From Hyphochytrium catenoides (lineage: Eukaryota; Protista; Hyphochytriomycota), in contig FLMG01004729.1 in the NCBI GenBank assembly GCA_900088475.1, positions 1 through 43,141 on the forward strand: a DNA stretch of 43,141 bases. The letters are read 5' to 3'. The notes beneath the pieces are model-generated. The model had not been told where the DNA came from. It made no database searches and saw only the letters and a program-made list of their open reading frames with translations. Every line of letters starts with the position of its first letter. Positions within the stretch are counted from its first letter, which is position 1. The translations under genes were made by a program, and so were the position numbers. This document shows positions 1 to 43,141 of the stretch, piece after piece.

Positions 1-807
1 GGTGGTAACAGAGTACCTTCTTCCCCCTTACGTCTCTGGCATTGCCGTCGTGAGATTTGACGGCCTTATCCGAGATTTTCGTGCTCTGCTCTGTGAAGGG
101 GACAGATTGCCACTATGTAGGACCATCTATTGTCCAGCCGTTCTATAATGAACAACGAACTTTCTGGATGATTCTCCCTCGGCTATTTTACGAGCTGCTG
201 AACCCTTTCCAGCGTCTTCTTTACGACTTGTTTGTTATATATTGTTCTTCCGCTCTGCCTCCCTTTTGTTTTGCTGCTCTTGCCTCTCTTTTGGTTAAGA
301 GGCATCAAAATCTACTCTTCGCATCACGTTGCCCTGGAGAAGTATGGGAAGGTGTATGATCTTCCAGAATGGTTTCACAACCTAGCCACGTGGACTCATG
401 CTAATGTGCGGTAGTCACGAAAAGTAGCCGACGACGAAAATGTAATCGCGAACGGAAGCTCTGGAAACGAGACTGAGGAAGCCGGCAAGAGAGAAATGGT
501 GCTATGGAACTTCTGATGAAAAGACGGTGACGCAATAATGAAGGAGACTTCTGACCGCCATTCCTCGTATTTGCTGTCTCTGCCTAGCCTCCACCCTCCT
601 TGCGAGACCACTAACGCCTACAGCCGTGCGTAGTATTAAGTATCCATCGCCTTTGGCTGAAAGCCGGTTCCCTTCTACCTCGGATGGGGCGGTCCCGGTC
701 TGAATAGACATGACTGCACCACTGCGAATTGTTGGCCAATCTTAGACGAACTTTGGCCTAGCGCCAACGCGGCCCATGTCTTAGCCGGTCTCAGGCTGCC
801 AATTCTG

Positions 808-1078
808 TGCCTGTACAAGCGACAAGTGTACTCACGCCTGTAGGAAGGACCCTGTGCAAGCGATAAGTGTACTCACGCCGGTATCAAGCGGGCCGTGTCA
901 TAACCTCCCTCAAAGTGCCGGTTCTACGCCTGTACAAGCGACGAGTGTACTCATGTCTTTAGGAAAGACCCTGTGCGGCGACGAGTGTACTCACGCTTTT
1001 AGGACACCCTTGTACACGCGACGAGTGTACTAGCGCTTTTAGGACACCCCTGTACAAGCGACAGTGCACTCACGCCAG
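808..1078. repeat. Imperfect ~41-bp minisatellite (about 6 copies in two blocks)
   Basis: Recurring unit CCTGTACAAGCGACGAGTGTACTCACGC(T/C)TTTAGGACAC at ~809, ~851, ~929, ~970, ~1009 and ~1049. A ~45-bp unrelated stretch separates copies 2 and 3. Confidence 0.85.
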
Positions 1079-1258
1079 TGTTGACTGTTCCTGCTGCGCG
1101 GGATAGGTGCAGTCAGCTGTGTCTAAGTCTGGGCAGGCGGCAGAGGCTGAGGCTGACCGAGCAAATCTGAGACTGAGGCCCGAGGTCAGCCCCATCCTCT
1201 ACCGCGCCAGGAAAACCTAATATCCCCCCCGGATATTCAACCGTCTTGCATTCCAAAC

Positions 1259-1470
1259 AGGCTCGTGGCCAGGGGCTTCACGCAGGTTGAGGGTGTTGAC
1301 TACCAGGAGACCTTCTCGCCTGTATGTAAATTTGCAACCATCAGACTGGTACTGTCGCTTGCTGCCCAGAAGGGACTTAGGCTGAGGGAGATGGATTTCA
1401 AAACTGCCTTTCTCAATGGCGTCCTTAACGAAGAGCTATACATGAAGATGCCAGCTGGTTTTGTGCAGCC
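1259..1470 (+). mobile_element. Ty1/copia LTR-retrotransposon reverse transcriptase (RVT_2) fragment
   Basis: Translation [36 protein letters not shown]...[24 protein letters not shown] matches the canonical copia RT motifs. Similarity stops after PAGF, and no YVDD motif or RNase H follows. Confidence 0.92.
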
Positions 1471-4400
1471 TCTTTCATTCTCTTTCTCTCTGGCTGACCT
1501 TGTTAATATTTTTCCTCGCTCTTTGATGTCCCTGGGCAACGTCATACAGAGGAGAGTGTAGCTTATTGCGGCTGGAATCCTTGTCTCTTTCATCCGGAGG
1601 AGAGTGAGAGAAAACAATGCAAGTGGACTTTGGTGATTCTTGATAGACAAGAGACCGCCTTGCTGGGATGCCTGTGCAGCATGCGCCATTCCCACCGGCA
1701 CTGGAGTACATCATCCGAACAGGTAGTACACCAAATAGATTAGAGTTGTTAGGACCTTTGCCAAGCTATAGGGTGTCAGCCCTAGTCAAGAGCAACACCA
1801 CGAGGAAAAGATTTGAAAGAGATCGCAAGAGGCAGGGATTTGCTGATTTATTTGAAAGAGTGAGTGCTAGTGGATTAGTAGGTGGCAAAAATGGGACAAG
1901 CAAGAACTTCCTAAGAAAGATTAAAAAGAGGCAAGAGCGGAGAGAGGGCAAGGGAGATAGGATCAGGACCTAGGGAAGAGAGACCGAAAAAAACTAGAAG
2001 GGACGGAGGAAAGGAACAGATGAGATGAGAGAGCGGGAGGCGAGAGGTAAGCGAATGGTGAGTTGAAGAGAAAATGAAGATAGTATGACGAAAGAGCGAC
2101 CAAGAGAGCAACAAGGAAGGGATGCAGACACAGAACGGTTGTAGGGCAGAAGCAGAAAGCGTTGGACTTCCCTCTCTCTCTCTCTATTATGGCCAGTAAT
2201 CTCTTTATTCACTATTTCGTTTCCCCCCATTACCTTCTGCTTCTTCTTCTTTACATTTTCTCCCCATAATAAAATAGAGCTTTTCTTACATATATGGACT
2301 TCTCCCTTTCCGGCATCTCTCTCTTTCCTTTTCTTGACCACCAACCGTGGGCTATCGCTTCTTCTCTGAGCATCTTATGCATCTTATCTCTAGATAAGTC
2401 ATTAGATGCTCTACTCTCCCATCACGTATAGCATGTCCTACCATCATGCTCTCTGCATTTCTCTCCCTAATCTCTCTCTGTTACACATTAGCTCTATAGC
2501 TCTTCATCGAGGGTTCATCGTACCAAACGAAAGGGCCTTTTTTCTACCCAGAGTTATCGACGTCATTTGGGGCAACCTCTTCGACGAGATGGGTAGAAAG
2601 TGAGTCAATTAGTTCTAGACGATACGCCGGGAGGACTAGCTATTGATGTACTCATCGCTGCTGGACCTACCACTTTCAACAAGAATTCCTCTATGAACCA
2701 TACGGAGATCCTGCTTAGGGTTATCGGCTTTCCGTCCAAACTCACACGACGGTTCCGTCTTCCCGAAGCTTATCACAGCTAGCCGCCAGCTTGTCAGCTT
2801 GTCTCAGCGTCTCATACTCGTCAAGCCCTGAGCGCTTCCCAAGACACTCAAGGACCCGCAACCTCGGTGCCTGAAGACCGCGAAGCGCCGTCGCCAGCTT
2901 CCTCCTTCCCTCCCTTTTCACTACTTTAGCGGATGGAAAAGAGCGTCAGGAGGAAAAGAAAACGGACCGTCGCACATCACCGGGGGCTAGGAGGAGGACC
3001 ATAATAGTAGACGGTAACGAGCGCCGCTCCTTCTCTCCCTCGCTTTAGTACCTACCATGGTCCTCATTAGCATCTTCCAGATTCAAGCCTGTCTCCCTCG
3101 AATTCGAAACTACTAGACAGTAGCCGTGCCGAGATTTGGATGACTACTGAATGGGAGCCCTCCCGCTAGTCGATTCCTCCCACCGGCGCTGAACCCCAGG
3201 GGAACGATTTTTATCGCTTACATCTGGACGCCTGTACTGTCACAGACGAACTCTCGGGCCTAAACGTAAGAGGAGAACGACGAGCAGTCCTTCAGGCTAA
3301 TCGCTACGACGAGAAGCTTGATGCGAATAAGAAGGGCGGAGTGCTCTGTGCTGGGCCAAAAGACGACTCGAGATATAGTCAAGTGGTGGCGGAGAAGACC
3401 ACTTATTGTGACGGCTTCACCGCGTCCTGTATGCCCTTAGAAGTTCTCCAGGTCAATCTGATCAAGAAATCCACCGATGGCCTGCGCTTCAATGGGCTTG
3501 TCGACAGCAATACCTCGCCTCCGCTGTTTCATAGCGGAACTGAACGGCTTCCGTAGTAGAGAAGGTGAACCAGTTCACCGAGGGCGACAGAATTCTATGC
3601 TTTGGTGTTGTCGCGGGAAAAGAGAGAGAGGACAGCGGCGCCACTACAAGCAGGACAATTGGGGAACAGGTGGGGAACAGTGCCCGCCTGTACGAGCTTG
3701 CTGGGGCTCACGCGGCATCGTGGTCTTCTTCTGGCGATTGCAATTGACTTCAGAAGACTTCAAATGCAACATCCCAGGGCAAAAAGACGTGCTTAGGCTC
3801 TGTTGAACAGGTAAACTTCATTGTGAAGCCGCCTTCCCCATATCACAAGCTAACGGCTCTCTTTTACCGGGTGGCGGCTTTGCCTTTCAGGACCTCAATA
3901 ACGTTTAGCCGAGTACCCCTGCCTACCTGCTCTCGGCTGGGAGGGGCTGCTTGCTAACTCTCAGACGCGGCATATTGTGCACCACCAGAGGACCCGCAAA
4001 CACTCTTTGTGAAGTCAACGAAGTGGTCTGCGCCTTATGCCAACAATCTCCACAAGCATCGACCCAGAATATCATTGGTTTCCTGCCTAACGACAGTACG
4101 CCTTTGTTTTTCAAGTGGAAGAAGTGAATGGTTTGACGGCACGGTCACTAGGCAGGATCACCGTTTTCTTGCCTTATGCTCTCCGAGCGACAAGGCCGTC
4201 ACAGGTAGGCAATAGGATAACTTACTCAGAATACCCTAGCTTCGTCGGGGCCATGTCGTCATGCCTCTTCTCTCGGTCCACTGGATACTTTTGAGCTGAC
4301 AACCGCCACATTTGTAGAAACGGTGCAACGGCGTTTAGATAAACTTCTATGCGGGTCGCTGGGCTTGCCTTGACTCTGTATGCAGCATAGATCTGGTCTA

Positions 4401-6299
4401 AAGACAGCAGCAAGGGCACCGTCTCCAGGGGAAGGCTGGCAGCAAGGAGCTCTAGTTCAGTATGGATGGGGGTGGGCGTATGCAAGGAATGTCATTATTA
4501 TTGGCGCAAGTAGTATCATCAGAGCGGGAAAAAATTGAACGACAGCGCTTTGTTGCGATGAACATCAGGATGATCCCAGCAAGTTGCCGCTTTACTGGTC
4601 AGCAAAGGGGGAAGGCAGCGACGAGGACTGTCCTGACGATCTAAACACCGAGAGAACAGTGAGGGAGGAAGCTGAGAACTGATCCATCACTATATCGGCC
4701 TGATCCCCATCCCAGCAGCGGGAGACCGAGCCACCAGCCGCTGCGCCATGGTTTCCCTTTAGGAAGCAGTCACACAACGCCGTCGCCGCGGCCGACTCGT
4801 TTCTAGACAGTGTTGTTGACTGGTAGTGGGAAGTGGTTGTCGACTGGTCGGGTCTAGGACTCATCCAAATCTAGCCCCATTAAAGGACAAGGAACGTGGT
4901 GCTGGTTCACCCCCTTCAACAATTGGACCTTTCTCTCACTTCCTTCTCGAACGAAATATTGGTCTCGGTGCTTCATCTTCTCCTCCCCCTCCTCCTTCCT
5001 CTTCTCCTCTTGTTATTGCGGTGATTCTCTTTTCTGATAGAGAGAGAGAAGAAGATAGAGCTGAAGAAGAGACCAAGGCTTTGTAGCTCTTGTTGTCTCT
5101 TGATCTTTCTCTTCTTCTCCTTCTTCTTCTTTCTCCTTCGTCTGCTTGGCCCCTTTCGTCGCCTTCTTCGTCCCCTTCTTCTGACTAGTACTTCTAGTGT
5201 CTAACTTTAGTAAACACTAGTCTACTCAGTCTATGATAGTCAAAAATAGGTCTACTTGCCAGTGGCCAAGGCCTGCTTACCTGTTCAGCCCGACAGTAGA
5301 ACTACTGTAGAACTACGGGTTAGTGCCGTTCAGTGTTTGGTGGAAAAGTCCAACTACCAAATAACAATAATAACCTATAAAAGTAAACCCAAGGTAGTAG
5401 ACGAGGTCCTTGTAGAGTTGTCGTTGCACTTCAGAGGTAACTGTTTTGTCAAGTTCTACTTGTGATCCAAAAACACCTCAAAAATAAATATACACGCAAG
5501 CTCCGTCGTCTGGTTGGACCAGCTAACTCTTAGGAGTAGAGCAGTAGTTCTGTAACTAAGAGCATCTGCCCCCTGTCTGCCCACACTACGCACACGCACA
5601 CTGCACGATCTCGCGACTTGCTTGCCCGGCCTCTAATGATATAACAGTGATTGATATCCATGAACTAACTGATAATTATTATTAGTCTCTGGGGCATGGT
5701 CGCCTCTTCTTATGATTTGTAATCCATGCCATCGCCCTTAGGAAAGAGCCTGTTGTATCTATCCCTGGATGTCACAAGTCTGGCCATTGATATACAAGGA
5801 CCATTCAACATGCCGTTACATGGCACTTCTGTGCTTTGCAGTCACTGAGATCTTTCCTTCGCAGGTACTTACTATGTCTGATCAGACATCTGGCAATAAT
5901 GCTCGTCCCCCAGTTCGCTCTTCTCAGCAGAAATACTTCCATTCAGGCATCACGGACCTGTCCTACTACTTATGCTCTTCTCAAGCAGATGTGCTCCTTC
6001 TTGGTGGGTAATGGCCGGGCGAAGTTTCCAAAAGGGCTATTTCACATATGTCCAACAGGTAGTGGGCAGTACTAATATGGCAAATCCTTCAACTGCCTTG
6101 CTTAAGGTGCGAAATATACGCCAACCAAGAAAAGGAGCCTCGATGGAAGATAGGATCATCTAGAGGTGGGCGATACTGTTAGCACCAGAGAAGTCTTCTC
6201 ATCTAGGAATGACAGCGAATCCAAGAAGAAGAAGCGGCCTCTTCTGGCAGAGGAACATGAGTTGAGTGGCTTCAGAGTTCATCTTTCCTGCCCGTTGCC

Positions 6300-8180
6300 A
6301 TGGCGAATGCCTCTTCCTTAATAATGATGGGTGGCTGCACAAGAGCTAGGCGCCTCCATTCCGCGATATTGCTATCGGCAGTAGTATCCCTCCTTGTTGC
6401 GTATAGGACAGCTGTTAATGGCCATCATGTCTTTGTTGGACCTCCTGAAAGGATAGTGTCCGCGCTGTCCCCCGCAGAAGTCGAAGAGTCTACCTCTACC
6501 ACTTTCACAGCAGATGGATGGAAACTAGACGCGTCAGTAAAGCAGCAGTTTGACGGTGAAGCTGTGAATACCACTTTTCCCTCTCCAACTCCAGACACTA
6601 CAACGATCCCAGTTACTAGCGAGCCTCCCGCCGTTCTAAACGACTCTGCAGCTGACATTTGGTGGCTTCACTATCCTGCACTTCTAATGGTCATTGTCAG
6701 CTTTATCATATCGCCAATCCTCACGGTCTTGATGTATATAAGGCGTAACACGTACCCATTCGATAAGCTGGAGACCAAGGTCTTAGTTTTTAATGAACTG
6801 ATTATGCCCTGGGCGGTGTGGCAAGGTGCCATTCCTATTGCAGGAGGGGGAGACAACGTCCCTTGTTGGGTGAGCCTCCTCTTCTGGGACATTCCTCTCT
6901 TTCCAACGACGTTCATTATCCTTTACCTGGTGTACAAGCTATGGCTTACTACCCAGTATAACAAGGATATTCTAGAAGGCAAGACGGATTCTTTCGTAGT
7001 CCGGTATCGCATCCTTCTTTCCGGGTACAAGGTCATTGCCCCTGCTGCCTTAGTGAGCTGGGGCTTCACATGGCTTGGAGTCCTCCCTCGGGCTGTGCGT
7101 GTCTTCGACTACTGGAATTACTCTCTACTCAGCAAAGAGTGCAATAACTTTCAGCCACAAGACGTAAGTCACTTGCTCCTAATCAGTTGTCTGACTGCCG
7201 CGCTTGCTCTCCTTCTTCAGTGATGACACATGCTGCTCGTTTAACTGCTTCCCCATTGCTTAACAATGTCAGTTAGTAGTGTCGTCGTAGTCTTCTTCCA
7301 ATTTTCTTCGCGTGTTCCTAGCTTATATTATCTTGTTGATTGATGTCAGGAACCAGTGGACATAACGACGTCTATTTTATTTACTCTTGGGACCGTTATT
7401 GCTGCTCTGGTCTTGCTCCGGAACGTGAAAGATGCCTTCAACATGAAAGATCGCTTTATCAAGGCTAGCATTGCCATTTGCATCAGCTTTGTCTTCGTGG
7501 ACAGCATACCGATCAGCCACCACTACTTCACTGCGCACAGTTTCACCATCATATACGGCATTTCAATCTTTGTCTTCTCGTTTGGCATCCACCTTTTTTC
7601 TTGGTTCATCTCCTTCTCCGCCGTCTGGGCGTCCTATCGTTACGAAAAGGAGAAGACCAATGCACAAATTCTCAAGGTGACGTCACGCATGGCGCAAGTA
7701 GCAGCAGTCGATGAGGAAGCTTCAACTCGTGGTGGCGGGGCTGGTAAAGGTATAAGTCCGATTAAGTCAAAAGATGAGCTTCGGACTGCTCTATTACAGA
7801 ATGGGGAGCTAGTTCAGGTCTTTATGCGCTATCTTGTCCAGGAGCTGTGCGTGGAGAACCTCACTTTCTTGAAGATGTCGGACGAAAAATTTCGAGCTCT
7901 CTCTACTGAAGACGATAGAAAAAATCTGAGCGCCAAAATAGTGGAAAGTTTTATTAGGGATGGAGCGATTATGGAGATCAATATCAGTGCCAAGCTTAAG
8001 AAAGATACAATCGAAAGATACCATGAAACTGGGGGCAAGGAGCGGACATTCTGGGACGAGCTGAATGCGGAGGTCTACGGCTTGCTGATGGATCCATTCA
8101 ATCGCTTTTGCAAGCGCCGCAAAAGGAGGTCTTTCTCTATCGAGGAGGAGAAGGCAGCAATGGCGTCTTCTAAGAGGTAA
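6300..8180 (+). CDS. 7TM-RGS protein (seven-TM domain plus C-terminal regulator of G-protein signalling domain), ~564 aa, 2 exons
   Basis: Exons 6300-7163 and 7350-8180; the phase-0 intron runs GTAAGT...GTCAG. Seven hydrophobic segments with PCW and an ECL2 Cys. RGS box: FMRYLVQELCVENLTFL...AKIVESFIRDGAIMEINIS...EVYGLLMDPFNRF. Confidence 0.88.
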
Positions 8181-9518
8181 GAAAAGCATGATCTAGTAGC
8201 AGCCGAAGTAGTTTCTAGAGTTGCAACGTTGAGATAAAGCAACAAATGTTTCATACTATAGTGAGCCGCCGCGTTAACCCTTTATTCAATTTTTCTAAAA
8301 CGAAGACATCTGCTTCCTTGGTCTGTGTTATAACTCTTTCTAGTCACTCTACCCGGCTTTCATTGGAAGTGGTTTCTTCACGCTTTCGTCTATATTGGAA
8401 GGGCGGCAGCTTTCTTGATTCGATCACTTGTTTTTTTTATACTTCTGCTGCTAAGAGTCGTCGATCTTCACTACCACCAAAGAGATTCTACAACCATCTC
8501 TAGTAGGACATCATGACATCAGCAGCGATTAGTAGTGCACTGAACGTCAACATGAAGAGCTTGATCGTTCTCCGGAGTTGATTTCAAATCTAAGCCATAC
8601 AATAGTTGGACAGAGTGCAGTATTTTACCAAGGAGCAATCATCTATCTGAGGAATGGACTTGGACGACTGAGCTCGAGAGGACAACTAATAAGAGTGATT
8701 CAGCGTTATTGTTATCATCCTTCTTCGTCGGAAGAAGTGGTGGACAGAGGACAGTATACTGCAGGTTGCCCAGCAGCAGGAACCTACGAGGACTGTTGGG
8801 TCTCTCTAAAGCTGAAAATTAAATTAATTAACATCGAAGACATCCTCGGCCTCCCTTCTTTCTTCTTTTTTATAAAATTTGCTATCGACAGATGTACACT
8901 GCTTGACCTTGATGATGAGTGATGATGAACGATACTTGTCATAAATCGTTTCTTCTCGTGCCTCAGACTGAATGTTAGACGCTAACTTGCAGAAAGAACT
9001 ACGGTACTAGTTCCATAAGTAAGGCTTTTATCCATCGCAGTATTTGTGCTGTAAAACTATAGGCAAAGAGCCCACAGAACGAGAAATTGTAATTCGAAGT
9101 ATGTATTTACAATTTATGACCACGAGGTACTTATTTGGATATCTATTTGGACTTGATAAGTAAGTCCTCCAATTTTGCACTTCCAGTCGGTTTTTACCAT
9201 GTCTCAAGGGGTTAACTACCATGCCAGCAAATTGCCCTGTGCAATGTCTGTGCAAGAGATCATCCTGACATCGGCGGCTTTCTCATCCTCCTCGACATAA
9301 ACTTCATTGCTTCTTCTTCCTCGTCATGTATGGTCGGAACTCGTACGAGCAGATCCCAGCTATCGGGACATTGGTGGATGTGTAGAGGTGAGCCCAGTAC
9401 CTCGGAGACCAGCGCTACTCTCCTTGAAGTCCTAGCCATTAAATGCATGAAAGGCCCTGATGAACAGAAGACTTTGGCGAGCCGATTGTCATAGAGAATC
9501 TAGGTGATCGCAGATGGC

Positions 9519-12500
9519 ATGGCTCGCCAGCATGAGACCCTAGAAGGGCTTAGAGTTGATGATGGCCTTAGCCATGGAGGTAGCGTCGTATCACTAGATA
9601 CTGCTTCAATGCAGACCACGCCTCAAGCTATCGGCAGAAAAAGGATCCCAGCCGAATGTGACTTTTCGGAAGTCGCGGAAGCTGTAAGGAGCATTCGTGC
9701 TAGCCAGCAAGAGGGCTGGGCACTATTTGGCTTCAAGGTATGAGACGAATACGCCGAGCGGGACTCTCACTGGCAGACATAAACCTTACATGCTTGTCTT
9801 GCGATTATGTAGAGTGATAGCCCAGCGATGCTTAAAGTGCTGGCTTCTGGCAACGGCAGGCTTCGCGCCGATAGCATACCCTGGGATTCAAACTCGCTAG
9901 GCTATGGACTCTTCTCAGTCTGTCAAAACGACCGCACTTTTGTCATCTCATGCTGCTGGAAAGGGAACTGCCTTCCAGTGTCTGGTCGCCTGAAGCACCA
10001 TGAATATGACAGGAAAATTCAGGTCGATTAAGTGATGTGATCTAGCATCTTAGTAGGCTCATATGGCTTCTGTTACTGCAGCTATATCTTGGCGCTGACC
10101 TCCATCTAGAGCTTACAAGAGCCGAAGATGTAGAGAGGTAAGAACCATGCATACTTGTATCCACGATGTTGCAGGCAACGAGCCTTTTAGAACTTGCACT
10201 ATTCGCGAGCTTCTGGATATCTTTCAACATATGCAAGAATGCTAAACCTTACCCCGCTCATCTCTCAGCTCTCCAAGGATAGCATCTCTCTTTGCACAGA
10301 GGCAGCAGCGCACTGTCGAACGTGCCTGGTTAGGTCAGGCTAAATTCCATGGTGGTGTGGTGGACGCTAAGGAAAAAGTGACTAATTCAACATCTGCAGT
10401 TAATTGGATGGTAAGAAAATAGAACTATCTGTTCGTTTTTAGCTCTACAAACAGTAGAAAGGCGCTTTCCCTCAGCGGCACCTCCGCACGGTCCTAGCTC
10501 CTATTGCAGTGCTGCTGCTTCTTTAACCTTTGTCAATTTAGATTTGTGGTTATGCGAAGGAAGGCGAAACACAGTGCCCTGATGAGCTACTCCTACAAGC
10601 CACTGGAGAGGTAACCAAATGGTCTCTTGACCTTTCTCCTTCTACTGGTTGCCTCTGACTCGCGCTTTTCAGGGCGGTTTGCAAGACCTGCGCTCCATGT
10701 CGGGTCTCATCTGTCAATCGTTACAAATTGGTAGAGTGCAGTATCTGTACATGAAGATAGATATGAGGATAGAGTGGGCTAAGCAGGAGTCCATGTCTAA
10801 ATATGTCTTGGTGACGTGGAGAGTGAGTACAAGCTCGACCCCGGACCTTTGTCTACCTGTGTCCTTGTGTCTTATTTTTCCATCTTATCGCCTTCATGAT
10901 CACTCTGTCACAAACTCACACAATTGCCTGCCTCGCTGAGTTCTGCTAGTACTCCGCCAGTGGGTATTCCAGCTCCCCCAGGGCTTTCTCTAGGACTCAT
11001 TGTGCTTGATCTGACTGTGATGATATATCTCGTGAAATGTCTTTCCAGGGGAAGAGTTCAGGAGCCGACGGCTCATCTGCAGCGCTGCGACTAGGAGCTG
11101 TGACGGCTCATGCAAATGATATATATGCATTTTTTCCTCACCATGTAAGTTAGCTAATTCGCATCTGGAGTGATAGATGGCCATCAAGGACTGGAGACTT
11201 TTCAATTTCCAATTAAAGATAAGTGCGTGAAGCTCATTTGTTCTGCCTTAGGTTCATCTCTCGGTGTCCAGCCTCGAGGAACTTGATGTAGAGGACATAA
11301 GGGAGCGCCTTCGAAGAGCTGTGGACAATGACGCTCTAGTCCTCAGAGTTGTGAGTGCCAAATCTTACTTGTTAGTTAGTTAACACTTCTGAGTGTTTGA
11401 GGCACTCCCCTGCACGACGTTGCCCTCACTTTGCATTGCACTAATATCCTTCGCGTCAAAATGCCACATTCCTCCTTTCCTTGACACTTCTGAAGCTAAA
11501 ATACTGTCTTGGGAACCGCCTGAACACGGCAGGTTCACATATCCGGCGATGGCTACTTCCACTCGCCTTTCGCGGTGGAGTTGGCCAGACAGTCTACTGT
11601 TTCGTCCCTCAGAGAGAGTTTGCAAGCCTACACCGGCATTCCAGAAAACAGGCAACGAATAGTATGGATTAGGACAGACCAGGATGCCCTTGTTAATGGT
11701 ATTGTCTCTCTCTCTCTCTCCACAACTTGTACCCCCGATGCCAGCTTTTTCGGTCTGATTGAGCTAGTGGAGACGAGCTTCGGGTTCGGGCCTTCTTGAA
11801 TCTATACGTTTCCTCTTCCTTATCAGACACAACTGTGAAGCATAAGTATAGCAGCAATCGCTTATACTCTAGAGAAGGGCGGTTGGATTTTGTAGTAGTA
11901 ACCCCTTGTAATGCTTGTCAGGTCAATGGTCTCCTACCCCTCGTTCGCAGGCTGTCTTCCTCTCGGAGGACAAGCGCCTTAGTGATGAGATCGGTCTAGT
12001 ACATGGAGATAAGCTGTATGTGGATGACAGCAACAACGGAGATGACGCACCACTTAGTCAACTCGTACAACAGGTAAAGACATTTAAGATTCTGCTGGCC
12101 CCCGTTACCATACGGGCGTCTCGTCTAGCGTAAAGAGCTGGTTAATGATCAGCGTCTTGCTCTGTAGACCTCAACCGGGAGGTCTATCAGCGCAGCAGCT
12201 ATGAGGAGAGCGGACATCGAGGTGGGAATGGTTTCACGAAGTAAGCAGCTCAGAGAAGCACTTAAAGCTGCCAAGCTACGGCTGAGGAAGACCCAAGATC
12301 ACGGAAAATCTGTAAGAACGCTAAGCTGCACTTATGTTTTTATAAGACTTGACAGGATAGACCCCATTCCCAGCCAAAGACAAGCACTTCTGCTACTCCT
12401 TCCCCGAGAGAAGATACGCAGTCTGCCTCCGCAGTAACTAAAGATCCCTCTTCCGAGATAGAAGAGAGTCCCCTCCCGCTCAACGGATTGGCCGATAAGG

Positions 12501-15279
12501 GAAAGGAGCTTATTCTGAGTAGTGAATACCTAGAGATTGACTATAGCTCTATTCGAATACTGACTGGGAAAGAGGTTAGCCTTTACATTATTTGTCCTTC
12601 TAGCCTTCTTGTGTGTGCGAAGCAACAGTGCCTATCTTCAGCTCCACTCAGATTTTTTTGCTAGCGCATCCAAATCAGCCATTCCCCAACCTGCCCTTCT
12701 CCAGCCTGACGCTGCAGGAGCATTACTAACCCACTTCCATGAGCGTCGTGTATGGCCCAACTAACTTCGATACATCGTGCTTGCAGAATGAGCTTGGAAC
12801 GGGAAAATATGCAACTGTCTACAGGGGATTGTGGTATAACAAGGACTCAGTCTCGGAGGTGAGATTCAAGCTGACCAAGAACGAGACTCTCTACGTGTGC
12901 GGGCTTATATTTTCCAGCTGCAAGTAAAGCTGATATATCGTTGCACCTGTTATCTTAAGCCCTACATGTTGGCCACACTCGACCTACCTTCGGGAAAGAC
13001 TCTTTGCACTGCGTCGTGCAAGATGCTGAAAACTCTGACAAGCACAACGGTCTGTTGCTATGATCTCTTGTAGGTAGCAATTAAGAAGCTGCGCTACAAT
13101 AACCTCACGGATTCTGTGCTGGAAAGCTATCGAGTGGTAAGTACTCCCCGATCGCTTGTATTCCCCTCATTGCCTACACGGGTCATCGATCCAATGCTAC
13201 TTTCAATGCTAAAGTGCCCTCTTAAAACTAGGTTGCCCTCACCTCTAAACATACGATGACTTATTACCTCTACTTACAAATAGGAGGTAGAGATGCTTTC
13301 TCGCCTAAAGCACCCAAATATCATGCTCTTTATCGGTGCTTGTACGAAGCCACGATTGCTGATACTTACGGAGTATTGTTCACACGGAAGGTACTGAGTG
13401 CGATGCAGTAATGAGTGTTTCTAACTGATCGCATTTTGCAAACTTGGCTCGCACTCTGTTGTCCCTGTTTTGTTGTTATTTTTGAAGAACCATTACTTGC
13501 GCCAGAAGCTTCATTGTATGCTTTGCGGTGAACGTCTAGCTCTCCCTGATAATCATGATCCTACTGATTGGCATCTATCCTTTTGTAGCCTTTACAAGGT
13601 GATACAAGACAGGGACGTCTTCTCACAAATCCCATTCATGGTATGTTGGGACGGCGCTTCTCTCAAAATCTTAGAATGTCATCTACGACAGAGAAAAGCT
13701 GCTTAGAAAAGACAAGTGGGTGCGCTAGAGTAACTTTGGGTCGACTGCGAGAAGACTTATGGTAGCTTCACACTTAACCTACTTTTCTACGACTACATTC
13801 AGTATAAACTTCGCATGATGCTGGACGGTGCGAGAGGCATGGAGTACCTTCATTCTGTCAGGGTCATGCATCGAGACATTAAGGTTTGTTATCCAAATTT
13901 GACTTTATATCTGGGTGCCAGTTGGGGGAGGGTGATTGGCTCTTCAAACCCAGACATGCCTAGGACTAACGCCGCACTGAACCGTCCCCCATCGTGTGAT
14001 AGAGCCATAATCTTCTTGTCGATGATGACTGGAGAGTGAAGGTGGCCGACTTCGGTATAAGCAAGGTGATGGCGGCCGAGGAGAGGGCTCATACTCAAGT
14101 TGGGACCACCGGCTGGTAAGGGGGCGCACCGCTCCTAGTCAATCCTATCCTATGTACCTGCCTCTTGCGGCTTTGAACTGACATGAGCTCGCATTAGTAT
14201 CCTTCGGTTCGCCACACCCGCTCGTACTCTGAGACGTCCCTTGTCTAAAAGCTCTCTTACTCGTTACCATTCTTGGAAGGAAGTGTTGATTTACGTCAGT
14301 CAATAACAGCAACCTCTCTATCAACGCCTTCCCCGTACACTAGGGTAGCACCAGAAGTTCTTCTTGATGAGGATGAGGGTTATACGTTTAAAGCTGATAT
14401 CTGGAGGTACAAATGATGGTTCCTGCTGCATTCGCATCGTTCCCCATGGTTTACTTCATGACTAGCGTTATGACTGGCAGTTTACCATTGGAGCCTATCT
14501 TGAACTTCGATGGTGCCGTTCATCTCTCATAACCCATTCTCATTGTCCTCTCTAACTAATCCACTTTATATTTCTGTGCGGTTGCGATCAATACTAATCA
14601 GTTTCGCCATTGTCATGTGGGAGATGGTGGCCGGCGACAATATCAACGAGTTCATTGGGATGGCCCCGGTCAAGTACTATAAACAGCTCATAGAGTTAGG
14701 CAAGAGGCCCCAAATTCCAGATGAGGTCAGTCTTATAAGTAAAGCCGCTCTTCTAGCAATGCTTGTCTACGCTTGTCCTTGGGCCCAATGAACCCGGAAC
14801 CCTAATCTTACGTTGAGCTTCTTTTTCTCGCTGTTGGGGATCGACTAGTCCTGTAGTATCTTATACCTAGTACGGTTATTGCCACACGTGTTGCCTTCCT
14901 GCCTCTAACGCGTGGCGTGCACTTGCAGGTTGATTCAATCTACCGGCAGCTTATTCTCGATTGCTGGCGTTCAGAGCCATGTGAACGGCCATCCTTCTCA
15001 TCTATTGTGCTTCGTCTGGAGAGATTGGGACAGGACTTGGGGCTGGATATCTCTTTGCCTCCAACTTGGCGAAGTGGTGTGCGAAAGACAGAAAGCGATG
15101 TTGACGCAGCCCTTTGGAGGCTCTCAGAGAACTTGAATGGTGTGGGTCCCCTAATCACCTCACACGCTGCTTCATTGGTTTCTCTCTCTCCGTCGTCTAG
15201 TCAGCCCCCCTTACCAGCCTCAAAAGCATCGCTGCCCGTTGAGAGGTACCTCACCTTTCCACCTCCACCGCCATCGTAG
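9519..15279 (+). CDS. Multidomain TKL-group (Raf/MLK-like) protein kinase with N-terminal tandem ADF-H domains, ubiquitin-like domain and WH2-like motif, ~915 aa, 21 exons
   Basis: Phase-consistent GT-AG exons: 9519-9737, 9813-10022, 10082-10137, 10269-10410, 10542-10610, 10673-10822, 11049-11144, 11252-11350, 11533-11698, 11922-12073, 12168-12311, 12356-12574, 12787-12858, 13074-13136, 13284-13390, 13589-13640, 13803-13883, 14003-14115, 14344-14406, 14602-14725, 14929-15279 (2748 nt, open throughout). Kinase motifs: [65 protein letters not shown]. The start codon and last exon are less certain. Confidence 0.85.
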
Positions 15280-16399
15280 CGGCAGGCATTATGGTCGCTT
15301 TACCAAACGGATACGACTTCTTCATGGGCTCGTAGCCCTTCCTACGGCTGATGGGGCTTCTTTTATTGCTACGGCAACACGTGGATACCTGTTACCCAAA
15401 TCAGGCCCTACTGCCTGCAGCTTATTATGGCGCCATCATCAGCTACTATAAATAGCTCAGCTTAACGAGCTCACTTGTCCAGCCGGGTATCGGTGACCGG
15501 AGGTACGCAAGGACGCAGTTCTACGAGAGGATAGGATTCAGCGACAGGCCCCAATCTCCTGAACACCTACGGTTTCCACGGACGCACTACTTATGACTCT
15601 AGCCTCGTTGGACTTCCAACCGACGTTTGCAAATCCCAAAGCTTTTGCATAACACCCTGCAGGGAAGGCCATTCAATAGTCCATGGCTCAATGCCTCTTG
15701 GACTTTATGAACGCTCCCCTGAGTGATTGTTTCGAAGTCGTTTTCAGCATATTCAGTCTACCCCATGTTATAGACTATGATAGGCACCTTGTACACCTCT
15801 TTTCCTTTGCTTGCTGAACCGTTGTAGGGTTAGAACCGAACACAGGGTAGAGATGGCCGTGAAACAGAGAAGCATGTAAATGTACCCTATCAGAGAAGTG
15901 ACTTTGACCACACTAAATAGAAGAAATGAAAGGCGTGCGCGAAGGGAAGGGTCAGGCAGCATACGGTCATCCGCCAGGTAGGGACTGCAGCCGACATAGG
16001 GACTGCAGCCGACAAGGGCAAGGGGGCCGGAAAATTTGGAGACCACCATATGTTTAGCCTCGAGGGTGTGTCAGCTGAGCAGAAGCAAAAAAATCGGATC
16101 GCACCATACCTCAGCGGGGAGAAGACGAAGACACTACAAGTTCCCGGGTGTGGATCTTGAAGGGAAAAAGCAGGGATTGGTTGAGTGCTCAGAGGCAGGA
16201 GCACAAGAAGGCGAGGTCACGACGTCCGTCTTAAGGAAGACCCATTCTAGAAAGGTACGATAGACATCTGATGCATGGGCATAATAGTAGCAGAGCCATA
16301 AAGCACAGAGTCGGGCATCTAGGGAGCTTTGACTGGTTGAGTGGATCTGCTTCCTGAATAGAAGGCAACTCCTTTACTGAGCTGACTGATGAGGAAGAT

Positions 16400-17450
16400 T
16401 ACTATGGACTTGTGAAGAGATGAGTCAGGAGAGAAATTGAAAAGATGAGCTCGTCAATGCCTTGATCTTTGTCTCGCTGTGGAGAAAGAGTGTAAAAGTC
16501 TATCGTACGCAGGGCATCCTTGCTGTCCACGGTAAGCTTGACACTTAGACCTCCTTCTCGCACCACTGATGAAGACCGGAGTCCCGCGAGACAGGAGTCA
16601 AGCGAGGACACTCAGTCATGAAGTGCTGCCTTGCGCAGCAGAGGTCTGATACTCTAGGCCATTTCTCGAAAAGATCAGCCGTCATCTCTTCGCTGCTCCA
16701 GAATGCGATTTGAAGTCGCCCAGACGTCACTTTGGAAGAATGCATTGCAGCCGCAGCTAAGATGATGTTGGCTGATCTCACGATCTCCCTGCTGCTGCCG
16801 AGAGCGTCGAACGAACCTTTCAACCACAGTTTGCTTATGCTTTCCTGCGGCCCCACAAAGGCAGAAAAGGGAAAGAACACATCCTTGTGTTAGCAAGCTT
16901 CTGAAGCAGGCCAATCCTCAGCCTGCCAGCCCTCAACAGCTAGCTAAGAATCTAGCTAAACGTATTCCGCTCTGTGCCAATGAATAGGATGTGTCAGTGG
17001 TCCCTTGCTCTGATATCTAGCCGCCATATCACCAAACCTCCTATTCTTGGAAGAGTGAGGAGAACGCCTTAAAATACGCCGCGCCTCTTGAAGTTGCTCC
17101 TCGTTATGCTTTTTGCTCGCTGCCGCAGCTTTTTTGCCCGCTCCGCGCCAGTGCCTGAGGCATCGTGCTCTCTGTCGGTCTGTCTTCTGTCGCGCTCCTC
17201 TCTGCATAATCTGGCACCACGTTATGTAGCTTCCCTGTCCCAGATGTTCTTTCTTAGGTTATAGGCGATATCGCTCGCTTCTGAGTAAGGCTAGGCTGTG
17301 AGTCGCCTTAGTTGTGGTCTTCTGCGCTGTCCACAGCTCACCTGCTGTGGGGTCTGGTCTTTCCTGCCCTGTGTAGCTGATGCCTATGCCTGCACCCAAT
17401 ACCTGAGAATGCTTCGACTTTCAAGGTAACTGTTCTGAACCGCCAACTTC
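16400..17450 (-). mobile_element. Possible highly decayed non-LTR retrotransposon (LINE ORF2) remnant
   Basis: Stop- and frameshift-riddled minus-strand frames, including DLCCARQHFMTECPRLTPVSR, which resembles the C-terminal C..H....CP.L...R zinc knuckle of LINE ORF2. No exon structure found. Confidence 0.3.
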
Positions 17451-17494
17451 CGTCTCGACGGGTTAATTTGGAGACTAGCTCCTAACCTTTGAGA

Positions 17495-20400
17495 ATGAGT
17501 GGATCCGGCCTCCCACTCAGGTGGAGGAGGAAGCATGAACAAGAGCAAGAGGAAGGTGATACCACCATCCCACAGAGACAAGGAGAAGAAGAGGGATGGG
17601 CGACCCTCATATGCCGGCAGCCCGATAACTTATCCCCTTCGTCCATCTCTTTCACACATGAGGGGATACCGATGATGGTTGACAAGAGTCTTCAGGACGC
17701 CGCTGAAGAGAAGGACTGGGACAGCAAAGACAGATCTTTGCATGGCAATGTAGAGAGGGAGGATGGCGAACACATGGAGCAGTCACTCCATCCGGCAGGG
17801 GAAGGAGATCCTAAGTCCTGGAACTTGACCTGGGCGGGCCTTTCATACTGGTGGAAGAACTGGAAAATTAGGGCAGTAATGGGCATATTTTGGCTCTTTT
17901 TCCTCCGTAAGCTGCCTTTCTGTCTTATCTTCTCGCTCTAGATAACTGCTCTGCACTATAGCTGTCTTGCAAAGCTCCTCGTTGGCTGGCCTATCATCGA
18001 TAAGCACTTTTCTTCCCTGCTTTCTTTTCTCTCCCTTACGCTTCTGTCTTTCAGTCTCTTTTGGGAAGTGAGTGTGCAATTATGTCGTACTCTCGCTGGA
18101 CATTTGACAGCATTCATTGTCCTTACACATGTGCAGTATTCATTTTGTGCTTGGCCGGTCCACGCTCTGTGCCCTCTCCTCTGTTTGTCCTTTTGTCGAC
18201 ACCCCTCTCCTCAGTTTCTCCCTCCCGATCTCCTCCCGCTACGGAGGCCCCTCACTGCCGCTGTCTCTCTCTTTTCTCACTCTGCCGTGTATTGCATAAC
18301 TGCGGTCGACTATCTATCGATTAGATGAGATTGTCAGGTATGCTTACCTACTTAGCCTCACTTGCTTCGCCACGTAACCTCATTGGTTAACCAAAGATTC
18401 CGTCTTTTACGCTCACCTATTTTGGTTTGGCTCCTCTGAGCACCTCGGATGTACCGAGCGCCTTTGCTTCTTTGACTACCCTGGGTGGTATTGATTCCAA
18501 GCATCTATGCTGTTGCTTCTGCTTCTTGAGTTTCTCAGATCGACTACCCCGGCGTTCTCGTACCTCTATCTATCCAAGCAATTCTAGCTGATTTTAACTC
18601 TTCCGCTTTCTCTCGCTTTGGCTTACCTTATCTTCATCCTGTGTCCAGCATCATTATCACTGTGGCCCTGGCCGTAATAACTATGAACCGCAGTGTGAGC
18701 CATTATGAGCTCAGCACCTCAGACATTTTCGATGGACTGCACAACAAGAGTCTTATCATCATAAACGATTCTTTTGTCCGCCTCAGAGAAAAGCTACTGA
18801 GAGAGATAAGGACCAATGTTAGTGACTATGTCATGGTGCCGACGTACCCAGCTTTCTCCCTCCGAGATGTAAGCAAACCATCCTTCATTTTTCCGTTGCC
18901 AAAGACGTCCATGGCGCCGAGCGATCCTATTCTGGTGTCTCGCTCAGTACAATGGTGGCTGTGCTCCTCTACACTCATTTGTGATATGCTCTTTCACCTC
19001 TCTATCATTTTTTGTTGCTCCTGCCGCATCGAAGAAGACCGCAATTCTGTGGCTGCTGTGGCTTCTTGGATATAGAGGCTTTATTCTATAACTCTCTATC
19101 AGACTTTGACTCCTTAATATTTCTTAACGGTGCAACCTAAGCTTCGATGTTTGCAATTTGGCGGCGATCGAGGCAAATAAACTCATTGGGTGGCCCTTAT
19201 TCCAAGAAGAACGATACTCTCACGGCGTGGTTGACGCGGCCCCTTCCTCAACATTTCAGGCTATGCTCAGTGGACTGGCCCCAGACGCTCTATTTACTGA
19301 CTACCGGGAGCTCACAGAGGAGAATATTGAGAAGTTCTCTCACCCATTCCTGCACTACATCAGATACAAGCTGCAAGAGTACGACAAGGTGCTCTCCTCT
19401 CTGGGCTTAGGGTTTGATAGAGGTAAATCGGTAGCGAGCAGTTACACTTCTGTCCTGCCTCTGTCTGCCGCCATATCGGCATCCCTTTTCAGGCAATGCA
19501 TGCAAAGTCAGGACCCTATTTGATTCTTCAGAGGCACATTGTGTCCCGAAGGAAGCATGCCCGGACACTTCCATACACTAATCATAGGACCTAATTTACG
19601 GTTGCAGATGGCACTATGTTTGGCATTGCATCCACTACCGAACATGACTTAGTGCCAGATGATGAGGAGCCGGAGTATCATATGTTGCTTCCCTTATACT
19701 CCGCCGACCCGGGTAAGATCCTGCTTGTCATTCTTCTCTCCTAACAGTAGGGCGCCCTACGTAACTTCTCCCTCTACTTGTCTTATTTTATCTATGGCTT
19801 AGACTCCTCCCGTACCTCTTTACCGCAGGCTCTCAAGACTACTGCAACGTGGTCCCAAATGCGTCACGGCAAGCGGTCAACTACCAGCCGCCCACGCGTC
19901 CTGGTTGCAAAACGCAAGCTTGGACGCTTTTAAGATGTGAAGTATGTTAAAATAGTTTTCTTATTTGCCCCTCCCCTTGCTTATGCATTCCCTCTTATTC
20001 TCTTACTCTCTGCTGGGCGTGCCATTATTTCTATTTCTTCGTTGTTGGCATAGTAGTAAAGAAGAACTCTGCGGCTCCTTATTCTAGCTGAAATCCACGG
20101 AGACGACGTGCGAGAGTGCGTCTTCAGCAGAAAGGACCCTAATCGACGGCTATAATGTTCACGACAGAGATTGGTGTAAGCGCATCCTAACCTTACGAAA
20201 TGCCGCTTTGTTGGTGAATCGAGTGGTTGGTGTTGCTATGGTCTATCGTATCTTGTTGGCATCTCGTGTTTTTGCCCTTCCAGCCTCTGATCAAACGATG
20301 AGGGCTTCCTACAGGTCTTTCGACAACTAGATAATTGGAAATTAGGTTCGTTTGCTCCCGCATAATCTAACGTATGCACCAAAATCCCTCACTCTCATTA

Positions 20401-23400
20401 GATATCCAAGTTCGCGAGCTGAATTCGCCGAACCCTTTACCTGCCGAGGGCGGTGCGCTCGGCGTTTATGGCGCCGCATTTTGGTCTCCAATCTACCGGT
20501 TGGCTGCAACGGGAGTCGTTGCCATTACGTTTTGCGTGCCCATACTCGACCCTGAGAGCAAACAGTTTATTGCTGTCACCAAAGCGGATCTTTACCTTCA
20601 AAACCTCTCCACGTACCTACGTGCTCAAAGCTATAATGGCTCGGGAGTCCTATTCGTTATTGAACGAACGAGTATCCCGAACCCCAGATTTCCTACCGTG
20701 AGGACTGAATCTGGCCGATTAGTCGCTTCCTCAGCCTTAGCTGAGCAAATAAATGGGTCCAAGACAAATGTATGACCCTATTCTTTTCAAGTGTCTTGCT
20801 CTGTTCCGAACCCAATACGAGCTTACAGTCTGGGCAACTGCCTTTCTTGCAGCAAAATTTGCTTCTGACACCGGTCAACGCGAGCGCAAATCCAATGGTG
20901 GCGTCTGCTGGCCAAGCACTACTTAAAGCTTACGGCAATAGCTGGAAGGTAAGTTGCGGTAGTAGTTTCATCAATAGTCAACCATGACTTTTTGCTCTGC
21001 TTCATCAACGCTGCCGTTTGACTGCAAACATACTTTCACTGTCTGTCACTCAGAATATACCGAGCTCTGGATCACTGGAGTACGTACACAATAAGGATCC
21101 TGCCCAAGATAACGGGCCCAATAAAAAACAGGATGAAGTCTCTCTATGGTGCGATTCAATGCGCAGCAAACGGCGAGAAGGAGACTCCAGAGAATGTCTA
21201 ACGCTTGACTGGACGGAGTGTGAGTTTGAAGAGATATCTCTTTGTTTAGGGCACTCAAGCCATCCGCGGGCCATGAATTATGTTGACTGTGAAGTGCACC
21301 ATATTGATGTCTTAGTGCCTCTTATTTGACTACCAGATAAAGCCTCTTTAGCCAGGCTCTTGCGCCAAGCAAGTGCTAGACCTTCGTTCGTTTCGTAGGA
21401 CCGTCCTCTCGGAAGCAAGTCTCACAAGGAAGGCTTCTAACACCCTCTTGGTTACTGGTGTAGTGCAACTAGCAGAAGGTCGGGCAAATGGGCTTGATTG
21501 GCTACTTCTCGTCGTTATTCCAGAGTCGGAGTTCTTGGAGACGACAAGAGAAGCTCTTACACAGGCAAAACAAGATTTTACGCAAGAGCGGATGGGTAAG
21601 AGTCATCTGAGACCGCCTGCAATGTCCACACTGCATCTCGCATTCCCTCAAAGCTGCTTCCGTGCCAAACGTCTTCGCAAAACAGGTTTTTCTGTTATGA
21701 ATGTCTTGGGTTCAGTAGTTAAAGGTGTCGACTGGCATATCACTGATTTCTCTTTGGTCATCTCCACGCCTCTCACTGTGCATATCTTCTCCTTTCAATC
21801 ATCTACCTCTTCTAGCTATCAACCTTTCAACCCAGCAAAAGTGGATTATATTCCCCTTTGTGGCACTGGGCTGGATTCTGATTAGCGGTGGCTTTGCCTT
21901 CTTCACTTCCTACGGTCTCGCTAAACCTATGAAGGCCCTTGCCAAGGATATGGCAAAGGTGGCCAAGCTGGATTTGAGGTGAGCGTTGAAGACACTATTA
22001 CTTCGGGTTCTTGGGTATCTGCTCATGGCTTTGCTAAGTGCGAAGTAGCTATTGTTGTGGATTCTTTTCCCAGCAAAATACCCTTGTACTCTGCGCAGCC
22101 TATAACCCAGTCTCTCTGCAAACCTTGGATTTCTGGTCTAAGGCCCTCATTCTGCCGTGTTTAGCGTCTCCAATGTATCAGTGTCATCGCGGATACGGGA
22201 AGTGTTTGATATCACAGATGCATACTCACAAATGCGGAGAGGTGTCCAGAGCTTTGCGAAGTTTGTGCCCCGAACAGTTGTACAGAGAATTGTTACGGGC
22301 GATAGAAAGGTGAGGGAAAGGATAAACACCACTTACAATAAGCCTCAGAGTCTCCTTCTTATCCGACCTCTTTATATCCGTCCGCACTCTGTTTTCTAGG
22401 CTTCCCGCTTGCACACTTATAAGCGTGAGGTAACAGTCCTCTTTAGTGGCATCACAAACTTTGCCACAGTTGCGGAAGACATGGAGCCAGCCCTTGTCGT
22501 AGACTTTCTGCGAGAATACTTCTCCTCAATGGCACGCATAGTGGAAGAGTCACACGGGATTGTTGGTAAGCTAAGCAACCTCTTTTTCTGCTCTACCGAG
22601 CTCTGCGCTGGACTACTGTAACGGAAAGAGATGACTTGCTATCTTATCACGCTTAGCGCCTTCTTAGATTTTTCTGTACGTGCTGACATGCCACCGTCAG
22701 TCTTGGAAAGGTTTCGCCATTTCTCCTGATATTTAGCCCAACTTTCTCTCGCTTTCTGTCCTCAGGTGACTTTATAGGTGACGGGATCATGGCCTTCTGG
22801 AACAGTCCGGATGACGTGGAGGATCATGCTGGGCGGGCCTGCGAATGTGCAATAGAAATGCAGCGGCAATTAGAGCAAATCAATAAGAGACGAACTACGT
22901 TGGGAAAGCAGCAGTTTGAGGGAGAGATTGGCATCAATACTGGGACGGTGCTTACTGGCAACATCGGGAGTCCAGAGAAGATGAAGGTAAGGCGCTTGGA
23001 ATGTTACGACTTGCTAATATATGATCTCTTCTCTTCTGTAGTAGCTGCGTTTCCGACTTCCTTCTTCATTGCCTGTGAAAACGTTTGAGAGCTGATCGCG
23101 GATGGGGCTTGCATGCTCTCGCTAGTTATCTTTCTTCTTTCTTATGCTTTCCCCTCTGTTTTTCTTTGCACGACTCCACGTTGCGACGAGATTTGGTCAT
23201 TGTGATGCAACGTCTCAAGCATTCCCCGCCTTTTGTCTGACTGTTTTGGTCTTTCGTCTTCTTCTTTCAGTTTGGCGTGGTTGGAGACTCTGGTAAGTCA
23301 AAATCAACAGCCGGAAGTGTTACGAAGTGGATCTCGTGGGCCTCTGCTCCTGTGAGGTCCCTCTACTCCTGACGGCCTAAATATTTCCCCCTATATGGGT

Positions 23401-24109
23401 TTCTACCTGTCTTGTAAGGGCTGAGTTCACACGGTCGTCTTATTCTTCGCCGTCTCTGCCAGTGAATCTTGCTAGTCGGGTGCAGCATTTGAATAAGCAG
23501 TACGGGACGCGACGCCTAGTTACCGCTGATACGGCACATAAGATTGCGGAAAAGGGATTTCTGTTCCGCCCAGTTGACAAAGTCACTGTGAGGGGTAGAG
23601 GAAGCTTTACCGAGGTACTTGAGGGAGGAAGAATACGGTCTTTGTTCCAACCACTTGATGTCTAACGTGCGCCTCTTGCGTGCTTCCTTCTTTCATTCCG
23701 CGGCTCTAAGGTGCTAGAGTTGATGGCGGCTAAAGAAGACGTTACTCCTGATCTAGAGGAGCTTTCTAGGCGAACCACACAGGCTTTCATGCTTTATCAG
23801 GCGCAGCAGGTAAAGCAAGTGGCAAAGGGCATGCGAAAAGCCACAATCTCATGGTAGTCGACGCCACTTGGGCCTCTAACTATTGTTCTCTTCCAGTACT
23901 CAGAAGCGTTAACTGTCCTTGAAGAGGCGCAGTTGTATTTTCCTCATGATGGGCCCTTAAAGCGCCTCAAAGCTCGTTGCACGCAAAAGCTAGAATCTAG
24001 TAAAATGCCAGGCCACGAGGACCACAGGAGACAAGAAGAAGGACTGCATGACCCTGAAACTTCGCTGATAGACTCGGCTGGCCAGAGCACTCCCTTAGAC
24101 TTCGACTAG
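17495..24109 (+). CDS. Receptor-type class III nucleotidyl cyclase: TM-dCache_1-TM-HAMP-cyclase-TPR-like tail, ~1016 aa, ~19 exons
   Basis: Exons 17495-17906, 18325-18337 (tentative), 18649-18868, 19260-19422, 19608-19712, 19829-19941, 20088-20175, 20402-20769, 20853-20948, 21054-21148, 21399-21595, 21816-21978, 22165-22309, 22400-22565, 22766-22986, 23271-23292, 23463-23614, 23711-23809, 23897-24109. Cache motifs YNVHDRDWY, WSPIY and GLDWLLLVVIPESEF; HAMP KPMKALAKDMAKVAKLD...SRIREV; S-helix SFAKFVP; cyclase motifs VTVLFSGITNF, FIGDGIMAFWN, GINTGTVLTGNIGS, GDSVNLASRVQ. Confidence 0.85.
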
Positions 24110-24600
24110 CTCTCTAAGGACAGGGAATGATTTTCTCTCGATAGAGTGCTATGAAACAGACAGGGAAGTGATCCCCGTTGCTGATTAAGTTCACTGAAGG
24201 CTTTGCAGCCCCCAAGTCTGCGATGTCTAGGAAGAGACAGGACGGAGATTGGAGTGAAGGGAAGAGAAGCGGAGACAAGGTGGTCCATTTCATGACCCTT
24301 CGGGCTGTGATGGCTTGCACTTATCTCTACACAGAAACTAGACATTCCCCTATTTCCCTAAGCAATTAAACAATTAGCTACAACTGGCATTACTTCTATA
24401 TGCTCTGTAGTTTGCCTGTGCACTCCTATCTGCAAGGCTGACGGACAAAGTGAACACGTAGAGCATCTAGACTCTCACCATCAAAAGTAAAAGCAAGAGA
24501 GAACAAAGGACACCAAAGTACATGCCATATCAGGAACAAGTAAGACGGTGAGGACTCCACCGACGATCAGGAGAACCTCATGTGAGCGCTAACAAACTTA

Positions 24601-25536
24601 TTACCAGGCAAGTCCATAGGAAACCTCATCCGAGTCGGAAGAGTAATACTCCACATCTTCGTATATCTGGGACAGCTGTGGCCTCGAATAGTGGTGTGGC
24701 ACGGTCCTAGCACCACGTAGCAACATAGACGTGCTCTGCTCGGCAGGAAAGTAGGCGGTGGTGTCCTTGGGCCTGGTCCAATGCGCGCGACAATACATAT
24801 TGCACTGGTGCCGAGCAAAGAAAGAGCTAATTCCTTCGGGGCCCAGGTCCGTGACGCCATACATACGTGTCCGAGAGAGCACAACCGGGTCCGTTAGCAC
24901 CACGCCGTTGCGATAAATCCCACCCTGGAGATCACAGACAACAAAATGACCTCCGCTGGCATGGTAAGAGAAATGACTGAGTGCTTGCATCGCTTTGACC
25001 CATGATGGGCCCTTCCGGTGGGATGGCACCCAGCCTGAGTTTGAGTTAAACTTGACATAATCTTCTATGAATGGCTCCACCAGGACCTTCTGACCGTGTC
25101 TAGGACCGCCGTCACTAATTGTCCATACCTGGGGCTGGTTAATCCGAACTTGTTGGTTGACGATATTCTCGCTGTTCCACCGTCGTACCAGGTCAGTGGC
25201 GCGTTCCATTGCCTTGAGATCCGACTCATAGAACTCCGCCTCATACACGACTCCGGATTTGAACCACTTGCCCACGCACGGCTGCCCTGCTCTCTGACCG
25301 CCATTATAGATACCCTTTGCTACCCAGCGGAACCGCCCTTCGGCGAAGGGGCGGTCCATATCATGGATAAGTGCACGCGTGGCGTTATTGACCCTCGACG
25401 AAGTGTCATAGCCAGGCTGATATCCGTCCTCGACACAAAAGCGGCACCGCGATATCCCTGCTCCCTTACGCCATTGGTTATAACTGAAGTCTTCGTGGTC
25501 CAAAGACTGAGAACAAGCAGCACAGTGGCGTTGCAT
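24601..25536 (-). CDS. Alpha-kinase (eEF2K/MHCK family) with N-terminal Cys4 zinc finger, 311 aa, intronless
   Basis: Alpha-kinase motifs PFAEGRFR, CVGKWFK, VEPFIEDYVKFNSNSGW, QALSHFSYHASGG, VCDLQG, LTDP, DLGPEGISSFFARHQCNMYC. N-terminal CAAC...FSYNQW...CRFC. Confidence 0.93.
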   Translation of the reverse strand: MQRHCAACSQSLDHEDFSYNQWRKGAGISRCRFCVEDGYQPGYDTSSRVNNATRALIHDMDRPFAEGRFRWVAKGIYNGGQRAGQPCVGKWFKSGVVYEAEFYESDLKAMERATDLVRRWNSENIVNQQVRINQPQVWTISDGGPRHGQKVLVEPFIEDYVKFNSNSGWVPSHRKGPSWVKAMQALSHFSYHASGGHFVVCDLQGGIYRNGVVLTDPVVLSRTRMYGVTDLGPEGISSFFARHQCNMYCRAHWTRPKDTTAYFPAEQSTSMLLRGARTVPHHYSRPQLSQIYEDVEYYSSDSDEVSYGLAW

Positions 25537-26751
25537 ACTGCATGAGCTTTGGTTGAGATATGGCCCGCAGGAGTTCGGCTAAGTAAAGGACGCGGTGGGG
25601 TGCCGCCTAGGAAAGGACAATCTAGGGACAGGCTGTTACGCAGCTTGTGATGGCTCTATTGCTGGTTTACTCTTGCTACTGTGGTCCCTGAGATACACCT
25701 CAGTTGTCTGGTGAGTTCCTCTCAGAGCCTGAGTGCGAGCAGGAGGCAGAACAGGAGTATCCTCCGTCAGAAGAATGCGATCCTGACGGGCGGGCACCAA
25801 AATCTATGATGATGATGATGGGATGGTTCGGGTTGCCAAGCAGCATCTGCGATGGTGGTGGTAGAAGAGAGAAGAAGAGAAAAGTGCTGGCAAAGTCAGT
25901 GCAGAAGGCCAAATGTTGATTAGAGTTGATGCGTTCCTTTCCTGGGGACTCTCTCAGCTGTCAGACCTGCCTGTATTTGTCATACTCTCTATCTTGAAAA
26001 GGAATATCCTTCCTGATTGACAGTCTAGTCCTGAATAACAGACCTTCTTTGTTAAGCACCAATGAGAAAAAAAGGTTGTTACATTACATCTGTTTGATGA
26101 TGTTCCTGCCCTTATTGTAAATAAGTTCATCATTGCTCAACCCAATTCCGTCATTCTACTGTGTTGGTTCTGGTATCCAACAAATGCAAGGATTGGTACT
26201 TTCCCCCAAGCTTTCGCCTGACTGAGAGAAGTCGGCAAGAGCTCCAACAGAAGCAGCATCTGAGCTGGGATGGGCTAGAAACTAGAAAGGAGTTCTATGA
26301 AAGAAGAGTAGCGGCGACTGGCGGGGCGCAAGCGAAAGGAGAGACCAGCAACAACCTCGCCAGCAAGGCGTCGGTGGACATGGCCCCGGGCTGCCGCAGA
26401 AAGCAGAATGATATCTGCAACATGGTTTATGATCACGAGGAGGAGGGGGGTGATCGGAGTTTAAGCAGCCTTCGGAGCCAGGAGGATAGAGATGCGCTAT
26501 CCACTTAACTCTGGCAAGCGCCAGGGGACGTACCCAGTCTCTCGCTAATGGAGACTATCGTAAGGCTAATCCCTATCCGCACCAGCAGAGCCGCTCTTGT
26601 TGGGGCCTCCAGCGTTTTCTTTGTTGTTGACCCTACCACCTGGGCCCCTACCAGCTCGTCCTTGAGCATCCTCGGCCGGCTTGAAACTGAGACCCTCCAC
26701 CACCCAACCTGTGTGCAGAATCAGGATGTCCCATGTCAAGCAGTCTTCGCC

Positions 26752-27658
26752 GTGTTGCGATTCCTGCGCCCTTCCACTCAGAATTCCTGCTGTCGATTTG
26801 TTGGCGGGCCACGTCCCAACGCGTCATGTCTGCCACAATGGCGGACTCCTCAAGCCGACACTGTGGTATCGCCACGGTCCATGAAAACCCCATAATCTGG
26901 CTTCCTGCCGCCTCCAGGTGCGCCCGCCCATCAAAATCTGCGGTTCTGGCTGATGGCGCACACTGTTGTGCACCAGGCTGGACCAGGCCTGCATGGCACT
27001 GCAGTAGGACTAGCTCCTCTCTCTGGGCTCCTGAGGTTCCAGCGGCCCATCCTGATAGACCTTGCTCCGTCAGTTTGGCGGACCGAGTCACATGAAGTTC
27101 GGTCAGCGCCTTCTCAAGCTCCCACAGGCTCTGACGATTGCCAGGGGATGTACCCAGTCTCTCCCCTCCTGGCTCCGAAGGCTGCCTATCCTCCGATCAC
27201 CCTCGTGATCATACACCATGTGCAGATATCTTTCTGCTTTCTGCGCTAGAAGATCGGCGCCATTATTTCCACCGCCGCCTTGACGGCGAGTAGCTTGAGG
27301 AGGCACTGATGGAACTTCATGTGACTCGGTCCGCCAAACTAACGGAGCAAGGTCTACCTGGATGGGCGCTGGAACCTCAGGAGCCCAGAGGGAGGAGTTA
27401 GTCCTTCTGCACAGTGCCATGCACGCCTGGGCCAGTCTGGTCACAACAGTGTGCGCCATCAAGCCAGCAACGCAGATGATGGACGGCCGTACCTAGAGGC
27501 GGGAGGAAGCCAGGTTATGGGGGTTTTTATGGACCGTTGGCGATACCAAAAGTGTCGGCTTGAGCCCGCCATTGTGGCAGACATGACGCGCTGTGACGTG
27601 GCCCGCCAACAACTCGACACTAGGGATTCTGTGTGGAAGGGCGCAGAAATCGCAACAC
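26752..27658. repeat. Long imperfect inverted repeat (arms ~26752-27120 and ~27292-27658, spacer ~170 bp)
   Basis: The left arm aligns along its length with the reverse complement of the right arm. Examples: GGCGGACCGAGTCACATGAAGTTC vs GAACTTCATGTGACTCGGTCCGCC, and CGCGTCATGTCTGCCACAATGGCGG vs CCGCCATTGTGGCAGACATGACGCG. Confidence 0.93.
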
Positions 27659-29305
27659 TCACTTCTCTTGGCGCAGCGTGACGGGAACACAGGGAAGAGT
27701 CGCGCTAGTTCAGCCTTGGCACCGACAGATCTGCTGGTGGGCACCACCCTTCCTTCTGATATCATCATGGACCTTGCAGAAGATTCAACAAGAGGGCGGG
27801 ACCGGAATACTAATCTGATGCTTGCTGCTACCATCCACATCAGAACAGAACGAGGGCATTATAGCGCGAGCTAAAAGGAGTGACTGTTGCATGGCTATAA
27901 AGTGGCGGTGGACAACAATAATATAGCCATATAGCGAGCCAAATGACTGCCTCTGTGAGCTCTTCGGATCAGGTAAGTAATAGCCACCACTAGTAGCTGC
28001 TGGATTGATAAAAGGGAAGGAGAAACATGCTAAATCTGTAGTACAGCTCGCCATGACCGGCTGGCTGCACAGAAAAAGGAGTGTAAGTGCGCGGATGACA
28101 GTTGGTGTCCTAAAGAGGGCCCTCTCCTCCTCCTTCTTGGGTTATGACTGCTGCCGTCCGTAGTCCTCTGTGTCCAGCAGTCTACAGTCTCGTCGACAGA
28201 AGAACGAAACCCCTATTATGTACGGAGACTAAAGAATGAAATTGAAGAGCAACGACATGCTATATGTAAGTACTAGAGGAGCGTAGCCTAGCACATGATG
28301 ACCCAACACCGATCCTCCTACGGCCTCCGTTATGGGCAGGGCAACTAGTAGATAATAAGCGAACGCACGTCCCAAGGAGAGGGCCAGACGGCCGTGTTAA
28401 TATACTCAACCTCACTGCCTCAGTAACCCATCCGTACAGACAACAATAGAGTGTTTGGATTGCGATCGTGATAGGAAATGTCGCAATTCCACCTGAACTA
28501 GCAGGTGCTCAGAACGAAGAAGAAGGCAGCAGCTCATGAAAAGGACTCGGTTCCCATCAATCAAAAGAGAGTGAGATGGTGAAAAACGACTCTCTCTATC
28601 AGCTTGCTGACCTCGAACTAGGATAGCCCGGGAGGTTCTTCGTAAGCAGGCTGTCATCGGCCTTCAATCCGTAAAGAGCTTTGGAATGTCGGTCATGCGT
28701 CTCTAACCAATAGCTTCATCGCGGCCATGCACGCGGATTGAGTCATGTCCTAGCTTGCAGGTGGTAAACAAAACGCTCCATTCTCTCGCTCCTCATCATC
28801 ATCAGGCCATAGATAATGATGATAGTACTGGTGAAAAAAGACAAAGGAGAGATAACAGACCCGGAAGCGAGTGAGTCCCGCTTGACTAGAAGGTAGGGAA
28901 GGTGACGAGAAGGAAGCAAGCAGCACAGAAGGGTGGGAAGGAGGAGCTAGCATGTAGCCAAAGACGCCAAACCTCCAACGGCGACGGTGAAAGGAAAGGT
29001 GCTACCGCCCCCTAGCAGCAGAAACCCCGACTTTTTTTCTCGCTCCCTCACCGCCTCTGACGAAAATACTCGGAGGCACTAGGAGTGAATACTCTGTGTT
29101 AAACTTTTCCTAAAGTGTTCATTTGCACTTCTCGCTAATTTCTAAGGCCAGAGAAACCCTTTACGACAAAATAAGGTATCCTCGTAGAGAGTTGAAGGCC
29201 CAAGAGACGTAACGGCCGCTAGAGAAGTCGTTACATATTGTGGTGCACTCATAATTAGCCATCAGCAACCTTCTCATACAAGCTCACTCTACTTCCCTCC
29301 AGCTT

Positions 29306-29322
29306 CCCTCTCTTTCTCTCTG

Positions 29323-29372
<50 letters not shown>

Positions 29373-29382
29373 CCTCTCTCTT

Positions 29383-29423
<41 letters not shown>

Positions 29424-29457
29424 TCTTTTCTCTTCTTTCCTCTCTCTCCCCCTCTCT
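29306..29457. repeat. (CT)n / (GA)n microsatellite
   Basis: Run of CTCTCT with TTT interruptions. Confidence 0.97.
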
Positions 29458-30711
29458 GTACGAACCACCTAGTAGCCCTTCTTCGCGGTATCTCAGCTTC
29501 TTTCTCCTCTGTCAATGTAATTGACTCTCATGCCCTCGTACCTCAGTGAGGAGAGGGGCCGACGATAGACTGCTCTTCTTCCTCCTTCCTCCATCAGTCC
29601 TGTGCTCCTTAGGCAGGATGACGGGTCATCACCCGCAGAGGGGGAGCGCAGAGAGGGTTTGTGAGGTGACAGGTCCATCACCATCCAGAGGAAACAGTCT
29701 ACGCTGCAGCAGAAGCATCATCCGGCCCGGAAAAGGAGGAAATAAAAACGCAGGGGACTGAAGTCACCCATAGAAGGTGATGGGTCGCCCACAAAAAGCA
29801 GGGGAACACCACGCTGTCAAGCTGTCTATTGGCAGACCACCTTGGCTTAGCTTGTGCCTCTGGGTAGTGAACTGTGGTTGGAGATGAGAACGGACGGGGT
29901 AAGCAGAGGGCTTGTGTTGCACAGACGTCAATGTATAGAGGAAAGAAGCCACCGCCGCCCTGTCTCCTCCACAGAACCAGTAACAACAGTGTGTGGAAAA
30001 TTTAACAGGAAAGCTATGAGGGAAACTGCTCTTTTGTCTGGTCTCTGTTCTCTCTTCTTTCTCTCTCTCTCTTCCCTGTTCTGCTCTACTAAGGCTAGAG
30101 CGTCCTGTCTCCACTTTACTTCCCGACCGGTAGAAGAAGAGAGCTGAGTCTTCCTCTCCTCCTGGGTGACAGATTGATGGGCAGGAGGAGGAGTGGCACC
30201 GAGGGACCTCAAATAGCTAGAAGCTATTCTTTTATAAAGCTGGCATTGGGGCGCTCCGGTTGTTTCCCCTCTTCCTCCTATTTTGGCAGGGCGACTCCTC
30301 GCCCGATGGTGATCCTCTAACTAACTCAGAAAACCTTTCTTTTCATTTCGTCTTTTTTCTCGTTTTCCTGGCTCTCTTTCCATCGAGGTTATCAGTCAGC
30401 CATCGTTGCGTTAGCCTGTCGCTCTCCTTTCTCATCATTTACCGTCATAGCTCCAACTCGATACTCCTTTTCCTGGCTCTGCCTCCCCCACTACACTCGC
30501 TTTCCTGGCTCTGCATTCTTCTGGGTTCCTGGGCTGAGACGACGTCCAGTGTCATGCTTCTCGTGGAGGCTAGTTTGCGGCGACCCAGGTCTGCGTGGAC
30601 CTAATCTGAGCGAGAGCTAGCCCTAACTACGCATCCTAGGGGTGTGCTTTCACGGTGGATATGGATTAAGAATCACCAAACAAGATGAGACGTAGGAATC
30701 TCGCCCGCGCC

Positions 30712-30719
30712 TATAAAAG
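30712..30719 (+). promoter_or_regulatory. Candidate TATA box
   Basis: TATAAAAG about 60 bp upstream of the ATG at 30780. Confidence 0.4.
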
Positions 30720-30779
30720 CTCCTTCAGTACCGGTCGCTGCGTTGAAAAGGCCACGCTTTGGAGGTTGTGGTTCTAGAG

Positions 30780-33700
30780 ATGAAGGCTAAGGTCATTGCT
30801 TGTGATTCACACTGGAGTAACCCCATCATATCTGGCACGAACGGCAGCGCCACCGAAGATGAACAGCAAAGTAGTAGCGGGCCTGCCGGGGGTCAGAAGT
30901 CATCGGCATGCAACCTTGGTAGCTCTCCCAAGAATGCAGCACGAGCTGTCGAGCCCAGGACAACGAAGAAGGAGGCTGGAGAGCCGTCTTCTCTTGAGTG
31001 CAAAAATCAGGGACACGCAGCATACTTTAGCGCTGAGGTCCCTCCGATGGCCCAAGGCAATGACACTCGCAATCACAGTGGAGAAGCATTGCCAAGCAAA
31101 GAGGTTAAATGCCAAGGGCGCAAAGTGTCTGCAATAGAGGGACTCTCGACCTTCCATCGAGATGGAAGACCCACTCAGAAGCCGATCGGGGTGTACATGG
31201 CAAATATACGGCTCTGCCACAGGTTCATCGAGGTACTCAGTGCTCTTCAACAGCACCAGAAAGCAGGAATCGTCACGAAGCGGGAGGGACAGAAAGAAGG
31301 TGATTCTTTGGACAACAGGGAGCAACAGGACTATCGGGCCAGTGTCATCGACACTTACCTTCAACGCATCGAGAGTCAGATTGTTCAGATAGCACAGACT
31401 ACATGTCGTGTCTCACTCGCGTCAGCGGCTCCACCATCGTCTCGTAGTGAGTCATTGGAGACTAGCCGCTCCACCTGGGGTGCTAAGGCCCTATCGACAA
31501 AGTCTCTGTTCGTTAGAAAGGTAGACGGAGACGGCGGGGGTTGGAGAGGAGCAGGAAGACCTTCTGCTTCCCCAAAGAACATGCAGGCACGGCGCATCAA
31601 CGTGTCCAAACATCAGCGGGTCTCTCCCCAGTCATCTTTCGCAACAGACAATAACCCTGGCGCGGAAGATGCATCCATTGCTAGCACTTTACCATTGTCA
31701 TCCTCCGCATCATCAGGGTCGTCGCAACGGGGTCGTTCTAGCTCAACCCTCTCTCTTCCTCTCCGAGGCGTGGTCAGTATAAAATTGAAGCTGAAGCAAC
31801 GCCAAGAGACCTTAAGAAGTCTCTTTACCGTTTCCAGAACGCGACAAGCGCGCAGGCTTCGCTTTCTGTTAGCTCGGAAGCCATATGTGGAGCTTGGGGC
31901 AGAGCAAAGCCATCTTTCTCTAATGCATAAGCTCCTAGGCCAGAGCTTCACGCACACGTGGTGGAGAGCCAAGGCGATAACAGCTCCTGCAGCGTGGCTG
32001 GCGTTCGTCTTTGCAATATGCGCTTTGCCCCTTACCCTGATACTCGGACCTGCCATCACTGACACGGCCAAGTTGACCACAGGCTTGCTATGCGTCGCTG
32101 CGGGTCTTTACTGTGGGATATTCTCCACGTCGCTCATGAATTACCGCCTTCTTTGTATGATGCTTAGCACCTTCGACCTCCTTTTCCTCTTCACGGAGAT
32201 GTTTCTGTACGTTGGCTCGCTGGTCATCGTGCTCTGCGGTGCGCCCATCGGATACTGCGCCGCTATCTCCATAGCTTTTGGCTACTTCTTTACCATTGTA
32301 TACGACTGCTTTCCGCTCTCCATACGGAAGAAGTGTAGGGCTGGATTGCTGGTGGCATGTATCTGGAACTTTCTTCTTTGGCTTATCCTCTATACGCAGC
32401 CTCCTGAAGGACTATGTAGGTACCACGTGAACATGAGGACAGGTCAATTGACAGATGAGCATTACGATGGCTGGAAGTTCTCCCTCTTTGACTTCTGCCT
32501 GAACCGAGGGCTTAACATCGTCATCCTCTTCACAAAGATGACGTGCATGACCTTTAAATATCCCACTGACTGTGTGGTGCTCAAGTCACGTCTTCGCCTT
32601 ATGGAGTGTGAGGTGGCGAACCGTACGCCGTATGAAGATGACTTGAGCAGCACGTCATCTGGAGGACGGACAGGAGAAGGTAGCAGTGATGGACTAACGG
32701 GCCCCATCGGCAGGGTGAAAGGGGAGGATGGGGAAGAGGAAGAGGAGAAGGAAAGAGGAAGTCAAAAGGAAAGAAGAAAGTGTTCCACGACGGCGCTCTG
32801 TGACTCCATGCTAGCATATCTTTCGACGTCCACTACCTTTCACGACCACGAGTGGAAGTGCATCGTTGACGTCTATCTGCTCCTGTCTGAAATGCGCAAA
32901 GGTACCACCAGGCTGAAAGATGCTACTAAGGCACCTCCACTGGCCCCATCTTCTACTGTCCTTTCTCCTGTTACTTCTCTATCTTCGTCGACGCCAGGCG
33001 ACGGTGAGATTCCTGAACTTTCATCGGGAGAGAGGCCCTCAAGTGGTGACGAAGCAACCATGATAGGATCCCATCAACGCAGTGGCCGCTTCGTTTTCTT
33101 GGCCCAACTTGGGAGAGGAGGACATGAGGGCCATTTCTCTGCTTCCAGGAGGACAAAAGGCAAGTACGCGCTGACAGTGGTAAAGCTGCATTCCGAAATG
33201 ACAGAACAGGAGAGCGGACAAACAGTCATGATGCTCCTCTTCGGACAAAAGTTTACGGAGGTCTGGTTTCAATGGCGCAGACTTCTAACTCCGTTAGCCC
33301 GGCTCTCCTTCGTGACCTATATGGCCATGGCGCTAGTGCTGATTATGAATGCTGGTTCGCCATCCACTGAAGCGCTCATGGGCTCCTTGCTTCTGCTGAA
33401 TTCTCTCATTATGATGATCTTCTACTCCTCGCTCATGAACTACTGGATCTTTCGGTGCTGTCTAAGAATGTTTGACGTGGCATTTTTCATGGTCCACTTG
33501 CTGGTCTACTCCTTCTTTCTTGCTAGCGCTCTCTGCTTTACCCCAGGGGGCTGGTGTCTTGGCATCAGTTGGTTCTTGGCTAATGCCATTACTTTCTTCT
33601 ACGACTCCATGCCTCTACGAACAAGAAACAAGAGCAAAGGAGTTGCCTTTCTGGGAACGGTCTTTGTGATAGTAGTGGAGTTGCTCTACTATACACGACT

Positions 33701-33983
33701 ACCGCCAGGCTTATGTACCTACCGTGTCGGGATGTCTGACGACGGGAATGTTTGGCTGAGGGACAACGAACTGCATCAAGGTTTATCAGTCTTTGAAGCT
33801 GGCCTCAACAGCGGACTGACGTTAATCGTCCTGCTGTCCAGAATCTGCTTTGCGGTCATCAATGATCCTGAGGATTGCGTCGTGCTCCGAACTCGGATGC
33901 GTCTGATTGCTGTGCCTGACTTTACTGCCATGGCCCCACTAGATTTTCTGCCAGCGGTCCAACCAACTCAACATCCACAATGA
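30780..33983 (+). CDS. Uncharacterised polytopic membrane protein with two internal 6-TM repeats (paralog A), ~1067 aa, intronless
   Basis: Long ORF, first in-frame ATG at 30780. Two hydrophobic blocks share the motifs SLMNY..FD..F, YDC/S.PL..R.K, PP.GLC.Y and P.DCVVL.SRLRL. Collinear with 36036-38996. Confidence 0.85.
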   Translation: MKAKVIACDSHWSNPIISGTNGSATEDEQQSSSGPAGGQKSSACNLGSSPKNAARAVEPRTTKKEAGEPSSLECKNQGHAAYFSAEVPPMAQGNDTRNHSGEALPSKEVKCQGRKVSAIEGLSTFHRDGRPTQKPIGVYMANIRLCHRFIEVLSALQQHQKAGIVTKREGQKEGDSLDNREQQDYRASVIDTYLQRIESQIVQIAQTTCRVSLASAAPPSSRSESLETSRSTWGAKALSTKSLFVRKVDGDGGGWRGAGRPSASPKNMQARRINVSKHQRVSPQSSFATDNNPGAEDASIASTLPLSSSASSGSSQRGRSSSTLSLPLRGVVSIKLKLKQRQETLRSLFTVSRTRQARRLRFLLARKPYVELGAEQSHLSLMHKLLGQSFTHTWWRAKAITAPAAWLAFVFAICALPLTLILGPAITDTAKLTTGLLCVAAGLYCGIFSTSLMNYRLLCMMLSTFDLLFLFTEMFLYVGSLVIVLCGAPIGYCAAISIAFGYFFTIVYDCFPLSIRKKCRAGLLVACIWNFLLWLILYTQPPEGLCRYHVNMRTGQLTDEHYDGWKFSLFDFCLNRGLNIVILFTKMTCMTFKYPTDCVVLKSRLRLMECEVANRTPYEDDLSSTSSGGRTGEGSSDGLTGPIGRVKGEDGEEEEEKERGSQKERRKCSTTALCDSMLAYLSTSTTFHDHEWKCIVDVYLLLSEMRKGTTRLKDATKAPPLAPSSTVLSPVTSLSSSTPGDGEIPELSSGERPSSGDEATMIGSHQRSGRFVFLAQLGRGGHEGHFSASRRTKGKYALTVVKLHSEMTEQESGQTVMMLLFGQKFTEVWFQWRRLLTPLARLSFVTYMAMALVLIMNAGSPSTEALMGSLLLLNSLIMMIFYSSLMNYWIFRCCLRMFDVAFFMVHLLVYSFFLASALCFTPGGWCLGISWFLANAITFFYDSMPLRTRNKSKGVAFLGTVFVIVVELLYYTRLPPGLCTYRVGMSDDGNVWLRDNELHQGLSVFEAGLNSGLTLIVLLSRICFAVINDPEDCVVLRTRMRLIAVPDFTAMAPLDFLPAVQPTQHPQ

Positions 33984-36035
33984 AGCCAACACAGCCTATT
34001 TCCTTCTCTTACTGAGCTTGAAGAAGCTCCCCACTCTCTCCAGTAAGCAGGACTTTGTCATCATAACTAGGGGTCTCAAGGGTCCTTCTTAGTGCACATA
34101 GTAACTCTTATTCTCTATATACTTGCCTGGACAGGGCCTCATCGACATCAGAACGAGCCATCAGCTAAACTCCTCACAACTGTCCCTTTAACTTCGGAGC
34201 TACCACGAGCCCTCTAAGCTATCGGTCATCTACGGAGTGACCACGAGACCTTTCAGCCAAAGTGATGACGATGCCATTGAGAGGTCACAGAAGGTTAACA
34301 ACTGCTGCTGAATGATGATGCTCATGCATTAGCAGTATTGCTTTTTCCTTCTTGGCTAGTGTTCGCAGCATGTCTCCTCCCTTGGGCATTAGTTAGGTAA
34401 AATAGTAAGCTTTGCTTTCCCCTTCACCGCTGAGATACAAGTCGTCGCTAGGTAATGGGTTCCACATCAGCACGACGTATTGACATGGCAAACCTGCTAT
34501 AACGCCCTCCACCCGATGGCGCGCCGCTCGGGCCCAGAAGGCTTCGCTAGCAGATTAGGTGGTATGTGCTGGTGATGAGCAGGCTAGTTCTCTCACTCAC
34601 CACCATGATGCCATTCTCCTGCTCCTCTTCAAACCAGGACGAGGGGCCACTTAGAGTGTCACGCCATGGGCTGGTTATGTCAGTGACGACAACTCCAGTC
34701 GCCTTACCTTGACAGAAGCTTCGGTGGCTGCCCGCACGCCAGAAGAAGTTCAAACAAAGAAAGTCGTCCGCTGAGGATTGTTCAGTAGGACCATTAAGCA
34801 GTATGACCGACGCAGCAGCCCGCAAGTCGAGCGCGGGCTGCTATGCCACTCTGCGCCCTTGAGAGAGAGCATCAGACAGAAGAGAAGAAGAGGCAGCCCT
34901 GGCTGTCAGAGCAAGACGCTGGAGCTGGGAACCAGATCAAAAGTCCATCATTTATGGGTAGGAGATGGACACCTTGCAGTACTAAATGTTAGGAAAGGGA
35001 GACTGCAGTAACGGCCGTGTCACCGTCCGTTACACGCGCGCTGGTGATGATTTCCTAAGCCTGTCATTATCTTAGCGGCAGAGATGCTGCCTCAGAGCGC
35101 ACGCGTGAGAAAGAGAGGGACAGTCCCGCGCCCTTAATGTTAGGGCTTGAGCAGTCTAGTGGTCAGAGCCCTGTCACGGCAGGTCGAACGTAGCAGGCAA
35201 CTGCCTGCCTGGATGCTCCTCTGGTTGGCGCGGAAAGAAGATGGCGTGATAAATAAGTGCATGCCATCGACTCGGTAAGGCAACAAGAAGCTTGTTCACA
35301 GCTTCTCATGGCACATCATAGCTCGTCACTTTCAGAATGAAGCAGCGTTCTGAGGAGTGCTCTCCTCTTCCAATGGGGTGGTGGATAGTACGCCCATCAA
35401 CGGGTAGAACGCGGCTGATCGCTATCTCGTAACGCTGAAGCGCTTACCATTATCATCAAGCAAGCCGCAGACATAAGAAGAGTCAGGTGGCAGCGTAGAA
35501 CGAGGTGAACAGAGGGATAACGACTGAGGTTTGACCTCCTTCCTGGTGGTACGTGGCAGCTAAAATGCTCGGATCGGTGTTGACCGATGCTGAGAGGATG
35601 CCAGCAGCAAGAAGCTTAAATTCCCGAGTGATACCTCTGCTGTCCCCGCTATGCCAGCAGGTCAACCCTCCTCCTGCCGCTTGTTGACTGGAGTCGGTGT
35701 CCATCCTTTCTCGCTGTACCTCCAAGGATGGGGCACGAAGGGATCCCGCTGATAGCGATATGCTTTACCTCTGGAAGATAGGTCTTGGCAGGAGATAATC
35801 GCGACGAGGAAAGCGACTAGCAGCTACCGTTGTCTCTCCTTTGCTTAGCTCAAAGCTGCCGTTTAGCACTGGCTCTACCGCGCCATATGATAGAGGCAAG
35901 TATGGCATGACCCTAGTCCGCCCTCAGCTAGTCCATCATGGTGTAGACTAAGGATATGCCTCCATAAAGCAGTGGCCGCCTTTCGCGCAGCAGGAGAAGA
36001 AGACTTCGGTGCATTGCAATCGCTTCTCAGTTACT

Positions 36036-38996
36036 ATGCCAGTTGGACTTCGTCCCAATGGAATGGCACTAGGTAGTGCTCCTACAGCGGGCGGACCTAC
36101 GGAGGCCAAAGACAAGCAACCCTTTATGTCTGGTGGAGAGAATCCCTGTCGGCAGCTGGATCTGGCCAAGATCCAGCTGTGTGAAGCGTTTCTTCGAATG
36201 TTACAATCCATTCCACCTTGTGAAGCGGCGAGGGTGCAAGAGGTAGACAAGCCCAAGAGCCGTCTCACCGTCGTCTTTGCCAGTCGCCTTGGAGCTATTG
36301 CATGTGGATTCTCTCACGCCGCAGTGCGAGGTTCAAAGGTATCCTCGCAGGAGAAGGTGAAGGCGGTCTCTTACCGACACATTAGAGACCAGATCATCGT
36401 CATTGCAAGATCTCTCAGACTCAGTAAGAGCACGACTCCGTATTCGGTCCCTCAGATGGCGCCGTCAACCTCTATAGGTGCTTCTAGGTCGCCGCACGGT
36501 GGCATCAGTAGTTACTTTTTTCTTCTTCGTGGCTCAAGTAAGGTGTCGCAACCGGAGACCTTGAACACTGAGGTTGGGCCCTGCGCCAGGCGCCCTTTCA
36601 GCCAGTTGAAAATGTGCCCTCCGGACGCTGAGAGTCTGCCGAGCAGCAAGGACCCCGTTAACTTCTGTCATCCTAATGCCGTCATGGTTACTTCCAAGAG
36701 GGTCAGAAGCCCTGTACACAGCCAGAAAGTCCATCCCAGCAGGGCAAGAGCGTTCCCAGCGAGAGAGCAATCCAAGCTTCGCATGCTACTGGCCAGTGTG
36801 CCATTCTTAGAGTTGACCGAGGAAGAGACCCTGCTCACTGTCATGCATAAGCTCTTTGGCGAGAGACATGCCAACTTGTGGTTGAGCCATCATAGGGAGG
36901 TGCTGCTTGGTATTGCGTGGCTTTGCCTCCTATTCTCGTCCGTAACCTTACCCATCATCCTAGTTCTTGACCCTGACTTCAAGGCCACGGCACTTTGGAA
37001 TAATTTGGCCATCGGATGCGCCGCCGGGGGCCTGCTTTGCACGATCGCCTTAACTTCCTTGCTGAACTATCGCCTCTTTCGACTGATGCTGTCTACCTTC
37101 GACCTCCTCTTTCTCTTGATCGAGATGGTAGTCTACGCTGCGGCCATTGTCACTATCTTTTGTGGGGACGTCCTGGGCTACTGCGTGGCAATCTGCGTGG
37201 CCTCCGGCAACTTCATTCACATATTTTATGACTGCATACCTCCTAAAGTTAGAAAGAAGAAGGGAGTCAGCCTGTTCTTCCCTTGCTTCTGGAACCTGCT
37301 CATCTGGGCGATTCTCTATGGGAAACCTCCCAAGGCAATGTGTCTGTATGAACTCAACCTCATGACCGGCGCTTTGGCCATGCCAGATGAGTCTGATAGC
37401 GACTGGAAGCTCTGCATCTACGACTTCTGCATCAACCGTGGCTTAAATGTTGTCCTTATGTTCTTCAAGCTCTTGGTTGCGTCTCGAAGATACCCTGACG
37501 ACTGCGTGGTGCTAAAGTCGAAGCTGCGGCTTGTGGAATGGCAAGTACGGAGCTCTCCCGCTAAGGCTGAGAATGACCAACGAAGCGATTCTTTCTCGGA
37601 AGATATAATTGGGGCAGGGACCAAGAGCAAGAGCATCTTACGTTATAGTGAAGAAGAGAACCGGCAAAGGCAGCTCGGTATGTCCGCGGAGATCGAAAGA
37701 TCCTTGCCACCACTCAATAGCAGCAATACAGAGGGCGATAGTTCAGAGCAAGCGCTCTGTGAAGCAATGCAGGCTTACTTGGCTTCGGTGAAGAGTTTAT
37801 CATCAGAGTATGAGTGGAAGCTTCTAGTGGATATATATCTAGAGCTTCGCAAGCGGCTTCCTCCTGCCGCCCCAACAGTGACACCACCCGTCGGAGAACC
37901 ATCGGTTGAATGCAATGGCTCTGCATGCGCTTCTCTCCACGAGCAGAGTCCAAACCTACGCAAGCATCGAGGACAAGAGCAGGAAGAAAATATCAGTCCT
38001 AGCTCTCCTTGTCTGCGAGGAGTCTCTGTTCATCGCCATCCGCAGACGAAAATGGAAAAGATGAGCTCTATGGTGGACAGTCTAAAGAGCCGATGCTTTT
38101 CTTCTTCTCATCCAGATGCTCGTCCTGTGGGTCATGAGCGTCCTGTGAGTCATGGCAAAAGATATGCCCTAACCGTGGCCCAATTATGCGCTGAGATGAC
38201 GGAGAAACAAAGCCAAGAGACTGTCATGATGAGATGGTTAGGACAAGGATTTGCAACCAAGTGGTTTCAGTGGCGACGTGTCCTGGTGTCCTCGGCCTAC
38301 CTCTCCTTCTTTTTCTATATAGCGGCTGCCATCACTTTCATTCTAGTCATTAACAGCGTGCCACCGAGTGTGACGACCAAGCTTGCCATAGCGATGGTCG
38401 TGGTCTCTGCTTATGTCTTGGTCTATTATACCAGCTTTATCAACCACTGGATCCTACTGAGGAGCTTTCAGACGTTCGACGTTGCCTTCTTTCTCATGCA
38501 CCTCTTCATCTTCATGTTGGCTGTAGCAAGTTCATTCTGTTTCTCAATAGCAGGTTGCTGCCTAGCGCTTAGCTGGGTCTTCAGTGTCGGCACGGCGCTC
38601 ATCTACGACTGCTATCCTCTTCGTACTCGAAGGAAGCACAAGCTTGTGGCCTTCATCGGCACGGGCTTTGTGATCGGCTTCTTGTTACTTTGGTGCGCAC
38701 AGATGGTGGGTGGACGAATGTGCTACTATAGATTTTTCATGAAGGATGGATACCTTCACTTAGAAGACCTGGGGCAAGGGAAGAAGCCTGGGCTTTCTCT
38801 CTTCGCGTCAGGGCTAAGCAGTGGGTTCACAGTCTTCATACTTCTTTGCCGCATCTGCTACCTCTTCCTTCGTTCCAGGATAGACGACTGTGTCATACTA
38901 CGCAGTCGCTTACGGCTGATCATGATCCCGTCTGAACTTACTGCAGATGCGGTTTCTGAGGGAATCAGTAGTCCAGGACCAGATGCACCGCGGTGA
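36036..38996 (+). CDS. Uncharacterised polytopic membrane protein with two internal 6-TM repeats (paralog B), ~986 aa, intronless
   Basis: First in-frame ATG at 36036. Shares LNYRLFRLMLSTFDLLFL, DFCINRGLN, YPDDCVVLKSKLRL, LCEAM.AYL...EWK..VD.YL, GK.YALTV..L..EMTE and WFQWRR with paralog A. Confidence 0.85.
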   Translation: MPVGLRPNGMALGSAPTAGGPTEAKDKQPFMSGGENPCRQLDLAKIQLCEAFLRMLQSIPPCEAARVQEVDKPKSRLTVVFASRLGAIACGFSHAAVRGSKVSSQEKVKAVSYRHIRDQIIVIARSLRLSKSTTPYSVPQMAPSTSIGASRSPHGGISSYFFLLRGSSKVSQPETLNTEVGPCARRPFSQLKMCPPDAESLPSSKDPVNFCHPNAVMVTSKRVRSPVHSQKVHPSRARAFPAREQSKLRMLLASVPFLELTEEETLLTVMHKLFGERHANLWLSHHREVLLGIAWLCLLFSSVTLPIILVLDPDFKATALWNNLAIGCAAGGLLCTIALTSLLNYRLFRLMLSTFDLLFLLIEMVVYAAAIVTIFCGDVLGYCVAICVASGNFIHIFYDCIPPKVRKKKGVSLFFPCFWNLLIWAILYGKPPKAMCLYELNLMTGALAMPDESDSDWKLCIYDFCINRGLNVVLMFFKLLVASRRYPDDCVVLKSKLRLVEWQVRSSPAKAENDQRSDSFSEDIIGAGTKSKSILRYSEEENRQRQLGMSAEIERSLPPLNSSNTEGDSSEQALCEAMQAYLASVKSLSSEYEWKLLVDIYLELRKRLPPAAPTVTPPVGEPSVECNGSACASLHEQSPNLRKHRGQEQEENISPSSPCLRGVSVHRHPQTKMEKMSSMVDSLKSRCFSSSHPDARPVGHERPVSHGKRYALTVAQLCAEMTEKQSQETVMMRWLGQGFATKWFQWRRVLVSSAYLSFFFYIAAAITFILVINSVPPSVTTKLAIAMVVVSAYVLVYYTSFINHWILLRSFQTFDVAFFLMHLFIFMLAVASSFCFSIAGCCLALSWVFSVGTALIYDCYPLRTRRKHKLVAFIGTGFVIGFLLLWCAQMVGGRMCYYRFFMKDGYLHLEDLGQGKKPGLSLFASGLSSGFTVFILLCRICYLFLRSRIDDCVILRSRLRLIMIPSELTADAVSEGISSPGPDAPR

Positions 38997-39519
38997 GAAG
39001 GATCAGACTGCCTAGCCCATCCAACAGGTTTGGGGCAGCATGCTCCAATTGACTCCAAAGGAGGGTAGCAGCCAAGACAGAGCGTTGCCTCTGGAGTGGA
39101 TCTTAAGCACAGTCACTGTCAGTGTGAATGGCAGAGGTTGCTCCATCTCTCATGAGCAAGAAAATCACCTTTCTCGGGCGATGCCCACCATGTGATCACG
39201 CCAATCCTTTTGAGCTATTGAAGACCATCCAGTGGGAGAAAAGTCGACGCTGTTGTCCTAGAGCGCTGGATTCAGAGTGAAGCCAAATTCTGCCCATCAA
39301 GGCTGGTGCGATATGTCACTACGTATTTCCTTTATAGACGCAGTGTCAAGAACTCCAAGGTAGGATGAGAGTGAAGGACGCACTGTCAAGAACTGAGCGC
39401 TCAGTAGTAAGAGATTATTGGCGGTCTGGTGCTAGTCCACGTGGTAAGAGAGCTAACCCGACCAAGAAAGCGCAATGAGGGAGGCGGGCGCATATGGCAG
39501 ATCCACCGCCATGTGTAAG

Positions 39520-39582
39520 NNNNNNNNNNNNNNNNNNNNNNNNNNNNNNNNNNNNNNNNNNNNNNNNNNNNNNNNNNNNNNN
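39520..39582. other. Assembly gap (N run)
   Basis: Run of n characters. Confidence 0.99.
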
Positions 39583-39703
39583 AATATGTACTGATCATGC
39601 AAGGGACAAACCTAAAACGATTATAGACTTATTTCCATTCTGCTGTCATCAGTGGCACCGAGAACATCACAGGCACGGCCACCACTTCGTCTTGGGACGG
39701 TTG

Positions 39704-41461
39704 TTACAAGCTGATCTCTCTCTCTGGGGCACCAGCAGGTGCAGGAGCACTTGATGGTCGTTGTTGACCGCCTTCCACATGCTCGCTGATGAAAGCTTGC
39801 TTGCGGGCACTTAAATTATCATTCAAGGAAGTCATGTTTGCGGCAGCAGCCTGTCCTTGCGCTTGTTGTCTTGATATCCCACTGTGGGCCTGTGTTGAAG
39901 ACGACAGAGAGCTTTGATTTATTTCGTCTACTGCCACCGCGTTGGCAACATGTGAGCTAGCGGTAACGACTACACTTAGTAATCTGGAGCCACAAAATGT
40001 GCAGAACTGAGCCTCCCCATTCTCTGACCCTACCCGGCCGCACTTGGTGCACAAGTTTGCTGGAGCGGAGCCGGACTCTTCGATATCATTCGCTGTGGCA
40101 GCCATAACAGTGCCTGCTGCAGCAGCTGTTGGACCAACACTGATCGCTGGCTGTTGTTGCATTCTGCTTGGTGTAGACGCAAGCACGGCGGCAGCACCAG
40201 CAGCAGCCACTCCTCCAGAACCCATACCAGCCCCGCCGCTGCCGCCTGTGCCCCATTGACTGTTAGAAGCTCCAGGGACTCCAGCCGAAGCAGGTGCGGC
40301 TCCAATGTCGTTTACAGCGAAAAAGGGCAAGTCACTTGTCTCCCCTCCTTTCCCAGTGTGATTGTTGTCGATGTGGGACTCAAGATCGGCGTCACCCGCA
40401 CCCCGACCGCCGCTCCTACGACGCCGATACATCACTAGGCCAAGGACGATGAGACCAATGCCAACCAGGCCAGCGGCGACTGCAATCACTGCGACCACGG
40501 CCGTGGAGAGACCGGAGGAGTCTTCTTCGGCCGCTTGGTCGTTGACCGCTGCTCCTCCTCCAGCATCACTGCCCGTAGTTTGACCTGGAGACTTGCTGCC
40601 TCCAGATGATGATGGAGAGCCATTTGAACCCTTGCTCCCTGAAGATGGCGCTCCATCGGCGATGGTGCTGTTGTTAGCGCAGACAGGCTTTTTGCCTATC
40701 GGAAACACCTCAGAAAAGGCTGCCTGTTCCTTCTCGGGATCCTCTGCTAGCTTATAGCGGAAGCGCAGGATATGCTGCCCTGGAGTGATCGTCTTGGGGA
40801 TCAGAAGTTCGTCTTCTTTCTTGGGGTCCATCTCATACGTCTGTACCACTTCCCCAAGCTTCTCCCTCGTCTGTGCAGGGATGAGATCGATACTTAGAGA
40901 CATGACATCCGCTCCAAAGCGGTAGGGCATGTTCACCCAGTAGATGTTGAGGTTGATCTTATCTCCAGGATCATAATAAGTGGTGGCCAACGGCTTCATC
41001 ACACGGAGAGCCTCGGGGTTCTCCATCGTCCGAGGCTTGAATGACTCAGTTGTGCAGAGCTTGAACGTGCCTACGACTGAGAAGATTGGAGAGATCAGCG
41101 TATAGCTGCCCTTAGAGTTTATGAAGCGGAACTGGTATTGACCGGCTGGCATGGTGCTCGGAATGTACCACGTCCAGGAGCTGTCTTTGCTATTATACGC
41201 TGCGATGTCAACGACAGCCTTATTCTTGTCCAGCACCTCAACGTTTGCCAATATGGGATCCAAGATGTTCCTACTCGTTACAAAGTTAAAGGAGTGAAGG
41301 CAGCTCGAGCCAGCATCGCAGGCCTTCACTTGCTTCCATGTCACTTCCGGAGCATTGCCGCTTGAGCTCTCCCCTTCTGCAAGAGCCACGGGACTCTGAC
41401 AGAGCCCTAGGAGGGCTAGAAGCACCGCATAGATGAAGAAGGATATATGGACTACTACCAT
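39704..41461 (-). CDS. Type I single-pass membrane protein: signal peptide, two beta-rich ectodomain repeats, Ser/Gly stalk, TM helix, cytoplasmic C4 zinc ribbon, 585 aa
   Basis: Signal peptide (FFIYAVLLALLGLCQSPVALA). Repeats WTWYIPSTMPAGQYQFRF...SPIFSV and LLIPKTITPGQHILRFRY...SEVFPI. TM AVVAVIAVAAGLVGIGLIVLGLVMY followed by RRRR. Zinc ribbon CTKCG...AQFCTFCG. Confidence 0.85.
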   Translation of the reverse strand: MVVVHISFFIYAVLLALLGLCQSPVALAEGESSSGNAPEVTWKQVKACDAGSSCLHSFNFVTSRNILDPILANVEVLDKNKAVVDIAAYNSKDSSWTWYIPSTMPAGQYQFRFINSKGSYTLISPIFSVVGTFKLCTTESFKPRTMENPEALRVMKPLATTYYDPGDKINLNIYWVNMPYRFGADVMSLSIDLIPAQTREKLGEVVQTYEMDPKKEDELLIPKTITPGQHILRFRYKLAEDPEKEQAAFSEVFPIGKKPVCANNSTIADGAPSSGSKGSNGSPSSSGGSKSPGQTTGSDAGGGAAVNDQAAEEDSSGLSTAVVAVIAVAAGLVGIGLIVLGLVMYRRRRSGGRGAGDADLESHIDNNHTGKGGETSDLPFFAVNDIGAAPASAGVPGASNSQWGTGGSGGAGMGSGGVAAAGAAAVLASTPSRMQQQPAISVGPTAAAAGTVMAATANDIEESGSAPANLCTKCGRVGSENGEAQFCTFCGSRLLSVVVTASSHVANAVAVDEINQSSLSSSTQAHSGISRQQAQGQAAAANMTSLNDNLSARKQAFISEHVEGGQQRPSSAPAPAGAPEREISL

Positions 41462-42287
41462 CCTTCCCGTGACGAGGTGTATCTTCTTCTAATCAGCTTC
41501 TTGACAGAAGAAAGGTGTGCTGTCGTTCTCTTCTTTTGCAGCGTCAGCAGGCGCACAGATGGGAGGGAAAAGTCAACGCAGACACTATGATCATTGAAGA
41601 GCAGACACAATGATGACGAAGAGCAGACACAGCGCCGCCGTCTATTAGCGGCTCGTCGTGATGGGGGACTAGCGGTGTGCTGCGTGAAGAAAGTCAGGAT
41701 GTCATGTTGATAAAAACATGATCATCGCCGCCGTAGGGCAGAGTTCCCTCTTCTACTACTCCCAGTGCTCCCTGTCCAGAGAGAGAGAGAGAGAGAGAGA
41801 GTACTCAGATAGAGGAGAGAAGGGATGGAGGACGTAACAGAGAGAGAAGGGGAGAATAAGAGGAGACGGTACACATTCGTTGAAGCCGACAACACCTCTC
41901 TAGGTGATGGCTGCAGAGAGGAGGAGTGCCAAGAAGCGAAGAAGCACTCAGCAGACAGAGTGACGGCAATGGGATAAGAAGACAATGGGAAGAGGAGAGG
42001 GAGAGATGGCACCATGAAAGGGGCGTGAGACGGGGGCCCATTGTCTATTCTCTCTCCTCTTCTCTCTCCTTGTCTTCTTGTCTCTCTCTCCTCTCTAAAA
42101 CATACTGTTCCGTGTGCTCTGTGGCATGAGAATCGTTGTTGGCAGAGAGGGAAGAGGGAGGGACGATGACAGACTAAGGCCTGTTCAGGAGAAGAGGGAG
42201 GAAAACAGAACAGCGCCCACAATGTGGCTCCCAAGATACGGAGCGATGGCGGTCAATGCGATTGAAGCATCAGCTCTTATAATACGG

Positions 42288-42340
<53 letters not shown>

Positions 42341-42545
42341 TAGTGAACGATACAAAAGATGGTGTAAAAGGGAGGAGAAAGAGAGAGAGATGGAGAGAGA
42401 GAGAGAGAGACAAAAGAGGGTGGAAGAGGGAAGAGAAAGAGAGAGGGAGACAGAGAGAGGGAGACAAAGAGAGGGAGACAAAGAGAGGGAAAGAAGTTAG
42501 TGAACGATAGGAAAAGGTGAAGAGGGGGGAAGGGAGAGAGAAAGA
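42288..42545. repeat. (GA)n microsatellite / purine-rich composite repeat
   Basis: Long GA runs with GTTAGTGAACGATA repeated at ~42338 and ~42496. Confidence 0.95.
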
Positions 42546-43141
42546 AAGGGGTGGATGCGCACGTAGATCGCACATAGCTCCACAATCTATGTCCTACCAC
42601 GTCCAAACTGCCGCACCACCTTTTAACTAACAAATGAGGGGGAACGGTTTTACACCTTTGTTCCCAGAAGAAAGGAGCGATACTATATCCCTGATACAGC
42701 CTTTTCATCGACAGAATACAGCAATGAGACTACTTATTATTCAGGATAATAAAACCTTAGTCTGGGCTGGGGGCCCTAGAAGGCCAATCTGAAGGGGGAG
42801 CTGACGGTTGGTGCGCTGTCTGCCTCTCCTGGTCATGAACGTTGAACAAAAAGTGCGGATCCTGGAAAAAGGAGAGTGAAGGTCGTACAGTAGTTTCTGT
42901 AGACCAAACGTGAACATGACGATTTGTGATATATTATATAAAAATAAGAATCATCATAGCTGAATGATAGAGCATTACAAATCGTTGTGTCCTTTGTCTG
43001 GAGAGTAACGTTGTTGACTACTTAGCTCGTACTTAGCTCGTACCGGAAAACTCAACAGAAAGGGAGCTTGGAGGGACATTTCCAGGGCCTAGTTGCCAAA
43101 CTTTCCTGGCCTCATTCGTCGCTGTTTGCCTAGCGGGGTGG

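Follow-up and report, generated by a model that had tools for sequence, protein, structure and literature searches.

Hidden split genes and the locus in question

The question that this locus raises is whether a series of short open reading frames (ORFs) in the genome of a soil protist can be read as one spliced gene, and, if so, what kind of protein that gene would encode. Within the window (the whole stretch of DNA analysed, 43,141 nucleotides), the initial annotation had proposed a hidden 21-exon gene for a protein of ~915 aa, in which tandem ADF-H domains, a ubiquitin-like domain and a WH2-like motif are joined to a TKL kinase. The predicted features of the locus are collected in Table 1.

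Joined in phase, the 21 exons give a coding sequence of 2748 nt (915 aa and a stop), no stop or frameshift interrupts any of them, and all introns are of the GT..AG type (44-228 nt, median 154). The peptide strings quoted in the initial annotation are all found in the spliced translation, among them four that span exon junctions (NWM/ICGY, TGE/GGL, TWR/G and HH/VHL, the slash marking the junction). The window was compared with other DNA runs, including soil-metagenome relatives that are 95-99% alike, for substitutions and indels. The exons make up 48% of the span and hold just nine of the 40 listed substitutions (binomial p=0.0009); of the nine, eight leave the amino acid unchanged when read in the frame of the model, the sole non-synonymous change being Q>K at 13626 (exon 16), and the four indels lie without exception in introns. 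A log-odds score for codon usage, trained on ORFs without introns from the same window, amounts to +118 bits in frame as against -237 and -412 bits out of frame, and is above zero in 20 of the 21 exons, with introns near zero or negative. Because variants avoid exons, are mostly synonymous where they do occur and include indels in introns only, and because codon usage agrees with the frame, the 21-exon reading exceeds chance; the gene model proposed earlier is thus borne out, and by these sequence patterns the gene is under purifying selection. For the 44-nt intron 11, which carries three variants, a second possible acceptor that keeps the frame lies 18 nt further on, at 12373.

That the locus could be a decaying or unexpressed gene, with the in-phase reading as its relic, is barely credible: the uninterrupted exons, the restriction of change to synonymous sites (with the one exception) and introns, seen also against the 95-99%-alike relatives, and the fully intact catalytic residues of the kinase all speak against it.

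Table 1. Predicted exons and domains of the ADF-H/kinase gene (positions in the window)
Feature	Position	Strand	Evidence or content
Whole coding region	9519..15279	+	21 exons, 915 codons and TAG; in-phase GT..AG, variants, codon log-odds
ADF-H domain 1, aligned aa 42-116, envelope to aa 162	9642..10269	+	profile, hhalign, BLASTP; divergent
ADF-H domain 2, aa 190-337	10351..11320	+	profile, hhalign, BLASTP; drebrin/Abp1/coactosin class
Protein kinase domain, ~aa 565-832	12545..15027	+	ordered Pfam profile matches; all catalytic motifs
Exon 1, aa 1-73	9519..9737	+	non-domain N-terminus, then start of ADF-H domain 1 (WALFGF strand)
Exon 2, aa 74-143	9813..10022	+	ADF-H domain 1 core
Exon 3, aa 144-162	10082..10137	+	ADF-H domain 1 end
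Exon 4, aa 162-209	10269..10410	+	inter-domain segment and first helix/strand of ADF-H domain 2; variant at 10314 synonymous
Exon 5, aa 210-232	10542..10610	+	ADF-H domain 2
Exon 6, aa 233-282	10673..10822	+	ADF-H domain 2 core (GGL..QY..KYVLVTW)
Exon 7, aa 283-314	11049..11144	+	long helix region of ADF-H domain 2
Exon 8, aa 315-347	11252..11350	+	ADF-H domain 2 C-terminal strand and helix
Exon 9, aa 348-403	11533..11698	+	putative ubiquitin-like domain, first half; PF00240 E=4.6e-5; variant at 11565 synonymous
Exon 10, aa 403-453	11922..12073	+	putative ubiquitin-like domain, second half, ~15-aa insertion; sequence reading and weak UN_NPL4 match
Exon 11, aa 454-501	12168..12311	+	linker; 'WH2-like' LRLRKT at 12276-12293
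Exon 12, aa 502-574	12356..12574	+	Ser/Thr/Pro-rich linker into kinase start; acceptor could be 12373
Exon 13, aa 575-598	12787..12858	+	kinase glycine loop GTGKYATV
Exon 14, aa 599-619	13074..13136	+	VAIK lysine; variant at 13124 synonymous
Exon 15, aa 620-655	13284..13390	+	helix C glutamate to hinge; PF07714 E=3.5e-6
Exon 16, aa 655-672	13589..13640	+	in-phase gene model; Q>K variant at 13626
Exon 17, aa 673-699	13803..13883	+	HRDIK catalytic loop
Exon 18, aa 700-737	14003..14115	+	SHNLL, DFG, activation segment; three variants, each synonymous
Exon 19, aa 737-758	14344..14406	+	W-VAPE
Exon 20, aa 758-799	14602..14725	+	helices F-G region; highest codon log-odds of the 21 exons
Exon 21, aa 800-915	14929..15279	+	kinase domain end (CW..RPSF), Ser/Pro-rich tail, TAG stop

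One gene or two

A more specific concern is that two adjacent genes have been misjoined, the first (ADF-H/ADF-H/ubiquitin-like) ending with the TAA at 12131-12133 and the second (the kinase) starting with the ATG at 12201. Exon 11 does hold an in-frame ATG, and retention of the intron past the exon 10 donor would lead to a stop after 19 codons, but such an arrangement would have to fit the 3′ end of one gene and the promoter and 5′ end of the next into ~67 nt. Moreover, intron 10 has ordinary ends (GTAAAG..TAG), and once it is removed the frame runs on from exon to exon without meeting a stop; in that joined frame the codon log-odds are those of coding sequence both for exon 12 and for the stretch of exon 11 ahead of the ATG, and in an independent contig (see below) ADF-H and kinase exons are linked by continuous open frames. 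We therefore regard two separate genes as quite improbable and infer that all 21 exons lie on one mRNA.

Detection of the ADF-H domains

Exon-by-exon searches (Pfam, PDB, atlas and representative sequences) gave no ADF-H match; exon 2, searched alone, had no match in Pfam, the PDB or the atlas, and an AlphaFold2 model of this fragment of domain 1 was uninformative (pLDDT 43.9). As these searches had missed the ADF-H domains, a custom profile was made from 35 genuine domains of the drebrin/Abp1/coactosin class taken from metagenomes, and all 19 of the source ORFs checked against Pfam match PF00241 above threshold. When a profile of 12 of these domains (A1) is run against the PDB, the first matches are to drebrin-like protein (1X67), coactosin-like protein (1WNJ/1T2L), drebrin (5Y1Z) and yeast Abp1 (1HQZ), and the LIMK1-cofilin complex 5HVK is also found among its matches.

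Domain 2 scores 61.5 bits against the custom profile (E=3.7e-21, for one target), both of its halves contribute when scored apart (N-half 26 bits, C-half 30 bits), and none of 3000 shuffles exceeds 10 bits. The training set was fetched with a motif of drebrin, DBNL and COTL1, which domain 2 partly shares, and with that motif masked the domain still scores 43.3 bits. A value of 99.1% was obtained with hhalign, and in pairwise BLASTP 153 aa align at 29% identity (E=1e-19). There are four insertions, and a Lys stands in place of the Glu in the W-x-G-E motif. Membership of domain 2 in the F-actin-side-binding class (drebrin/Abp1/coactosin), and not in the cofilin class, is strongly supported by these comparisons, in line with the subclass first assigned to it.

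Domain 1 scores 22.0 bits, of which 20.7 come from its N-half; the C-half alone scores -0.5 bits, at about the 95th percentile of shuffles, and 0 of 3000 shuffles of the domain exceed 5.7 bits. In a global hhalign comparison of 124 columns the value is 91.5%, pairwise BLASTP aligns 135 aa at 21% identity (E=1e-5), and in the controls reversed sequences and the remainder of the protein score ~0 on the profile. The first ADF-H domain of the initial annotation can thus be retained as a divergent domain, although its C-terminal half is insignificant when taken alone, and it is likely to be homologous to ADF-H but degenerate. The C-terminal half of ADF-H normally holds the main actin-contacting helix.

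Putative ubiquitin-like domain and linker

Exon 9, which would encode half of the ubiquitin-like domain, reaches 23.5 bits against PF00240 (E=4.6e-5), just below the cut-off of 25.4 bits, and can be aligned in exact register to residues 14-46 of ubiquitin. Exon 10 gives a weak UN_NPL4 match (E=0.13) to the end of a ubiquitin-like profile. A ubiquitin-like domain between the ADF-H pair and the linker is therefore moderately supported, more so in the exon 9 half than in that of exon 10. A Ser/Thr/Pro-rich linker of ~120 aa separates this domain from the kinase. The WH2-like motif once suggested here lies entirely within exon 11, so that an exon-level Pfam scan is a fair test of it; the scan returned no family at E<=10, and hence no WH2 (PF02205; amphipathic helix and LKKT/V), and the motif is no longer part of the proposed architecture.

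Kinase domain and the possible role of its ADF-H partners

Exons 13, 15, 17, 18, 19 and 21 match the Pfam kinase profile in order (profile positions 6-24, 51-86, 104-128, 131-161, 164-181 and 234-257, respectively), and the G-loop, VAIK, helix-C Glu, HRD, Asn, DFG and APE motifs are all present. For some of the kinase exons PK_Tyr_Ser-Thr gives a higher score than Pkinase does. Among solved structures, exon 15 is matched best by CTR1, B-Raf and DLK, and exon 18 matches EGFR, RIPK2 and FERONIA. The kinase is, as predicted from its motifs, catalytically intact and looks TKL-like, as had been claimed. Read from the N-terminus, the predicted protein thus comprises two ADF-H domains, the first divergent and the second well conserved, a ubiquitin-like domain, the linker, a TKL-type kinase and a Ser/Pro-rich tail.

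Such an order can also be explained if the ADF-H domains no longer bind actin and act as regulatory or docking modules within or between proteins, possibly with the ADF-H fold serving the kinase as an internal, substrate-like partner, comparable to the recognition of cofilin's folded ADF-H domain by LIMK and TESK. The degenerate C-terminal half of domain 1, the insertions and missing W-x-G-E Glu of domain 2, and the precedent of LIMK/TESK as TKL kinases with ADF-H substrates (with 5HVK among the PDB matches) would all fit this explanation. Against it, domain 2 is conserved over its full length and falls in the class that binds the side of F-actin, not in the cofilin class, and LIM kinases are absent from the best 60 solved matches of exon 15. 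On balance, we consider a pure docking role unlikely, if a serious contender.

Comparison with known systems

Tandem N-terminal ADF-H domains are shared with twinfilin, which was formerly misnamed A6 protein tyrosine kinase; its two ADF-H domains are cofilin-like, its tail binds capping protein, and it lacks a kinase domain. Identity with twinfilin was rejected because ubiquitin-like and kinase domains follow the ADF-H pair and because the ADF-H domains match the drebrin/Abp1/coactosin profile; a real kinase and domains of that class set the present protein apart from twinfilin's description. Nearer tandem relatives are 2- and 3-domain coactosin-class proteins in metatranscriptome contigs.

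On the kinase side, an HRDIKSHNLL loop and DFG/APE are held in common with Raf/CTR1/MLK-type TKL kinases and multi-domain protist TKLs, but the accessory domains here are ADF-H and ubiquitin-like, and none of the Ras-binding, C1, leucine-zipper or EDR1 regions was detected in the present protein. In LIM and TES kinases, too, a kinase of the TKL group is connected with an ADF-H domain; however, they phosphorylate cofilin, so that the ADF-H protein is a separate, cofilin-class substrate, and the present protein, unlike LIM kinases, is without LIM or PDZ domains.

Drebrin, Abp1 and coactosin bind the side of actin filaments, and the likeness to Abp1, DBNL (HIP-55), drebrin and coactosin lies in the class of domain 2 and, more weakly, of domain 1. 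In contrast to the Abp1/drebrin-like adaptors, the kinase here is predicted in the same polypeptide, together with two ADF-H domains (the first degenerate) and a ubiquitin-like domain. No SH3 family, the C-terminal feature of these adaptors, was found by Pfam in any exon, unlike in the fetched Abp1-like ORFs, where Pfam shows SH3 clearly. Abp1 brings the kinases Ark1/Prk1 to actin in yeast (PMC2150571) and recruits PakB to actin in Dictyostelium (PMC3708727), and HIP-55 brings HPK1 to actin in mammals (PMC11404759), such adaptors recruiting kinases non-covalently through SH3.

A second locus and the novelty of the architecture

The independent contig mentioned above comes from a metagenome and is represented by L033/L085 (Ga0209935_1019839/Ga0209914_1013770), in which TKL-type kinase exons (Pkinase, 41.9 bits) are preceded on the same strand by an ADF-H exon (PF00241, 27.9 bits), and open frames of 367 and 417 codons tile the 2.3 kb spacer. 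This gene has a single ADF-H domain and a long charged and RD-repeat linker, no ubiquitin-like domain was detected in it, and its kinase is just 32% identical to the present one over 96 aa, and it may be an independent fusion.

A Schistosoma kinome paper has Cofilin_ADF among kinase accessory domains (PMC3117856), and the main texts of the kinome papers on Phytophthora infestans (PMC3019232) and Dictyostelium (PMC1420674) do not mention an ADF/cofilin domain. Given the metagenome gene and the Schistosoma listing, the bare combination of ADF-H and kinase is probably not unique; for the architecture as a whole, which the initial annotation did not recognise as a described family, neither it nor an ADF-H-kinase family was found described in the literature searched. 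It is conceivable, although we hold it as a tentative view that is more doubtful than the single-gene explanation itself, that this is the founding and best-resolved member of an undescribed protist family in which an Abp1/coactosin-type ADF-H module is joined to a TKL kinase and predicted filament binding localises or gates the kinase, with the L033/L085 gene as the second member. If so, the Abp1-Ark1/Prk1, Abp1-PakB and HIP-55-HPK1 partnerships would find in it their natural 'Rosetta-stone' fusion.

Proposed function and significance

Under the explanation that we favour, domain 2 would bind the side of the actin filament, as drebrin, Abp1 and coactosin do, this binding would hold the kinase at actin-rich structures, and the kinase would there phosphorylate nearby cytoskeletal or membrane-traffic proteins; the degenerate domain 1 and the ubiquitin-like domain would, more speculatively, most likely be regulatory or protein-docking modules. 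Taken whole, a one-gene ADF-H/ubiquitin-like/TKL kinase that is tethered to actin through the predicted binding of domain 2 appears reasonably probable from the sequence.

Neither ORF tracks nor domain searches run one exon at a time reveal this gene, so that kinomes of protists compiled in this way probably contain too few accessory domains. Should the ADF-H module indeed bind filaments, actin structures and phosphorylation would be joined in a single chain, and the protein would offer a compact construct with which to ask whether filament binding switches the kinase on. The gene fusion would then show that Abp1-class modules and kinases cooperate outside animals, fungi and amoebae.

Gene structure and coding evidence

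In the ORF list for 9000-16000 the gene is visible only as fragments, and the exon model was built from the sequence by removing GT..AG introns and joining the exons in phase. Intron 11 has an alternative acceptor in frame, placed at 12373 instead of 12355, 18 nt further downstream. The resulting coding sequence of 2748 nt encodes 915 aa plus a stop, with introns of 44-228 nt (median 154), and thus bears out the initial annotation, which had proposed 21 exons splicing in phase into about 915 aa; all the peptides quoted there, including those that cross junctions, are found in the spliced translation. A splice model obtained by open-frame-maximising dynamic programming (28 exons, over-extended) was discarded.

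Coordinates of the exons and of neighbouring features in the window
Feature	Position	Strand	Description
Exons 1-7	9519-9737, 9813-10022, 10082-10137, 10269-10410, 10542-10610, 10673-10822, 11049-11144	+	in-phase GT..AG model
Exons 8-14	11252-11350, 11533-11698, 11922-12073, 12168-12311, 12356-12574, 12787-12858, 13074-13136	+	in-phase GT..AG model
Exons 15-21	13284-13390, 13589-13640, 13803-13883, 14003-14115, 14344-14406, 14602-14725, 14929-15279	+	in-phase GT..AG model
Upstream open frames	6300-8180	+	two long frames, read by eye
Alpha-kinase ORF	24601-25536	-	intronless, PF02816, 311 aa
First paralogous ORF	30759-33983	+	intronless, 1074 aa
Second paralogous ORF	36009-38996	+	intronless, 995 aa

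A search for RNA runs found none, and one open to any type of run found only DNA, from the same organism and from two environmental runs. The comparison of four of these runs with the region listed 40 substitutions, 4 indels and no joints. Although exons make up 48% of the span, they hold only 9 of the 40 substitutions (p=0.0009), eight of which are synonymous in the proposed frame, the ninth being Q>K; all four indels lie in introns, and the 44-nt intron 11 carries three substitutions. Soil-metagenome contigs that are 95-99% alike display this pattern too. Codon log-odds, trained on the intronless ORFs of the window, are positive in the proposed frame for 20 of the 21 exons and about zero for introns, and they sum to +118 bits in frame versus -237 and -412 bits out of frame. 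The distribution and synonymy of the variants, the intronic indels and the codon log-odds together show that these exons encode protein and that purifying selection acts on them. Judged from DNA, all of them would be carried on one mRNA. The only plausible break falls between exons 10 and 11, where two separate genes might meet, but such a split would leave just about 67 nt between them. Within the limits of what DNA reveals, the gene and its domain architecture are real.

The ADF-H domains

Searches with single exons recovered no ADF-H domain, whether in Pfam scans, in PDB searches with exons 2 and 6 or in ESM atlas searches with the same two exons; a word-index search with exon 6 gave no candidate, and a metagenome scan with the exon 2 protein found nothing. 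AlphaFold2 modelled exon 2 alone at a pLDDT of 44. Against 1.84 billion representatives, exon 2 matched only two bacterial BspA-type leucine-rich-repeat proteins (P0001 and P0002), through one 18-residue stretch aligned with 4-7 repeats in each protein. This kinship was rejected, since a fortuitous likeness had been magnified by the repeats; the match is a caution for automated annotation.

A dedicated profile was built from relatives retrieved by the motif K-[FY]-[VA]-[LF]-[IVM]-x-W-x-G-E, a motif of drebrin, DBNL and COTL1. Scanning metagenome contigs for DNA encoding it gave 112 loci, most of them with genuine ADF-H ORFs, and motif scans of viral contigs gave chance matches only. All 19 fetched ORFs checked in Pfam match PF00241, mostly at 78-258 bits, and many also carry SH3, as Abp1 does. 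Profile A1, made from twelve of these PF00241-positive ORFs, places drebrin-like protein, coactosin-like protein, Entamoeba coactosin, drebrin and yeast Abp1 above the cofilins in the PDB; exon 2 alone matches it weakly (E=0.055), in the expected register. A local HMM from 35 fetched ADF-H domains was then run against the spliced protein; the reversed sequences and the rest of the protein score about 0.

Profile evidence for the two ADF-H domains of the spliced protein
Measure	Domain 1 (aa 42-116)	Domain 2 (aa 190-337)
Whole-domain score	22.0 bits	61.5 bits
N-terminal half alone	20.7 bits	26 bits
C-terminal half alone	-0.5 bits, not significant	30 bits
Retrieval motif masked	19.6 bits	43.3 bits
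Best of 3000 shuffles	5.7 bits	10.0 bits
Global hhalign probability	91.5% over 124 columns	99.1%
Best pairwise BLASTP	21% over 135 aa, E=1e-5	29% over 153 aa, E=1e-19

These profile matches establish domain 2 as a bona fide ADF-H domain with four insertions, assigned to the F-actin-side-binding class, and its whole-domain score and hhalign probability uphold the proposed drebrin/Abp1/coactosin subclass. The Lys of its KYVLVTW strand presumably corresponds to coactosin Lys75. Domain 1 is probably a divergent, degenerate ADF-H domain: the claim of a first ADF-H domain is favoured by its whole-domain score and hhalign probability, but not by its C-terminal half. Compared directly, domains 1 and 2 have no significant similarity, so a recent internal duplication is unsupported.

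The probable ubiquitin-like domain and the kinase

Exon 9, which covers half a domain, matches PF00240 (E=4.6e-5, 23.5 bits) in register with ubiquitin residues 14-46, and in exon 10 the expected ubiquitin-like pattern resumes after an insertion. Support for the proposed ubiquitin-like domain is moderate, from the profile match in exon 9 and the sequence pattern in exon 10. The 'WH2-like' motif of the initial annotation, LRLRKT, lies entirely within exon 11. A Pfam scan of this exon at E<=10 brought up nothing, and the reading as WH2 was not accepted.

The claim of an intact kinase holds: the kinase exons are colinear with Pfam kinase profiles and the catalytic motifs are complete (glycine loop, VAIK, helix-C Glu, HRDIK, SHNLL, DFG and APE). 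Among solved structures, exon 15 finds CTR1 first (E=4e-7), with B-Raf and DLK also on top, and exon 18 finds EGFR, RIPK2 and FERONIA; exon 20 has no match in the PDB. Together, the colinear matches, full motif set and best solved matches point to an active TKL-type kinase, its group being read from motifs and best matches.

Relatives among metagenome and metatranscriptome contigs

Two fetched contigs, L033:1-3918 (Ga0209935_1019839) and L085:1-3458 (Ga0209914_1013770), overlap over 2086 nt with no mismatch and carry an intron-containing eukaryotic gene. Its ADF-H domain extends over three exons (PF00241, 27.9 bits) and is followed by a 2.3 kb spacer tiled by two open frames, 367 and 417 codons long, that are charged and contain RD repeats, and then, on the same strand, by TKL-type kinase exons (Pkinase, 41.9 bits) that are cut by the contig end. 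This looks like a second ADF-H-kinase gene, built differently.

Tandem coactosin-class ADF-H arrays are not unusual in protists, since two or three such domains follow one another in at least 15 of the fetched ORFs. Metatranscriptome ORFs of 300-560 aa (L008, L012, L017, L031, L046, L064, L073, L076 and others) consist of nothing else (PF00241 in 2-3 stretches), and represent a kind of multi-ADF-H protein that differs from twinfilin. It is to the ADF-H domains of these ORFs that domain 1 of the window protein is closest.

Genomic surroundings and sequence data

The alpha-kinase ORF has a Cys-rich N-terminal stretch, and its best database matches (50-57% identical) come from fungi, diatoms, a raphidophyte, a cryptophyte, Balamuthia and an oomycete, with no self-hit in the protein database. 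Given this, and an exon 2 without relative, the proteins of this genome seem absent from those collections. Just upstream of the ADF-H-kinase gene, the two long open frames resemble a multi-pass membrane protein with an RGS-like box at its end (LVQELCVENLTFL), possibly a 7TM-RGS receptor. Intron density contrasts sharply between neighbours, as the intronless paralogous ORFs adjoin a gene with 20 introns.

Assembler word depth over 9450-15350 is about 33 in sequencing run X1, which has 83 million letters, and about 350-400 in run X3, which has 101 million, far above expectation for such small runs if the genome measures tens of megabases. Possible explanations are amplified DNA, a pooled-clone library or a depth artefact.

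Function and novelty

Full-text literature searches found no paper describing an ADF-H-kinase family. Specifically, the main texts of the Dictyostelium (PMC1420674) and Phytophthora (PMC3019232) kinome papers do not mention a cofilin or ADF domain, and 'Cofilin', 'ADF' and 'PF00241' are absent from the supplements to the genome paper on Hyphochytrium and to the kinome paper on Schistosoma; a figure legend of the latter paper lists Cofilin_ADF, uncommented, as a kinase accessory domain (PMC3117856). The view that the architecture is not a described family is therefore in keeping with the literature searched, but the gene on L033/L085 looks like a second example of an ADF-H-kinase combination.

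A functional analogy is provided by Abp1-class adaptors, which recruit kinases to actin: Ark1/Prk1 (PMC2150571), PakB (PMC3708727) and, through HIP-55, HPK1 (PMC11404759). By this analogy the protein is most likely an actin-tethered kinase, the main rival being that the two ADF-H domains regulate the protein from within. Its architecture would be a new form of two familiar kinds of protein, the protist TKL kinases with several domains and the actin adaptors of the Abp1 class.

Follow-up and report, generated by a model that had tools for sequence, protein, structure and literature searches.

A candidate amino-acid-sensing dCache_1 receptor with a class III cyclase domain encoded by an intron-rich gene of Hyphochytrium catenoides

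Results

Gene model and domain order

The window analysed here is a stretch of 43,141 nucleotides from Hyphochytrium catenoides, an oomycete-related soil protist of the stramenopiles. On its forward strand lies a gene that we modelled as 16 exons and 15 GT-AG introns, with an intact reading frame of about 989 aa. The encoded protein begins with a cytosolic N-terminus, followed by a first transmembrane helix (TM1), a 429-aa dCache_1 ectodomain (approximately residues 177-605 of the model) and a second transmembrane helix (TM2). After TM2 come a HAMP-like linker, the class III cyclase domain and finally a helical tail. This order and the introns agree with the first-pass annotation, which had described a bacterial-type architecture in a fully intronised eukaryotic gene. 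The features are as follows.

17495-17875, forward strand: exon 1 (putative), ATG at 17495, cytosolic N-terminal region
18539-18868, forward strand: exon 2, TM1 and start of the long N-terminal ectodomain helix, ending ...AFSLRD/gtaagc
19260-19422, forward strand: exon 3, ectodomain, AMLSGLAPDALF...GLGFDR; pyrimidine tract before the acceptor, paralog exons begin at the same residue
19608-19726, forward strand: exon 4, DGTMFGIAS...LYSADPG..., initial strands of the membrane-distal module, by homology to paralog C3158 and the homolog P0005
20088-20175, forward strand: exon 5, ...TTCESASSAERTLIDG-YNVHDRDW and base 1 of the split Tyr codon; motif residues Y353, R358 and W360
20176-20401, forward strand: intron 5, 226 nt, GTAAGC...CATTAG, GT-AG, phase 1, splitting the Tyr codon of WY
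20402-20769, forward strand: exon 6, Y361, insertion, WSPIY, TKAD and the remainder of the distal module, by phmmer and a bacterial profile
20853-20948, forward strand: exon 7, QNLLLTPVNASANPMVASAGQALLKAYGNSWK, helix of the membrane-proximal module
21352-21595, forward strand: exon 8, final strands of the proximal module (GLDWLLLVVIPESEFL) and helix towards TM2
21816-21978, forward strand: exon 9, TM2 and first HAMP-like helix KPMKALAKDMAKVAKLDL, by hydropathy and hhalign
22165-22309, forward strand: exon 10, second HAMP-like helix SSRIREVFDITDAYSQMRRG and helix towards the cyclase
22400-22565, forward strand: exon 11, start of the class III cyclase, VTVLFSGITNF; Pfam PF00211, E 1.5e-6
22766-22986, forward strand: exon 12, cyclase core, GDFIGDG with the second metal Asp; Pfam PF00211, E 3e-6
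23271-23292, forward strand: exon 13, 22-nt mini-exon, FGVVGDS, Gly at the second specificity position, by GT-AG fit and homology
23463-23614, forward strand: exon 14, VNLASRV, closing part of the cyclase domain
23711-23809 and 23897-24109 (stop included), forward strand: exons 15-16, helical C-terminal tail

Hydropathy placed TM1 at 18641-18685 (VSSIIITVALAVITM) and TM2 at 21842-21904 (WIIFPFVALGWILISGGFAFF). Besides these two hydrophobic helices, the topology is indicated by a Lys-rich stretch after TM2 and by the distribution of N-x-S/T sequons, with nine in the ectodomain and four elsewhere. The exon 2 donor after 'RD' is kept in the paralogs, the strands of exon 8 align with GLDWLxVVVxPExDF of bacterial dCache_1 proteins, and the C-terminal tail is kept in P0005, in the related sequence L009 and in paralog C3158. 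Exon 1 is putative, placed from its open frame and GT-AG options only; its 5' end is uncertain, and use of another possible donor, at 17907, would extend the exon by a hydrophobic stretch. The 3' end of exon 4 and the exon 4/5 junction are likewise uncertain, with a consensus-like donor at 19713 that is out of phase with the acceptor at 20088.

An intron splits a tyrosine codon of the motif

Read directly, the sequence at the junction is GGC TAT AAT GTT CAC GAC AGA GAT TGG T/GTAAGC ... CATTAG/AT ATC CAA, with the donor GT at 20176-20177 and the acceptor AG at 20400-20401. When intron 5 is spliced out, the T at 20175 joins the AT at 20402-20403 to give TAT (Tyr) and thereby YNVHDRDWY. Because the coding stretches on either side are in different frames, with a stop at 20328 in the read-through frame, only the removal of 3n+1 bases can join them. 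We found the same split in five other paralogs of the same genome, where YNxxxRxW is followed by T/GT in phase 1 at the same site, and where in each case the first good acceptor restores the Tyr, with x-x-VRELN(S/T)P or a variant of it directly downstream. In these five paralogs the introns at this site are 68-289 nt long and vary in length and sequence. Furthermore, the motif is contiguous, as YDATQRPWY, in the intronless homolog P0005. At the level of sequence comparison, the paralogs and this uninterrupted homolog confirmed the junction 20175 to 20402, as the first-pass annotation had proposed.

That the junction is wrong, or that the motif is a chance match arising from a convenient splice choice, is highly improbable. 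Across its six frames the window contains the bare pattern Y....R.W five times, where three are expected, so that the motif alone proves nothing, and a second in-frame acceptor at 20411 would yield Phe. However, six paralogs have the split codon, its phase and the downstream residues in common despite their differing introns, the uninterrupted homolog carries the same motif at the same place, and the flanking exons, although in different frames, are both homologous to one continuous dCache_1 domain. This explanation is therefore nearly refuted; it is the location within a dCache_1-homologous ectodomain, together with conservation, that lifts the motif above chance.

Motif residues and the inserted loop

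Both parts of the dCache_1AA signature, YxxxxRxWY and the third Tyr plus Asp, are present in the spliced protein. The first part comprises Y353 (20151-20153), R358 (20166-20168), W360 (20172-20174) and Y361 (20175 and 20402-20403). The Tyr of WSPIY is Y392 (20494-20496), 31 positions past Y361, and the Asp of TKAD is D423 (20587-20589), 31 positions past Y392 with 30 residues between them. The first-pass annotation had placed this Asp at the same distance, which falls inside the published dCache_1AA Y-to-D spacing of x27-34 (PMC8915833).

All six motif positions are invariant among the paralogs in our alignment, and a 31-row family alignment shows conservation of 90% or more at R/W/Y/Y/D. Of 108 ungapped columns, only 22 (20%) are invariant among five paralogs, and the six paralogs are only 33-50% identical over the motif exon. 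The motif of P0005 aligns in register with Y121, R126, W128, Y129, Y144 and D173 of PctA (YDPRSRPWY). YNVHDRDWY in turn aligns with YDATQRPWY of P0005, and Y392 and D423 share columns with Y407 and D438 of P0005 and with Y144 and D173 of PctA. Arg126 sets amino-acid sensors apart from amine sensors (PMC10589655), and its equivalent is retained here. The residue following the first motif Tyr is Asn, not the usual Asp.

The unusually long spacer between WY and the third Tyr, estimated earlier at about 30 residues, is exactly 30, compared with about 14 in the usual bacterial spacing. It is explained by a single 16-aa insertion relative to P0005, in the region IQVRELNSPNPLPAEGGALGVYGAAF. The insertion is clade-specific, measures 11-20 aa and varies in length among the paralogs. 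In alpha2delta a VWA domain sits at the same site (PMC8915833), so this spacing is not a strict criterion. The alignments thus support a loop insertion in a position where insertions are known to be tolerated. The inserted residues adjoin the predicted pocket and could alter or block it.

The ectodomain is homologous to dCache_1

The nine full-length phmmer hits of exon 6 that were scanned are all Pfam dCache_1 proteins, eight of them above the cut-off. A bacterial-only profile matched residues 384-581 of the spliced model (60 bits, E 1e-20), including the closing GLDWLxxVVIPE strand. Homology with domains confirmed as dCache_1 is thereby established for both modules; no alignment to the bacterial dCache_1 profile was obtained for the N-terminal half of the ectodomain. 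Against Pfam dCache_1 itself (PF02743, gathering score 45 bits), scores fell below the cut-off for the exon 6 piece (15.2 bits, E 0.016) and for P0005 (24.7 bits), and a six-frame scan of the organism's own genome returned only paralog C857 (28.9 bits, also below the cut-off). P0005 is collinear end to end with the cyanobacterial dCache_1-HAMP-cyclase P0021 (695 aa, E 3e-58), and its best sequence matches in the PDB are amino-acid sensors and alpha2delta-1.

The protein folded was P0005, which is about 30-40% identical to the window protein and lacks the 16-aa insertion; we infer the pocket geometry of the window protein from this homolog. The AlphaFold2 model of the P0005 ectodomain had a pLDDT of 81, with 87-97 around the motif. 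Foldseek searches with this model gave double-Cache ligand-binding domains as the best PDB matches, mostly amino-acid chemoreceptors (including PscC, Tlp3, PctA/B, Mlp24/37 and CtaA), with target TM-scores of 0.54-0.72 among crystal structures. Binders of uracil, uric acid and histamine are also on the list. Together, the register with P0005 and PctA, the fold search and the retained Arg126 equivalent uphold the earlier identification of a dCache_1AA amino-acid motif, lying in the right structural place.

Linker and cyclase domain

An alignment of the eukaryotic linkers matched bacterial TM2 plus HAMP in hhalign (probability 96.8%, E 2e-10, 71 columns), with TM2 adding to the score; neither the exon pieces nor the P0005 linker matched Pfam HAMP (PF00672). 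Pfam Guanylate_cyc (PF00211, cut-off 21.9 bits) matched exon 11 (28.4 bits) and exon 12 (27.4 bits), and exon 14 weakly. The window copy keeps the second metal Asp (IGDG) and the transition-state Asn and Arg (VNxASR) but carries Gly at the position of the first metal-binding Asp (GGC, 22448-22450; FSGI), so that the two Asp residues do not occur in one chain. Asp occupies the first site in four paralogs, L009 and P0005 (FSD or LCD), and Gly is unique to the window copy among the seven related sequences that cover it; C3158 is uncovered at this site. Owing to this Gly, the window copy is probably inactive as a homodimer, which weakens the earlier proposal of a receptor coupled directly to cyclic nucleotide signalling.

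At the specificity positions we found Asp/Gly in place of Lys/Asp, with Asp at the adenine-specifying Lys site, as assigned from an alignment of P0005 to CyaB 3r5g. Other family members show complementary losses, with C4213 lacking the Asn/Arg and C368 the second Asp. The other three paralogs placed in the cyclase tree form a clade that excludes the window copy, which has a branch of 0.49; the cyclase domain of the window copy is in a clade with a dinoflagellate transcript, and cyanobacterial cyclase domains lie elsewhere.

Discussion

We favour, with a probability of roughly 0.55, the reading that this gene encodes an amino-acid-sensing dCache_1 receptor with a cyclase output, the window copy either needing a paralog partner or acting as a sensing or regulatory pseudo-cyclase. 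The motif stretch would form part of the ligand pocket in the membrane-distal module. By homology, a free amino acid would be held at its carboxylate by Y353, R358 and W360 and at its amino group by Y392 and D423; Y361, the residue of the intron-split codon, would serve as a structural aromatic. Since the pocket carries the full dCache_1AA signature, we infer that the likeliest ligand is an L-amino acid or a compound closely derived from one, for example GABA. The binding signal may pass through the C-terminal helix and TM2 to the HAMP-like linker and on to a dimeric cyclase domain. Because the first metal-binding Asp is missing, the cyclase step would work only if the window copy paired with a paralog supplying both Asp residues; otherwise the window copy would be a sensing or regulatory pseudo-cyclase.

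Bacterial contamination of the assembly has practically no probability. The architecture and the closest named ectodomain relatives are bacterial, yet the 15 spliceosomal-type introns refute it. It is also opposed by the eukaryotic neighbouring genes, by the dinoflagellate affinity of the cyclase domain and by the family's presence on five other contigs, where five or six additional copies, five of them carrying the motif, have intron positions in common. A more serious rival, though still an unlikely one, is a dCache_1 domain whose motif is inherited and whose pocket was retuned by the 11-20-aa insertion, so that it binds another small molecule, such as an amine, peptide or modified amino acid, or has no ligand at all. 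The position of the clade-specific insertion between the motif halves, the Asn after the first Tyr and the uracil, uric acid and histamine binders among the fold matches are consistent with this, and related dCache_1 families have gained new ligands from an amino-acid sensor (PMC10589655). Against it, paralogs otherwise so divergent keep all six motif residues unchanged, among them the carboxylate-binding Arg, and alpha2delta keeps amino-acid-type binding despite the VWA domain at the same site (PMC8915833).

Slightly less probable than a retuned pocket is that the window copy is a dead pseudo-cyclase or a decaying paralog, whose sensor may work but which makes no cyclic nucleotide, alone or paired. 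The unique Asp-to-Gly change and the outlying position in the cyclase tree point that way, whereas the reading frame is unbroken over 16 exons and the second Asp, Asn and Arg are retained. The complementary losses in C4213 and C368 are also as expected for heterodimeric cyclases with one active site.

The favoured reading, an amino-acid receptor with a cyclase output, can be compared with several known systems. The bacterial dCache_1AA chemoreceptors (PctA/PctB/PctC, Mlp24/Mlp37, Tlp3, CtaA and PscC) resemble it in the double-Cache fold, judged from the homolog model, in the placement of the sensor between two membrane helices and, for PctA, in the register of the six motif residues, which is seen through P0005. 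They differ in carrying an MCP signalling domain instead of a cyclase, in lacking the clade's insertion between WY and the third Tyr, and in an ectodomain of about 250-270 aa rather than 429 aa with much longer N-terminal helices; the window gene is also eukaryotic and has introns. Bacterial dCache_1(AA)-HAMP-Guanylate_cyc proteins have the same domain order and provide the closest named ectodomain relatives. We found cyanobacterial members (P0021, P0027, P0028 and P0043), several of which have Phe at the first motif Tyr, unlike the window protein, and whose cyclase domains are placed elsewhere in the tree. The window protein differs from bacterial dCache_1 cyclases in its introns, long cytosolic N-terminus, C-terminal tail and missing metal Asp. 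A dCache_1AA cyclase of Legionella pneumophila (WP_154766400.1) binds amino acids (PMC8915833). A Cache-containing 'bacterial-type adenylate cyclase' of Naegleria, attributed to horizontal transfer (Upadhyay et al. 2016, PMC4822843) and compared here by description only, likewise joins a eukaryotic Cache sensor to a class III cyclase, in Heterolobosea rather than a stramenopile. With these bacterial and Naegleria precedents, the architecture is less new than the earlier annotation implied.

Among eukaryotic proteins, alpha2delta and CACHD1 share the motif, and their WY-to-third-Tyr loop is interrupted as well (PMC8915833), in their case by a whole VWA domain and with no enzymatic output, as opposed to 16 residues and a cyclase here. 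All eukaryotic dCache_1 proteins are said to carry a VWA insertion (PMC8915833), a statement with which the hyphochytrid family, having none, conflicts.

Mammalian membrane adenylyl cyclases are C1/C2 pseudo-heterodimers, in which the metal-binding Asp is missing from one half and the Asn/Arg from the other. By this measure the window copy and C368 look C2-like and C4213 C1-like; in this family the two halves would lie on different receptor chains that each carry a sensor, and their pairing is conjectural. On a decidedly speculative view, the hyphochytrid family would consist of amino-acid-gated receptor cyclases divided into C2-like, C1-like and canonical chains that form obligate heterodimers of two Cache sensors. 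If true, such a receptor would be a two-ligand coincidence detector, and could guide zoospore chemotaxis towards amino acids.

Gene model and predicted topology

We built a gene model for the Cache-cyclase from open frames, GT-AG sites, tblastn searches with P0005 (an uninterrupted protein homolog) and comparison with the paralogs in the same genome. The model has 16 exons and encodes a 989-aa protein. Two parts of it, exon 1 and the join between exons 4 and 5, are uncertain; elsewhere the splice sites resemble the consensus and the junctions agree with the homologs. An exon 3 acceptor at 19173 was dropped because the paralogs support 19260. The features of the model are as follows:

17495-24109, + strand: Cache-cyclase gene, exons 1-16
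About 160 residues: N-terminal region, cytosolic
Residues 162-176: TM1
429 aa between TM1 and TM2: ectodomain
Residues 606-626: TM2, followed by the linker
Residues ~708-890: cyclase domain, followed by a helical tail

The ectodomain has nine N-x-S/T sequons, compared with four in the remainder of the protein, and the sequence past TM2 is Lys-rich. Both features fit a sensor that faces the outside of the cell. Putative intron 1 (17876-18538) is strongly pyrimidine-rich on the + strand, and positions 18001-19000 have an AT skew of -0.30 and a GC skew of -0.22. Two donor/acceptor pairs hold the frame across this intron, one of which puts another hydrophobic stretch ahead of TM1. Elsewhere in the window, a CT-rich simple repeat at 29188-29546 gives long SLSLSL runs in three frames. 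An intronless open frame of 1078 codons at 30747-33980 contains repeated hydrophobic blocks and had no Pfam match at E 0.1.

An intron splits the amino-acid motif

The first-pass annotation had proposed that splicing creates YNVHDRDWY, an instance of the dCache_1 amino-acid motif YxxxxRxWY...Y...D. We found that 20151-20175 reads TAT AAT GTT CAC GAC AGA GAT TGG T and is followed by GTAAGC, while a pyrimidine-rich tract at 20385-20401 ends in CATTAG, with AT ATC CAA as the next bases. Excision of 20176-20401 (226 nt) joins T to AT in a Tyr codon and yields YNVHDRDWY. The read-through frame from exon 5 meets a stop at 20328 and the flanking coding stretches lie in different frames, so that they can be joined only by an intron of 3n+1 length. 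In the gene model the motif residues are Y353, R358, W360 and Y361, followed by the Tyr of WSPIY (Y392, 20494-20496) and the Asp of TKAD (D423, 20587-20589). The spacings that had been reported, WY to Y and Y to D, were each recovered as 31 positions when recomputed from the model.

The bare pattern Y....R.W is common (five copies across all six reading frames of the window, three expected), and the case for the motif therefore rests on context and conservation. A search of the genome with exon 6 returned six more matches on five contigs. Five of these have YNxxxRxW followed by T|GT. Splicing each of them to the first acceptor that has a pyrimidine tract gives the Tyr again, with x-x-VRELN(S/T)P or a near variant after it. 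The introns of these five paralogs are 68, 121, 124, 171 and 289 nt long. The sixth, C857, lacks YNxxxRxW in all frames, and its contig stops within the gene. When the spliced distal modules were aligned, all six motif positions were invariant in the paralogs, against a background of 22 invariant columns among 108 ungapped ones in five of them. This alignment rests on the family MAFFT alignment, as hmmalign left the window ectodomain's N-terminal half unplaced on the bacterial profile. In P0005 (999 aa, encoded without a break by a 3252-nt Logan contig) the corresponding site carries an unsplit YDATQRPWY. The proposed spliced motif is borne out by comparison, with the same split in five paralogs and a contiguous form in P0005, and at the level of sequence the motif in the window copy is confirmed. 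A look-up of RNA sequencing runs for 18500-24200 returned none. Two of the paralogs adjoin each other on opposite strands of contig C1868 (~22.9-28 kb, +; 29-35 kb, -) and are mutual closest relatives in the cyclase tree.

The ectodomain resembles bacterial amino-acid sensors

Pfam matches to exon 6 were weak (dCache_1, 15 bits; MCP-like_PDC_1, 17 bits), and a HMMER search of 1.84 billion representatives gave only 11 relatives. Nine full-length relatives were scanned with Pfam; each is a dCache_1 protein, eight with a score above the cut-off, and those with names come from cyanobacteria or from Incisomonas marina, a stramenopile. A bacterial-only profile matched residues 384-581 of the spliced model at 60 bits, reaching the closing GLDWLLLVVIPESEF strand of the proximal module. 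P0005 and a cyanobacterial dCache_1-HAMP-cyclase aligned end to end (E 3e-58).

The fold was examined in P0005 as a proxy. The AlphaFold2 model of its ectodomain, from a 31-row alignment that excluded short exon pieces (misplaced by MAFFT in an earlier alignment), had a mean pLDDT of 81, with 87-97 near the motif, and a pTM of 0.71. Foldseek comparison of this model with the PDB returned double-Cache ligand-binding domains, the majority of them from amino-acid chemoreceptors (PscC, Tlp3, PctA, PctB, Mlp24, Mlp37 and CtaA). Together, sequence comparison and the modelled fold of this homolog give good support to reading the window protein as a receptor cyclase with a putative amino-acid sensor of bacterial type.

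In a phmmer search of the PDB with the P0005 distal module, the best sequences were PscC, PctA, PctC, alpha2delta-1, PctB and Mlp37. The Y/R/W/Y/Y/D residues of P0005 align to Y121, R126, W128, Y129, Y144 and D173 of PctA, the positions that Gumerov et al. describe as the amino-acid motif, with Y-x(27-34)-D permitted (PMC8915833). The first three residues of the motif hold the carboxylate of the ligand, and Y144 and D173 hold the amino group (PMC8915833). R126 is the position that tells amino-acid from amine sensors (PMC10589655), and the equivalent Arg is retained in the window protein.

The WY-to-Y spacer had been described as longer than usual, and we traced this to an insertion of 16 residues relative to P0005, between the post-WY helix and the WSPIY strand. 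The paralogs have 11-20 extra residues in the same loop. In alpha2delta a VWA domain sits between these same motif halves (PMC8915833), which indicates that the loop tolerates insertions; the 16-residue insertion may affect the predicted pocket.

Complementary losses of catalytic residues among the paralogs

Pfam Guanylate_cyc matched in three exons. No Pfam match to HAMP was found in the exon pieces or in the P0005 linker, and profile-profile comparison aligned the linker to bacterial TM2 plus HAMP with a probability of 96.8%. Of its catalytic residues, the window cyclase retains the second metal Asp together with Asn and Arg, and has Gly (GGC, 22448-22450) in place of the first metal Asp. 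This position is Asp (FSD or LCD) in four paralogs, P0005 and L009 (a genomic contig from another sample); the site is uncovered in paralog C3158. The sites of class III cyclases are built across the dimer, and both Asp residues are required in one chain. A homodimer of the window copy should therefore be inactive. The missing first metal Asp weakens, for this copy, the coupling to cyclic nucleotide signalling proposed earlier.

Paralog C368 has lost the second metal Asp (VGGG; VGGGMM), and C4213 the Asn and Arg (VEVANT in place of VNxASR). At all these sites C1868a, C1868b and L009 have the canonical residues, as does C3158 where covered. The complementary losses across the window copy, C368 and C4213 suggest C1-like and C2-like chains that may pair. 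Such a pattern is the trace that asymmetric heterodimers would be expected to leave.

At the specificity positions the window copy has Asp in GDFIGDG (22766-22786) and Gly in FGVVGDS (23271-23292). The Asp is common to all hyphochytrid paralogs and the Gly to the two in which the mini-exon is covered, while P0005 has Asp at both. Adenylyl cyclases have Lys at the first position and Asp at the second. The Asp/Gly pair leaves the nucleotide product ambiguous.

Relatives and implications

In an unrooted maximum-likelihood tree of 44 cyclase domains, from which C3158 and C368 were excluded for too many missing positions, the four included paralogs and L009 formed one clade (100/99). This clade joined P0005, P0143 and P0145, a transcript of the dinoflagellate Pyrodinium bahamense (99/92); the cyanobacterial dCache_1-HAMP-cyclases fell elsewhere. 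L009, from Logan sample SRR28521185, carries an intron-bearing Cache-cyclase gene that is sister to the C1868 pair. Its nesting among the hyphochytrid paralogs indicates a close relative of H. catenoides in that sample.

In the marine stramenopile Incisomonas marina (MAST-3; EukProt), P0002, P0134 and P0135 have 3-5 tandem dCache_1 modules, most with the full Y-x4-R-x-W-Y...Y...D motif. No Pfam match to a VWA domain was found in P0002 and P0135, or to an output domain in the multi-module proteins.

The amino-acid type of dCache_1 is already known on bacterial cyclases, one of which, from Legionella, binds amino acids (PMC8915833), and in 2016 a 'bacterial-type adenylate cyclase' with a Cache domain was noted in Naegleria (PMC4822843). 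Our full-text literature search found no publication on Cache cyclases in stramenopiles. It was stated in 2022 that every eukaryotic dCache_1 protein has an inserted VWA domain (PMC8915833), whereas the hyphochytrid Cache-cyclases lack this insertion.

Should amino-acid binding by the ectodomain hold, the protein would be a eukaryotic receptor in which a bacterial pocket for free amino acids feeds cAMP or cGMP signalling. Such a receptor, lacking the VWA insertion, would suggest that the sensor reached eukaryotes a second time, by a later path. The residue losses in some paralogs offer a simple test of whether asymmetric heterodimers occur among receptor cyclases outside animals. The swimming spores of hyphochytrids and their oomycete relatives are attracted to amino acids, and the Cache-cyclase family provides testable receptor candidates for both groups.
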